DNA of 46,894 nucleotides from NCBI GenBank assembly GCA_964347915.1, contig CAYGAM010000003.1, positions 1-46,894 of the forward strand, written 5' to 3'. A program made the position numbers and the translations under genes. The DNA comes from an uncultured Nitrosopumilaceae archaeon. Its GTDB lineage: Archaea; Thermoproteota; Nitrososphaeria; Nitrososphaerales; Nitrosopumilaceae. Position 1 is the stretch's first letter; each line of letters begins with the position of its first letter. The notes beneath the pieces are model-generated. The model saw only the letters and a program-made list of their open reading frames with translations. It searched no databases and had not been told where the DNA came from. Below are positions 1-46,894 of the stretch, one piece after another.

Positions 1-118
1 GCCTGTCCACGCTATTTCTATCCGCTTTTATGTTCGTCTCAAGAACGATGTTTCCAGCAGCATCCATGGCTGCGACTTGAATCGTCGCCTTGTGAACATC
101 CATTCCAACATACAGCAT
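1..118 (-). CDS. IS110-family (DEDD) transposase, first 39 codons only; continues past the left window edge
   Basis: My translation of the minus strand from the ATG at 118-116 gives MLYVGMDVHKATIQVAAMDAAGNIVLETNIKADRNSVDR. The VGxDVHK...V..D..G start is typical of IS110/IS1111 transposase N-termini. This is a different frame from the 28..210 track ORF. Confidence 0.6.
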   Translation of the reverse strand, partial: MLYVGMDVHKATIQVAAMDAAGNIVLETNIKADRNSVDR

Positions 119-575
119 AGAATCCTTCTTTTTTGGGGTAATTTTTTTGTTTCTTTTGCGGCAATTCTTGCCGGCAGCTGCCTTCTTTCCTGCATGCTTG
201 TCATCTGCATGGGTTGATCCCCTCACATACGACTACGAAAATTGGTAAAAAAAACGGCGTACGCCAATGGTTTTCGCCGTTTTTCTCAAATTTGAACGCC
301 TTGTCATATTTTCAAAAGCAGGCAATTTCAGGCAATGGAGCGGTCAGGTTTTAACGTCGCGGACCACATGGCCTAGCAAAGGCGCGAAAATCTCCAACCA
401 GAATCATTTGTGCTATCGGAAATTTTGATTTTCGCACTCTTTCCGGCCGCCAGAAATTTCATGCAGCTGCTGTGCAATGCAGGCGCATTGGACAAAGTAA
501 AAGCCAGGTTCGGCACAAGCATTCACTTCTCATGAGGACGTTTTGGAAATATGCATGTTGGCAGTTTTAGATGAG

Positions 576-659
576 CGCGGGGAGGGGGATTTGAACCCCC
601 GTGTTCTTGCGAACATGGGATTAGCAATCCCACGCCCTACCAGGCTAGGCGATCCCCGC
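576..659 (-). tRNA. tRNA-Ser (anticodon GCT), class II with a long variable arm; no encoded CCA
   Basis: Reverse complement is GCGGGGATCGCCTAGCCTGGTAGGGCGTGGGATTGCTAATCCCATGTTCGCAAGAACACGGGGGTTCAAATCCCCCTCCCCGCG. Acceptor stem is GCGGGGA/TCCCCGC, anticodon stem TGGGA/TCCCA with loop TTGCTAA, T-arm GGGGG-TTCAAAT-CCCCC. The long extra arm TGTTCGCAAGAACACG fits Ser. Confidence 0.9.
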
Positions 660-683
660 ACGCATTTGTTCTGGCGCGCCTTC

Positions 684-692
684 AATTATAAT
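684..692 (-). promoter_or_regulatory. Candidate archaeal TATA box for tRNA-Ser
   Basis: The minus strand reads TTATAATTG about 26-32 nt upstream of the tRNA 5' end at 659. This is the usual archaeal TATA-to-start distance. Confidence 0.3.
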
Positions 693-702
693 CGTATATA
701 GA

Positions 703-816
703 AGCGCCAGCTAAGCGGAATATGCCCGAAGATGTCGCCTGGTTTGTGCTGGACCGCCACCAAATACCAGAGGAAGAGAGCGCCAGCTAAGCTGAATATG
801 CCCGAAGATGTCGCCT
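703..816. repeat. Two copies of a 38-bp direct repeat (703-740 and 779-816), 1 mismatch, 76-bp period
   Basis: agcgccagctaagcGgaatatgcccgaagatgtcgcct versus agcgccagctaagcTgaatatgcccgaagatgtcgcct, read directly from the sequence. Confidence 0.9.
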
Positions 817-1265
817 CTGTCTTGTCATTGTCTATGATTTGTGGCCTGCTTTAATTATGCCTGATTTTTGTAGGTGCTGGATCTTCGGCTCATTTTGCCT
901 GTTTGTCCATTTGAAGTCTGTTCCATAACCCAGCCTGAACACGCAAAAAACGACAAGAACCTTGCGCCTAGAACCACAGCTATGTAACAGGCTTGTATAA
1001 ACTCAGTAACGAAATATGCCGATAAAACAAAAGCCAGGCACTCTGAAGCATGGCTCAAATCATGCCCAACGACAAGGCAAGGATAACTGCTCTGACTGCA
1101 TTTCGCTTAGATGAAGCTCGGATGCAGGCATCCATGCAAGAGACAGTCGCTGCTGGCGCTATGCCTATGCAAATTCGCTACTCCCCCTCTCTCCTTCAAG
1201 CATGCTACAGCACTGTCTGCCCATTATTGATTTAAATTAGTACAGGACATATTATCGATTCAAAG

Positions 1266-2714
1266 ATGCAGCGCGAGTCACCAAGAAAAGCGGGAGAGAT
1301 GGAATATGTTTTAGAGCCCAGTCCGTCAAACGGCATGTCGGTGCCGGTGAGGATATTTGCAGACAGCGCCCTGATGCAAAAGATGCTTAGCGACAGAACG
1401 ATTATGCAGGCAGCAAACGTAGCGTCAATGCCTGGCATAGTAGGACACGGCGTAGTGCTTCCAGACGGGCATGAGGGATACGGATTTCCGGTAGGCGGCG
1501 TGGCCGCAATGGACGCAGAGGAGGGGATGATAAGCCCGGGAGGCGTAGGATATGACATCAACTGCGGAGTGCGGCTTTTGCGGGTAAACCTGACAGAGGA
1601 AGAGCTGCGGCCCAGGCTCAAAAATGTCGTCCTGGATCTCTTCAATGCAGTGCCGTCCGGCGTCGGCGCCAAGGGCACGGTGAAACTGAGCCGCTCGCAG
1701 CTAGACGAAGTGATGGTTCGCGGAGTGCGGTGGGCCATAGACAACGGATACGGCACGCAGAACGATGCCGACGCATGCGAGGAGAGCGGCACTATACCCG
1801 GAGCAGACCCAGGCAGTGTCTCAGAAAGGGCGGCAAAGCGCGGCATTCTGCAGCTCGGAAGCCTGGGCTCTGGAAACCACTTTCTTGAGATACAAAAGGT
1901 GGCGGAAATTTACGATGAAAAGGCGGCTGCAAGAATGGGAATACGAAAAGGCCAGGCAACCGTCCTGGTGCACTGCGGTTCGCGGGGCTTTGGCCACCAA
2001 ATATGCTCGGACTATCTTCGCGTATCAGAGCAGGCTTTGACAAGGCTCGGCATAAAGTTAAAGGACAGGGAGCTCGCATGCGTGCCAAACGCATCAGAGG
2101 AAGGCGAGTCCTACAGGAGCGCAATGTTTGCTGCGCTGAATTTTGCATGGAGCAACAGGCAGATGATAACGCATTGGATTAGGCGTTCGTTTGAGCGCGT
2201 CTTTGGCCAAGCCGAATCTGATCTTGGGATGGACCTGATATACGATGTATCCCACAACATAGCAAAGATAGAAGAGCACAATGTAGGCGGCGCAAAGAAA
2301 AAAGTCATAGTCCACAGAAAGGGCGCGACCAGGGCGTATCCTGCCGGAATGGAAGAAATACCCGCAAAGTACAGGGATCTTGGACAGCCTGTATTCATAC
2401 CCGGATCCATGGGAACTTCCAGCTGGATTCTTTTAGGACAGCAGGGATCCATGGATCTCACGTTCGGGTCGACAGCACACGGCGCCGGAAGAGTCATGTC
2501 CCGCTCAAAGGCAAGGAGGCAGTATACGGAAGACGGAATCAAAAAGCAGCTGTCCGAGAGGGGCGTTTTTGTAAAGTCGCTGACAAGGAACGGCGTTGTA
2601 GAAGAGGCTCCGCAGGCATACAAGGACGTAGACAGCGTGGTTGAGGTATCCCACAGGCTCGGAATAGCCACAAAAGTAGCAAGGCTGGTGCCCATAGGAG
2701 TGATAAAGGGATGA
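1266..2714 (+). CDS. rtcB: RNA-splicing (3'-phosphate/5'-hydroxyl) ligase RtcB
   Basis: 482-aa ORF with RtcB hallmark blocks: GYGFPVGGVAA, GGVGYDINCGVR, GSGNHFLE, HCGSRGFGHQ, HRKGATRA, GSMGTSS, STAHGAGR. An alternative start at the MEYV Met a few codons downstream is possible. Confidence 0.95.
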   Translation: MQRESPRKAGEMEYVLEPSPSNGMSVPVRIFADSALMQKMLSDRTIMQAANVASMPGIVGHGVVLPDGHEGYGFPVGGVAAMDAEEGMISPGGVGYDINCGVRLLRVNLTEEELRPRLKNVVLDLFNAVPSGVGAKGTVKLSRSQLDEVMVRGVRWAIDNGYGTQNDADACEESGTIPGADPGSVSERAAKRGILQLGSLGSGNHFLEIQKVAEIYDEKAAARMGIRKGQATVLVHCGSRGFGHQICSDYLRVSEQALTRLGIKLKDRELACVPNASEEGESYRSAMFAALNFAWSNRQMITHWIRRSFERVFGQAESDLGMDLIYDVSHNIAKIEEHNVGGAKKKVIVHRKGATRAYPAGMEEIPAKYRDLGQPVFIPGSMGTSSWILLGQQGSMDLTFGSTAHGAGRVMSRSKARRQYTEDGIKKQLSERGVFVKSLTRNGVVEEAPQAYKDVDSVVEVSHRLGIATKVARLVPIGVIKG

Positions 2715-3088
2715 GCGCAGACGATGAGCTTGAGAGAATAAAGGCAAAGCGGCTGGCTGAAATGCAGCGAAACCTCTCAAGACAGGCAGAATCCGAGCAG
2801 GCGCAGCCCAAAAAAAGAACGGCAAGGGACATTCTCACCGAGCGGCTAGGGTATCGCGGAATCGAAGTTTTGGAGGCTGCCGAGGCTCAGTTTCCAGCAC
2901 AGGCCAGTGCAATAACGGAAAAACTGGCCGAGCTTGTCCTGCGCGGCGAAGTTGAGGGCGCGATAGACGGGGGCGAACTGCTGTCGCTGTACCGCATAGT
3001 CGGACTGCGGGTGCGCGTAAACACAACCATAAGCGTGGAAAAAGACGGCAAGAAAGTTTCGCTCTCGGACAAGCTGCGACTTGGATGA
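2711..3088 (+). CDS. PDCD5/TFAR19-like small DNA-binding protein (COG2118-type)
   Basis: 125 aa; the start overlaps the rtcB stop (ATGA at 2711-2714). It has a charged N-terminal helix ELERIKAKRLAEMQR, then ILTE.L...G.EVL..AEAQFP..A..I..KL.ELV..GEV.G.IDG.ELL, which matches the PDCD5 family pattern from memory. Pattern-level match only. Confidence 0.5.
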   Translation: MSADDELERIKAKRLAEMQRNLSRQAESEQAQPKKRTARDILTERLGYRGIEVLEAAEAQFPAQASAITEKLAELVLRGEVEGAIDGGELLSLYRIVGLRVRVNTTISVEKDGKKVSLSDKLRLG

Positions 3089-3097
3089 TGATCGCTT

Positions 3098-3412
3098 TTG
3101 TGCGCCGTATTTAATCTGAGTACGACAAAGTATGACGACTCTTCATTTCAGATAAAAAAGGCGCTCTCGCACCTTGAGACGCTCTGCTGCACGCGCGGCG
3201 GCTACAGCATGGGCGCGCCGGAATCAAAATTTGGCTGGACGTTTTTTCAGCTCATAATCCAGCCGCCGCTGCAAAGCTGCATAGAGGCAAAATTTGCAGA
3301 CATGCTAGGCAAATATCGGTTCAGCAAAAAGCACGAAAAGTTGGCAAAATTTCTTGGCGACTATCTGAATGCAAAAGACTGCAACGTGAAAATAAGGCTG
3401 ATCGACTACTGA
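3098..3412 (+). CDS. Hypothetical protein (TTG start, weak)
   Basis: Only an open frame of 104 codons. No recognisable motif and a non-ATG start. Confidence 0.2.
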   Translation: MCAVFNLSTTKYDDSSFQIKKALSHLETLCCTRGGYSMGAPESKFGWTFFQLIIQPPLQSCIEAKFADMLGKYRFSKKHEKLAKFLGDYLNAKDCNVKIRLIDY

Positions 3413-3454
3413 TCTACAAAGAATTTTAAGGCAAGCATGGAAGACGAGATTCAA

Positions 3455-3546
3455 GCTCCAGTGGTGTAGTCCGGTCAAGCATACTGCCCTTTCAAGGCAG
3501 TGATCTCGGGTTCAAAATCTTTCAGATGAAATTCCCGACTGGAGCA
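3455..3546 (+). tRNA. tRNA-Glu (anticodon TTC) with a 16-nt non-canonical insert (intron) in the T-loop
   Basis: Acceptor is GCTCCAG/CTGGAGC plus discriminator A. D-arm is GTGT-AGTCCGGTCAA-GCAT. Anticodon arm is CTGCC-CTTTCAA-GGCAG. The T-stem TCGGG/CCCGA encloses 23 nt (TTCAAAATCTTTCAGATGAAATT) instead of 7. The excess contains a small hairpin, ATCT-TTC-AGAT. Confidence 0.8.
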
Positions 3547-3861
3547 CTAAATTATGCGGCGCGTCTTTCCTGGGAAGTCAAACCTGCCACGGCATGAGAC
3601 AGTTCCGGTGCATCTCCGTCCCGGTGCAAGGTCGTACTGGTACGGAACTGTTCTGGCACATGCCGGACAAAAATGCCGGCCATTGGAAGATTAATCAATA
3701 TGAGAGCAATGCATATCGCGCATCGCGAATCATCCATGCATTTTCTGCAAGAGTACAGCCAAGCTAAACGCACCTCGCGATTGAAAGCTCGGTCGGCGGC
3801 TTGGGCTCAAGCAGAGGCTGTTCCATCTGCTTGAATGTCAGCATTGTCGCCATGATATCTG

Positions 3862-3882
3862 ATCCAGAGTCCATTTCGCTTA
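3862..3882. repeat. Left copy of a perfect 21-bp direct repeat, atccagagtccatttcgctta
   Basis: Identical 21-mer at 5262-5282. Flanks are partly similar (7 of the 12 preceding nt match). Confidence 0.9.
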
Positions 3883-3925
3883 TCTGTATGAAGCGTTAGT
3901 TTAATATTTCCACTGGAATACTGTA

Positions 3926-4573
3926 ATGTACATGAGCATAACTGAAACCATATTGTCCAAAGAACAACCCAGAAAAATTGGAAAGGCAATCAATGCCACG
4001 ACAATCTATGTTCCCAGCGAAGTTGAAGAATATCTCCGCGTAGGCGACAGCATAACCCTCAATGCAGTCATCGTAGGAGACCAGCTAAAACTTACACTCA
4101 GCAAGCCGCTATACAATTTTGGCATTGCCGACGTAGCAAGGCTGTCGGACGAGACGGGATTCAAAACGAACTATTGCGGTACGCTAGGAGGCGTGACTAC
4201 GTTTGAGTCGGTCAAAGACGATTTAACGTTAAGCTATACTCAAGACCGCATAGACATCATCCAGCCAGCTTATGTAACAGTTTCAAAAAAACTGACAAAC
4301 GTAGACTATGGCACATATGAGGACATTTTATTGCGTGCATCAAAGATGAAAAAGAAATTCGATGTCATTGTCAGTCCGGACGGAGATATTGACATCATAA
4401 GAGCGATAAGAGACCCCGAGCGCTACAAGATAACCAGAAAAAAGGCATTTGAGATGATAAAAAAAGGCGGACACAAAGTTGGAATGTCAGTCACTTGCAG
4501 GCTTAACAGCAAAAATAACGGTATTGAGGAAATAACAGATTTCATTGCCGCGTCGTCAAAACTAAATTTTTAA
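3926..4573 (+). CDS. Hypothetical protein, possible N-terminal AbrB/SpoVT-like swapped-hairpin domain
   Basis: 215 aa. The N-terminus IGKAINATTIYVPSEVEEYLRVGDSITLNAVIVGDQLKLTL resembles AbrB/MazE-type DNA-binding folds. An A/T-rich TTTAATATT lies about 25 nt upstream of the ATG. The 3' end overlaps the convergent gene by 12 nt. Confidence 0.45.
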   Translation: MYMSITETILSKEQPRKIGKAINATTIYVPSEVEEYLRVGDSITLNAVIVGDQLKLTLSKPLYNFGIADVARLSDETGFKTNYCGTLGGVTTFESVKDDLTLSYTQDRIDIIQPAYVTVSKKLTNVDYGTYEDILLRASKMKKKFDVIVSPDGDIDIIRAIRDPERYKITRKKAFEMIKKGGHKVGMSVTCRLNSKNNGIEEITDFIAASSKLNF

Positions 4574-5119
4574 TTTTTTTCTGAGCGATGTTATAAAAGC
4601 TCTAAAAACCTGCGTTGTCTTGGAGCACCGGTTTAGATCAGTCAAAACTACTTTGAGCGGATCATAAGATTTTATCTCGTCGCTACCCCCAATCTTAGAG
4701 ACAATCACTGCAATCACATCTACTCCTGCATCGTTGAATAAGTTCTGCCATGTGCTGATCTGATCCATTTTGTCATCACTGCATACAATTATTCCATGCG
4801 TTGCGGCTTTGCAGATTTGTATTGTCTCTTCTGAAATGATGCCTGGAGCATCGCCCACAATAATGTCGCATTCCTTGGAAGTGTTTTTGAATCTGCGGCA
4901 TGCTTCTTCGACATCTTTGGCGGCAACGGACTTTCGTTTTTGTCTGTCTCGCTGTTCTTTGGTTATATTGCCATGCAAATAGTCTAAAGTCGGCGACCAA
5001 AGATCTATGTCTGCGGATTCTGCATTCACATATTGGCCGCGCAAGATTTCAACCAAGTTTTCGGTAAATGTGCTTTTGCCTGAGTTTGGTGACCCGCCTA
5101 CAATGATGCGAATTGGCAA
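4562..5119 (-). CDS. Small P-loop NTPase, GTPase-like
   Basis: 185 aa, TTG start. Walker A is GGSPNSGKST eight residues from the N-terminus. IIVGDAPG gives a DxxG/Walker B-like motif, and VSKIGG may be a degenerate NKxD. A TATAAT-like element lies about 30 nt upstream. Confidence 0.6.
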   Translation of the reverse strand: MPIRIIVGGSPNSGKSTFTENLVEILRGQYVNAESADIDLWSPTLDYLHGNITKEQRDRQKRKSVAAKDVEEACRRFKNTSKECDIIVGDAPGIISEETIQICKAATHGIIVCSDDKMDQISTWQNLFNDAGVDVIAVIVSKIGGSDEIKSYDPLKVVLTDLNRCSKTTQVFRAFITSLRKKLKI

Positions 5120-5261
5120 TTCATATACTGTAATTTACGGTATTTGTATTATACTATTTGGAAGATTAAATGCCCGGTCATTGCCAGCTGCATGCGAGCA
5201 GAGCAAATTGTGTTAGATGGTAGCACCCATGAATGAGTCCAAACCACCATCATGCCATCCA

Positions 5262-5282
5262 ATCCAGAGTCCATTTCGCTTA
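5262..5282. repeat. Right copy of the perfect 21-bp direct repeat
   Basis: Identical to 3862-3882. The minus-strand translation around both copies is also similar (KRNGLWIRYHGD versus KRNGLWIGWHDG). Confidence 0.9.
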
Positions 5283-5615
5283 GATGAAATACGGTACGCA
5301 TGTGCTAGAAAACAGCCACATCAACCCCCCAAAACCCGCCAAGACTGCATTCATGGCCGCATTGAGTCAGCGTACGGCGTGCCGCGCAGCAGAGTTTGAT
5401 GACGGTGGTGACGATATCAATGACTATCCGCACGCATTAGGCACGAACAGCATGCAGGAATTTGCAAGACCAAGACGACTTCGCATGCATGCCTAAGATA
5501 CCAGGGAGGGCATGCGGGAACGGCGTGCAGAAATGCCAAGCAGAAAGAATCATGCAGGAACAGATTGAGAATGCAGCGGTGCCAGAATTGAATGGTTCTA
5601 GAGTGCAAATCTCGC

Positions 5616-5675
5616 AGGAACGGTTCCTTGGCGAACATCTCCTTTAGGAGCGGTTCTTTTAGGAACGGTTCCTGG
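5616..5675. repeat. Four tandem 15-bp units; units 1 and 4 contain the inverted repeat AGGAAC-G-GTTCCT
   Basis: The units are aggaacggttccttg / gcgaacatctccttt / aggagcggttctttt / aggaacggttcctgg, starting at 5616, 5631, 5646 and 5661. They lie just upstream of the polyprenyl synthase ORF. Confidence 0.7.
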
Positions 5676-5697
5676 GAACAGTGCAGTCTGCAATGCC

Positions 5698-6660
5698 ATG
5701 CCAGAGACGACGCACCGCACGCAAAGCAGTGCGGGCGCAATTCAGCATCTGCGATCATCACATCAAGGTTTAATTACAAACCAAAAAGGATCAATTACAA
5801 GAATTGTCTTGGACAGAAAGAATTTAAAAATAAATCCGCTGCTTGAAACGTACGGAGCATACATCGATATCATAAACAGATCCCTGGAACGAGAGCTTGA
5901 CATGTACAGCAGATCCGAGTTCATAGAGCCGCTAAAGTACTCAATCAAGAACGGAAAGCGCATAAGGCCGCTCATACTAATCCTTGCAGCAGAGTCTGCA
6001 GGAAAGGTTGATGAAAAGACGTATGCAGCATCGTGCGCAGTCGAGTTTCTTCATACGGAATCCGTAATACACGACGACATAATAGACAACGAAACGTCGC
6101 GCAGGCAGCGGGATCCGTTTCATGTCAGGTACGGCTACAACACAAGCATCCTGACAGGCGACTTTGTGCTGGGACTGATTCTCAATATCTCATCCAGGCT
6201 TGACAGCCCCAGAATAACCAAGGACCTTGCAACAACGGCGATGCTCATGAGCGAGGGCGAGATGATAGAGACGCAGCTTGAAGCCGGCGGCGATGTTACA
6301 TTCGACGACTATCTCAAAGTGATAGAATACAAGACCGCTACGGCGTTTGAGGTATCGGCAAGAATCGGAGCCATAATCGGAGGCGGAACGGAAGAGCAGA
6401 TAGGCATCATGACAGAGTATGGCAGAAACGTAGGAATAGCATATCAGATACGGGACGATTTGCTGGACTGGAAGAACGAGGACAAGCTGTTTAACATGCT
6501 GATAAAAAAGAGCCAGGACCCAAGAGACGTATTCGACAAGATGGAAGACATGCTCAAGGATTATGCAGACCTGGCAGCGGAAAGCCTCAGGCGAATGCCG
6601 GACAGCAATCCCAAGGCGCTGCTAAAACAGCTCATACAATTTACCAGATTCAAGCCGTAA
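5698..6660 (+). CDS. Polyprenyl (geranylgeranyl-type) diphosphate synthase
   Basis: Both aspartate-rich motifs are present: FLHTESVIHDDIIDNETSRRQRDP (first DDxxD) and AYQIRDDLLDW (second DDxxD). The true start is uncertain. An in-frame TTG at 5809 would remove a non-conserved 37-aa leader. Confidence 0.9.
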   Translation: MPETTHRTQSSAGAIQHLRSSHQGLITNQKGSITRIVLDRKNLKINPLLETYGAYIDIINRSLERELDMYSRSEFIEPLKYSIKNGKRIRPLILILAAESAGKVDEKTYAASCAVEFLHTESVIHDDIIDNETSRRQRDPFHVRYGYNTSILTGDFVLGLILNISSRLDSPRITKDLATTAMLMSEGEMIETQLEAGGDVTFDDYLKVIEYKTATAFEVSARIGAIIGGGTEEQIGIMTEYGRNVGIAYQIRDDLLDWKNEDKLFNMLIKKSQDPRDVFDKMEDMLKDYADLAAESLRRMPDSNPKALLKQLIQFTRFKP

Positions 6661-6831
6661 TCGCGATCTGCGGCCCGATGCAGCTCAGGAATTATTGGAC
6701 AGTACGGCTGATGCGGCGCGAGCCTTGCTGTCGAGTTTTTGCAGATGCTTCGCGAGAATCATTGCAGGACAGTACTGCACGAAACATCATCGCACACTCT
6801 GCAAGACGCAAAAATGCAAAATGCAGAAACT

Positions 6832-8436
6832 CTACAGCTTGATATCAGGCAGGCCGGACTCTGCAAGATCATCCATGGAATCGTCCCGCCCCAGCATGCC
6901 AGGCGCCGCCGAGTCAGCGCCTGCCGACTCCAGCATGCCTGCATCATCTGCCAGGATGGGCATCTCCATCAAAAGATCGGGCGCGGCATCGTCGGCAAAC
7001 TGCACCAGCGGATCCGAATACACTCCAAATCCCACCATGAATAGGATTGAGAATATCATAATAGCGACAATCGGCCGAGGCTCTGATACGCGCTTTTCAG
7101 TCTCGCCTTCAAAGTACATCTTTCGTATTATCCAGCCGTAATAAGCCAGCGACAGCGCGCTGTTGAGCACGCCTGCAATCGCAAGCCACGGAGCCCACCA
7201 GACAAGGGTTCCCGCGTCTATTGCAGAGCCAAAGAGCAGCAGCTTGCTCCAAAATCCGTTCAGCGGCGGGACGCCGGCCAAGGCCAAAAGCGATATCACA
7301 AGCCCAAGCGAGGTAATGGGCATTTTTCTTCCCAGCCCTTTGAGCTTGTCAATGTGCGTTACGGCAAGGGCTGTAACGATGCCGGCAACTGCAACAAACG
7401 CCGCGCCCTTCATTACTGAATGATTCAGTATGTGAAAGAGCGAGCCGGCAATTCCGGCATCAGAGTACGGCGCAACAGAGAGTCCGATCAGTATGTATCC
7501 GGCATGCCCGATGCTAGAGTACGCCAGCATTCTAGAGACGCTTTTCTGCATGATGGCAGCCACGTTTCCTACGGTCATGGTCATAACAGCAATCACCCCC
7601 AGCGCAAGCGTCCAGTCCAGCTGCAGGGCCACCATTCCCAGGACGATGACCCGGATTGCAGCAGCAAATCCCGCCTTTTTGGTAGCAGCTGCCAGCAGGG
7701 CCGCAATCGGAGCGGGCGCGCCCTCGTACGTGTCCGGCAGCCACATGTGAAACGGCACCAGCCCCATCTTGAATCCGAATCCTGCAATGAACATGCCGAT
7801 AGTCAAGAGTCCCAGCGGAACCATCGCCTCGTCCAGATTCGCCATTCCCTGGACTACTTCGGCAATGTTAGTCGAGCCTGTCAGCCCGTACGCCATGGAT
7901 ATTCCGTATATTATCAGCGCCGATGCAAGCGCGCCAAACAAGAAATACTTGATGGCGGCCTCGTTTGAGCTCGGATCCCGCTTCATGTACCCTGCAAGAA
8001 CATACGTCGGAATGCTCATCAGCTCCCACGCTACAAAGAGCATCACCAAGTCAGTCGAGTATGCCACAAGCACCATGCCGACAGCAGAGAGCAGTATCAG
8101 GGAATAGTATACGGCAATGTTGCTTTGTCCCTTCATGTAGCTGAGCGAGCTGACAGCTGTCATTGCTGCCACTATCAGCATCGCCACTGCAAAGATGCCG
8201 CCAAACATGTCATCAGAGAGCACGTTGAAAGAAAGCGACGCTTCCGGTTCCGGAATGCCAGAGGCAATGCGGTACAGCGCGTACGATACGGCGGCAAGTA
8301 TTCCGCCGATTGCAATAGCTCCGTAAAGATGGTTGGATTCGCGATCCTTTCTTGCTATGCTTATGACAGGCAGCAGCACGCCTATTGCGCCCAGCATGGC
8401 AGTGAGTACGATTGGCGTAGAGTCAAGCGCTATCAT
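6832..8436 (-). CDS. nuoN: NADH-quinone oxidoreductase subunit N
   Basis: 534-aa polytopic antiporter-like protein with the NuoN-type motif PFHMWLPDTYEGAPAPIAALLA. It has an acidic, non-membrane C-terminal tail of roughly 60 aa. Confidence 0.9.
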   Translation of the reverse strand: MIALDSTPIVLTAMLGAIGVLLPVISIARKDRESNHLYGAIAIGGILAAVSYALYRIASGIPEPEASLSFNVLSDDMFGGIFAVAMLIVAAMTAVSSLSYMKGQSNIAVYYSLILLSAVGMVLVAYSTDLVMLFVAWELMSIPTYVLAGYMKRDPSSNEAAIKYFLFGALASALIIYGISMAYGLTGSTNIAEVVQGMANLDEAMVPLGLLTIGMFIAGFGFKMGLVPFHMWLPDTYEGAPAPIAALLAAATKKAGFAAAIRVIVLGMVALQLDWTLALGVIAVMTMTVGNVAAIMQKSVSRMLAYSSIGHAGYILIGLSVAPYSDAGIAGSLFHILNHSVMKGAAFVAVAGIVTALAVTHIDKLKGLGRKMPITSLGLVISLLALAGVPPLNGFWSKLLLFGSAIDAGTLVWWAPWLAIAGVLNSALSLAYYGWIIRKMYFEGETEKRVSEPRPIVAIMIFSILFMVGFGVYSDPLVQFADDAAPDLLMEMPILADDAGMLESAGADSAAPGMLGRDDSMDDLAESGLPDIKL

Positions 8437-8437
8437 G

Positions 8438-10501
8438 TCAACTCACCAGCAGCAACAGGACTACAAAGAGCAGTCCCGCTCCAAATACAAACAGGTACGA
8501 CTGGGCAGAGCCGGTCTGCGTTCCCTGAACCACGCGGGCGCCCCAGCCTGCTGCCTTTTGCAGCCCGACATTCATTCCATAGTCTATTGCAGTGCGCTCA
8601 AAGTATCTGAATACGCCTCGCGCAAGCCAGAGCGGGGCTACCACAAAGCACCAGTATATTATCGCATTAAGGTACCACCTGTTCAAGAAGAACTTGTGAA
8701 TCGAATAAAGTACGATGCTAGAACCAACAACCCGCTCCGCGCTGACAAGCCGCTTGATGTAAAAGACATACCCCAGTGATATTCCTATTCCAAACGCGGC
8801 CAGCGACGCCATTAGCGCAACAGGATTGATGCCTACCAGCAGTCCGAATGCGAGCATTCCAGTCTCATGATGATCCGTGTGGATTCCAAACGAGTGATCC
8901 AGATACTCTTCAAACAGGTGGTGAAGTTCGGTCTCAAATGCAAGCCCCATGATTCCAATGCCGATTGTAAATGCCGCCAGTATTCCGTACGGCACCCACA
9001 TTGATACGGACGCCTCGTGAAGATGCCCGCTCCTTTCCATTTCCTGGACATGCTTGCTTTTGGGCCCGTAAAATACCATTCCGATCATTCTCATTGTATA
9101 AAATGCGGTAATTACCGCAGTTACAACTGCAATGGCAAAGATGGGCAGCGCCCATGCGCTGGAAGACTCGTACACTGCAGCAAATATTGCGTCCTTGCTC
9201 CAAAAGCCCGTAGTGATAAACGGCGCCCCCATGAGCGCCAGGCCCGCAGCCCACATGAACAGATGCGTCTTTCTCATATAGCGCCGCAGCCCGCCCATGT
9301 CCGTCATGAATCTTGACCCTACGACATGCAGCAGGCTTCCTGCAGCCATAAACAGCGACGCCTTGAACATTGCGTGGGATATAAGGTGGAAGAATCCCGC
9401 CGTGTATCCATCCACAAACTGGTCTGAGAGTCCGGCGATTCCCAGAGCCATCATCATGTATCCAATCTGCGAGCCCGTCGAGTATGCCAGGACTTTTTTT
9501 ATCTCCGGGTTGACCATGCCCTGCGTAGCCAGCATGAGCGCGGTAACGGCCCCCACCCAGGCGACAATCTCAAAGAACTGGTCTGCCAGTATTCCGGCAG
9601 CGCCCAGCGCGAAAAAGAGCGGTCCCAGCCTGGCTACAAGAAAGACTCCCGCCTTGACCATCGTAGCAGCATGAATGAGTGCGGATACTGCCGTAGGTCC
9701 GGTCATTGCTTCCAGCAGCCACTCATTGAGCGGAAACTGCGCCGACTTGCCTATCGCGCCGCCAAAGAGCAGCACGGCTGCAGGTATCAGCAGCCCATTG
9801 GCCGACATTTTAACAGCCCATTCGGTATCAGTTACGAGCTCCTTGAAGCCGAATGTTCCCGCAAATGCAAAGATGAGGAACATTCCTGCCAGCATCATCA
9901 CATCGCCTATCTTTGTCATAATGAACGCCTTCATTCCAGCATGCGTCGGCGAGTAATAGTCAAGCAGTCCCAGCGTCGTGCGGCCTTCTTGGCCGACGTG
10001 ATCCTTTTTCTTGTCGCGGTACCAAAAGCTGATGAGCGCGTACGACGCAAGCCCGACGCCCTCCCATCCAAAGAATACCTGAAGCAGGTTGTCTGAGAGG
10101 ACGATAAGCTGCATTGAACCTATAAAGAACATCATCCAAAACCAGAACCGCACGATATCCTTGTCGCCCTTCATGTATCCCGTACTGTACACCATGATGA
10201 GGAACGATATCCAGCCCACCACGTTTGCCATGATTACTGCAAGCGGGTCAGCCAAGACTCCCGCCTTGAGTCCTATTGCGTTTATCCATGTCAGCTGATC
10301 ATGAACTTCTTGCGCCTCTAGCGCTGCCGGCAAAAGCATTGCGGCCGATATTGCGCTCATCAGTGCGAATCCGACTGCCACGTATCCCGTGCTGTTCCTG
10401 GACATCTTTCCGACCGCAGGAATTATCAGAGCTGCAGCAAACGGAATTATCCATATCAGCCAGGCTGCCATGTCAACTTGGATTCCAAAGAGTTCTACCA
10501 T
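8438..10501 (-). CDS. nuoL: NADH-quinone oxidoreductase subunit L
   Basis: 687 aa, the longest antiporter-like subunit. NuoL-type motif PLNEWLLEAMTGPTAVSALIHAATMVKAGVFL. Confidence 0.9.
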   Translation of the reverse strand: MVELFGIQVDMAAWLIWIIPFAAALIIPAVGKMSRNSTGYVAVGFALMSAISAAMLLPAALEAQEVHDQLTWINAIGLKAGVLADPLAVIMANVVGWISFLIMVYSTGYMKGDKDIVRFWFWMMFFIGSMQLIVLSDNLLQVFFGWEGVGLASYALISFWYRDKKKDHVGQEGRTTLGLLDYYSPTHAGMKAFIMTKIGDVMMLAGMFLIFAFAGTFGFKELVTDTEWAVKMSANGLLIPAAVLLFGGAIGKSAQFPLNEWLLEAMTGPTAVSALIHAATMVKAGVFLVARLGPLFFALGAAGILADQFFEIVAWVGAVTALMLATQGMVNPEIKKVLAYSTGSQIGYMMMALGIAGLSDQFVDGYTAGFFHLISHAMFKASLFMAAGSLLHVVGSRFMTDMGGLRRYMRKTHLFMWAAGLALMGAPFITTGFWSKDAIFAAVYESSSAWALPIFAIAVVTAVITAFYTMRMIGMVFYGPKSKHVQEMERSGHLHEASVSMWVPYGILAAFTIGIGIMGLAFETELHHLFEEYLDHSFGIHTDHHETGMLAFGLLVGINPVALMASLAAFGIGISLGYVFYIKRLVSAERVVGSSIVLYSIHKFFLNRWYLNAIIYWCFVVAPLWLARGVFRYFERTAIDYGMNVGLQKAAGWGARVVQGTQTGSAQSYLFVFGAGLLFVVLLLLVS

Positions 10502-10676
10502 GGTGCGGCGCTCCGTTCAGTTGCAAATGAGGCTTTAGCCAAGAGATGCGGCATTGCGGCGCAGCGCGTCCCAGAAACGGAAACAGTGCGTCCGGAAATG
10601 CAGCCTGAAGCGGCATGTTCAGCAGGAATGAGGCAGGCTGTACTGCAGGCAAATGCTGCGTGCGGCATGCATGCTG

Positions 10677-12218
10677 TCATCTTGGCGCCACTCCCTCCAT
10701 GTAGGGTACAATGCTCTCAAAGAAGATATCAGGATATATCCCAAGCACGACTGTAAATCCTGCCAGCACCATCATCGGCGCCAGCATGTACCAGCTGCCC
10801 TCCTTGACATTAGTCAGATTGGACGGCATCTTGCCAAAGAATATGCGCTTTAGCATCCAGAGCATGTACGACATTGTAAGCGCCGTAGCAACAAGCCCGA
10901 GCCCGAATGTCACGTATCGCAGCTCAGACTCTTCAAATATCGCAGTCTCAAGGGCGCCGTAAAAGACAAACCACTCGCCCATGAATCCGCTTGTAGGCGG
11001 CACTCCCATTATTGTAAGGGCTCCTATGACGGCGCAAACAGCTGTTATCGGCATCTTTCCTGCCAGCCCCCCCAGCTTTGAGATGCTTCTTGTGCCGACG
11101 CGGACTATCAGGACTCCGGCGGTCATAAAGAGCAGCCCCTTGCCCAGGGCGTGCGTAACATACATCATCTCGGCTCCTGCAAGCCCCATGGAAGATGCAG
11201 TGCCTATGCCAAAGAGCAGGTATCCCATCTGGCTTATGCTGGAATAGGCCAAGAGCCGCTTGAGGTCGTCTTGCATGAGCGCCATCGCTCCGCCGTATAT
11301 CATGGTAGCCAGCCCCCAGACATGAAACCATACAGAGAGATCCGCATATGCCGACGGCAGCAGCTCAATTACAAGCCTGAATATTCCATATGCGCCAATC
11401 CCAATCATTACCGGAGACAAAAGGGCGCTAATCGGCGTAGGAGCTGCGCCGTGCACCCAGGGCAGCCATATGTGGAACATGAATGCTGCAAGCTTGACTC
11501 CAAGCCCGATTGATATTGCGACTGCAGATGCAAGCAGTATGTCGGAGGGTATCAGCGACTCGTCGATATCTGCAAAGTCAAAGCTGCCTACCGCAAATCC
11601 AATTGCAAGAAATCCCAGCAGCAGGATTACTGCGCCCACATGCGTCCAGAACAAGAACATGAGAGCAATCTTGCGGCGGGGCCCGTCTCCCCAGAATGCG
11701 ACAAGGAAAAAGCCTGGAATCAGCATGACCTCAAAAAATACGTAAAACTGTATCAGGTTCGTAGAGAGTATGGTTCCAAGCATTCCCATTGCAAATACAA
11801 GGTACAGCGCAAAGTATACGCCGGACTGCTTGTTGACATAGTCTTCCTCGCCTGCGAGGACCTGCTCGGTGCGGCCTCCCGCTGCAATCTGCATCTCTGC
11901 ATACTGCTCTTTGAACTTGTGCACCATGTACGGCCTAGAGTACAGCGCCAGTATTGCGCTCAAAACGTAAATCATTACGGCAAACGGCATTGCCAGCCCG
12001 TCCATCTTGAGTCCAAACTCGCCAAAGAGATCGTTCCACGGATAGTACGATTCTATCGTACCGTTTAGTGCAGGCAGAATTACCAGGACGGTACAGTAGA
12101 GAAGCAGTCCGAATGAAAACCATGTTGCGATTCGCGCCCCGTACCGCCTGCCCAGGAAATACGCCAAAGGCGAGAGCAATAGAGGCAGGAAGACCGCCTG
12201 CAGCAGTTCCAGGCTCAT
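10677..12218 (-). CDS. nuoM: NADH-quinone oxidoreductase subunit M
   Basis: 513 aa. NuoM-type motif HIWLPWVHGAAPTPISALLSPVMIGIGAYG. The stop abuts the nuoK region. Confidence 0.85.
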   Translation of the reverse strand: MSLELLQAVFLPLLLSPLAYFLGRRYGARIATWFSFGLLLYCTVLVILPALNGTIESYYPWNDLFGEFGLKMDGLAMPFAVMIYVLSAILALYSRPYMVHKFKEQYAEMQIAAGGRTEQVLAGEEDYVNKQSGVYFALYLVFAMGMLGTILSTNLIQFYVFFEVMLIPGFFLVAFWGDGPRRKIALMFLFWTHVGAVILLLGFLAIGFAVGSFDFADIDESLIPSDILLASAVAISIGLGVKLAAFMFHIWLPWVHGAAPTPISALLSPVMIGIGAYGIFRLVIELLPSAYADLSVWFHVWGLATMIYGGAMALMQDDLKRLLAYSSISQMGYLLFGIGTASSMGLAGAEMMYVTHALGKGLLFMTAGVLIVRVGTRSISKLGGLAGKMPITAVCAVIGALTIMGVPPTSGFMGEWFVFYGALETAIFEESELRYVTFGLGLVATALTMSYMLWMLKRIFFGKMPSNLTNVKEGSWYMLAPMMVLAGFTVVLGIYPDIFFESIVPYMEGVAPR

Positions 12219-12523
12219 TACCCTTTCAGGCTCCTAAACTCGGCTACATCCACATTCTTCCACATCCTGTACGCTACGATTATCAGCGACAGTCCGACTG
12301 CCACCTCTGCAGCGGCTATTGCAATTGAGAAGAGCGCAAGGGACTGCCCGCCGCTGTGGGGCAGAAATCTTGCAAATGCTATCAGGTTCAAGTTTGCCGC
12401 ATTGATTACAATCTCAACTGCAAAGAGCATGCGCAGTGCATTCCGCTTGACTGCCAGTCCGTATATCCCTATTGCCAGCAGGGCTATGGATATGATGACA
12501 AAGTCAATCAGCTCGTTGCTCAT
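12218..12523 (-). CDS. nuoK: NADH-quinone oxidoreductase subunit K
   Basis: 101 aa with three TM helices. Contains LFAVEIVINAANLNLIAF, typical of NuoK/ND4L. Confidence 0.9.
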   Translation of the reverse strand: MSNELIDFVIISIALLAIGIYGLAVKRNALRMLFAVEIVINAANLNLIAFARFLPHSGGQSLALFSIAIAAAEVAVGLSLIIVAYRMWKNVDVAEFRSLKG

Positions 12524-13025
12524 TTTGAATATCCTCCCGCTTTGCTAAAACCAGCGCTCCCGTAACCGCTCCCGCCAGTATCAGGGCCATTGCCACCAGG
12601 GCAGGCCAATAATACGTGACAAAGTCAGTTCCAATATCCCGAAAGTCTGCCGCCGGTTCATCCGTCGTAATGCTCTTTACTCCAGAGTCCAGTATTACGG
12701 CGCCAAGAGACACCATTATCACAAGCATCAGCCCGATGCCGGCCCACCGCCTCTTTGGATCCTCGATCTTTGTGAAGATTAGTTCGCGTTTTACCACCAT
12801 TACAGTAAACATGATCAAAACGGCTATCGACCCAACGTATACCGCTATCTGGAACAGTGCAACAAACGGCGAGTCCAAGAGAAGAAAGAGCCCCGCCACG
12901 CCGCCGAGCATTCCCATGAGCGCGATTGAACCGTATATCAGGGATCGCAACTCCAGCGCGGCTATTGCGCTGCCGATTGTAAGTACGGCAAGAGCCAGCA
13001 GCGGCGCGTCAGCCATGCGTGGCAC
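12504..13025 (-). CDS. nuoJ: NADH-quinone oxidoreductase subunit J
   Basis: 173-aa membrane protein between nuoI and nuoK. ND6-like N-terminal helices (GSIALMGMLGGVAGLFLLL, FVALFQIAVYVGSIAVL). Confidence 0.8.
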   Translation of the reverse strand: MPRMADAPLLALAVLTIGSAIAALELRSLIYGSIALMGMLGGVAGLFLLLDSPFVALFQIAVYVGSIAVLIMFTVMVVKRELIFTKIEDPKRRWAGIGLMLVIMVSLGAVILDSGVKSITTDEPAADFRDIGTDFVTYYWPALVAMALILAGAVTGALVLAKREDIQNEQRAD

Positions 13026-13506
13026 CCCTGTCGGTTATTACGATTTCTGCGTCCTGCGAGACGTCCGGCTTTACTGCAAGCTGCTGCGGCGTGTATATCA
13101 GTCCCTCTTTTGAGAACGACGAGAGCTCGTAATCATTTGTCATGTACAATGCATAAAACGGGCATGCGTCAACGCACAGTCCGCAGAATACGCACTTGCC
13201 ATAGTCAATCTGGGGCATTATTGATTTTTTATTCTGCTTCCACTCTTCCTGCACTTTTACCATGCCTATGGCTTCTGCCACTCCCTCGCATGCAATGGAG
13301 CAGAGCTGGCATCCCGTGCACTTGTCGTGAAACAGCATGTGCCTGCCTTTGAGGCCGGCTATGCCTACTCCTGTTACAGGGTCGAATCGATACCCGTCGC
13401 CTGCAAACTTTAGCTTCTGCTCAGGGTATCGCAGAGTAAACCGGCGTATTGCAATGTGCTTTATTCCAGAGTTGAGCGCGCGAACAATTCCGCTAGCAGT
13501 GCCCAT
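13009..13506 (-). CDS. nuoI: NADH-quinone oxidoreductase subunit I (2x[4Fe-4S] ferredoxin)
   Basis: Two CxxCxxCxxxC(P/E) motifs, CTGCQLCSIACE and CVFCGLCVDACP. Confidence 0.9.
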   Translation of the reverse strand: MGTASGIVRALNSGIKHIAIRRFTLRYPEQKLKFAGDGYRFDPVTGVGIAGLKGRHMLFHDKCTGCQLCSIACEGVAEAIGMVKVQEEWKQNKKSIMPQIDYGKCVFCGLCVDACPFYALYMTNDYELSSFSKEGLIYTPQQLAVKPDVSQDAEIVITDRGATHG

Positions 13507-14876
13507 TACAACACGCCTCCCGATCCAACGACTTCAGGAAGAGGCATGTGCTGAGCTATAAAGATGTTCATAAAATTCTGCTGGAAGAATGCGGCAGGAT
13601 CCTGCACTGCATACAGGATGCCAAGCGCCATGAATATGTTGACAAACGCCAGTCCTATCAGCTTAAACCAGCCTATTTCAAGGAGCATGTCTATGCGGAT
13701 TCGAGGAAAGACTCCGCGCGGCAGCAGGATGAAGAATATCACGCCGGCGGTCTTGAGCACAAACCAGAGCACGTCGTTTAGCATTTCCGCGCTAAAGAGC
13801 GGCAGCCCCTGAATCTGTATGGTAATAGGTCCGGCGGCAATGCCTTCGGTTATGATCTCTTCAGGGAACGGAGGGATTATCTGCGGGCCGCTCCAGCCGC
13901 CCAGAAACAAAACGACAAAGAGCGCTGCAAACGCGTACAGTTTTACGTACGAGCCCAGTTGGACTAAACCGTACATCATGCCTGACAGTTCAGTAAGCCA
14001 GCCTGCCACAATCTCGCTCTCGGCTTCGGGCAGGTCAAATGGTATGCGTTCAAGCTCAGCTAGCGCGCATATGAAGAATACAATGCCGCCTATCGGCAGC
14101 AGTATCAGCCACGGAAGAAACGGCTGCGATGCGCCAATTTCAGTCAGGCTCAATGTTCCCGTAAGAATGACTACGCCCAGGCACGAGAGTATCAGCGGAA
14201 TTTCAAACGATATCATCTGGTGAAGCGCGCGTATGCCGCCGATAAAGGGAAATTTCGAGTTGGCCGACCATGCCAAAAGCATCGTAATAATAGGAAAGAA
14301 TCCGATTACGGCAAATACGGCAACAAGTCCGATATCAACGTCGGCTACCACCCAGTTTGGCGCAACTGGAATGAGAGCTACGAACGCTGCTGCCGTTCCT
14401 ACAAAGAGAAGCGGCGCTGCAATAAAGAGCGGCTTGTCGGCCTTTGCCGGTATGATTATCTCCTTTGATATCAGTTTCAGTCCGTCTCCCATAAGCTGCA
14501 GTATTCCCTCCACCTTTCCGCAGTAAAACGGGCCTACCCGAAGCTGCAGCTTGGCAAGCAATTTTCGCTCAACGAATATGGTAGCAGCTGCCAGCAGCGC
14601 TGCAAAGCCGAATCCTGGAAATACTGCAACGCGAAATATGTCGCTGGTCATGAGCGCATGCACCATCGGCAGCGTTCGGGACGGGTCGGCAAGCCATGTC
14701 AGCGCAAGAAACGGGTTTACCAGCTCGCCGTCTACTATGGGCAGCGGCACGTAGAAGAGTATGATCTGAATGAGCGGTATTCCCGCAAGCGTGGCCAGGA
14801 CTATTATCCAGAATACGTTGTCCAGGATTGAGCGAATGAACTCGCTGAGCTTGAATCTGGGAGCAATAACGGACAT
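13506..14876 (-). CDS. nuoH: NADH-quinone oxidoreductase subunit H (long form)
   Basis: 456 aa. The conserved ERKLLAKLQLRVGP block begins only near residue 103. ND1/NuoH blocks FEIPL and RIPFDLPEAESE are present. Confidence 0.9.
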   Translation of the reverse strand: MSVIAPRFKLSEFIRSILDNVFWIIVLATLAGIPLIQIILFYVPLPIVDGELVNPFLALTWLADPSRTLPMVHALMTSDIFRVAVFPGFGFAALLAAATIFVERKLLAKLQLRVGPFYCGKVEGILQLMGDGLKLISKEIIIPAKADKPLFIAAPLLFVGTAAAFVALIPVAPNWVVADVDIGLVAVFAVIGFFPIITMLLAWSANSKFPFIGGIRALHQMISFEIPLILSCLGVVILTGTLSLTEIGASQPFLPWLILLPIGGIVFFICALAELERIPFDLPEAESEIVAGWLTELSGMMYGLVQLGSYVKLYAFAALFVVLFLGGWSGPQIIPPFPEEIITEGIAAGPITIQIQGLPLFSAEMLNDVLWFVLKTAGVIFFILLPRGVFPRIRIDMLLEIGWFKLIGLAFVNIFMALGILYAVQDPAAFFQQNFMNIFIAQHMPLPEVVGSGGVL

Positions 14877-16009
14877 TACCTGTCGGCCTCCACCGGCCAG
14901 TAGTTTAGGCTCCAGTATACGGACGGCATGTTGCCAAGCTTTTCTCCCTTGAGCAGGTACGGCATGCAGATTAAATTCCTAAAGGAGCCGACGCTCATCT
15001 TTACCCTGTACGGTTCCGGCCTGCTCTTGGATACTATATAGCATCCGAGCGAGCCTCGTCCCGACTCTACTCTGCGGTATGCAGACTCGTCTCCTCCCTT
15101 GGGGTTTGGCTTTAGCTTTACGCGGACGGAACCGGACTTTGGCATTTTTTGGAGCGCCTGCCTTATGATGTTGCAGCTCTCAAGCATGTCCAGCCACGGC
15201 ACTTTGGATCTTGCGTACGAGTCGCCTGACTTCATCACATTTGTGTGAATGTCAAGCTCCTCGTATGCGTCGTACGGCTCCTTTATTCGCAGGTCATAGT
15301 CTACGCCGCTCGCGCGCAGGACAGAGCCCGTAGTGCCGAGGCGCACGGCATCGGTCCTGGACAGCACTCCCGTGTCTCTTGTTCTTGATATCAGAACGGG
15401 ATTGTCATAGAATACGTCCCCGTATTCCCGAAGGCGCTTTTCAAAGTAGTTTACCTGCCTTAGGCATACGTCCTCAAAATTTGCCGGAACATCGTTGCGC
15501 GTGCCGCCCGGCACAAAGTATGCATGGGTTACCCTGGCGCCGGTCATCTTTTCCATCAGATCTATCAAGAGTTCGCGGTCGCCTGCAGGCCACATGAACA
15601 TGGTAGAGTGCCCCAGAAAGATTCCATATATTGCAAGCCAGTACTGCGTATAGATGCAGCGGTTCAGTTCGGACGCGATGACGCGAACATATTTGGCGCG
15701 TTCCGGCACCTCAATTCCCAGCAGGTCTTCGACTCCCAAGCAGTACGGGTACAATACATTGCAGGAATCGTGGATTACCGGGCGCTCAAGGTGCGGGATG
15801 TTAGTGATATAGTTTCGGTATTCGGCCATCTTTTCTTCGCCCCGGTGAACGTATCCTGGGTCGGGATCGCACGATACGATATAGTCGCCGTCCACCTTTA
15901 TTATCAGCCGCATGTGGCCCGAGCCCGGATGCTGCGGGCCTACGCTGAGCGTCATTATTCTGTCGTCTATCGGCTCAATATCAAGTCCTGGCGGAAGCTG
16001 GCGGCTCAT
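14876..16009 (-). CDS. nuoD: NADH-quinone oxidoreductase subunit D (49-kDa)
   Basis: 377 aa. LSVGPQHPGSGHMRL at the N-terminus and a C-terminal ...YWPVEADR, typical of NuoD/[NiFe]-hydrogenase large-subunit-like proteins. Confidence 0.9.
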   Translation of the reverse strand: MSRQLPPGLDIEPIDDRIMTLSVGPQHPGSGHMRLIIKVDGDYIVSCDPDPGYVHRGEEKMAEYRNYITNIPHLERPVIHDSCNVLYPYCLGVEDLLGIEVPERAKYVRVIASELNRCIYTQYWLAIYGIFLGHSTMFMWPAGDRELLIDLMEKMTGARVTHAYFVPGGTRNDVPANFEDVCLRQVNYFEKRLREYGDVFYDNPVLISRTRDTGVLSRTDAVRLGTTGSVLRASGVDYDLRIKEPYDAYEELDIHTNVMKSGDSYARSKVPWLDMLESCNIIRQALQKMPKSGSVRVKLKPNPKGGDESAYRRVESGRGSLGCYIVSKSRPEPYRVKMSVGSFRNLICMPYLLKGEKLGNMPSVYWSLNYWPVEADR

Positions 16010-16010
16010 C

Positions 16011-16538
16011 TTATCTTCCCTTTATCTTAAAGTCCTTGCGCAGCGGCGGCAGATCCGCCCAGTCCTCCGGCAGCAGCAGCCTTCGGTTGTCCGGATGCCC
16101 TTCAAAGTAGACTCCGAGCATCTCAAAGCACTCTCTTTCATGAAACTCAACGCTGTAAAAGATGTCTCGCAGGCTGGGCATCCTGGACGAGTCTCTGCCT
16201 GGCTTGGGATTCTCTTCCCTGGGCACCCTTGTTGAGAGTTCAAGAATGTGCCCTGCAAGCGCAATGTCCGAGTATGATCCAAGATGGTACGTGATCTCAA
16301 TCTCACTGTCCTGCGGATAGTCTGTTCCGGTTACAGATTCCGCATGATCAAAGCCCAGATCGTCCCGGACAAACCGGGCTACGTCCAGCACGTCTTTTCT
16401 TTTTGCAGATACGGCGATTCTGCCGCTTCGCGGCGCCGATACGGGCGCCCTCTCTCCAAACTTTGCAGAAATTTTTTCAGTCAGGCGCCTGTCAAATTCC
16501 GGCAGCTCCTTCTTTGCTGCGGGCGCTTGGCTGCTCAT
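16011..16538 (-). CDS. nuoC: NADH-quinone oxidoreductase subunit C (30-kDa)
   Basis: 175 aa. Contains FHERECFEMLGVYFEGHPDNRRLLLPEDW, the conserved NuoC block. Confidence 0.9.
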   Translation of the reverse strand: MSSQAPAAKKELPEFDRRLTEKISAKFGERAPVSAPRSGRIAVSAKRKDVLDVARFVRDDLGFDHAESVTGTDYPQDSEIEITYHLGSYSDIALAGHILELSTRVPREENPKPGRDSSRMPSLRDIFYSVEFHERECFEMLGVYFEGHPDNRRLLLPEDWADLPPLRKDFKIKGR

Positions 16539-17062
16539 TATACCGTCTTCCTGGCACGCATTCTCTTGATCTTTTCCTGCAAAAGCATGCAGCCCTGTAT
16601 CAGGGTCTCGGGTCTTGGCGGACAGCCTGGGACATAGACATCTACAGGAAGCACATTGTCTATGCCTGGCAGCACGTTGTACGAGTCAAAGTAGAGCCCG
16701 CCGGTGATTGCGCATGCGCCCATTGCCACTACATACTTTGGCTCCGGCATCTGATCATACACCAGGCGAAGCCTTGGCGCCATCTTTCTGGTTATTGTTC
16801 CCTGGACTACGATAAGGTCGCACTGCCGCAGCGAGCCGAATGCCTCAATTATTCCAAACCGCTCAACATCGTACCTTGGGCCGGATGCAGCTCCAAACTC
16901 TACGCTGCAGCAGGCAGTTTCGATATGCACAGGCCAAAGCGACCAGATGCGGCCCCAGTTGAGCGCGTATCCGAGCGGCTTGTCTATCGCCTTTTCAAGT
17001 ATGTCGCCGAGCTTGCCGACAAAGACATTGGCATTCTGGGGCGTTATGAGATCCTTGATCAT
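16538..17062 (-). CDS. nuoB: NADH-quinone oxidoreductase subunit B (20-kDa, N2 cluster)
   Basis: 174 aa. The cluster ligand motifs are CCSVEF, GACA and GCPPRPE. Confidence 0.9.
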   Translation of the reverse strand: MIKDLITPQNANVFVGKLGDILEKAIDKPLGYALNWGRIWSLWPVHIETACCSVEFGAASGPRYDVERFGIIEAFGSLRQCDLIVVQGTITRKMAPRLRLVYDQMPEPKYVVAMGACAITGGLYFDSYNVLPGIDNVLPVDVYVPGCPPRPETLIQGCMLLQEKIKRMRARKTV

Positions 17063-17090
17063 TGTACAACGCGCCTCTCATGATGCCGGG

Positions 17091-17465
17091 CTACCAAATG
17101 TTGCGCCTCCGCGTCTGGTGCAGAGCAAACGCCATGGCTGCGAACATTATTGCAAGAAATGCCATGATTGGCAGAATTGACTCTGGAGGCAGGCTTAGGA
17201 GGGCGCTGCCCCAGGCGTATAGGAATATTGCCATGACATCAAAGACTACAAACATGAGAATGTATGCATAATACTGCATCATAAAGTGGGTTCTGCCCTG
17301 GCCGCTTGGAACCTGGCCGCACTCCATTGGCAGGAACTTTACCGGATTGGGCCTCTTGCGCGGCGAGACCATTCTTGAGATGAGCAGTGCTGGCGCAGTT
17401 GCGGCAACGGCAAAGCCAAACATCATAACAATTGGACTATAACTTGCCGCTATTTCGCCCACCAA
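17091..17465 (-). CDS. nuoA: NADH-quinone oxidoreductase subunit A
   Basis: 124 aa with three TM helices and the ND3/NuoA signature FLPMECG. It is the first gene of the operon. Confidence 0.85.
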   Translation of the reverse strand: MVGEIAASYSPIVMMFGFAVAATAPALLISRMVSPRKRPNPVKFLPMECGQVPSGQGRTHFMMQYYAYILMFVVFDVMAIFLYAWGSALLSLPPESILPIMAFLAIMFAAMAFALHQTRRRNIW

Positions 17466-17490
17466 GGTGTTTTTGAAAGTTCCCAGATTC

Positions 17491-17498
17491 TATAAAAA
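17491..17498 (-). promoter_or_regulatory. Candidate TATA box of the nuo operon (leaderless-type spacing)
   Basis: The minus strand reads TTTTTATAG, centred about 29 nt upstream of the nuoA ATG (17465). An adjacent inverted repeat CAGAATT-N8-AATTCTG lies at about 17504-17525. Confidence 0.35.
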
Positions 17499-17983
17499 CG
17501 TATGCAGAATTTGAAATAAAATTCTGTAACAGAATTTTGCGCCGATGCGCAAAGGACCTGGCGCGCCTGGGCGGCGCGGCGCAAAGCTGCTGGCCGCGCG
17601 CGCATCCGATGCAGCTTTGCACAAGGCGCAGGCCGCGCTCCTGAATCGCGCATGCAGACGAGCAGGTGCCAGCGCCGGCAGCTGAAATATTTGCGGCTCG
17701 CCGAAAGCGCAGGACGCATGCCTTGTCAGAGAATTGGACGCGCATGCAGGGCTGGCTTGTGAAATGCTGCAGGCAGAACGGCACAGATGAAATGGCATGG
17801 CCGGAACGGCGCGGTCAAGGCGACGCGGACAGAAAGAGCGCGGCATGGGACGGAACGAACGACAGAATGGAGCATGGGATGAAATGAAGCGCATGGCGAA
17901 ATGAAGCACGGAACTCGTCAGGAAGATGTTTTGATCATTCTTATTTTCGCGCAGAATGTGCCGGCCTGTCATTCTCACAAGGT

Positions 17984-18010
17984 GCGGTACATGCGGTACA
18001 TGCGGTACAT
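17984..18010. repeat. Three perfect tandem copies of the 9-mer gcggtacat
   Basis: Read directly: gcggtacat at 17984, 17993 and 18002, inside an ORF-poor G+C-rich spacer. Confidence 0.85.
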
Positions 18011-18348
18011 GCGCACTGCACGGTGCTGCATCTCAAGTCCAGAAAAATACAGTCTAGTCTTGGATCTTGTCACAGCTCAAGCATATTGCAATATCATTCT
18101 GCGTACGCTGCGCCGCAGGCAATGTGCGGCAAGAACGCCTGCCAGATGTTATTATTACGCCGCCAGGCATAGCATGAAATTCAGGCAGTTTTGCGGACGC
18201 ATCGGCAAAGCGTCATGAGCCGCATGCGCCAGCAATATTCTTTTCCAGATTATACAGGGCATGCTTGGCAGGAGCAGTCCTGCACTCGTCGCAGATAAAA
18301 ACATCCTTTGCGTTATGCTTTTCACTAGGCACTAATACACTACAGTTT

Positions 18349-18624
18349 TCAGTCTATAAAAGTGTAGTTTGTGTCTGGTTTTTCACATGCATAACACATA
18401 GAATAACCTTCGTATGAGCCATGAGCAGTCTGCATCCTACAGTAAGGACAATAACCATAGCTTATGATTACGCCATCAGGCATAACACGAGACTTTGGCT
18501 TTGGACTTTCTATTATGCCAAGTACGAGCAACAATACATAGGACAGATAGATCACTACCGCCGCCAGCACTACCATAGCGAGGATTCCTCCAATGAGTAT
18601 GAATACCATGACTATAATATACAC
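18349..18624 (-). CDS. Small membrane-anchored zinc-ribbon protein
   Basis: One N-terminal TM helix (VFILIGGILAMVVLAAVVIYL...) followed by CPYC-x17-CYAC. The ATG at 18609 sits about 25 nt downstream of ATTTTATATAG (minus strand of 18630-18640), so the real start is probably 18609 rather than the GTG at 18624. Confidence 0.45.
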   Translation of the reverse strand: MYIIVMVFILIGGILAMVVLAAVVIYLSYVLLLVLGIIESPKPKSRVMPDGVIISYGYCPYCRMQTAHGSYEGYSMCYACEKPDTNYTFID

Positions 18625-18788
18625 TACAGCCTATATAAAATATCATTATGAAATAGGACACGCAAAGCAGAACAATATGGAATGCAATGGTTGTGCGGAT
18701 GCAATTTTCTAGAATGTGCAGGCTGAATATTTTTTGGCGCACATCATCCAATTTTGGCTGTACTGACGCTGGAGTTTGCCATGACGCG

Positions 18789-19679
18789 CTAGTCCGCGTC
18801 TGGCGCCGCTGCGGACTGCCGCAGGCTCATTGCAAGAATGCGCGAGATTATCTTGGCTGCAAGGACGGCGGTGGCGCCATTGTCATACTGCGGGTTTAGT
18901 TCAACTATGTCGGCTCCCGATATCCTGACGTTTTGCATTGCAGATATCATGTCAAAGAGTTCTCTAGAGGTGATGCCTGCAGCTTCTGGATTCCCAACGC
19001 CCGGCGCAAACGCAGGGTCCAGCACGTCCAGATCAAAGCTGGCATAGACGCGGTTCATGGTAGACAACATGTCTACAAGCATTTTGGGTCCTCTGCCGTC
19101 CCGAATGTTTCTGTCTGTTATCAGCGCAATATTGTGCTCTTTGAGGAATGCAGCTTCTTCAGATGCAAATGCCCTGGCGCCGACATGTATGATGCTGTCT
19201 GCGCCGCGCTCTTCTATCACCCGCCGAAGGTACGATGCATGGCTCAGCGAAGAATCCGCGTAGCTGTCCCGCAAGTCATAGTGTGCGTCGAATACTACAT
19301 AGCCAACATCTTTGGGAAATGCCGCATATGAGCCGTATGTTATGAGATGCTCTCCGCCCAGGAGAATTAGCGGCTCCTGTCCGCCGGCAAGCTCGGCGGT
19401 TACTTTTCTTACCATTTCCACCATCACAGACGGCGACACGGTATGAATTATGTTTCCCAGGTCCCGCAATCTGACGCTCTCAAGATCAACGCCCAGATCA
19501 TCATGAAATACCTCAATGTTGTTGAAGGCCGCGCGTATTGCATCAGGGCCAAACCGCGTACCGGGACGATACGAATGCGTAGAGTCAAACGGTACGCCGA
19601 GTACTGTTCCAGCGTATTCTCCTTCGCCTGACGATATTATCATCGGACTTCCGCTAAGATACAGATCAAGATAGCTCAA
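18789..19679 (-). CDS. speB: Agmatinase (ureohydrolase family)
   Basis: 296 aa with the arginase-fold metal motifs GGEHLITY, FDAHYDLRD and SFDLDVLDPAFAPGVGNPEAAGIT. Confidence 0.9.
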   Translation of the reverse strand: MSYLDLYLSGSPMIISSGEGEYAGTVLGVPFDSTHSYRPGTRFGPDAIRAAFNNIEVFHDDLGVDLESVRLRDLGNIIHTVSPSVMVEMVRKVTAELAGGQEPLILLGGEHLITYGSYAAFPKDVGYVVFDAHYDLRDSYADSSLSHASYLRRVIEERGADSIIHVGARAFASEEAAFLKEHNIALITDRNIRDGRGPKMLVDMLSTMNRVYASFDLDVLDPAFAPGVGNPEAAGITSRELFDMISAMQNVRISGADIVELNPQYDNGATAVLAAKIISRILAMSLRQSAAAPDAD

Positions 19680-20018
19680 CTGTACAACAGCGCGGCGCAG
19701 TCAATATTAAGATGATGTGTGGCAGTTTAGTGCGGCATGATTGATGCGTACTGGTCTGGCGCAAGCGTTAGGCAGAGCGCAAACGCGCCTGCATTGCGGC
19801 TTGGATGGAAGTTGGCAGCGATTTCATCCAAAATATCCAGACAAATGCCAAGACGGTACAAGACGCGAAAAATAGGTACGGCGATTTATCATTATGCAGA
19901 AGCGGCATAGGCGATCAGTAAAGTCAGCATGCATCATGCCCAATGCGTGAATTAGTATGCATACGATGATCACTTGTTACATAAGAGATTTAATTGGTAG
20001 TCCGGAGATCAAGATCAT

Positions 20019-20555
20019 ATGACAGTGCTGCGCGGCCACTCTTCGCTGCTGATTGCGGACTATATCCTGTACGAGCACGGTTGCAGATTCTCTCCATTTC
20101 AACTCATCAAGCTGGTGTTCATATCGCATGGCAGGACATTGGCCGTGCTTGACAAGCCGCTCATACGAGACCGCATAGAGGCTTGGAAGTATGGGCCGGT
20201 AATACCATTATTGCATCACCAGCTCAAGATATGGGGCGAGGCTCGTATTCTGGAACTAAACTATTGCGGCACAGTACCAAACAAGGGCATGGATATTGAT
20301 GCCAATCGCAAGGCATTTTTTGAGAGTACGATACCAAAGCAGGAGCGTGCCATAATAGATGCGGCAGTAAGGGACTATGAAGACTGGTCGCTTGCCGACC
20401 TGCAGAAGCTGTGTCATGAGGCGGGATCGCCATGGGACAAGCATTATGACGGAAAGTTTGGAACAGAGATTCCAGACTATGCCATACGCGAATACTACAG
20501 AAATGAGATGATTGTGTGCAACTCCAAGGTAACAACTCGGTTTCTGGAAGTTTAG
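20019..20555 (+). CDS. Panacea-domain (DUF4065, SocA/GepA-like) protein
   Basis: 178 aa. The block FQLIKLVFISHGRTLAVLDKPLIRDRIEAWKYGPVIPLLHHQLKIWG matches the ..KLLY...G..L...G.PLF...FEAWKYGPV.P..Y pattern of DUF4065. Confidence 0.7.
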   Translation: MTVLRGHSSLLIADYILYEHGCRFSPFQLIKLVFISHGRTLAVLDKPLIRDRIEAWKYGPVIPLLHHQLKIWGEARILELNYCGTVPNKGMDIDANRKAFFESTIPKQERAIIDAAVRDYEDWSLADLQKLCHEAGSPWDKHYDGKFGTEIPDYAIREYYRNEMIVCNSKVTTRFLEV

Positions 20556-20699
20556 ACATGAGTGTTGCTACCTCAGAAGTGCCCCCTGGGCAGATTCGTG
20601 CCTGAAATCTGGAACAGCATCCAGAGCCCGAGATGTTACACTCCAAAAACTAAGACGCCAGACAGCATTAGTGACGAATTTGCCGTAAAAAGCGAGTAG

Positions 20700-22535
20700 T
20701 TATTCGTACAACTTGCGGAAGTTGTCCAAAGACCAAACACGCGTTGCTACGTCACACAATTGCTTTTCGCGATCTTCTACTGTCTTAGCAGTCCATTCAT
20801 CATAATTACTCACAATTTCATTGTTAAGTTTGAGGTCAGAAGCGGCAAGGCAGTATATGTCAGAATTTTTTGTCTGATCGCCATACTTCTTGTGGGCAAA
20901 GTCAGAATTTTTCATTTTTTTACTCCATTTTGGTGTTACCAATGTAAGATTGCCCAATCTGTGCGTAAATGGTTCAAAAGTTGGCTTAGCGTACTGCTCC
21001 ATGCGATCTTTGCAAAAAACATCCACATTCCAATCCGCACTAGGATTTTTTGGTAAAATATGCTCTATCTCAAAGTCGTCATAGTCCAGAGGAGCATCGC
21101 CAGAGCGCCAATACTCTTCGATTGATGTCAGTATGTATTTTGCAACAGCGTCTGATTCCTTTAGATTCGTCATTTCATCTCTGAAAAGCTTTACAAATCG
21201 ATCAGACTCACAAAGCGGCTCATGCTTTAATGCGCCCCTGTCTTCAAGAATTAATTTGATAATTTCATTAAGCGGCATGTCATTATTTATCGCCGTAGTC
21301 ACGCTACGCGAAATTTTTTTAATTGTATCTGTCGAACCATCACAAATAGTCCGATGCCGAAAGAAAAACGTCAGCAAGCATTTAGTTAATTTTTTAAAGT
21401 TGTCTGACTCAAATCCCCATTTTCTATGTGCAGCAATTACGGGGGCTCTAATATAATTTGCATTAAGCTGAGCGATTCCGTCAAAGAGTAACTTAGTATC
21501 CTTGTCATATGCTTTGTCGTGCAGTCCCTGATCCGGGTTTGTCAAGTATAGCACACATTTTTTATCCTGATCCAACTCGCTAAGATATCTATCAATAAGA
21601 TCTGCGCTGCTGTATTTTTTTGTGACGATTTCATACAGGTTGTTTAGGTTCAGTTTCATAATTTTAGTGGAATTGATGCGAATGGCGGCAGCAGGATGCC
21701 GTGACAGCAACGAATCATAAAGAAACGAATCAGAATTATCAAATTTTTTAATAATATTGTCCCAGCGTATCTTAAAATTTCGATCTTTGGCATTTTCTGC
21801 CAGATGAGTTTTGATCATGCTCGCCTGAGTTAATTTCATGCCTGTGGCATTTAATGCGTCAAATATCATATAGGCATAATCAGGATTATGAACAGAGACA
21901 AAGGCAAACACGTTCTTATCAAACATGCTATCCAATAATCTCCACAGATTTCTGATTCCGGCATCAGAATTGTCTTCAAAGTTTATGTTTTCATCAACAC
22001 AAAGCTCAGCAATCTGTTTGCAAAATGCATCATAGTTTTTCAGCAGGCGCTCTTGGGATTTCGGCATCTTTTGGCCATTAATTATAATTTTTTTTATATC
22101 TCTCGTATTTTTAATATCTTTTGTATCAGCTTGAAGCTTTTCAAAACAGATGTTATCAATACCGCCGAACGTGACTTGGCGTGGCTGCGTATCTGGAATG
22201 TGCTTGTTAATGTGGTTTAGTAGCATATTCTTGACCGTAGAATTTTTTGCAAGCTTATTCACATAATCGCGAACAGCGCACAACAAAAGCGTCAGTGTAA
22301 CAAGATGTTGCTGTCCATCAATTACATCATAATATCTTTCGCCATTGCTATTTTGGGCTACTGCCACTATGGTACCCAGCAAATTAACATCATCAGCGCT
22401 TATCACATCATTCCAGAGCCGTTCTGCATTCTCTCTTTCCCACGAATATTCTTGTTGATATTCTGGTATGACGTATCTTGTTCCTCTAAAGATGTCATCC
22501 AACTTTCTTTCAGATATATGATAATTGTCCACCAT
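20700..22535 (-). CDS. DUF262-DUF1524 nuclease (GmrSD / SspE-like, type IV restriction-type)
   Basis: 611 aa. The N-terminal YVIPEYQQEYSWE and DVIDGQQHLVTLTLLL are variants of the DUF262 IP.YQR.Y.W and DGQQR motifs. The C-terminal FEIEHILPKNPSADW...HRLGNLTLVTPKWSKKMKNSDFAHK matches the DUF1524 His-Me finger pattern. Confidence 0.8.
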   Translation of the reverse strand: MVDNYHISERKLDDIFRGTRYVIPEYQQEYSWERENAERLWNDVISADDVNLLGTIVAVAQNSNGERYYDVIDGQQHLVTLTLLLCAVRDYVNKLAKNSTVKNMLLNHINKHIPDTQPRQVTFGGIDNICFEKLQADTKDIKNTRDIKKIIINGQKMPKSQERLLKNYDAFCKQIAELCVDENINFEDNSDAGIRNLWRLLDSMFDKNVFAFVSVHNPDYAYMIFDALNATGMKLTQASMIKTHLAENAKDRNFKIRWDNIIKKFDNSDSFLYDSLLSRHPAAAIRINSTKIMKLNLNNLYEIVTKKYSSADLIDRYLSELDQDKKCVLYLTNPDQGLHDKAYDKDTKLLFDGIAQLNANYIRAPVIAAHRKWGFESDNFKKLTKCLLTFFFRHRTICDGSTDTIKKISRSVTTAINNDMPLNEIIKLILEDRGALKHEPLCESDRFVKLFRDEMTNLKESDAVAKYILTSIEEYWRSGDAPLDYDDFEIEHILPKNPSADWNVDVFCKDRMEQYAKPTFEPFTHRLGNLTLVTPKWSKKMKNSDFAHKKYGDQTKNSDIYCLAASDLKLNNEIVSNYDEWTAKTVEDREKQLCDVATRVWSLDNFRKLYE

Positions 22536-23377
22536 TGCTAGTGTTTAGTACCAGATCCTTAAAAATTTTGGTTTGCGGTGTAACTGTTAAGTTTGCGGCA
22601 GATCGCAATATCTGTTAAGCGCCGGCATGTGAAGCATTCTGTTTTGTGACCTCCCAATCCATGATGCGCCGCATAAAATGGGGGCGAAACTGCATTCAAA
22701 ATACGGCTACAGAATTGTCCTTCTTTATGCAGCGCGCAGTTTTTTCCTGCGAACGCATTGAGCTTGCATCGAATAGTTTCATCTGATTGGTGTTCGCATC
22801 TCCCGCTCAGATGATGTGTTCAGGGCGTTTCGCATCCTCGTGCAGAAAATTCCTGGCTCGATCCTGATTCTTTCCGGCATCATCTACCGGCGCTCATCAG
22901 AGAGGAAAATCTGCCACAAACATGGCAGTTCCCTGCGCAGCATTCAACCAAAGAGAATCTCTCATTTTCGGATAATGGCAAAAACAATCCCATTAACCAA
23001 CTGCTTGAGATCGTCATCTGCTTTTTGGAGTGCCATTTGAGCTTTTGGTGCTGCGCGCCGAAGGCAGTTGTTCCACGCACTCCAAAAACTTCTCTTTCCC
23101 CGCGCAAAATACATGTGCTGAAAGTTATGATTTTGACGCAGTACGACGCGAACATTAGTTGCAAGAGACGCCATGACGATTGCAGCATTGCTGCCGGCGT
23201 TTCGTATCCTTCTGCGGTGCTTGCATCAACATTCGATCCAAAAAGTACGCATTCGGGAGCGGTATTGTCATGGCAAACACCGCACCAAATGTTGCGCAAT
23301 AGACCCAACCCAACGTTTTTAAATTTAGCAATTTGTGTCAGAAATAGAGGACATGTTCAAGCAAGATTCAGTTCCAG

Positions 23378-25246
23378 TTGCGCCAATGCAAACAGGAGTG
23401 GTATTGTCATGAAATGGAAGTTCCCGCCCACGGGGGGGGGGCCGAGTACGGATTCAACGATTCCTCGCAAGAGCACTTTCGTTCAAGTCCATTAGAGCAC
23501 ACAATACGCGAAACAATACAAAATTCGCTAGATGCAGTCTTTAACAAAAACAAGCCGGTAAAAGTAAAGATGCAGTTACAAAAAATAAAATCGGCAGATA
23601 TAAACGCAAATGAGCTAAAGCTGCATATCGAACAAACCATACAGAGAGAAAAGGGACAGCAGGAAGCCACCAAATTTTATAGAAATTCAATGAAGATAAT
23701 CAAGCAGAAGAATATTTCGGTTCTCTCCATAATTGATTCCAATACTAGCGGATTGGAAGGCAATAACTGGAATGCTCTTGTGCGCAGCGAAGGAACGCCA
23801 AACAAAGGAAATATGAGCGCGGCAGGCGGGAGTTTTGGCATAGGAAAGAACGCGCCATATTCAATATCTCGGCTACGATTGGTGTGTTATGCAACGCGTT
23901 ATCCAGGAAAACCCGGTAGAATATCGCGGTTCATGGCAAGATGCAAGCTTTCCTCTCATCCGGATCCATCAAAGCCTACCCAAATGCTACAGAACATAGG
24001 ATTTGGGTGTAGAGAATTTACCAGGAATGAGCCCATTCCATTTGAGGGAAGAAGCATCCCTAATGACATTTTCAAGCTAAAAGAACGCGGCACCGGCGTT
24101 TTCATCATGGCGCCAGACATTTATGATAAAAAGTGGGTAAAGAGGGCAAAGATGTATGTCGCGTGTCACTTTTTTGCGGCCATTCATGACAAGAAGCTTG
24201 AAGTTTACATTGAGACGGCAAAGATCGACAATCAGACGATAGATGACATATTCAGGGAGGGCAAAGCAAAAGAACGATCGCGCCACTATTACGATGCAAT
24301 AAGCGCTCCCCAAAAATACAAAAAAATAGAAAGCGAGATTGGAAACTTTGAGGTATTATTATGTGCCGGCGACATCCACGCGCCCAGCCGCGTTGCATAT
24401 GTCAACAGACGCGGCATGCTAATAACAGACGATCCCATATACAAAAGAAACCCGTTTCAGGCAAAATTGCCATGGGCCAAGTATGCAGCAGTTGTTAGAG
24501 CGGACAACGATGATACAGATACCCGCATCAGGGAAATGGAGCCTCCAGATCACAGCAGCATTCAGCACGATCGAATTCGCAATTACACAGAACATAAAAA
24601 AATGAAAGAGGAATTGTTGTATGTCCAGACCGAAATAAAGGACTTTATCGAATCCAATTGTGGAGGGAAAAACAGCGCAGACTATATCCTTGTTGACGCC
24701 CTAGCAAGCATACTGCACATTCCAGGCTCAGCCATATCTGGAGACGACGGCGACGAACTTGGCGATCCCGAGCATCGGATTGTAAAAGCTGCAAAGTCCA
24801 GAGGCAAAGGAAAAAATCATGGTGGCAACGGACCAGGAAAGAAAGGCGGATCGGGGCAGGGCGGCGGTAATGGGCGCAGCAAAGATGAAGCAAGCGACGG
24901 TGGCGAATATGGCGGACAAGATCACGATTTGTTTGATAAAGAACGAATCATACGCAGCAATGACAGGCTAAAAATCGCTTTTACACCAAAAGACAATAAA
25001 AAGAGCATCAAGTTTGCCATAAAGCCTGCCGGCGAAGAAAAAAAGAATGAAGATGTCATCGAAATTTCCAAATGCAAGAGCATAGCGCCGCCCAACATAA
25101 AAATCGACATAGAGAACAATGTGATAACAGTAAATCCAAAAAATTCCGAGCGCATAATACTTGAAGTGCCAGCTAGCGGACATCAGTATACCGGTTACGA
25201 AATAGTGGAAATAGCTGCGGCGCCAGAAGGGAATAGAGAGTCATGA
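23378..25246 (+). CDS. GHKL (Bergerat-fold, HSP90/MORC-like) ATPase with an uncharacterised C-terminal half
   Basis: 622 aa (610 if the start is the ATG at 23414). N-box is IRETIQNSLDA (ExxxNxxDA). IIDSNTSGLEG is a G1-like motif, and GGSFGIGKNAPYS is the G2 box (GxFGxG). A Gly/Lys-rich linker (KSRGKGKNHGGNGPGKKGGSGQGGGNGRSK) precedes a beta-rich C-terminal domain. Confidence 0.6.
   Translation: MRQCKQEWYCHEMEVPAHGGGAEYGFNDSSQEHFRSSPLEHTIRETIQNSLDAVFNKNKPVKVKMQLQKIKSADINANELKLHIEQTIQREKGQQEATKFYRNSMKIIKQKNISVLSIIDSNTSGLEGNNWNALVRSEGTPNKGNMSAAGGSFGIGKNAPYSISRLRLVCYATRYPGKPGRISRFMARCKLSSHPDPSKPTQMLQNIGFGCREFTRNEPIPFEGRSIPNDIFKLKERGTGVFIMAPDIYDKKWVKRAKMYVACHFFAAIHDKKLEVYIETAKIDNQTIDDIFREGKAKERSRHYYDAISAPQKYKKIESEIGNFEVLLCAGDIHAPSRVAYVNRRGMLITDDPIYKRNPFQAKLPWAKYAAVVRADNDDTDTRIREMEPPDHSSIQHDRIRNYTEHKKMKEELLYVQTEIKDFIESNCGGKNSADYILVDALASILHIPGSAISGDDGDELGDPEHRIVKAAKSRGKGKNHGGNGPGKKGGSGQGGGNGRSKDEASDGGEYGGQDHDLFDKERIIRSNDRLKIAFTPKDNKKSIKFAIKPAGEEKKNEDVIEISKCKSIAPPNIKIDIENNVITVNPKNSERIILEVPASGHQYTGYEIVEIAAAPEGNRES
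23432..23441 (+). repeat. G10 homopolymer inside the 5' end of the GHKL ATPase gene
   Basis: cac ggg ggg ggg gcc encodes HGGGA. It lies downstream of both candidate ATGs, and no in-frame start occurs between it and the N-box. Confidence 0.9.
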
Positions 25247-26079
25247 GTCACATTGCTCATTTGCTGCCGCATCCGGTCATTAAGCCAGATGGCAACGACT
25301 ACAAGGAAGAATGTACGTTTGAAATAAAAATGAACAGCGTTGAAAGAATCGACAATAAAATACGAATAAGTCTATCTCTTAATCTCAAAAGTAACACCGT
25401 AAGCAATCTTATAAAAAATGGCGATGCCGAATTTTGCTTGATCTCAAAATGCACAGAAACAAACAAACGAGATATTTATCAAACTGATGAAAGCGAAATA
25501 CGCTGGGAACTGCCAGCATCAGACTATGCAAGAGATCTTACGATTGCGCCGTATGTAGCCACTACAAAAAGAATCATGATGACGCATTCCGATGAGCACG
25601 ATGAGGAATTCGGTCTGCTGCTTCCAGAAGGCGTCAATTTGCCGGCAGGAGCCATACTTGCAGTAGGCAACTATTGCAAGATACTGCTATATAAAATACC
25701 GAAACTGCAGGCCGCAATCAAGTTAACCAAGAACAATCCAATAGATGACGGAATATATTACATTGATACTGATGGAGATTATATAGAAATTCAGGTGAAT
25801 GAAAAAACCTACGAAATGGTAGAGACAATAATCAACCATAATCACTCGGATGTTCTTTATCCTTCCATTTATGCTGCCGCTGTCGAAAGAGCCATACGCG
25901 ATATGAAAGAAAATGAAGGCAAAAAATGGACAGAAGCGCTTCGAAAATCATTAGAAAATAAAGGCATAGATCCAGACGAGCCTGATTTTGCAGATCATGC
26001 AAACAAGTATGCGCAGGAATTGCTTGAAGGTCCGATGAAGCGTCTTGGAGTCATTTTGAGGACTGAGCAAGATGAGTGA
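25243..26079 (+). CDS. Hypothetical protein, no recognisable domain
   Basis: 278 aa. Its start overlaps the upstream stop (ATGA at 25243-25246), and its stop overlaps the next start (ATGAGTGA at 26072-26079). Composition is protein-like, but I recognise no motif. Confidence 0.6.
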   Translation: MSHIAHLLPHPVIKPDGNDYKEECTFEIKMNSVERIDNKIRISLSLNLKSNTVSNLIKNGDAEFCLISKCTETNKRDIYQTDESEIRWELPASDYARDLTIAPYVATTKRIMMTHSDEHDEEFGLLLPEGVNLPAGAILAVGNYCKILLYKIPKLQAAIKLTKNNPIDDGIYYIDTDGDYIEIQVNEKTYEMVETIINHNHSDVLYPSIYAAAVERAIRDMKENEGKKWTEALRKSLENKGIDPDEPDFADHANKYAQELLEGPMKRLGVILRTEQDE

Positions 26080-27688
26080 ACAGCTTTACAGATTTACGCG
26101 AAACGCGTTTGATAATTTATATAAAAAAGTTGGCGACAATTTGAAGTATTATAACGATCCCGACACCAAATTTGACGAAGTCATTAAAAAAATCCTTAAA
26201 GAACCAGGCGAATACAGAGTTCCAGTCAAAGGCGTACGCATAACAGGAAGCATAGACATGATGGTCAAAGATGAAAAATCCCGCCAAATGGCAGATGCAG
26301 GAGCCATTGATTTTTACAATGCTTTTGAGGGCATGACGCCAGCTCTTGCATCCGATGCGAGGCTGCTTGCATACCTGAATCACTTTTACTTGCACAAGTA
26401 CGGTCACCAGCGATGGGAAGCTGAAAAAAACCGCGACGCAGAATGGTTTCAGCGGCACTGGTTTAGCAGTGGTAACAGACAGATTTACGAGCAGAATGTA
26501 GCAGGCAGAACATGGTGGCTGGCGCACATTGCCATCACATCAGCAAAACAGTCTGGAGGTGCATTTGACGCAAAGGATGCGCTTGGAAAATTTGCGGCTG
26601 ATCCTGAATATTATCACAGAACCATGCAGTATACAGTACTTCGAAACCCTCTTCTGAGAGCAGAATGTGTCAGGGCCATTCTTAACGAGGCTAATGGCGT
26701 AAACCGCGACGGATACAGGGAAATCCTGATGGATCTTAACCGAGAAGCTGGCGCCAGGCTGTTAGACGTACTTGACCGCAGCGTCATGCGGGATCTTGTA
26801 ATGCAATCTGCAACAAGGGTAATGAGTACTCCAGACTATGTAAAAAACAGGAAAGATGTGATGGGTAAAAAAAAGCTTAAAGTTTTGAGCCTGGGAGCAG
26901 GAGCACAGTCCACAGTTCTAGCTCTTATGGCAGACATCGGATGGGAAGGGCTTGAGAGGCCCGACATTGCCATATTTGCGGACACGCAATGGGAGCCGCC
27001 AAATGTGTATAAGCATCTTGAGTGGCTTGAAAAACAACTCTCGTACAAAGTAGTCAGAATATCTGCCGGAAACATACGCGAAAACATACTAAACGGCGTA
27101 AACTCTACAGGACAAAAATTCATGGAAGCTCCAGTATTCATGATAAATAATGACGGCACCCAATCGGTAGCTGCCAGACAGTGCACCGCGCATTACAAGA
27201 TAAATCCCATAACGCAGGAACTGCGAAAAATACTCCAAATACCTGCAGGCAGGACGGCTCCAAAAGATGTTGAGGTTGAGATGTGGATGGGCATCAGTAC
27301 GGATGAAGCCGCAAGAATGAAGCCCAACAGGACCAACTGGATAATCAACCGCTATCCGCTAATTGAAATGGACATGAGCAGGGCGGACATATACGCATGG
27401 TTTTACAAGCGGCATCCGGACAGGCATCTTCCGCGCAGCGCATGCGTTGGCTGTCCGTATCACGACGACATGGAGTGGAAATGGATAAAGGAAAACGAGC
27501 CAGAATCATTCAATGACGCTGCATATGTAGACTGGGCGTTGCGCAACATTCCAAAAGCCAAAGGAACAATGAAGGGGACGGGATTCCTGCACCATTCGCG
27601 CAAGCCGCTGAGTGATGTAGATTTGGATGATGCAAAAAACTATGATGATTTTATGGCAAACGAATGCGAGGGATTGTGCGGTGTATGA
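26072..27688 (+). CDS. Fusion of an uncharacterised N-terminal domain (about 270 aa) with a PAPS-reductase-family (DndC/SspD/IbrA-like PP-loop) domain
   Basis: 538 aa. The PP-loop-like block KVLSLGAGAQSTVLALM begins near residue 278. Downstream are ARQCTAHYKINPI, CVGCPYH (CxxC) and the C-terminal CEGLCGV, consistent with Cys-rich PAPS-reductase relatives. Confidence 0.7.
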   Translation: MSEQLYRFTRNAFDNLYKKVGDNLKYYNDPDTKFDEVIKKILKEPGEYRVPVKGVRITGSIDMMVKDEKSRQMADAGAIDFYNAFEGMTPALASDARLLAYLNHFYLHKYGHQRWEAEKNRDAEWFQRHWFSSGNRQIYEQNVAGRTWWLAHIAITSAKQSGGAFDAKDALGKFAADPEYYHRTMQYTVLRNPLLRAECVRAILNEANGVNRDGYREILMDLNREAGARLLDVLDRSVMRDLVMQSATRVMSTPDYVKNRKDVMGKKKLKVLSLGAGAQSTVLALMADIGWEGLERPDIAIFADTQWEPPNVYKHLEWLEKQLSYKVVRISAGNIRENILNGVNSTGQKFMEAPVFMINNDGTQSVAARQCTAHYKINPITQELRKILQIPAGRTAPKDVEVEMWMGISTDEAARMKPNRTNWIINRYPLIEMDMSRADIYAWFYKRHPDRHLPRSACVGCPYHDDMEWKWIKENEPESFNDAAYVDWALRNIPKAKGTMKGTGFLHHSRKPLSDVDLDDAKNYDDFMANECEGLCGV

Positions 27689-27728
27689 CATATCAAGCCT
27701 GATATCAAGGCAAGTACTCTGCGATTTC

Positions 27729-28010
27729 ATGTTTTGTAATCAAATCCGAAGATCCCCTGGCCTGTACAGCTTTTGGCTGCGCGGCAGATGTTTGTACGTC
27801 GGAATGAGCGACGATCTCCAGCGCCGCATACTTCAACATACGCACAATGAGACAAATCCCGAACTGGCAAAATATTTTGATGTGTATAAAAACGAAATAA
27901 AGATCTCATTGGCTTATCTCAGCTGCACAAAGGCCGAGCTGTTGAACAGAGAAAGATATGCCATTGATCAGTTGCGGCCAATTGCAAATAGGACGAGGCC
28001 GTGCACATGA
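27729..28010 (+). CDS. Stand-alone GIY-YIG nuclease domain protein
   Basis: GLYSFWL (GIY), CLYVGMSDDLQRRILQH (YIG plus the conserved R) and NRERYAIDQLRPIANR (catalytic E, N). The track ORF starts at 27627, but that would overlap the upstream gene by 62 nt. The ATG at 27729 leaves a normal 10-aa lead-in. Confidence 0.75.
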   Translation: MFCNQIRRSPGLYSFWLRGRCLYVGMSDDLQRRILQHTHNETNPELAKYFDVYKNEIKISLAYLSCTKAELLNRERYAIDQLRPIANRTRPCT

Positions 28011-29248
28011 CAAGCACATATCCTGCATTAAAGGCCAAGTTTGGTACGACTGAGTATTATCTCGCAGCTGTGCCTATAGGCGAGATAATCGGAAAAGTAA
28101 AGTTTCCGGTAGAAATGCCCGACTGGGAAAGTCAATCAGTAGAAGAGAGATACCAGAGAAATCTTGATGAGCGGCGCATCAAAAAAGAGATCGCCCCATA
28201 TTTTGCAGAGGATGATAAAAGATTTTCCGGATCACTGGTGCTGGCAATAATGAACGGCGAAAAGACAAAGTTTGAAGAGCTGACAAAGGTGTTTAAAGAG
28301 AAGGATCTTCCAGCTTTGTATCAAGAAAATATAGAGAATATGGGATTTTTGATCTTTTCCGGAAAAGAAATATTCGTGCCGCTTGACGGACAGCATCGCG
28401 TAAAGGCCTTCAATGTAGCAATAGAAGGACTCAAAGAAAATCAAATTAGCATAAATCCAAATCCGGATCTGGCAAAAGATATCATATCAGTAATATTCGT
28501 GTTCTTTGATGGGGACAAGGCGCGTTATATTTTCAATAAAATAAACAAGTATGCAAAACCCACCAAAAAAGCAGACAAGCTCATAACAGACGATGATGAT
28601 GCAGTAGCAGTAATTACCAGGCGATTAATCAGAGACAGCATCATTCCGGAACGGCTTGTAAACATAAAAACCAACACCCTTAGCAAAAAAGCAATCGAAT
28701 TTACAACACTGGCAACTTTCAATGATGCAAACTATGCATTACTGTCAGGATCAAAAATTCCCATAACAAGCAACCCACAGAAAATGGAGGCTAAAGAGAT
28801 AGACAGCCGCTTCAATGAACTTTGTGATGAATGGAGGATGCTTTTATCAGGCATTAATGAATGGAAGCAGGCAATAGAGATGCCAACAGCAAGAGGAGAT
28901 AGGGCAAGAATTGACATACGTGCCAACTCTCTGCTTGGAAGGCCGATAGGGCAGCTGTCTCTTGTAAAAGGATACTCGTTTGCATGCCAAAGAGATCGTA
29001 ATGCTGACCGCCAATCATTAGTTAGAAAAATGAATAGAATTGAATGGAATGCCAAGAATGAAATGTGGCGCGGCGTTTTGATACAGCAAAATGGGCGCAT
29101 AATGCACGGCAAAAGCTCGTCAAATAATGCGGCAAAATTCATAGCCCATCTGCTTGGAGCAAAACTAACGCAAGAGGAAGTTGAGGATTTATTGACATTC
29201 ATACACGGTACGGCAAGAGGGCATACATTGCCCAGGCCAGTATCATGA
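28001..29248 (+). CDS. DGQHR-domain (DndB-like, ParB-fold) protein
   Basis: Contains the literal VPLDGQHRVKAF motif and the upstream YQRNLDERRIKKEIAPY block typical of DndB/DGQHR proteins. The likely start is the ATG at 28007, which overlaps the GIY-YIG stop (ATGA at 28007-28010). Confidence 0.75.
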   Translation: MHMTSTYPALKAKFGTTEYYLAAVPIGEIIGKVKFPVEMPDWESQSVEERYQRNLDERRIKKEIAPYFAEDDKRFSGSLVLAIMNGEKTKFEELTKVFKEKDLPALYQENIENMGFLIFSGKEIFVPLDGQHRVKAFNVAIEGLKENQISINPNPDLAKDIISVIFVFFDGDKARYIFNKINKYAKPTKKADKLITDDDDAVAVITRRLIRDSIIPERLVNIKTNTLSKKAIEFTTLATFNDANYALLSGSKIPITSNPQKMEAKEIDSRFNELCDEWRMLLSGINEWKQAIEMPTARGDRARIDIRANSLLGRPIGQLSLVKGYSFACQRDRNADRQSLVRKMNRIEWNAKNEMWRGVLIQQNGRIMHGKSSSNNAAKFIAHLLGAKLTQEEVEDLLTFIHGTARGHTLPRPVS

Positions 29249-29436
29249 TGGTTAGGCATATGATGATTTTCTAAAACAAAGTTTGGCAAATATGATTCTG
29301 CTAATCAGCTTTTTGAGGATTGTGTTTTCTGAAGATGTTGCCACAGTAAACACGATCACGGCTGCGCAATGATTTATCGGACAGTTTTATGAAATTCGTC
29401 CTCAGCAAGAATCGGGCAGTCCGCCGCGTTTCTGCG

Positions 29437-29943
29437 CTAGCTTTGCCGCGCCATTCGCTTCAGCAGCCTGGGCGTCAGCAGCCAGTTCAGGCTTCCTTCC
29501 ACGCGGTCCGGTCTGGCGGCAAATACCGTAATCTTTGCCATGCCGGCCTTTTTTAGAGTGATGCCTCCTGCCTGGGAATCTCCCGATGTTATGTCCGCAA
29601 TCATCGAGGAGAGCAGCGGCTCGTGCCCCACAAGCAGAATTTTCGAGTCAGGCTTGAACGAGGACAGTTTCTCATACAGGGACGCGATTGCGCCTTCAGG
29701 CTTGAGCTCGTCCCATTCTGCCGGACTGCCGGCTTTGAGTTTTTTGGATACAATTTGGGCAGTCTGCATGGCGCGGTTCAGCGGGCTTGATGCAATGCAG
29801 TCAAAAGACATGCCAAGATCGCGCATTGTTCTTCCAATCTGCTCAACCTCCTCCCTGCCTGGTACTGTCAGGTTTCGCTTAAAGTCGCCTGCCGCCAGCC
29901 CGTGATCCTGGGCTTTGCCGTGCCGCAGAATGTACAGATCCAT
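29437..29943 (-). CDS. sixA: Phosphohistidine phosphatase SixA-type (histidine phosphatase superfamily)
   Basis: 168 aa. LYILRHGKA (RHG motif), SSPLNRAMQTA and LLVGHEPLLS. Confidence 0.8.
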   Translation of the reverse strand: MDLYILRHGKAQDHGLAAGDFKRNLTVPGREEVEQIGRTMRDLGMSFDCIASSPLNRAMQTAQIVSKKLKAGSPAEWDELKPEGAIASLYEKLSSFKPDSKILLVGHEPLLSSMIADITSGDSQAGGITLKKAGMAKITVFAARPDRVEGSLNWLLTPRLLKRMARQS

Positions 29944-30566
29944 TACTGCTCTTCACGCTGTCCCGTTACTATATAGTTTACCGCCCGGCTCATAAATACG
30001 GCATGGTCGCCGATTCTCTCAAGGTACCGCAGCAGCAGAGCTTCTGCAAGCGCGCACTTTGTATCAGGATGCCTTATCAGCATGTTGATCCGCTCTCTGT
30101 ACAGCTTGTCGACATAATCCTCATTCTTTTGAACCAGCGCCGCCTTTTTCACATCAAGTACCGCAAACGAGTCCACCGCATTTCTTATCATCTGCAGAAT
30201 CTCAGACGCCACGCCGCAGAGCCACTCGGTTCTGCAGTTTGAAATGTCGCCAAACTTGTCCCGGACCAGCGAAATGTCGTACGCGTACCTGCCAAACCGA
30301 TAGTACGCCTGCGATATTTCAATTGATGAGCGTATGAGCCTAAAGTCTGACGCGACTGGCTGATACTTGAAGAGCGTCTCAAACGTGAGATCGCCCACCT
30401 TGTTGTACATGGAGGTAATGTCGTCTGACAGTTTTTTGACTCTGCCGCTGGTATTCCCGCCGTCAAGAAACGACGATACTGCCAGCTGCACGCTCTGCGT
30501 TGCCGAATCTCCCATAGCCGCCAGAAGCTCTGACATTTTTGCCAGGCTGGGGTCCATCAGTCTCAT
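29943..30566 (-). CDS. phoU: Phosphate transport system regulator PhoU
   Basis: Two PhoU repeats ending in ...LERIGDHAVFMSRAVNYIV. The track ORF extends to 30725 and would overlap pstB by 124 nt. The ATG at 30566 (MRLMDPSLAKM...) gives a normal 207-aa protein. Confidence 0.85.
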   Translation of the reverse strand: MRLMDPSLAKMSELLAAMGDSATQSVQLAVSSFLDGGNTSGRVKKLSDDITSMYNKVGDLTFETLFKYQPVASDFRLIRSSIEISQAYYRFGRYAYDISLVRDKFGDISNCRTEWLCGVASEILQMIRNAVDSFAVLDVKKAALVQKNEDYVDKLYRERINMLIRHPDTKCALAEALLLRYLERIGDHAVFMSRAVNYIVTGQREEQ

Positions 30567-30601
30567 GTACCAATAATTTCCGCCGCAGCGTATAAAGGAT
30601 T

Positions 30602-31414
30602 TTAGCCGAACTGCCCTTCCACATACTTGGCCGTAAGCTCGTCCTGCGGATTGTGAAATATTTGATCCGTGTGCCCGTATTCCACCATGTCGCCCAGGTA
30701 CATAAACGCAGTATAATCCGAGCACCGTATGGCCTGCTGCATGTTGTGCGTTACTATAATGATGCAGTATTCCTTGGAGAGTTCGGTTATCGTCTCTTCA
30801 ATCTTTTGCGTTGCAATAGGGTCAAGCGCGGACGCAGGCTCGTCCATCAACAAAACCTCCGGCTGTATTGCAAGAGCCCGCGCAATGCACAGGCGCTGCT
30901 GCTGTCCGCCGGAGAGCTCAATTGCCGGCTTTTTCAGGTCTCCCCGCACCTCGTCCCAAAGGTACGACATCTTGAGGCAGTCTTCCACAATCTCGTCCAG
31001 AACTGTTCGGTCCCGGACGCCGTTGAGCCTCACTCCCGACACCACATTGTCGTATATCGACATTGTCGGAAACGGATTCGGCTTTTGAAACACCATGCCG
31101 ACCTTTCTTCTGTGGTATATCGGATCTATGCTCTTGTCGTACAGGTCGGTGCTGTCTATCATGACCCTGCCCTCAACCCTGGCTCCGGGCGTCATATCGT
31201 GCATCCGATTCAGGCACCGCAGAAAGGTAGTCTTGCCGCAGCCTGACGGGCCTATCAGCGCGGTAACAGAATTTTCCGGAAACTTGAGGCTGACATTCTT
31301 TACTGCCAGATAATCATTATAGTATATGCTTACGTTTTCTGCAATCATCTTGTAGCGCAGGTGTTTTTTAGCAGAAGGAACGGGTTTTTCTCTCTGCAGC
31401 GATAGCGCGGTCAT
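30602..31414 (-). CDS. pstB: Phosphate ABC transporter ATP-binding protein
   Basis: Walker [10 protein letters not shown], signature [14 protein letters not shown], Walker [12 protein letters not shown], and the PstB-typical C-terminus. The start overlaps the pstA stop. Confidence 0.95.
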
Positions 31415-32334
31415 TGGTTTCTTACCCCAAGAGTTTTTGAGCGGCGATTAAAACCTTTGCCCCTGCCCTGGAACCAGTACCGCACTCCCACATGAATCAT
31501 CAAAATTATGACTACTAGAATCAGCGCCGCTCCCCAGCCGGCAATTCTTGCCTCCTCGTACGGCAGCAGCGAAAAGCGCCATATCCGCAAAGGCAGCGCG
31601 TCCATCGGCGTGTCAAAGCCCCCAAAAAATTGGCTGCTTCCAAGAATGGTCATGATGAGTGGCGCAGTCTCTCCGCCGATGCGGGATATTGACAGCAGTA
31701 TTCCCGTCAGCAGCCCGCGCTTTGCCGTCGCCAGAACGATTCTGATAGTAATCGTTGCCTTTTTGAGCCCGAGGGCAGTTCCCGCCTCGCGGTACGTCCA
31801 CGGCACCATCTTGAGCTGCTCTTCAGTTGCGCGCGCCACTATTGGAAACATGATAAGCGACAGCGCAAACGCGCCGGCCCAGATTGAAAAATGCCCCAGC
31901 AAAAGGACGATTGCCAGAAATGCAAAGAGTCCCAGGACGATGGACGGCACTTCCATGAACACGTCCAGAAAGAACCGTATCTGCTTGGCCATTATGCCGC
32001 CGCCGACTTCTGCCAGGTATATGCCCGCAAGTATTCCCACCGGTATTCCCACAAGAGACGAGAGTCCGATTATAATCAGCGTGCCCTGTATTGCAGGCCC
32101 TACCGATATGGTGCCGGCTCCTATGGCTCCAGGCTCTTCTGTAAGAAACTCCCAGCTTAGTGCGGGAGCCCCGCCCACTACAAGCTGTCCCAAAATCCAC
32201 AGCAGCGGAATAATTGCAAGGGCGGCGCTGGCAGTTATTGCGCCCACCATGATTCGGTCCTTGAGCAGGCGTCTTCGCACATTTGACTTGAACATTGCCC
32301 GAATTTCTGCGCGCCTCTCGCTCTTTTCAGTCAA
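31411..32334 (-). CDS. pstA: Phosphate ABC transporter permease PstA
   Basis: 307-aa polytopic protein with the EAA-like loop ([11 protein letters not shown]). It is the second permease, between pstC and pstB. Confidence 0.85.
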
Positions 32335-33317
32335 TTCTTGATTGCGCCCTCCCTGACCCGCAGCATGCGCGTTACGATATAGTGAGCCAGCACGTTAACA
32401 GACATTGCCACCAAGAGCAGCACCAGCCCCACTGCAATAAGGGCAGGAAGGTGCAGTGAGACCGGCGACGCCTCAATAAACTCGTTTGCTATTATGCTGG
32501 ACATTGTCTGGCTTGGATGAAACAGCGACTGCGGCATTGCATTGACGCCGACCGCATTTCCGATGAGCATTGTTACCGCCATGGTCTCTCCTATGGCCCG
32601 TCCCAGTCCCAGAATAGCAGCTCCGATGAGCCCCGCCTTGGAGTACGGAAATACCGCCATTCTGAACATCTCCCAGGTGGTCGAACCGAGCATGTAGGCC
32701 GCCTCCTTTTGCTGGTGCGGGACTGCCAGCATCACCTCTCGAGATACGGCGGATATTGTAGGTATGATCATGATTGCAAGTATTATGCTGGCCGACAGAA
32801 TGTCCAGTCCGAACGGCGTTCCGGAGAACAGAAATATCGAGTCGCCGAATGCATCGTGCAGCGGACGCTCTATCCAGTCCCGAAAGTATATCCGGAATAT
32901 GAAGAGTCCCCACAGGCCGTACACTACGCTGGGAACGGCTTCTAAGAGTTCGATCATGTATCCCATGGGATCGCCTATTTTTTTGGGCACGATTATGACA
33001 AACATTGCAATTCCGATGCTCAATGGAAGCGCGATTATCATCGCAATTGCCGACGAGATCAGCGTTCCCAGAATGTACGGCAGCGCGCCAAACGATTCCC
33101 TGCCCTCTGCAGCGTTCCAGTCTGTTCCTGCGATGAATCCCAGTCCTTCCTCATCCCATATCGGACCAGACTCTGCGCCCAGCTGCATGACCATTATGGC
33201 AATAATTGCAAGAACATAGACTCCTGCAATGGTGGTTCCAACCTTGAATATCCGGTCAGCCAGCGGAGTGCGTCCTTGCTTTTTTATTCGGCCGCGAAGC
33301 CTCCAGTTGTTCAACAA
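32331..33317 (-). CDS. pstC: Phosphate ABC transporter permease PstC
   Basis: 328-aa polytopic protein with the EAA loop KEAAYMLGSTTWEMF. It is the first permease of the operon. Confidence 0.85.
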   Translation of the reverse strand: MLNNWRLRGRIKKQGRTPLADRIFKVGTTIAGVYVLAIIAIMVMQLGAESGPIWDEEGLGFIAGTDWNAAEGRESFGALPYILGTLISSAIAMIIALPLSIGIAMFVIIVPKKIGDPMGYMIELLEAVPSVVYGLWGLFIFRIYFRDWIERPLHDAFGDSIFLFSGTPFGLDILSASIILAIMIIPTISAVSREVMLAVPHQQKEAAYMLGSTTWEMFRMAVFPYSKAGLIGAAILGLGRAIGETMAVTMLIGNAVGVNAMPQSLFHPSQTMSSIIANEFIEASPVSLHLPALIAVGLVLLLVAMSVNVLAHYIVTRMLRVREGAIKN

Positions 33318-33355
33318 GAATGATGGATTTTGCTTAATCTATGTAATGATTGACC

Positions 33356-33398
33356 ATAGATTACGATTGTCGTATAATTCGCTTATTGCTATATAGAG
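33356..33398. promoter_or_regulatory. Bipartite motif ATAGATTACG-N23-CTATATAGAG in the pstC / AbrB-PhoU divergent intergenic region
   Basis: The same two 10-mers recur upstream of pstS (39659-39701), in the same order, orientation and 33-bp start-to-start spacing. CTATATAG is palindromic and TATA-like. Confidence 0.5.
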
Positions 33399-33440
33399 TA
33401 TATTGTATCAGGTAATAATACAGAGATTCCGCAATCATTC

Positions 33441-34478
33441 ATGGTACAGGGAACCAAGCAGATGCGAAAGCTGCAATTGAGCGGAGGATCGACCTTTGTA
33501 ATATCGCTGCCCAAGGTATGGGTGGAAGACATGAGCCTAAAGGCCGGCGACGGCGTCATGATCACAAAAAACTCAAACAAGTCCCTGACATTCGTGCCCG
33601 ATGAATCTTCAAGCAAGAAAGATTCCAGTTTTGCAGTGACAGAGATCAGCGCAAAGAGCACGGACGAGTCTGTCAGGCGAAAGATAATTGCAATATATCT
33701 TGCAGGGTACAAGTTGATCAGAATAGTCTCAAAGGGCGTAAAGCTGCGTCCGAGCCAGACGGGCGTCATAAGAAATCTTATTCGCTCAACCATGATTGGA
33801 ACCGAAATTGTCGAATCGGATTCTGAATCGATGGTCATACAGATACTTACCAGGCTGCCGGAGCTCTCATTTGATACTGCGCTAAAGCGAATGCACCTTA
33901 TGACAATTAGCATGCACCGCGAAGCAGTTGAGGCGCTGACTGCCTGCAACAGCATTTACGCTCAGGAGATAATAAGCATGGACGATGAGATTGACAGGTT
34001 TGCTCTTTACATGCAGCGAAACCTTACAATGGCAGTCCAGAATGCCGGCATACTCCAGGAGATGGGCCTCAAAAAGCCTGCCGACTGCCTGGGATACCGC
34101 ACCGTAATAGCAAGAATTGAGAGAATTGCGGATCACGCTGCCCTGATTGCAAAGCGCACAAGGCATCTCAAAGGCCCGATAGACGCGGACATGATGAGCG
34201 ATATCAGAGCCCTGAGTGAGAGTTCGCTAAGGCTGTTTGAGCGCGCCATCGAATCCCTCATTGAGTGCGACTATCACATGGCGGAAAAAGTTGCAGACGA
34301 GGTTCCTGCACTAGTGCAAAGGCAGGAGGACATGATGTTTGGGCTGCGGGAGAATGCAAAAAACGCTTCAATAATAAAATTCGTGCTGGAAGATATCAGG
34401 AGAACGGCAGAATATTCAAGCGACATAGCCGAGGTCGTAATGGACAAGAACATTCAAAGCGTAATATCCGAAGAATAG
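33441..34478 (+). CDS. Archaeal phosphate-uptake regulator: N-terminal AbrB/SpoVT domain fused to PhoU repeats
   Basis: 345 aa. KLQLSGGSTFVISLPKVWVEDMSLKAGDGVMI is AbrB-like. The C-terminal PhoU repeats include RIERIADHAALIAK and IRRTAEYSSDIAEVV. Confidence 0.8.
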   Translation: MVQGTKQMRKLQLSGGSTFVISLPKVWVEDMSLKAGDGVMITKNSNKSLTFVPDESSSKKDSSFAVTEISAKSTDESVRRKIIAIYLAGYKLIRIVSKGVKLRPSQTGVIRNLIRSTMIGTEIVESDSESMVIQILTRLPELSFDTALKRMHLMTISMHREAVEALTACNSIYAQEIISMDDEIDRFALYMQRNLTMAVQNAGILQEMGLKKPADCLGYRTVIARIERIADHAALIAKRTRHLKGPIDADMMSDIRALSESSLRLFERAIESLIECDYHMAEKVADEVPALVQRQEDMMFGLRENAKNASIIKFVLEDIRRTAEYSSDIAEVVMDKNIQSVISEE

Positions 34479-34587
34479 GCAAAAACTTTTGCACGCCGGA
34501 TTGGCAGGCATTGCGCATCCGGCGAACTGTACCGTGCAGGAGCATGCCCGAATTGCAAGCTTTGGAAGATTCGTTTTGCAGGAGTGT

Positions 34588-34620
34588 AAAAAAAAAGCCG
34601 TACGGCCGGCGGCCGTACTG
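34588..34620 (-). terminator. Hairpin plus T9 terminator downstream of the ArdC-like gene
   Basis: The minus strand forms a GTACGGCC-GCC-GGCCGTAC hairpin (8-bp stem, 3-nt loop) starting about 10 nt after the stop at 34629. It is followed within a few nt by TTTTTTTTT (plus-strand A9 at 34588-34596). Confidence 0.6.
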
Positions 34621-34628
34621 TGTTGCGG

Positions 34629-35675
34629 TCAGCCCAGGATCATGCGCAGAACGGCTTCGGTCTTTCCCAGGACGCGGTAGCACATTCTGCCGACGCGCTC
34701 GGGGCTGCCGTCTCCGGCATAGTGAGCAATGTACCGGTGCGTGTACTGATCTGCATTGTACCCGTACAGCCTTCCCAGAACGCAGGCAGAGAGCTGGGCA
34801 ATTGCCTCCTGTTCCGGATCCTGCCCAGGCTTGAGCTTTTCAATGCGATCGTGAGCCTTGTGGGAGAGTTCGTGAAAGAATGTTGTCGGATCGTCGGTGC
34901 AAAGCCGGATCTCATTATCCTCGCTGCTGAATGATCCGTACTCGCCGCAGGATGTTCCGTCGTATCTGACTTTTACGCCCCACTTTTTTGCCACATCAGC
35001 AAGCGGCGGGAGGGACTTGGGCTCGTTCTTGACGGTTTTGAGAGTTTTGCCTTCGGTGTCCTCATACCGGAATACCGGTATGCACCGAAATCCCGTCAGA
35101 ATTGTTCTTGTTTCGGGTTCGGGTTTTTCCAGTTCGGTTTCTTCCGGAACATTCTTGGATTCGTCCTCTTTTGATTTGTCGGACTTTGCAGATTCCGGAT
35201 CCTGAGACTCGTCTCTGCCGGATTTGTCCTTGCCGGATTTCATCCTGCCTGAATCTTGGGATTTGTTTTTGCCGGGCTTGGAGTTTTTTGAATCGTCTGC
35301 TGCAGGCTTGCCTTTGGTTTTTTCAGGCTCAGGTTCTTTTTGGCTGCTATTTTCCGGACAGTCTTCAGCGTCTTCCTTTCTTATTACGGCCAGGCACGGA
35401 CCCAGAATGTAGATTGCACGCGCGCCCTTTTTGACATGGCGTCCTACTGACTGCCACTGCCTAAAGCCCCTTGCATCGGTCGTATTGGAGAACATCATCA
35501 GTATTTTATTGCCCATGCTCCACAAGTCGCTCGGCTTGCCTTCTGATTCAAGGTATGCCTTTGCCACGGCTGCCGGCAGCTTTTCATGGGAGAATATTTC
35601 AGCGACTTCTCGGAGTTGTTCTATTGCTTTTTTTGTACTCTTCATGCCTCCACCCATGAAATGACATGGCTGCAT
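34629..35675 (-). CDS. ArdC-like protein: N-terminal ssDNA-binding (DUF1738-like) domain, long low-complexity insert, C-terminal HExxH metallopeptidase-like domain
   Basis: DLWSMGNKILMMFSNTTDARGFRQWQSVGRHVKKGARAIYIL resembles the ArdC N-domain. FFHELSHKAH is an HExxH motif. Roughly residues 100-225 are K/D/E/S/P-rich. The likely start is the ATG at 35645 (MKSTKKAIEQL). Confidence 0.6.
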   Translation of the reverse strand: MQPCHFMGGGMKSTKKAIEQLREVAEIFSHEKLPAAVAKAYLESEGKPSDLWSMGNKILMMFSNTTDARGFRQWQSVGRHVKKGARAIYILGPCLAVIRKEDAEDCPENSSQKEPEPEKTKGKPAADDSKNSKPGKNKSQDSGRMKSGKDKSGRDESQDPESAKSDKSKEDESKNVPEETELEKPEPETRTILTGFRCIPVFRYEDTEGKTLKTVKNEPKSLPPLADVAKKWGVKVRYDGTSCGEYGSFSSEDNEIRLCTDDPTTFFHELSHKAHDRIEKLKPGQDPEQEAIAQLSACVLGRLYGYNADQYTHRYIAHYAGDGSPERVGRMCYRVLGKTEAVLRMILG

Positions 35676-35770
35676 GAGGCTCTGCCAGCGGCGGAAAACT
35701 GTATTTCAGTATAACTGCCGCTAGACCTTGTATGATTTCTGTTTGTCATTGAATATATTACGTCACCATA

Positions 35771-36025
35771 CTATATATTACTTTCCTGCGACTGTTCTGT
35801 AACAAATTCTGGTGACGCTGAAGACGCTTGCGCAGATGAGATTTTGTAAGCAATTCTGGTCATGGAATTTGACGCCTGCGGAGCAGGTCCATAATGAAAC
35901 AGGTCTTGGAAAAACCCAGCATTAGATGGCATCAGTTGATGCGGGATTCTGTCACCCAAATTTGTTATAGAACCATAAAAGTAAATTTTGATTTCGGCGG
36001 GCGGAATTATTTCAGCCTTGCACAT
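35771..36025 (-). CDS. Hypothetical small protein
   Basis: 84 aa. Its ATG lies 1 nt after the stop of the upstream ORF (36027), suggesting coupling. No motif recognised. Confidence 0.35.
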   Translation of the reverse strand: MCKAEIIPPAEIKIYFYGSITNLGDRIPHQLMPSNAGFFQDLFHYGPAPQASNSMTRIAYKISSAQASSASPEFVTEQSQESNI

Positions 36026-36026
36026 T

Positions 36027-36674
36027 TCAGTCGCTTGTGCGGCCGTTCATTATTTTGAATTTCAGCTTGGCCAGACGCCCCTTCAGCGAGGGTGTTTTTG
36101 ATTCATCGCACTCCGAGTAGTTTATTGCCATAGCCTGATCGTCAATCCGGATATCCGTTTCCTTTTTCTCTTTGATAATTCGCTGGACGCAGTCGGTGCT
36201 GGATAAAATTCGCTTTTTGAGATTGAGCGGCTCCTCTTGCAGGTGGGCAAGATTGTCGGCTTCGGCAGCAGAAGCGGGGACGGCGGGGGCGACAATAGCT
36301 AAGTTGCGTTCCAGCTCTGACATATCGAGCTCAATGCTGGGCTGGCGGCTGACGCTGGTGGATTTGGGGGCGGCTCGGCGGCGGCTGACGCTGGTGGATT
36401 TGGGGGCGGCTCGGCGTTCCAGTCCTTCAATGATTTTACGCTGGATTGTCAAAGCCTCTCTCATATATTCGGGATTGACCTCATCTTCGATTAATCGGTG
36501 GATTCGTTTTATGCATTCCTCGTATTGTCGCCTGAGTTCCGAAATCGGCTGGGGATTTTCGGCCGTCTCTTCAATGTCTAAAACGTCGCCCAATGACCCA
36601 AATGTGATCTTCCTTACACCCTCACGGGTTTCGATTACGTATGAGGGGAGATCGCCTTCGGTGCTTATTGTCAT
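36027..36674 (-). CDS. Hypothetical protein with an internal 12-aa tandem duplication
   Basis: 215 aa. RRAAPKSTSVSR occurs twice in tandem, encoded by the perfect 36-bp duplication at 36344-36415. Confidence 0.5.
   Translation of the reverse strand: MTISTEGDLPSYVIETREGVRKITFGSLGDVLDIEETAENPQPISELRRQYEECIKRIHRLIEDEVNPEYMREALTIQRKIIEGLERRAAPKSTSVSRRRAAPKSTSVSRQPSIELDMSELERNLAIVAPAVPASAAEADNLAHLQEEPLNLKKRILSSTDCVQRIIKEKKETDIRIDDQAMAINYSECDESKTPSLKGRLAKLKFKIMNGRTSD
36344..36415. repeat. Perfect 2 x 36-bp tandem duplication
   Basis: ggcggctgacgctggtggatttgggggcggctcggc at 36344-36379 and again at 36380-36415. Confidence 0.9.
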
Positions 36675-36697
36675 ACTTTGTATTGCGGTAATTCAAT

Positions 36698-37840
36698 TTA
36701 TAAATTGAGCCCTTTCGGACGTATTGTTCCCCTAATGATTACGATTTTGCCGTCCCAGCCGAGCCCCCGCAAATATTTTATCGCCTCTTCAGGGGTGCCT
36801 CGCGGCTTGATGTAGATAACTTCGATTTCGGCTCCGTGATCTGCCGGCAGTCGCACCTCAAGCTCTATGAGGTGATCGATTACGCCGTATTTTGTGCTTT
36901 CAAGCACCCGGTCATCTCCCACCATCACCATGGACAATGGAGTATATTCTAATGGAATGCCTTTTTTGTTGATATCTTTGAATTGCGCCACGATATGGTA
37001 ATTTCTAAAATCCAGGGCGGATATGCGGGATGCGGAGCAGTAGATCATACCTTTTTCTGGGTTTGGAAAAAATTCTGGATTTGGCCGCAGACCATTATTC
37101 ATAAAATCCCCAAACATGTCATCATTCATTGCCCGATAAGCCATGCCCGATTTTTCATATGTCAGTTTTAATATTCGATTATATTCGTCAAGCAACGCCA
37201 TTGCTTCAGGCTCAATGCGGCGGGCGTATCCCATTATTTCCCGCATAAGTTTGAGCTTGGCTCTCTTGCTTAATTTTTTCTTGGTGGCGATTCCATTCTT
37301 TGTTTTAAATAATTCATACTTTGCGAATTCAGGCGCTTCCAGCAGAGAATTTCTAACGCGCTCAAATGCCTTCATGAATCCTTTATAGATGGGATACTTT
37401 TTACTGCCGAGTATTTGATTATGTAATATTGTTGTGTAATATCGCGGATCGTTAAACCAATAATCGCTGGCATATTTATTAATCACCGCTCTTTTTTTCG
37501 GTCGCTCTGGATTGAAATCAAATGTGTTGAGATCAACAACTGTTGGCCTTTTTCTGCCTTTGCGACTCTTGCCACCACCCTCGTCTGGATTGTTTTCTGC
37601 CCGGCGCTGAACAGCCCGCCGACCCGCCTCGCTGGAGTCTTCGTCGGGGCGAATTGGATAGCGTTGTTTCTTTTCTGTGGTGCGCCAATAATTGCTACCC
37701 CTGTTTGGCTTGTCTTTGAGGCTAGGCTGGAAGCATTTGACGGCGAGTATTTTGAGCCGAAGCGCGATCATATCAAGCTTTATTTTCAGCATTTTAATTG
37801 CTTCGCGAAGTTTCCCGATGTCATCAGAATCATAAGTCAT
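36698..37840 (-). CDS. Hypothetical protein (mobile-element-associated context)
   Basis: 380 aa. A coiled-coil-like N-terminus and a basic low-complexity stretch (RKGRKRP) precede a globular C-terminal two-thirds. No motif I can name. Confidence 0.55.
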   Translation of the reverse strand: MTYDSDDIGKLREAIKMLKIKLDMIALRLKILAVKCFQPSLKDKPNRGSNYWRTTEKKQRYPIRPDEDSSEAGRRAVQRRAENNPDEGGGKSRKGRKRPTVVDLNTFDFNPERPKKRAVINKYASDYWFNDPRYYTTILHNQILGSKKYPIYKGFMKAFERVRNSLLEAPEFAKYELFKTKNGIATKKKLSKRAKLKLMREIMGYARRIEPEAMALLDEYNRILKLTYEKSGMAYRAMNDDMFGDFMNNGLRPNPEFFPNPEKGMIYCSASRISALDFRNYHIVAQFKDINKKGIPLEYTPLSMVMVGDDRVLESTKYGVIDHLIELEVRLPADHGAEIEVIYIKPRGTPEEAIKYLRGLGWDGKIVIIRGTIRPKGLNL

Positions 37841-38021
37841 CCGAACACGCCCCCGAATTGTCGTAAAAATCAGTCGCAGATTTATCGAATCGCGCGGTGG
37901 GCAGTCTTGATTTCATGCACTCATGGGCATTTTTTTTGATTCGTCCATTGCCATTATGTCTTTGCGAATGAATTGCAGTACTGTTTTTGATGCTATCTGC
38001 GAAAGCATTTTCTGGAATCAT
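37830..38021 (-). CDS. Hypothetical small protein, first ORF of the ArdC-like unit
   Basis: 63 aa. It overlaps the next start by 11 nt. A TATA-like CTTATAAAG lies about 25 nt upstream of its ATG. Confidence 0.3.
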   Translation of the reverse strand: MIPENAFADSIKNSTAIHSQRHNGNGRIKKNAHECMKSRLPTARFDKSATDFYDNSGACSDDL

Positions 38022-38042
38022 ATAGTAACTTTCTTGTCGTGC

Positions 38043-38050
38043 TTTATAAG
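38043..38050 (-). promoter_or_regulatory. Candidate TATA box for the 38021-34629 unit
   Basis: The minus strand reads CTTATAAAG, 22-29 nt upstream of the ATG at 38021. Confidence 0.35.
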
Positions 38051-38345
38051 GTTTGTTTGTGATTGTTAGTGCTCCTATGAATCAGGACGCTACTCCTGGG
38101 CGGCGCCAAAACACCATTCAGGAGCGTTATCATTTTTGGACAAGTCATTGGCCTGCAAGGCCGGTATACGCTCAAGCCTGTTTCACAGCAGCCAATGCAT
38201 CAAATGGCAGCAGTTCTGCAACTCATCAGACTGCTGGCAAAAGCGCGCGCCGTAGCCTGCGCTCATGCTGCGCTGACGATTGCGTCAAGTCCTGCTTTGC
38301 TGAACCAGGCATGCTCGGTCCGGGACAAGCGCGCCACCCAACAAT

Positions 38346-38359
38346 AAAAAAACAAAAAA
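38346..38359 (-). terminator. Oligo-T terminator after pstS
   Basis: The minus strand reads TTTTTTGTTTTTTT, starting about 9 nt after the pstS stop (38368). Archaeal RNA polymerase terminates at oligo-T. Confidence 0.5.
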
Positions 38360-38367
38360 GTGCTGGT

Positions 38368-39630
38368 TTATTCTGTCTTGATTATTCCTTGTTGTATGAG
38401 GAACTGCAGTGCTGATATGAGCGTACTGTCGTCTATCTGGCCGTCGCCGTACAGCTTGAAGACGCCTGCCACCCATTCAGGAATTTGCGAATCCGATGCG
38501 GCAGATGCTGCCGGAGCATACTCCCACAGCGCGCTGCCTTCATACTGAACCATTCCAAGCCCCTCTTTTCCCAAGCCAATTACTTCGTCAGGAAGAGGAA
38601 CGAATCCCAGTTCGCTTGCATACTGCTGTCCGTCTGTAAGCATCCAATAGATCATCCATATCAGCGCAAGAGCTTCATTTCGGCTGTCCGCAACATCAGT
38701 GACATCTTCATACACCAAAAGATACGTAAAAGTAGCAATTGGATAAGAGTCTGCTCCTGGCGCATTCAGCAGGTTGACTGCATGCCACGCTTCATTGGGC
38801 TGTGGAAGCGACGCTTTTGCCAGTTCGCCTGCGGCGTTTGCCGTAGTGTCAAGAGACGGATATACAAAGCCCGACTTGTCGCCGTTCTCTACGGCAACAC
38901 TCTTGATATCGTTTTGCACCGCATATGCGATGGATACATATCCTATTGCGCCTTCGGTTGTGAGCAGCGTATTTGCAACGCCTTCATTCCCTGGCGATCC
39001 GCGGCCTGTAGGCCAGCCGACGCTCTTTCCGTTTCCTACGTTTTCATCCCATGATTCGCTTACGGAAGACAGCCATTGCGTGAATACCTTTGTTGTTCCA
39101 GAGCCGTCAGACCTGTAAACTACAGCAATGCTGCTTGACGGCAGATCGACGCCAGGGTTGTCGGCTGCAATTGCCGGATCATTCCATTTTGTGATCTTGC
39201 CTTCAAAGATGTCGGCAATCACCGGTCCTTTCAGGTTCAGTCCGTCGGACACACCGTCCAAGTTGTATACCACGTTTACTGCGCCGATTGTCTCAGGAAT
39301 GTGTAGTGTGCTTGAAACTGCTTCCATTTCAGCTACGGTAAGAGGAGCATCTGTTCCAGCAAAGGATACCGTACCCTCAATGTGCTGCTTTACGCCTCCG
39401 CCGCTTCCAATAGACTGGTAGTTTAGGTTCAAGTCGTCGTTGATGTTGTTGATCTCTACCCGCCAGCGGTCAATCAGCGGAAACGGAAATGATGCACCAG
39501 CACCGTCAATTGTTACCGAGCCTTGCGGCTCTTCCGGCCCCGTCTGAGCCTCTGCATACAGCGGAGGAATTATGGATGTCAGCATTACTGCAATCAGCAT
39601 TATCGTCATTGTTTTCATTAATCGTATCAA
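38368..39630 (-). CDS. pstS: Phosphate ABC transporter substrate-binding protein PstS with an extra C-terminal module
   Basis: Signal peptide MIRLMKTMTIMLIAVMLTSIIPPLYAEA. PstS blocks GAGASFPFPLIDRW, SIGSGGG and YRSDGSGTT. An additional C-terminal tail of about 60 aa ends IPEWVAGVFKLYGDGQIDDSTLISALQFLIQQGIIKTE. Confidence 0.9.
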   Translation of the reverse strand: MIRLMKTMTIMLIAVMLTSIIPPLYAEAQTGPEEPQGSVTIDGAGASFPFPLIDRWRVEINNINDDLNLNYQSIGSGGGVKQHIEGTVSFAGTDAPLTVAEMEAVSSTLHIPETIGAVNVVYNLDGVSDGLNLKGPVIADIFEGKITKWNDPAIAADNPGVDLPSSSIAVVYRSDGSGTTKVFTQWLSSVSESWDENVGNGKSVGWPTGRGSPGNEGVANTLLTTEGAIGYVSIAYAVQNDIKSVAVENGDKSGFVYPSLDTTANAAGELAKASLPQPNEAWHAVNLLNAPGADSYPIATFTYLLVYEDVTDVADSRNEALALIWMIYWMLTDGQQYASELGFVPLPDEVIGLGKEGLGMVQYEGSALWEYAPAASAASDSQIPEWVAGVFKLYGDGQIDDSTLISALQFLIQQGIIKTE

Positions 39631-39658
39631 TGACGCAGTTTACTTATGCATCATAGAA

Positions 39659-39701
39659 ATAGATTACGTACCATACGGAACGATCTATACTCTATATAGA
39701 G
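39659..39701. promoter_or_regulatory. Second copy of the bipartite motif ATAGATTACG-N23-CTATATAGAG, upstream of pstS
   Basis: The 10-mers are at 39659-39668 and 39692-39701, that is 29-38 and 62-71 nt upstream of the pstS ATG at 39630. Confidence 0.5.
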
Positions 39702-39907
39702 CGGCATTCTGGAGCGGGCCCTTGTTTTAGGACCGTTTTTGGAGTGCTTTTGCGCATGTTTTGATCGCTCATTTTGAGCTCCCGCTCCTCAATTTGCTGA
39801 CAAATTTGTTTGGTGGCAGATACGCCAGGACAGAATGGATTCTGCTGCTGCAGCAGCCCGCATATGCATGAGCAGGCGCCTCTCAGGCATCATGGAGCCG
39901 CGCAAAA

Positions 39908-40300
39908 TCACAAGGCGTCGCATTCCTTCGCGAATGTCTTGTGGAACAATTCTATGCGTCCATTTTGTTCCGTCGTGTTCTTCCAGATAAAGCCGCGCCG
40001 CATGCCAAGAGACGTCAAGAATTCTCCAAATTCTCCGGAGGCGTGCTGCAAGCTGTTGCCGGTTCTTATTCTGAGTTTTGCGGTGTCAGGCTTCTCTAGC
40101 GCTACATGCATCATTGCAACAACAACCGCTTTTGCAGTTGCAAATATTTCAAAATTTGTAGGACAGTCATTTTCTTGTGAATGCATCCAGTACGTTGAAG
40201 TAGCAATGCCGCCGTCCACTCCACAGTGAACTCATGTGATGCCGGTCCGCCAGAGTTGGTTTGGGCCGTACGGCCTGAACAGCTTTTCTATCGTAGTCAT
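39908..40300 (-). pseudogene. Frameshifted, truncated DDE (rve-type) transposase relic
   Basis: Three minus-strand frames each carry consecutive pieces of an rve core: PNQLWRTGIT*, then YFNVLDAFTRK*, then LRIRTGNSLQHASGEFGEFLTSLGMRRGFIWKNTTEQNGRIELFHKTFAKEC. Catalytic Asp positions appear substituted by Gly. Confidence 0.7.
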
Positions 40301-40471
40301 CGCTAGAATGCCAAAATAAAAATAAATAACACGCCCCGATCATCAACCGGTACGACTACAGATCCCTTCATACGAATCATTCGTATCAGAAACTTTCTAA
40401 AGCACAATCACCGGCAAATCACGAAAATCGAGTCAGAGTACACGATACAATGCATGAAAACAGAGTGAGAA

Positions 40472-40915
40472 GTGGACAATATCTTTCTCACGTATGGCGA
40501 GTTCCTGCCAAACTTGAAAGTGACAGACTCGGATGAGACAGAATATCCGATCATGTCAAATGCCGATGTCAGATTGCTGTTGCAATTCATGCAGGAGGAT
40601 GGAAAAAACGTAAACGATCTGAGACAGCAGGTGGATAAGGGAATAATCTTTCTAATATGGATCAAAGTCCCCCCTAACAAAAAACTAAAGTCAAACGAGG
40701 TTAGAATACTGCATGTTGGCTATGAAAAAAAGAAGGAAGACAGAAATGACATGAATGTCCTTGATGTTTCCCCAAACCATGCATTCCCCGTATTTTGGAT
40801 CTTCAAAAAGCCCCAAGACTATGACATTACGGACCGATACTGTGTCACCAAACAAGGGGACGAAATAAAATGGAGCACATGGAGGCAGGACATGAGCGGC
40901 ATGCTTATATCATGA
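40472..40915 (+). CDS. Hypothetical protein (GTG start) in an A/T-rich patch
   Basis: Open frame of 147 codons with plausible globular composition and no motif. Confidence 0.3.
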   Translation: MDNIFLTYGEFLPNLKVTDSDETEYPIMSNADVRLLLQFMQEDGKNVNDLRQQVDKGIIFLIWIKVPPNKKLKSNEVRILHVGYEKKKEDRNDMNVLDVSPNHAFPVFWIFKKPQDYDITDRYCVTKQGDEIKWSTWRQDMSGMLIS

Positions 40916-40931
40916 CACTCCTGAGAGTTCC

Positions 40932-41270
40932 GTGCTTTTGGTACGTTCAGAAAATCAAAAAGTTGTGATAGCCTATTCGTTCAGTCCAAAGGTATCGGTA
41001 ATGGCACTGCCTGCAGCCTCGCTGATCTTGCTCACGAGCTTTTCATTGTTTTTAATCATGGTGCAAGTATCTGAATCCTTGTCCATGTTTAAAGAGTTGC
41101 TGGAGCACAAGCTTGAACTCGCTTTGTTTGTCGCTTCCTCAAGCATCATCATACCGCGTTTTATCAATAATGTGGAAATCCGGCACATGACATTCTGGGT
41201 ATATTTCGTGCCTGTGGGACTCTCAATAATCTTTACCTTGCTGTCCTTTGGTAGAGTATCTTTTAATTAG
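40932..41270 (+). CDS. Hypothetical membrane protein
   Basis: 112 aa with three hydrophobic segments. Non-ATG start and no motif. Confidence 0.25.
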   Translation: MLLVRSENQKVVIAYSFSPKVSVMALPAASLILLTSFSLFLIMVQVSESLSMFKELLEHKLELALFVASSSIIIPRFINNVEIRHMTFWVYFVPVGLSIIFTLLSFGRVSFN

Positions 41271-41597
41271 ATATGGTACAATGTATGAGTGACGCAAGAT
41301 GGACGCAGATGAAAAAGCAAGGATAAAAAAACTGTATGATTGTGAGGATTCCATCACATCATACATGATAGATTCGGGCGCAAGAGTCGCCGCCGCCAGA
41401 AAGAAGGACGTAAAAAACGACCCGCGCTGCCTGCTGTCTGAGGATTCTGCATAAGAAGACCCCAGAGCTTTGGTCACTTTTGGCTGTTTTACATCTCTTT
41501 TGAGCACTGATTGTATATGGCCGCCAAAGCGATCTGCGAGATCATTGGTAAACGGACATCATGGCGGCGGCGCATGCCGGATCGGCAAGACGCAATC

Positions 41598-42383
41598 CTA
41601 AAACGGCTTGTTGACCTCGCGCGTAAACACATAGCTGGCAATTATGATCATGGCAACAACAAAAGCGCCGATGATGCCTATGCTGAGTGCGGCGGATACG
41701 CCTTCGGTTACGCCCGTCATCAGTCCCCGAATAAGCAACACGGCATATGTCACAGGATTCAGCTTGGCGGCAGCTGCAAGCCATTCAGGCAAAAGCTCAA
41801 GCGGAAAGAGCGCCGGGCTTAGCATAAACAGCGGCATTCCAAGAAAGTTTATCGTCCCCCAGAACGTCTCCTGAGACTTTGCAGTAGCGGCTATTGTAAC
41901 CGATATGCCCGAAAATCCAAGCGAGAAGAGAATCACTATCGCCATGATTGGTATTATCACAAGCAGGTTGGAGAATCCGACCCCGATGGCAAGGGCTATT
42001 CCTATTATCAGGCTTGCCTGAAGAGCCGCTATCATCGATATTGCCAGCATCTTGCCCAGGGCGACAGACGAGCGCGATATCGGCGATGTCAGCACCTTGT
42101 TCATGAATCCGTACCTTCTGTCCCATAACGTATTGACTCCGCCGAATATGCTTGTAAATATGGCCGTAAGTATTATGACGCCAGGCGCCATAAACTCAAT
42201 GTACTGTCCGTCAAAGCCTGCGGACTGGATGAGCGGCTGCGTCTCTGCAAATATGTTGCCCACCACGATTATCCAAACCGCCGGCTGGATGAGCCGTATC
42301 AGAACGCCGCTGCGGGACTTTTGATAGCGCTTCATCTCGCGCCAGAATACGGCATACGTATCGGATGCGGCGCGCGCCGTCAT
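41598..42383 (-). CDS. ABC-2-type exporter permease
   Basis: 261 aa with six predicted TM helices. The start overlaps the stop of the upstream ATPase gene. Confidence 0.8.
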   Translation of the reverse strand: MTARAASDTYAVFWREMKRYQKSRSGVLIRLIQPAVWIIVVGNIFAETQPLIQSAGFDGQYIEFMAPGVIILTAIFTSIFGGVNTLWDRRYGFMNKVLTSPISRSSVALGKMLAISMIAALQASLIIGIALAIGVGFSNLLVIIPIMAIVILFSLGFSGISVTIAATAKSQETFWGTINFLGMPLFMLSPALFPLELLPEWLAAAAKLNPVTYAVLLIRGLMTGVTEGVSAALSIGIIGAFVVAMIIIASYVFTREVNKPF

Positions 42384-43381
42384 ATCATCTTCCTCCTTGA
42401 GGGAAACCGCTTGCTTACCGGAGCCTCGTCCCGCAGTTCGTGCCCCGTATGCGACAGGAATACGTCGTCCAGCGTAGGCTGCGTTACCGACAGGGAGCCT
42501 ATGCTGACTCCCAGCGAGTCTGATATTTCGAATATTTTTGGAATTACTGCCGTGCCTCCGTCCGCATATGCCGTTATGCTGCGATCCTTGCAGCGCGCCT
42601 CCTGAATCTGCGGGATGCCGCGCATGGCAGAGACTACGTCGTCCGCTCTGCCGCCGACATCAAGCGATATCACCTGCTTTCCCAGGGCGTCCTTCATTTC
42701 CTGCGGCGTGCCCACATTCTGCGTCCTACCATAGTCTATTATTGCCACCCTGTCGCACAGCCTGTCCGCCTCCTCCATATAGTGCGTTGAGACGAATATT
42801 GTAATGCCGTACTGGTCGTGAATGGATCTTAGATGATCCCAGATTTTGCGCCTTGTCTGTATGTCAAGCCCGACGGTCGGCTCGTCCAGAAACAGCACCC
42901 TTGGCATGTGAAGCAGCCCGCTTGCAATGTCCAGCCGCTTTCTCATGCCGCCCGAGTACGTTGATACGGTATCGTTCATTCTGTCGCCAAGCTCCACCAG
43001 GGCAATCACCTCGTCTATCCTCTTTGATGCGGTCTGCTTTGGTATCCGGTTTATCTGGGCTGCAAAAGAGAGGTTCTCCCGCCCCGTCATAAACTCGTCT
43101 ACCGACGTATCCTGCTGAACATACCCTATGCTGCGCCGAACCTGCGACGCCTGGGAAACTACGTCGTATCCGGCAACGGCGGCTTTGCCGGACGTCGGTT
43201 TGAGCAGCGTAGTCAAAAGCATCATCGTCGTGCTCTTGCCTGCGCCGTTGGGGCCTAGAAATCCGAAAATCTCCCCCTCCTCCACGGCAAAGTTAAGATC
43301 GTCTACTGCCACAATATCGCCATATGCCTTCTTGAGAGAGATTGTTTCTATTGCGTTCAACCGACTAGAATGAGGGATCAA
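42380..43381 (-). CDS. ABC transporter ATP-binding protein (DrrA/ABC-2 type)
   Basis: Walker A GPNGAGKSTT, signature YSGGMRKRLDIA, Walker B VLFLDEPTVGLD, and a C-terminal regulatory-like domain. Confidence 0.9.
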   Translation of the reverse strand: MIPHSSRLNAIETISLKKAYGDIVAVDDLNFAVEEGEIFGFLGPNGAGKSTTMMLLTTLLKPTSGKAAVAGYDVVSQASQVRRSIGYVQQDTSVDEFMTGRENLSFAAQINRIPKQTASKRIDEVIALVELGDRMNDTVSTYSGGMRKRLDIASGLLHMPRVLFLDEPTVGLDIQTRRKIWDHLRSIHDQYGITIFVSTHYMEEADRLCDRVAIIDYGRTQNVGTPQEMKDALGKQVISLDVGGRADDVVSAMRGIPQIQEARCKDRSITAYADGGTAVIPKIFEISDSLGVSIGSLSVTQPTLDDVFLSHTGHELRDEAPVSKRFPSRRKMI

Positions 43382-43779
43382 AGGTATAAAATGCTAAACA
43401 TTTGAACATGTCCGAAAATGCCCAGGGCACCTCGCGCGAGCAGGATCTGTCAGGCTCGGCATCAAAGGCCGGGTCATTGCATCATTGGTTCTGCTGCAGG
43501 GGTCGGCTGTTCAAGACGGATGGCAGTCCTGGCAGTGCGCCGCAGCGCAGGATCTGATGCAAGAGAGGCATGCCGCGGCCAAAACCCAAAGCCGTAAGGC
43601 CCGATGCCCCGCGCCGCAAAAGATGAAAATAAATGAGGGCAGATGCGAGGCATGCTGATGCGAAAATGGCGTTGCTTGTGAGAGGGCTTTGCTGCAAGCG
43701 CTGTTCGTCAAACGCGGAGACAGTGCTGTACGGCGGCGGCGCATGCCCCAAATGCATGGCAAGATCAAAGCGATGCTAG

Positions 43780-44133
43780 ATGTCGGAAGATACCGGGTCT
43801 TTTTTGGCTGTGCTCGTTACTATTGGCAGGATAACCGGAAGAGAGCATGCCGTGAAACTCAAGGCCGTACTCTACAAAGGCAGCTATTACTTTTCAAGGC
43901 GCCGCCCGGACTCGGACTGGTTCAAGAATGCCGCGTGCGGCGGCGCGGTCAGGATCATAATAGGCGGCATGGAGATTTTAGGAACGGCAAGCGAGGAGAC
44001 TGACCAGGGCGTAATAGCGGCAGTATCAGAACTCAAGTATCCCGGCGAGCCGAGAGCGCTGGAGGCCAGGGTGGCAATCCGGGTAACTCCCGGCGAGCCC
44101 CAAGGCGCATCGCAAGTCATTCCAGATGAATAA
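43780..44133 (+). CDS. Hypothetical protein, possibly split-barrel (DUF385/deazaflavin-dependent nitroreductase-like)
   Basis: 117 aa. TIGRITGREHAVKLKAVLYKGSYYFSRRRPDSDWFKN loosely matches the TTGRKSG.....PL......G.Y.V......P.WY.N pattern. Weak. Confidence 0.35.
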   Translation: MSEDTGSFLAVLVTIGRITGREHAVKLKAVLYKGSYYFSRRRPDSDWFKNAACGGAVRIIIGGMEILGTASEETDQGVIAAVSELKYPGEPRALEARVAIRVTPGEPQGASQVIPDE

Positions 44134-44761
44134 TTGTGGAGACGCCGCGCTTCTCATGCTCAAGTTCGCCGTCAAGCTCAATTACGGTAACCGTAAACGA
44201 GATAACATCAAGCGGCTTGCCGCCTTTGGCGTGAATCGTAAGCGGAATGTCCGTATCAACGGATGCCGGAAAAGGCAGTATGGACTCGTCTACTGCTGCA
44301 TTGCATGTCGACTCGATTCTAAACCAGTTGTCCTTGAAATGAAATCCCAGGACGGTTTTCCGGTTCAGGCGCCCGCGAGCCCTGACTCTTGCCGTAATGT
44401 TTCCGGGCTGCGCAACAACATAGCTTGACTGTCCGTTTACCTGCACGTCAATGTAAAACGGGTGTCCGGCAGTCGCCTCCGCCATCTTTTGTATGCCGTC
44501 GTTCATCGCTACGTCCACGCCCTTGATTGACTGCGGCACCTTGGCTATCCAGAGGTTTGTCCTTTCTATCACCCCTGCAATCTCTGCGCGCCTTCTGTCA
44601 TCCTCTTTCCGCGGCAGCTTGTAGCGTTCCACCCATGCAATATAGTCGTGCGAGATTTCTTTGATATAGTCCATGCACACTGCCCTGTACGAGTCAACAT
44701 CGTCAGTCCTCTCTGATGCATCGTCCGTTCTCATGCCGTCATAGCCTGCAGGCATTGCCAT
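44117..44761 (-). CDS. Hypothetical protein
   Basis: 214 aa, acidic N-terminus and beta-rich C-terminal half. It converges on and overlaps the previous gene by 17 nt. Confidence 0.45.
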   Translation of the reverse strand: MAMPAGYDGMRTDDASERTDDVDSYRAVCMDYIKEISHDYIAWVERYKLPRKEDDRRRAEIAGVIERTNLWIAKVPQSIKGVDVAMNDGIQKMAEATAGHPFYIDVQVNGQSSYVVAQPGNITARVRARGRLNRKTVLGFHFKDNWFRIESTCNAAVDESILPFPASVDTDIPLTIHAKGGKPLDVISFTVTVIELDGELEHEKRGVSTIIHLE

Positions 44762-45227
44762 GCCATGTACGGCGCAGCCCTTCTAAAAAAACCAAATCAT
44801 GTCACAGGCATGTCTCAGCTGCGCTGCGGCGGCTGCCGCAGTGTATTCAAGAATATCACCAGGCTGGAAGGCATCCCTGCATAATCAGCGCATGCTCAAA
44901 ATGAGATATGTCGGGAGTGCCGGGAAGTTTCTGCCGGCGCGCATCATCCCTGTAGACGCCTGTCCGTTTTCCGCTCCGAAAAGATCCAGCTAGGCGGGGC
45001 ATGCCGCGCATTCATCTTTGGCCTGCCGCCAAATACGATTGGAGTATGCATCAGACATGGCTTTTGCCTGATCTAGGGCAGTCTTATCCGCCGAAATTCT
45101 GCCTGCAGCTCAATGCATTTCGTTTTGCTGGCCGCCTCTTTTAATTGGACGCATGGAAATAGGACATTCCAAGATTGCTCCTGCAGTTCCGTGCTGCAAA
45201 GCATGATATTGAAGATGCCGGCTGCCG

Positions 45228-46894
45228 TCAGAGCGCGGCATCAGCCATGCTGCATTGAGATCTGGCCATCCCAAGCCGCCTGGCCAGGACAATTGCTGCA
45301 GCTGCGGGAGCTGCCAAATACATGCCCAGGTTCAGGGCTATTACAGAGATGCCAAGCGCCAGTACGGATGCCTCGGAGTTTTCGTCCGCCAGCGACATTA
45401 CTGACAGCGAGTGAATCATCGGAGTGATCAGTGTTTTTATGGCGTCCCGGAACGCTGAATTCTCCCGCTGCATGTCGGCTATCCCAGGCGAGAACTCATA
45501 GTACAGTGAGTTGAATCCAGACACAAACGAGGAGCCCGAATCTGTGGAGAGAAGAGTGCTGTCCCGCAACTCTCTTAGCATCTGCACCTGCGGCGCCAGC
45601 TCGGTGCCGTATGCCGCAGTCGCAATCAGGCATCCACCGTCATCAGCATCCGGCGCCGCCGTATCTGCGGGATCAGTGTCCGGTTCCGCCACAGCAGGCG
45701 AATCTGCTGCAGGAGCTTGTTCCGCTGCTGGAACCGGTTCCAGGACATCATTCTGTTCTGTTACGGGTGCCGGTGCGGGTGCAGAGCCGCGTTCTGCAGG
45801 CGCCTGTGCTTCTGCAGGCTGCGCAGAAACGGCCCGTGCCGGCGCCAGCGCGCCAGGAACGTATCTTGAATATTCAACCTGGCCTGTGCATTGGCCAAGC
45901 GTGTTTATGGTCTTGCTTGTAGACGAGCCGCCGCCTGCGCTGACTTTGAGCAGCATGATATCAGCATGCGCGCCGGCAGTGTAGATGGTACGGCCGTCCA
46001 AATTCTGAGCCGCGTCCGGCGTTGGCGTGAATGACTCTGAGCCTGCTATCAGTACGATCTCAGCGGAGAGATTGCTGTCCAGGATTACTGTAGTTGCAGG
46101 CTCATTGCAGTCCCACATTACAGAGTACAGCCCGGCAAATTCGGCTGGAGCGGCCGCGCCGCCTCCGCCTCCGCCCCCTCCTCCGCCGCCGCCTCCCCGG
46201 CTAGGCGCAGGCGCTGGGGACTGCGGAGGGAATCCGGCGCCCTGGTTTGAATCAGGCGGCGGGCTGTCTGGAGGCGCTTCATCGCGCTTGACTGTCACCG
46301 TTATGGTGCCCTGCGCGCTGTCTTGTCCGTCGGTTGCGGTATATCTGAACGAGTCTGTGCCGGCATGGTCATGGTCAGGCGTGTACGTAATCGTTGTACC
46401 TGCAAAGGTTGCAGTACCGTACGGCGGATTGGATACTGCCGATATTCTGAGAGTGCCGCTGCTGTCAGGATCAGATATGCTGGGAGTTATGGTCACGGGA
46501 GTGTTCACTGCAGTTGAAGCCTGCGTGTCGGGCGCAATGGGCGGCCTGTTTGACGCAGAAATAACTGTGATTGGGTTGTCAGGCGCGGCCTCAATGGCGT
46601 TTCCGTCAAGATCGGATACGGCGCCCGCCCGGATGTCAAGCTGCGGAGTATTCATTTGGATGATCCGGTTCAGATCATTTTGTCGGAGCGTCATTGATAT
46701 TGTATCCGAGTCAGTTGCTCCAGGAGTAATGATCGCACGTGCCAGTCCAATCTGGTTTGCCTCTCCTGTCTCGCTGATGTACAGCAATCTCGTATTCACG
46801 GCAGAAACGTCTATCGTCTCGCTGAATGTCATGGTTAGCACGCGCGTGTTATGATCCAAAGATGCAGAGACAAAGGCGGGCGCGGTCTCCGGCC
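45228..46894 (-). CDS. Large secreted/cell-surface protein with Ig/cadherin-like repeats, a Gly13 tract, a Pro/Ala-rich linker and a Cys-anchored C-terminal module; 5' end lies outside the window
   Basis: The frame stays open to the window edge upstream of the track TTG start (PETAPAFVSASLDHN...). VNTPVTITPSISDPDSSGTLRISAVSNPPYGTATFAGTTITYTPDHDHAGTDSFRYTATDGQDSAQGTITVTV is a cadherin-like/bacterial Ig-like unit. The C-terminus carries GGCLIATAAYGTELAPQVQMLRELRD plus a final TM helix. Confidence 0.75.
   Translation of the reverse strand, partial: PETAPAFVSASLDHNTRVLTMTFSETIDVSAVNTRLLYISETGEANQIGLARAIITPGATDSDTISMTLRQNDLNRIIQMNTPQLDIRAGAVSDLDGNAIEAAPDNPITVISASNRPPIAPDTQASTAVNTPVTITPSISDPDSSGTLRISAVSNPPYGTATFAGTTITYTPDHDHAGTDSFRYTATDGQDSAQGTITVTVKRDEAPPDSPPPDSNQGAGFPPQSPAPAPSRGGGGGGGGGGGGGAAAPAEFAGLYSVMWDCNEPATTVILDSNLSAEIVLIAGSESFTPTPDAAQNLDGRTIYTAGAHADIMLLKVSAGGGSSTSKTINTLGQCTGQVEYSRYVPGALAPARAVSAQPAEAQAPAERGSAPAPAPVTEQNDVLEPVPAAEQAPAADSPAVAEPDTDPADTAAPDADDGGCLIATAAYGTELAPQVQMLRELRDSTLLSTDSGSSFVSGFNSLYYEFSPGIADMQRENSAFRDAIKTLITPMIHSLSVMSLADENSEASVLALGISVIALNLGMYLAAPAAAAIVLARRLGMARSQCSMADAAL
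46158..46196 (-). repeat. Thirteen consecutive Gly codons (GGN)13
   Basis: The plus strand reads gcc gcc tcc gcc tcc gcc ccc tcc tcc gcc gcc gcc tcc. This also creates the mirror poly-Pro shadow ORF on the plus strand. Confidence 0.9.

Follow-up and report, generated by a model that had tools for sequence, protein, structure and literature searches.

The question raised by this locus is whether five adjoining genes of an ammonia-oxidising archaeon make up a DNA-modification and restriction system, and whether such a system is a new one. The window, i.e. the whole 46,894-nt stretch of DNA analysed, comes from an uncultured Nitrosopumilaceae archaeon and contains five plus-strand ORFs (g1 to g5), all of which are present on reading of the frames. 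A first-pass annotation, made from the letters alone, had described them as a coupled operon encoding a GHKL ATPase, a protein of no known family, a novel domain joined to a PAPS reductase, a GIY-YIG protein, and a DndB-like protein, in a layout matching none on record.

Gene content and coupling

Direct reading of the sequence bore out the coupling of the five genes by overlapping stop and start codons (Table 1), with overlaps of 4, 8, 8, and 4 nt at the four junctions, of which the one between g3 and g4 had previously been missed. The start of g4 was corrected to GTG, the most likely start codon, and the same 8-nt overlap appears in the gene calls of three other loci (L081, L089, and L090). 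All of the motifs quoted earlier (IRETIQNSLDA, GSFGIG, SLGAGAQST, CVGCPYH, CEGLCGV, GLYSFW, CLYVGMS, NRERYA, and DGQHR) are present in the translations.

Table 1. Features of the operon and its surroundings in the window
Feature	Position	Strand	Sequence or profile match
GmrSD-type (DUF262+DUF1524) type IV nuclease, divergent from operon	20700..22535	-	Pfam GmrSD_N + GmrSD_C; PADLOC HEC-06 1.5e-65, Orf5 8e-55
g1, PDC-M33A-type ATPase	23409..25246	+	PADLOC PDC-M33A 2.8e-76
G10 homopolymer, g1 codons 8-11	23432..23441	+	1 base below in-frame G11 of relative L081
g1 stop/g2 start	25243-25246	+	ATGA, read directly
g2, PDC-M33B, 278 aa	25243..26079	+	PADLOC PDC-M33B 7.6e-32
g3 start/g2 stop	26072-26079	+	ATGAGTGA, read directly
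g3 N-terminal domain, aa 1-260, DUF6339 = PDC-M33C	26072..26851	+	Pfam 1.8e-21; PADLOC PDC-M33C 2.4e-21
g3 C-terminal domain, aa ~265-538, PAPS-reductase-like PP-loop enzyme	26864..27688	+	phrog_424 2.1e-44; PADLOC SspD 9.2e-15
g3 stop (27686-27688)/g4 start (GTG 27681)		+	within GTGTATGA; 8-nt overlap
g4, small GIY-YIG nuclease, 109 aa from GTG 27681	27681..28010	+	Pfam GIY-YIG 26.6 bits, cutoff 22.6
g5 start (ATG 28007)/g4 stop	28007-28010	+	ATGA, read directly
g5, DGQHR-domain/DndB-family (ParB/Srx superfamily), 413 aa	28007..29248	+	Pfam DndB 5.6e-38

The start first assigned to g1, TTG 23378, was rejected, as orthologues begin M..KWxFPPTGGG. An N-terminus of this type is read in the window from ATG 23409, which is out of frame with the rest of g1 because of the G10 run, the window's only G/C homopolymer of at least 9 nt; the two would join only if the run were G11, as it is in L081. 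Gene callers place the start at ATG 23414 (610 aa), and the G10 run may have damaged the N-terminus of the window copy. The protein contains GHKL-like motifs (N-box E..N..D, D..TtGL, and GGSFGIGK), invariant across a 31-sequence alignment, together with a Gly-rich linker and then a small C-terminal beta-rich domain. The motifs behind the earlier GHKL assignment stand, but profile matches are weak: among PDB profiles the best hits, Topo VI-B and PMS2, fell at the N-box with E 0.26, HATPase_c_3 was matched by hhalign at E 1.3e-3 and a probability of 18%, and none of the Pfam HATPase profiles was matched, so that g1 is only tentatively placed in the GHKL family.

The AF2 model of g2 (pLDDT 88.6) consists of two beta-sandwich domains and a C-terminal helical bundle, for which Foldseek returned only generic FnIII/Ig-like matches from PDB (TM <=0.25). 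No enzymatic signature was found in g2, which is probably an adaptor or scaffold. The N-terminal half of g3, formerly taken for a novel domain, is Pfam DUF6339. Its model is mostly alpha-helical and confident (pLDDT 93.2, pTM 0.90); fold searches of PDB and BFVD gave no relative (best E, 0.9 and 1.1, respectively), and conservation among 102 stand-alone members marks out a surface rich in Arg, Trp, His, and Tyr (R114-W115, R146-x-W148-W149, H104, Y110, and H129).

The C-terminal half of g3 proved to be a PAPS-reductase-family PP-loop domain, as had been proposed. Pfam PAPS_reduct is matched by 10 of 13 members of its clade, the window protein scoring 17–19 bits (cutoff 22.5), and the SspD match is weak and partial, covering profile positions 2–199 of 277. 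The NCBIfam DndC, PADLOC DndC, and PADLOC BrxP models were not matched, nor was any solved structure by sequence. Residues invariant in the alignment include the motifs SLGAGxQS and FADTxWEP, and the domain has three conserved Cys residues (C371 and C458xxC461) followed by a C-terminal Cys pair, C532xxxC536 (CEGLCGV). The family assignments of g4 and g5 were likewise upheld. In g4 the catalytic residues are intact, with G-x-Y, Y-x-G, R, E, and N invariant across 16 homologues; g5 scores 112 bits against TIGR03187 DGQHR (cutoff 58.85) and 107.7 bits against the DndB equivalog TIGR03233, far under the cutoff of 328, and on these scores is a DGQHR/DndB-family member rather than a DndB equivalog.

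Relation to known systems

Profile searches of the operon found no DndA/D/E, SspA/B/C, methyltransferase, or TGT and no BREX core, largely as the first-pass annotation had stated, but its conclusion that no described layout fits was too strong. Three models of PDC-M33, a catalogued candidate cassette, place part of the cluster: A is matched by g1, B by g2, and C by the N-half of g3, with gene order and strand agreeing. PDC-M33 is the PADLOC "phage defence candidate", multi-gene no. 33 (Payne et al., bioRxiv 10.1101/2024.01.29.577857), proposed because it is embedded in BREX, DISARM, and type I RM loci; the searchable text and supplementary tables of that preprint give no function or mechanism for it. 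The canonical C protein consists of DUF6339 only (~250–350 aa), whereas here it is fused to the PAPS-like domain and followed by the GIY-YIG and DndB-like genes.

Similarity to SspABCD-SspE lies in a PAPS-reductase-family enzyme, SspD scoring best for the g3 C-half among named PADLOC models, in an ATPase partner, and in a downstream sensor-nuclease with a ParB-like domain (DUF262 plus nuclease in SspE, which Rakesh et al. (PMC10853773) treat as the DndB equivalent), to which g5 with g4 and the neighboring GmrSD are comparable. However, the operon lacks the SspA desulfurase, SspB (DUF4007), and the ORC/Cdc6-type SspC, its ATPase is GHKL-like, and sensor and nuclease are two proteins, with a nuclease of the GIY-YIG type. 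With DndABCDE and its DndFGH or PbeABCD partners it shares a DndB-family protein, a variable restriction partner, and a PP-loop enzyme whose Cys residues agree in number and arrangement with the published description of DndC (PMC10853773), but not DndA or the DndD/CxC ABC ATPase–DndE pair that is the core according to Rakesh et al.; nor does g3 match a DndC model or g5 approach the equivalog cutoff. In BREX type 4, BrxP joins a PAPS reductase to DUF4007, a DNA-binding domain (PMC12839542), and is thus a precedent for a PAPS domain joined to a putative DNA-recognition domain within a multi-gene defence system; however, PglZ, BrxC, BrxL, and BrxA are absent here, the fused domain is DUF6339, and BrxP is described without the Cys pair found in g3. 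Ranked by E-value, the family that best matches the g3 C-half is that of the stand-alone PAPS reductases of phrog_424, which share all of its motifs and Cys residues and are 35–46% identical to it in Pelagibacter, Geobacillus, Thermus, and Salisaeta phages and on Agrobacterium plasmids. These are single genes of mobile elements, presumably protecting the element, whereas g3 belongs to a cellular five-gene operon.

Distribution and modularity

The expectation that the gene order would recur elsewhere held. It is found in at least nine loci of thaumarchaea, i.e. Nitrosopumilaceae-type archaea (L001, L002, L003, L005, L035, L081, L089, L090, and the window), in varied genomic contexts, and is more than a chance arrangement because it recurs at g3 identities of 53–85%. 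No published description of the five-gene layout was found in the literature. The fused DUF6339–PAPS protein is present at full length (~540 aa) in more than 640 proteins and at least 575 genome stretches. In other phyla, the slot 3' of g1-g2-g3 is occupied by GmrSD (adjoining in ~12 other loci, mostly directly after g3, the same slot as GIY-YIG plus DndB), Pbe-like genes (5 loci), helicase, GHKL, and PLD genes, or a HARE-HTH protein. About one-third of the g1-g2-g3 loci have no recognisable nuclease nearby.

Clades of the PAPS domain tree track the partners of the enzyme: solo phage and plasmid copies, those with GIY-YIG and DndB, those with helicase, HATPase_c_3, and PLD, and the fused form with g1 and g2. 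In this respect the enzyme behaves like a modification enzyme that has cognate restriction partners. The five-gene group is nested within the fused clade, and g4 and g5 are, judging from the tree, a secondary acquisition there. The earlier pairing of the DndB-like protein with the PP-loop enzyme for modification looks doubtful, as in most layouts the enzyme occurs without any DndB, and in phages and plasmid leading regions it also stands alone; in the loci checked it is the GIY-YIG gene that always lies directly upstream of the DndB-like gene.

The proposed defence-island setting was also supported, with the operon lying in a low-GC island beside the GmrSD gene and a SocA-family antitoxin gene. 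This GmrSD possibly cooperates with the operon; indel mapping shows it to be absent from the syntenic relative L081, so that it cannot be counted as a constant component. The operon itself keeps its chromosomal position, flanked by the SocA gene and the pst operon, in a relative only 80% identical at the nucleotide level, which implies long vertical retention. Locus L090 adjoins an R-M system and transposases.

Proposed function and alternatives

The operon is best explained as a composite, horizontally mobile defence system, akin in logic to Dnd, Ssp, and BREX-4 and built of different parts. Our leading reading, with a probability of roughly 45%, is a Dnd/Ssp-like self-modification and restriction system on a GHKL core, with g3 as the modifier and g4 plus g5 as a split SspE/GmrSD-like sensor-nuclease. 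The g3 C-half would be an Fe-S PP-loop ATP-pyrophosphatase that labels host DNA as self, most likely by site adenylation and then insertion of sulfur from a housekeeping cysteine desulfurase, none being encoded within the operon; purely by conjecture, the product would be a phosphorothioate or other thio-modification, if the chemistry is of this kind at all. Through DUF6339, g3 would be tethered to g1 and g2, the GHKL-type ATPase and beta-sandwich adaptor of the PDC-M33 core, which would scan DNA or select sites at the cost of ATP, as DndD-DndE or SspB-SspC do in known systems. The GIY-YIG protein g4 and g5, a ParB/Srx-fold DndB-like NTPase/DNA binder, would act, as two proteins, in the manner of SspE/GmrSD (a ParB-like DUF262 with a nuclease) and cut DNA by its modification state, in a slot that would be exchangeable between lineages.

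A canonical PDC-M33 without a PAPS domain is found on a Deinococcus plasmid (C protein DUF6339-only, 276 aa), a length of ~250 aa prevails among the 348 DUF6339 clusters, and the PAPS-like enzyme also occurs in layouts without g1, g2, or DUF6339, among them a solo trio with GIY-YIG and DndB in 12 loci. As each occurs without the other, modification may not require the GHKL core, which could act as a restriction or sensing module in its own right. Together with the secondary gain of g4 and g5, these distributions would also suit an operon of two or three independent modules sharing a transcript: PDC-M33 as a modification-independent defence or abortive-infection system with an as-yet unrecognised effector, the other three activities as a minimal R-M-like trio, and the g3 fusion serving only co-inheritance or co-regulation. 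We consider this unlikely, as the fused protein forms a large monophyletic clade accompanied by g1 and g2 in 34 of 35 complete-enough loci, all four junctions overlap, and the GHKL–PAPS partnership recurs, the PAPS clade having another GHKL ATPase as its partner where it occurs with helicase and PLD genes.

It is less probable still that the PAPS-like domain acts on a nucleotide, cofactor, or RNA, be it in sulfate assimilation (as a viral "cysH" label would have it), tRNA thiolation like TtuA/Ncs6, or ATP consumption or adenylyl signaling as an effector. The superfamily takes in CysH/CysD and other non-DNA enzymes, PHROGs files phrog_424 under "moron, auxiliary metabolic gene and host takeover", desulfurase, DndD/E, and SspB/C partners are missing, and DNA is the presumed substrate of g3. 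However, the conserved partners are all DNA-directed (DndB-like, GIY-YIG, GmrSD, SF2 helicase, PLD nuclease, and HARE-HTH), and solo copies adjoin ArdC, DNA methylases, SSB, and replication genes, not sulfur-metabolism genes: they lie directly after ArdC on conjugative Agrobacterium plasmids, in a region also containing ParB-domain, DUF736, and traG genes, and beside methylases in the replication/early regions of phages, a placement resembling that of orphan methyltransferases. A phage PAPS-domain protein, PAPS-Dam of Vibrio crassostreae phages, confers escape from Dnd experimentally (bioRxiv 10.1101/2021.05.05.442762), the likeness to g3 being one of domain rather than of an established shared clade (nearest Vibrio phage match, 27% identical). 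That the island is a selfish or counter-defence cassette of an integrated element (an addiction or anti-restriction module), as these solo homologues, the low GC, variable neighbors such as the GmrSD indel, and the IS110 and rve genes flanking L090 might suggest, is very improbable given the long vertical retention, the embedding of the PDC-M33 core in defence systems, and the absence of integrase, conjugation, or virion genes beside the operon in the window.

On the self-modification and restriction reading, as in the gene content itself, the operon joins a candidate phage-defence trio, PDC-M33, to an enzyme of the DNA-sulfur-modification type, a nuclease, and a DndB-like protein.

Gene structure of the operon and the poly-G tract in g1

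Translation of the window confirmed all five forward-strand open reading frames proposed in the first-pass annotation, and each of the overlaps it had reported was verified in the sequence (ATGA at 25243-25246, ATGAGTGA at 26072-26079 and ATGA at 28007-28010), as was every motif in the translated proteins. A fourth overlap can be added, in which g4, the GIY-YIG gene, most plausibly starts at GTG 27681 within GTGTATGA and overlaps the last 8 nt of g3, an arrangement also present in the gene calls of three relatives. The start of g5, the DGQHR/DndB-family gene, was corrected to ATG 28007, giving a protein of 413 aa. The start of g1, previously placed at TTG 23378, proved to be wrong; the N-terminus of g1 orthologues (M..KWxFPPTGGG[V/A]xxGFND in the alignment) reads from ATG 23409 in another frame.

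The KWxFPP-type peptide encoded from ATG 23409 could be continuous with the g1 frame only if a homopolymer of ten G residues within g1 were eleven residues long, which is its state in the syntenic relative L081 (80% nucleotide identity; 1463-1473), where the g1 N-terminus MKWMFPPTGGGAEY is intact. The tract removes this conserved start both in the window and in a second assembly that is 98.5% identical (L082, about 2569-2578, minus strand) and also has ten G residues. It is the sole G/C run of at least 9 nt within the window, and distant g1 orthologues encode TGGG without a long G run. Either the homopolymer was misread in sequencing, or the tract is phase-variable and switches the first gene of the operon.

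Family assignments of the five proteins

PADLOC searches identified g1 as PDC-M33A (2.8e-76), g2 as PDC-M33B (7.6e-32) and residues 1-250 of g3 as PDC-M33C (2.4e-21), and these genes are adjacent and co-oriented on the forward strand in the order of the model. The stand-alone DUF6339 protein that forms component C of the model (lengths 247-346) is absent; because component C here makes up the first 250 aa of a fusion protein of 538 aa, and the canonical form stands alone, the window carries, judged by these profile matches, a fused variant of PDC-M33. PDC-M33 is one of 145 "phage defence candidates" proposed from their embedding in BREX, DISARM and type I RM loci, and corresponds to cassette CAS_00129, with a count given as 98. 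A canonical PDC-M33 with a 276-aa DUF6339-only component C was found on a Deinococcus plasmid (L091) beside Dcm and Vsr genes.

No Pfam or NCBIfam model matched g1 or g2. Among 31 members of the g1 family, no match to Pfam HATPase models was obtained, and the SACS matches were weak and numbered 5; a single-sequence search of the PDB with g1 returned low-complexity noise only, and the best matches of the g1 profile were weak (E 0.26-2) and covered the N-box of Topo VI-B and PMS2. The N-box E34/N38/D41, the D109..T112.G114 motif and G140-S-F-G143-I-G145-K are invariant or nearly so, and in this order, across 31 homologues, and lie in register with a HATPase_c_3 family (hhalign E 1.3e-3, with a probability of only 18%). 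From the motifs, the PDB profile matches and the hhalign result together, g1 is likely, although not proven, to be a GHKL-type ATPase. In some Dehalococcoidia (L006, L008, L009 and L013), g1 carries an extra C-terminal helix-turn-helix domain in its last ~60 aa; four g1 members gave weak matches to Sigma70_r4, KorA or HTH_23, and archaeal versions are without it. The g2 protein is confidently modelled (pLDDT 88.6) as two beta-sandwich domains with a helical C-terminus; homology to Ig/FnIII proteins was considered and rejected, the Foldseek matches being generic only.

The N-terminal domain of g3 matches Pfam DUF6339 (1.8e-21), a small family of 348 clusters at 50% identity among 1.84 billion representatives, the majority of which are stand-alone proteins of ~250 aa and roughly one tenth fused. 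Its model is mostly helical and very confident (pLDDT 93.2, pTM 0.90), with no Foldseek match in PDB or BFVD (best E 0.9 and 1.1). Conserved across the family are R114-W115, R146-x-W148-W149, H104, Y110, H129, N142 and N223. DUF6339 was considered as the missing nuclease and rejected in that role, and because the conserved residues are Arg, Trp, His, Tyr and Asn with no acidic cluster, a binding role seems the more likely; the pattern suggests a binding pocket and not a metal-dependent nuclease.

The C-terminal half of g3 matches phrog_424 "PAPS reductase" (2.1e-44) and, below the gathering cutoff of 22.5 bits, Pfam PAPS_reduct (PF01507; 17.2-18.7 bits), which 10 of 13 clade members match at <=0.01 (best 2e-6). 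The domain opens with a PP-loop-type motif, S273-L-G275-A-G277-x-Q279-S280, that shows no variation among 19 fused and 13 mixed sequences and represents an SxGxGxQS variant of the canonical SGGxDS. SLGAGxQS, FADTxWEP, C371, C458xxC461 and the C-terminal CEGLCGV pair are conserved, invariantly or nearly so, in fused, solo, phage and plasmid members; C371, C458 and C461 are invariant, and the pair C532 and C536 is invariant or nearly so. DndC is described with three cluster-binding cysteines and a cysteine pair (PMC10853773). Because g3 matched no NCBIfam model at <=0.01, and hence not that for DndC, gave no PADLOC match to DndC or BrxP, and matched PADLOC SspD over part of the profile (9e-15, 53 bits, positions 2-199 of 277), it has no equivalog-level match to DndC or SspD. 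Neither g3 alone nor a 19-sequence g3 profile matched PDB sequences, and the proteins returned by a search for bona fide DndC among the plasmid matches were all generic members of the "PAPS reductase family", 22-26% identical.

Pfam GIY-YIG matched g4 above its cutoff (26.6 against 22.6 bits), and the catalytic residues G27-x-Y29, Y39-x-G41, R49, E91 and N103 are kept in 16 homologues, including divergent forms of 170 aa. The g5 protein, which contains a literal DGQHR motif, scores above the cutoffs of TIGR03187 DGQHR (112.1 against 58.85 bits) and Pfam DndB (PF14072; 131.3 against 29.1 bits) and far under that of the TIGR03233 DndB equivalog (107.7 against 328 bits). By these scores, g5 is a member of the DndB family and not an orthologue of the Dnd regulator.

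Genomic setting, layouts and mobile relatives

The window contains nuo, RtcB and pst genes, and its NuoD falls in the same cluster, at >=90% identity, as a protein from a Nitrosopumilus MAG, which identifies the host as a thaumarchaeon of the Nitrosopumilaceae type. GC content falls to 38-46% over 21-29 kb, compared with ~50-55% in most of the flanking sequence, and no RNA gene in the region was matched by Rfam. Upstream of the operon are an antitoxin gene of the SocA/Panacea family, next to which no toxin partner could be recognised in the window, and a divergently oriented GmrSD-type nuclease whose match to SspE models is confined to the N-terminal DUF262 region (3e-18), HEC-06 and Orf5 fitting much better. 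In L081, the operon occupies the same position, flanked by the SocA gene and His-phosphatase/PhoU/pst genes, with no GmrSD and with a 106-aa ORF without family match in its place; the operon has therefore long been at this site, and the GmrSD gene is a variable add-on. Further downstream, a second segment that forms an indel in the comparison with L081 contains two minus-strand ORFs of 215 and 380 aa and could represent a further small island, and the 348-aa ORF with the weak ArdC match is conserved in L081.

Features of the window in and around the operon
Feature	Position	Strand	Remarks
SocA/Panacea-family antitoxin gene	20019-20555		NCBIfam 7.6e-20, under equivalog cutoff
GmrSD-type nuclease	20700-22535	-	Within indel, window 20518-23307 vs L081 645-1339
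G10 homopolymer	23432-23441		g1 codons 8-11
ORF, 348 aa	34629-35675	-	Weak sub-threshold ArdC N-terminal-domain match (E 4.8e-4, 20.8 bits, cutoff 22.6)
Second indel relative to L081	35787-38378		Lower GC (about 0.44)
ORF, 215 aa	36027-36674	-	No Pfam or PADLOC match
ORF, 380 aa	36698-37840	-	No Pfam or PADLOC match

Searches with the fused g3 gave full-length homologues in more than 640 proteins and in at least 575 genome stretches, and by record titles many of the matches are MAGs assigned to Cenarchaeum/Nitrosopumilus, Dehalococcoidia, Caldilineaceae, Latescibacterota and other groups. Among the titles of L001-L080, many MAGs are Cenarchaeum, SAR202-type Dehalococcoidia, Caldilineaceae, Latescibacterota and Binatia, which are typical sponge-symbiont lineages, and the name of one further record (L086) includes "sponge metagenome"; this apparent enrichment may also reflect which genomes lie closest to the query. 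Gene layouts were defined from a neighbourhood analysis of 80 loci and five individually inspected loci. The order g1-g2-g3-g4-g5 (layout A), whose conservation had been proposed as a check, recurs in other genomes and is found in the window, L081, L001, L002, L003, L005, L035, L089 and L090, with g3 53-85% identical and the genomic contexts different; layout A loci that carry a taxon name or archaeal marker genes nearby are archaeal.

In 35 loci (layout B), g1-g2-g3 occurs without close homologues of g4 and g5, and the neighbours are variable. GmrSD adjoins in ~12 of these, in other phyla and mostly immediately 3' of g3, Pbe-like genes (PbeA-like helicase, PbeC/DndD-like ATPase) in 5, and an SF2 helicase with HATPase_c_3 and PLD genes in 4; a divergent 170-aa GIY-YIG gene with a DndB-like gene follows in 3, a HARE-HTH protein lies 3' of g1-g2-g3 in L086 and L087, and no nuclease gene was recognised near the remaining loci. 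A solo PAPS-like protein is found with GIY-YIG and DndB-like genes in 12 loci (layout C), and with an SF2 helicase (ResIII), a HATPase_c_3 ATPase weakly matching MzaB, and a PLD-family nuclease in ~24 (layout D; L046-L080, e.g. L049 9971-14750), a four-gene cassette that as a whole matches no named PADLOC system. In a neighbour-joining tree of the PAPS domain, the fused proteins form a monophyletic clade apart from the phage and plasmid solos, from layout C and from layout D, which are likewise separated from one another, and layout A is nested within the fused clade, which indicates that the enzyme co-diversifies with its partner set and that g4-g5 entered an exchangeable 3' slot.

Solo homologues of the C-half of g3, mostly annotated as hypothetical or metabolic "PAPS reductase", occur on 178 plasmids (35-46% identity for the best-matching records). 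On Ti-type conjugative Agrobacterium plasmids, the solo gene lies immediately 3' of ardC, in a region that also contains ParB-domain, DUF736 and traG genes (for example L085 4048-5912, from Agrobacterium vitis). Homologues were also found in 55-57 phage records, including Pelagibacter HTVC034P, Thermus P23-77 and SSIP-1; the solo copies in L083, L084 and L093-L095 lie in replication or early regions, that of Geobacillus PK5.1 is between HNH and SSB genes, and Mycobacterium abscessus prophages carry a homologue, in one case with a DNA methylase gene nearby. The DUF6339 half gave no match in the plasmid or phage searches. A distant homologue of the PAPS-like domain (26% identity, E 6e-6) is ORF18 of a Nitrosopumilaceae spindle-shaped virus (BK067782.1 19698-20342), so that a candidate counter-modification enzyme may be carried by a virus that infects the family of the host, a hint of an arms race over the predicted DNA mark. 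A PAPS domain fused to Dam in a phage confers escape from host Dnd (bioRxiv 10.1101/2021.05.05.442762), and Aca-regulated anti-defence operons include PAPS reductases (PMC13551039).

A proposed self-marking and restriction system as the most economical reading

The first-pass annotation had read the cluster as a candidate uncharacterised modification and restriction system, and this holds in part: g1, g2 and DUF6339 are already catalogued as the PDC-M33 candidate, and no description was found of the PAPS-reductase-like fusion, the GIY-YIG/DndB pair or the wider modular network. Full-text searches of the searchable literature returned no paper on PDC-M33 or on DUF6339 and none joining PAPS reductase with GHKL, DUF6339 or PDC-M33, or phosphorothioation with GHKL, and a search on MORC, HATPase and Hsp90-like proteins gave nothing relevant; GHKL is unmentioned in the Dnd reappraisal paper. 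DndABCDE has a DndD/CxC ABC ATPase and DndE at its core (PMC10853773), whereas the five proteins and the other scanned ORFs of the window include no DndD, DndE or PbeC. In SspABCD-SspE, the SspA desulfurase, SspB (DUF4007) and the SspC ATPase adjoin SspD, and the operon has none of the three. BREX type 4 combines PglZ, BrxC and BrxL with BrxP, a fusion of PAPS reductase and DUF4007 (PMC12839542), whereas neither the operon nor the other scanned ORFs contain PglZ, BrxC or BrxL.

The operon is most economically read as a self-marking and restriction system with predicted chemistry, at a probability of roughly 0.45. The C-half of g3 would be the modifier, probably by a predicted Fe-S/PP-loop sulfur insertion, fused to an ATP-driven targeting apparatus that the PDC-M33 core (g1 as ATPase, g2 as adaptor, and DUF6339) would provide. 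The g4 and g5 proteins would form a two-protein analogue of SspE/GmrSD, since the same slot holds GmrSD in other lineages; SspE has been regarded as the equivalent of DndB (PMC10853773). Alternatively, restriction or sensing could be the task of a module of its own, made up of g1, g2 and DUF6339, and every module does also occur without the others, which is the main weakness of the self-marking reading; the pairing of the same enzyme clade with a second, unrelated GHKL ATPase in layout D argues for a real ATPase-modifier partnership. Another alternative is that the PAPS-like domain acts without DNA modification. In its distribution the enzyme resembles a modification enzyme, since it stands alone in mobile elements and is paired in cells with modules that contain a nuclease or an NTPase.

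A stronger claim than self-marking and restriction is that g1-g2-g3 is a previously unrecognised route to thio-modification of the DNA backbone or bases. Known phosphorothioation systems are described as joining a PAPS reductase to an ATPase from either of two families and to either of two DNA-recognising components (PMC12707154), and in such a third architecture a GHKL-type ATPase and a new-fold DUF6339 DNA-recognition domain would replace DndD/DndE and SspB/SspC, with the GIY-YIG and DndB-like proteins as a split SspE-like reader-nuclease. This is less likely than not, also when taken together with the alternative that the PAPS-like clade, including phage "cysH" and plasmid copies, installs a DNA mark other than phosphorothioate.

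All five genes are small enough for heterologous expression tests. The hosts include ammonia-oxidising archaea and, by record titles, sponge-metagenome symbionts, in which few defence mechanisms have been tested. Viral PAPS-reductase genes, counted in viromes as auxiliary genes of sulfur metabolism, might be DNA-modification or anti-restriction genes. If the self-marking reading is true, PAPS-reductase-based DNA marking would not be limited to the Dnd, Ssp and BREX-4 architectures, and a function would be given to the PDC-M33 candidate and to DUF6339, whose confidently predicted fold has no PDB relative.
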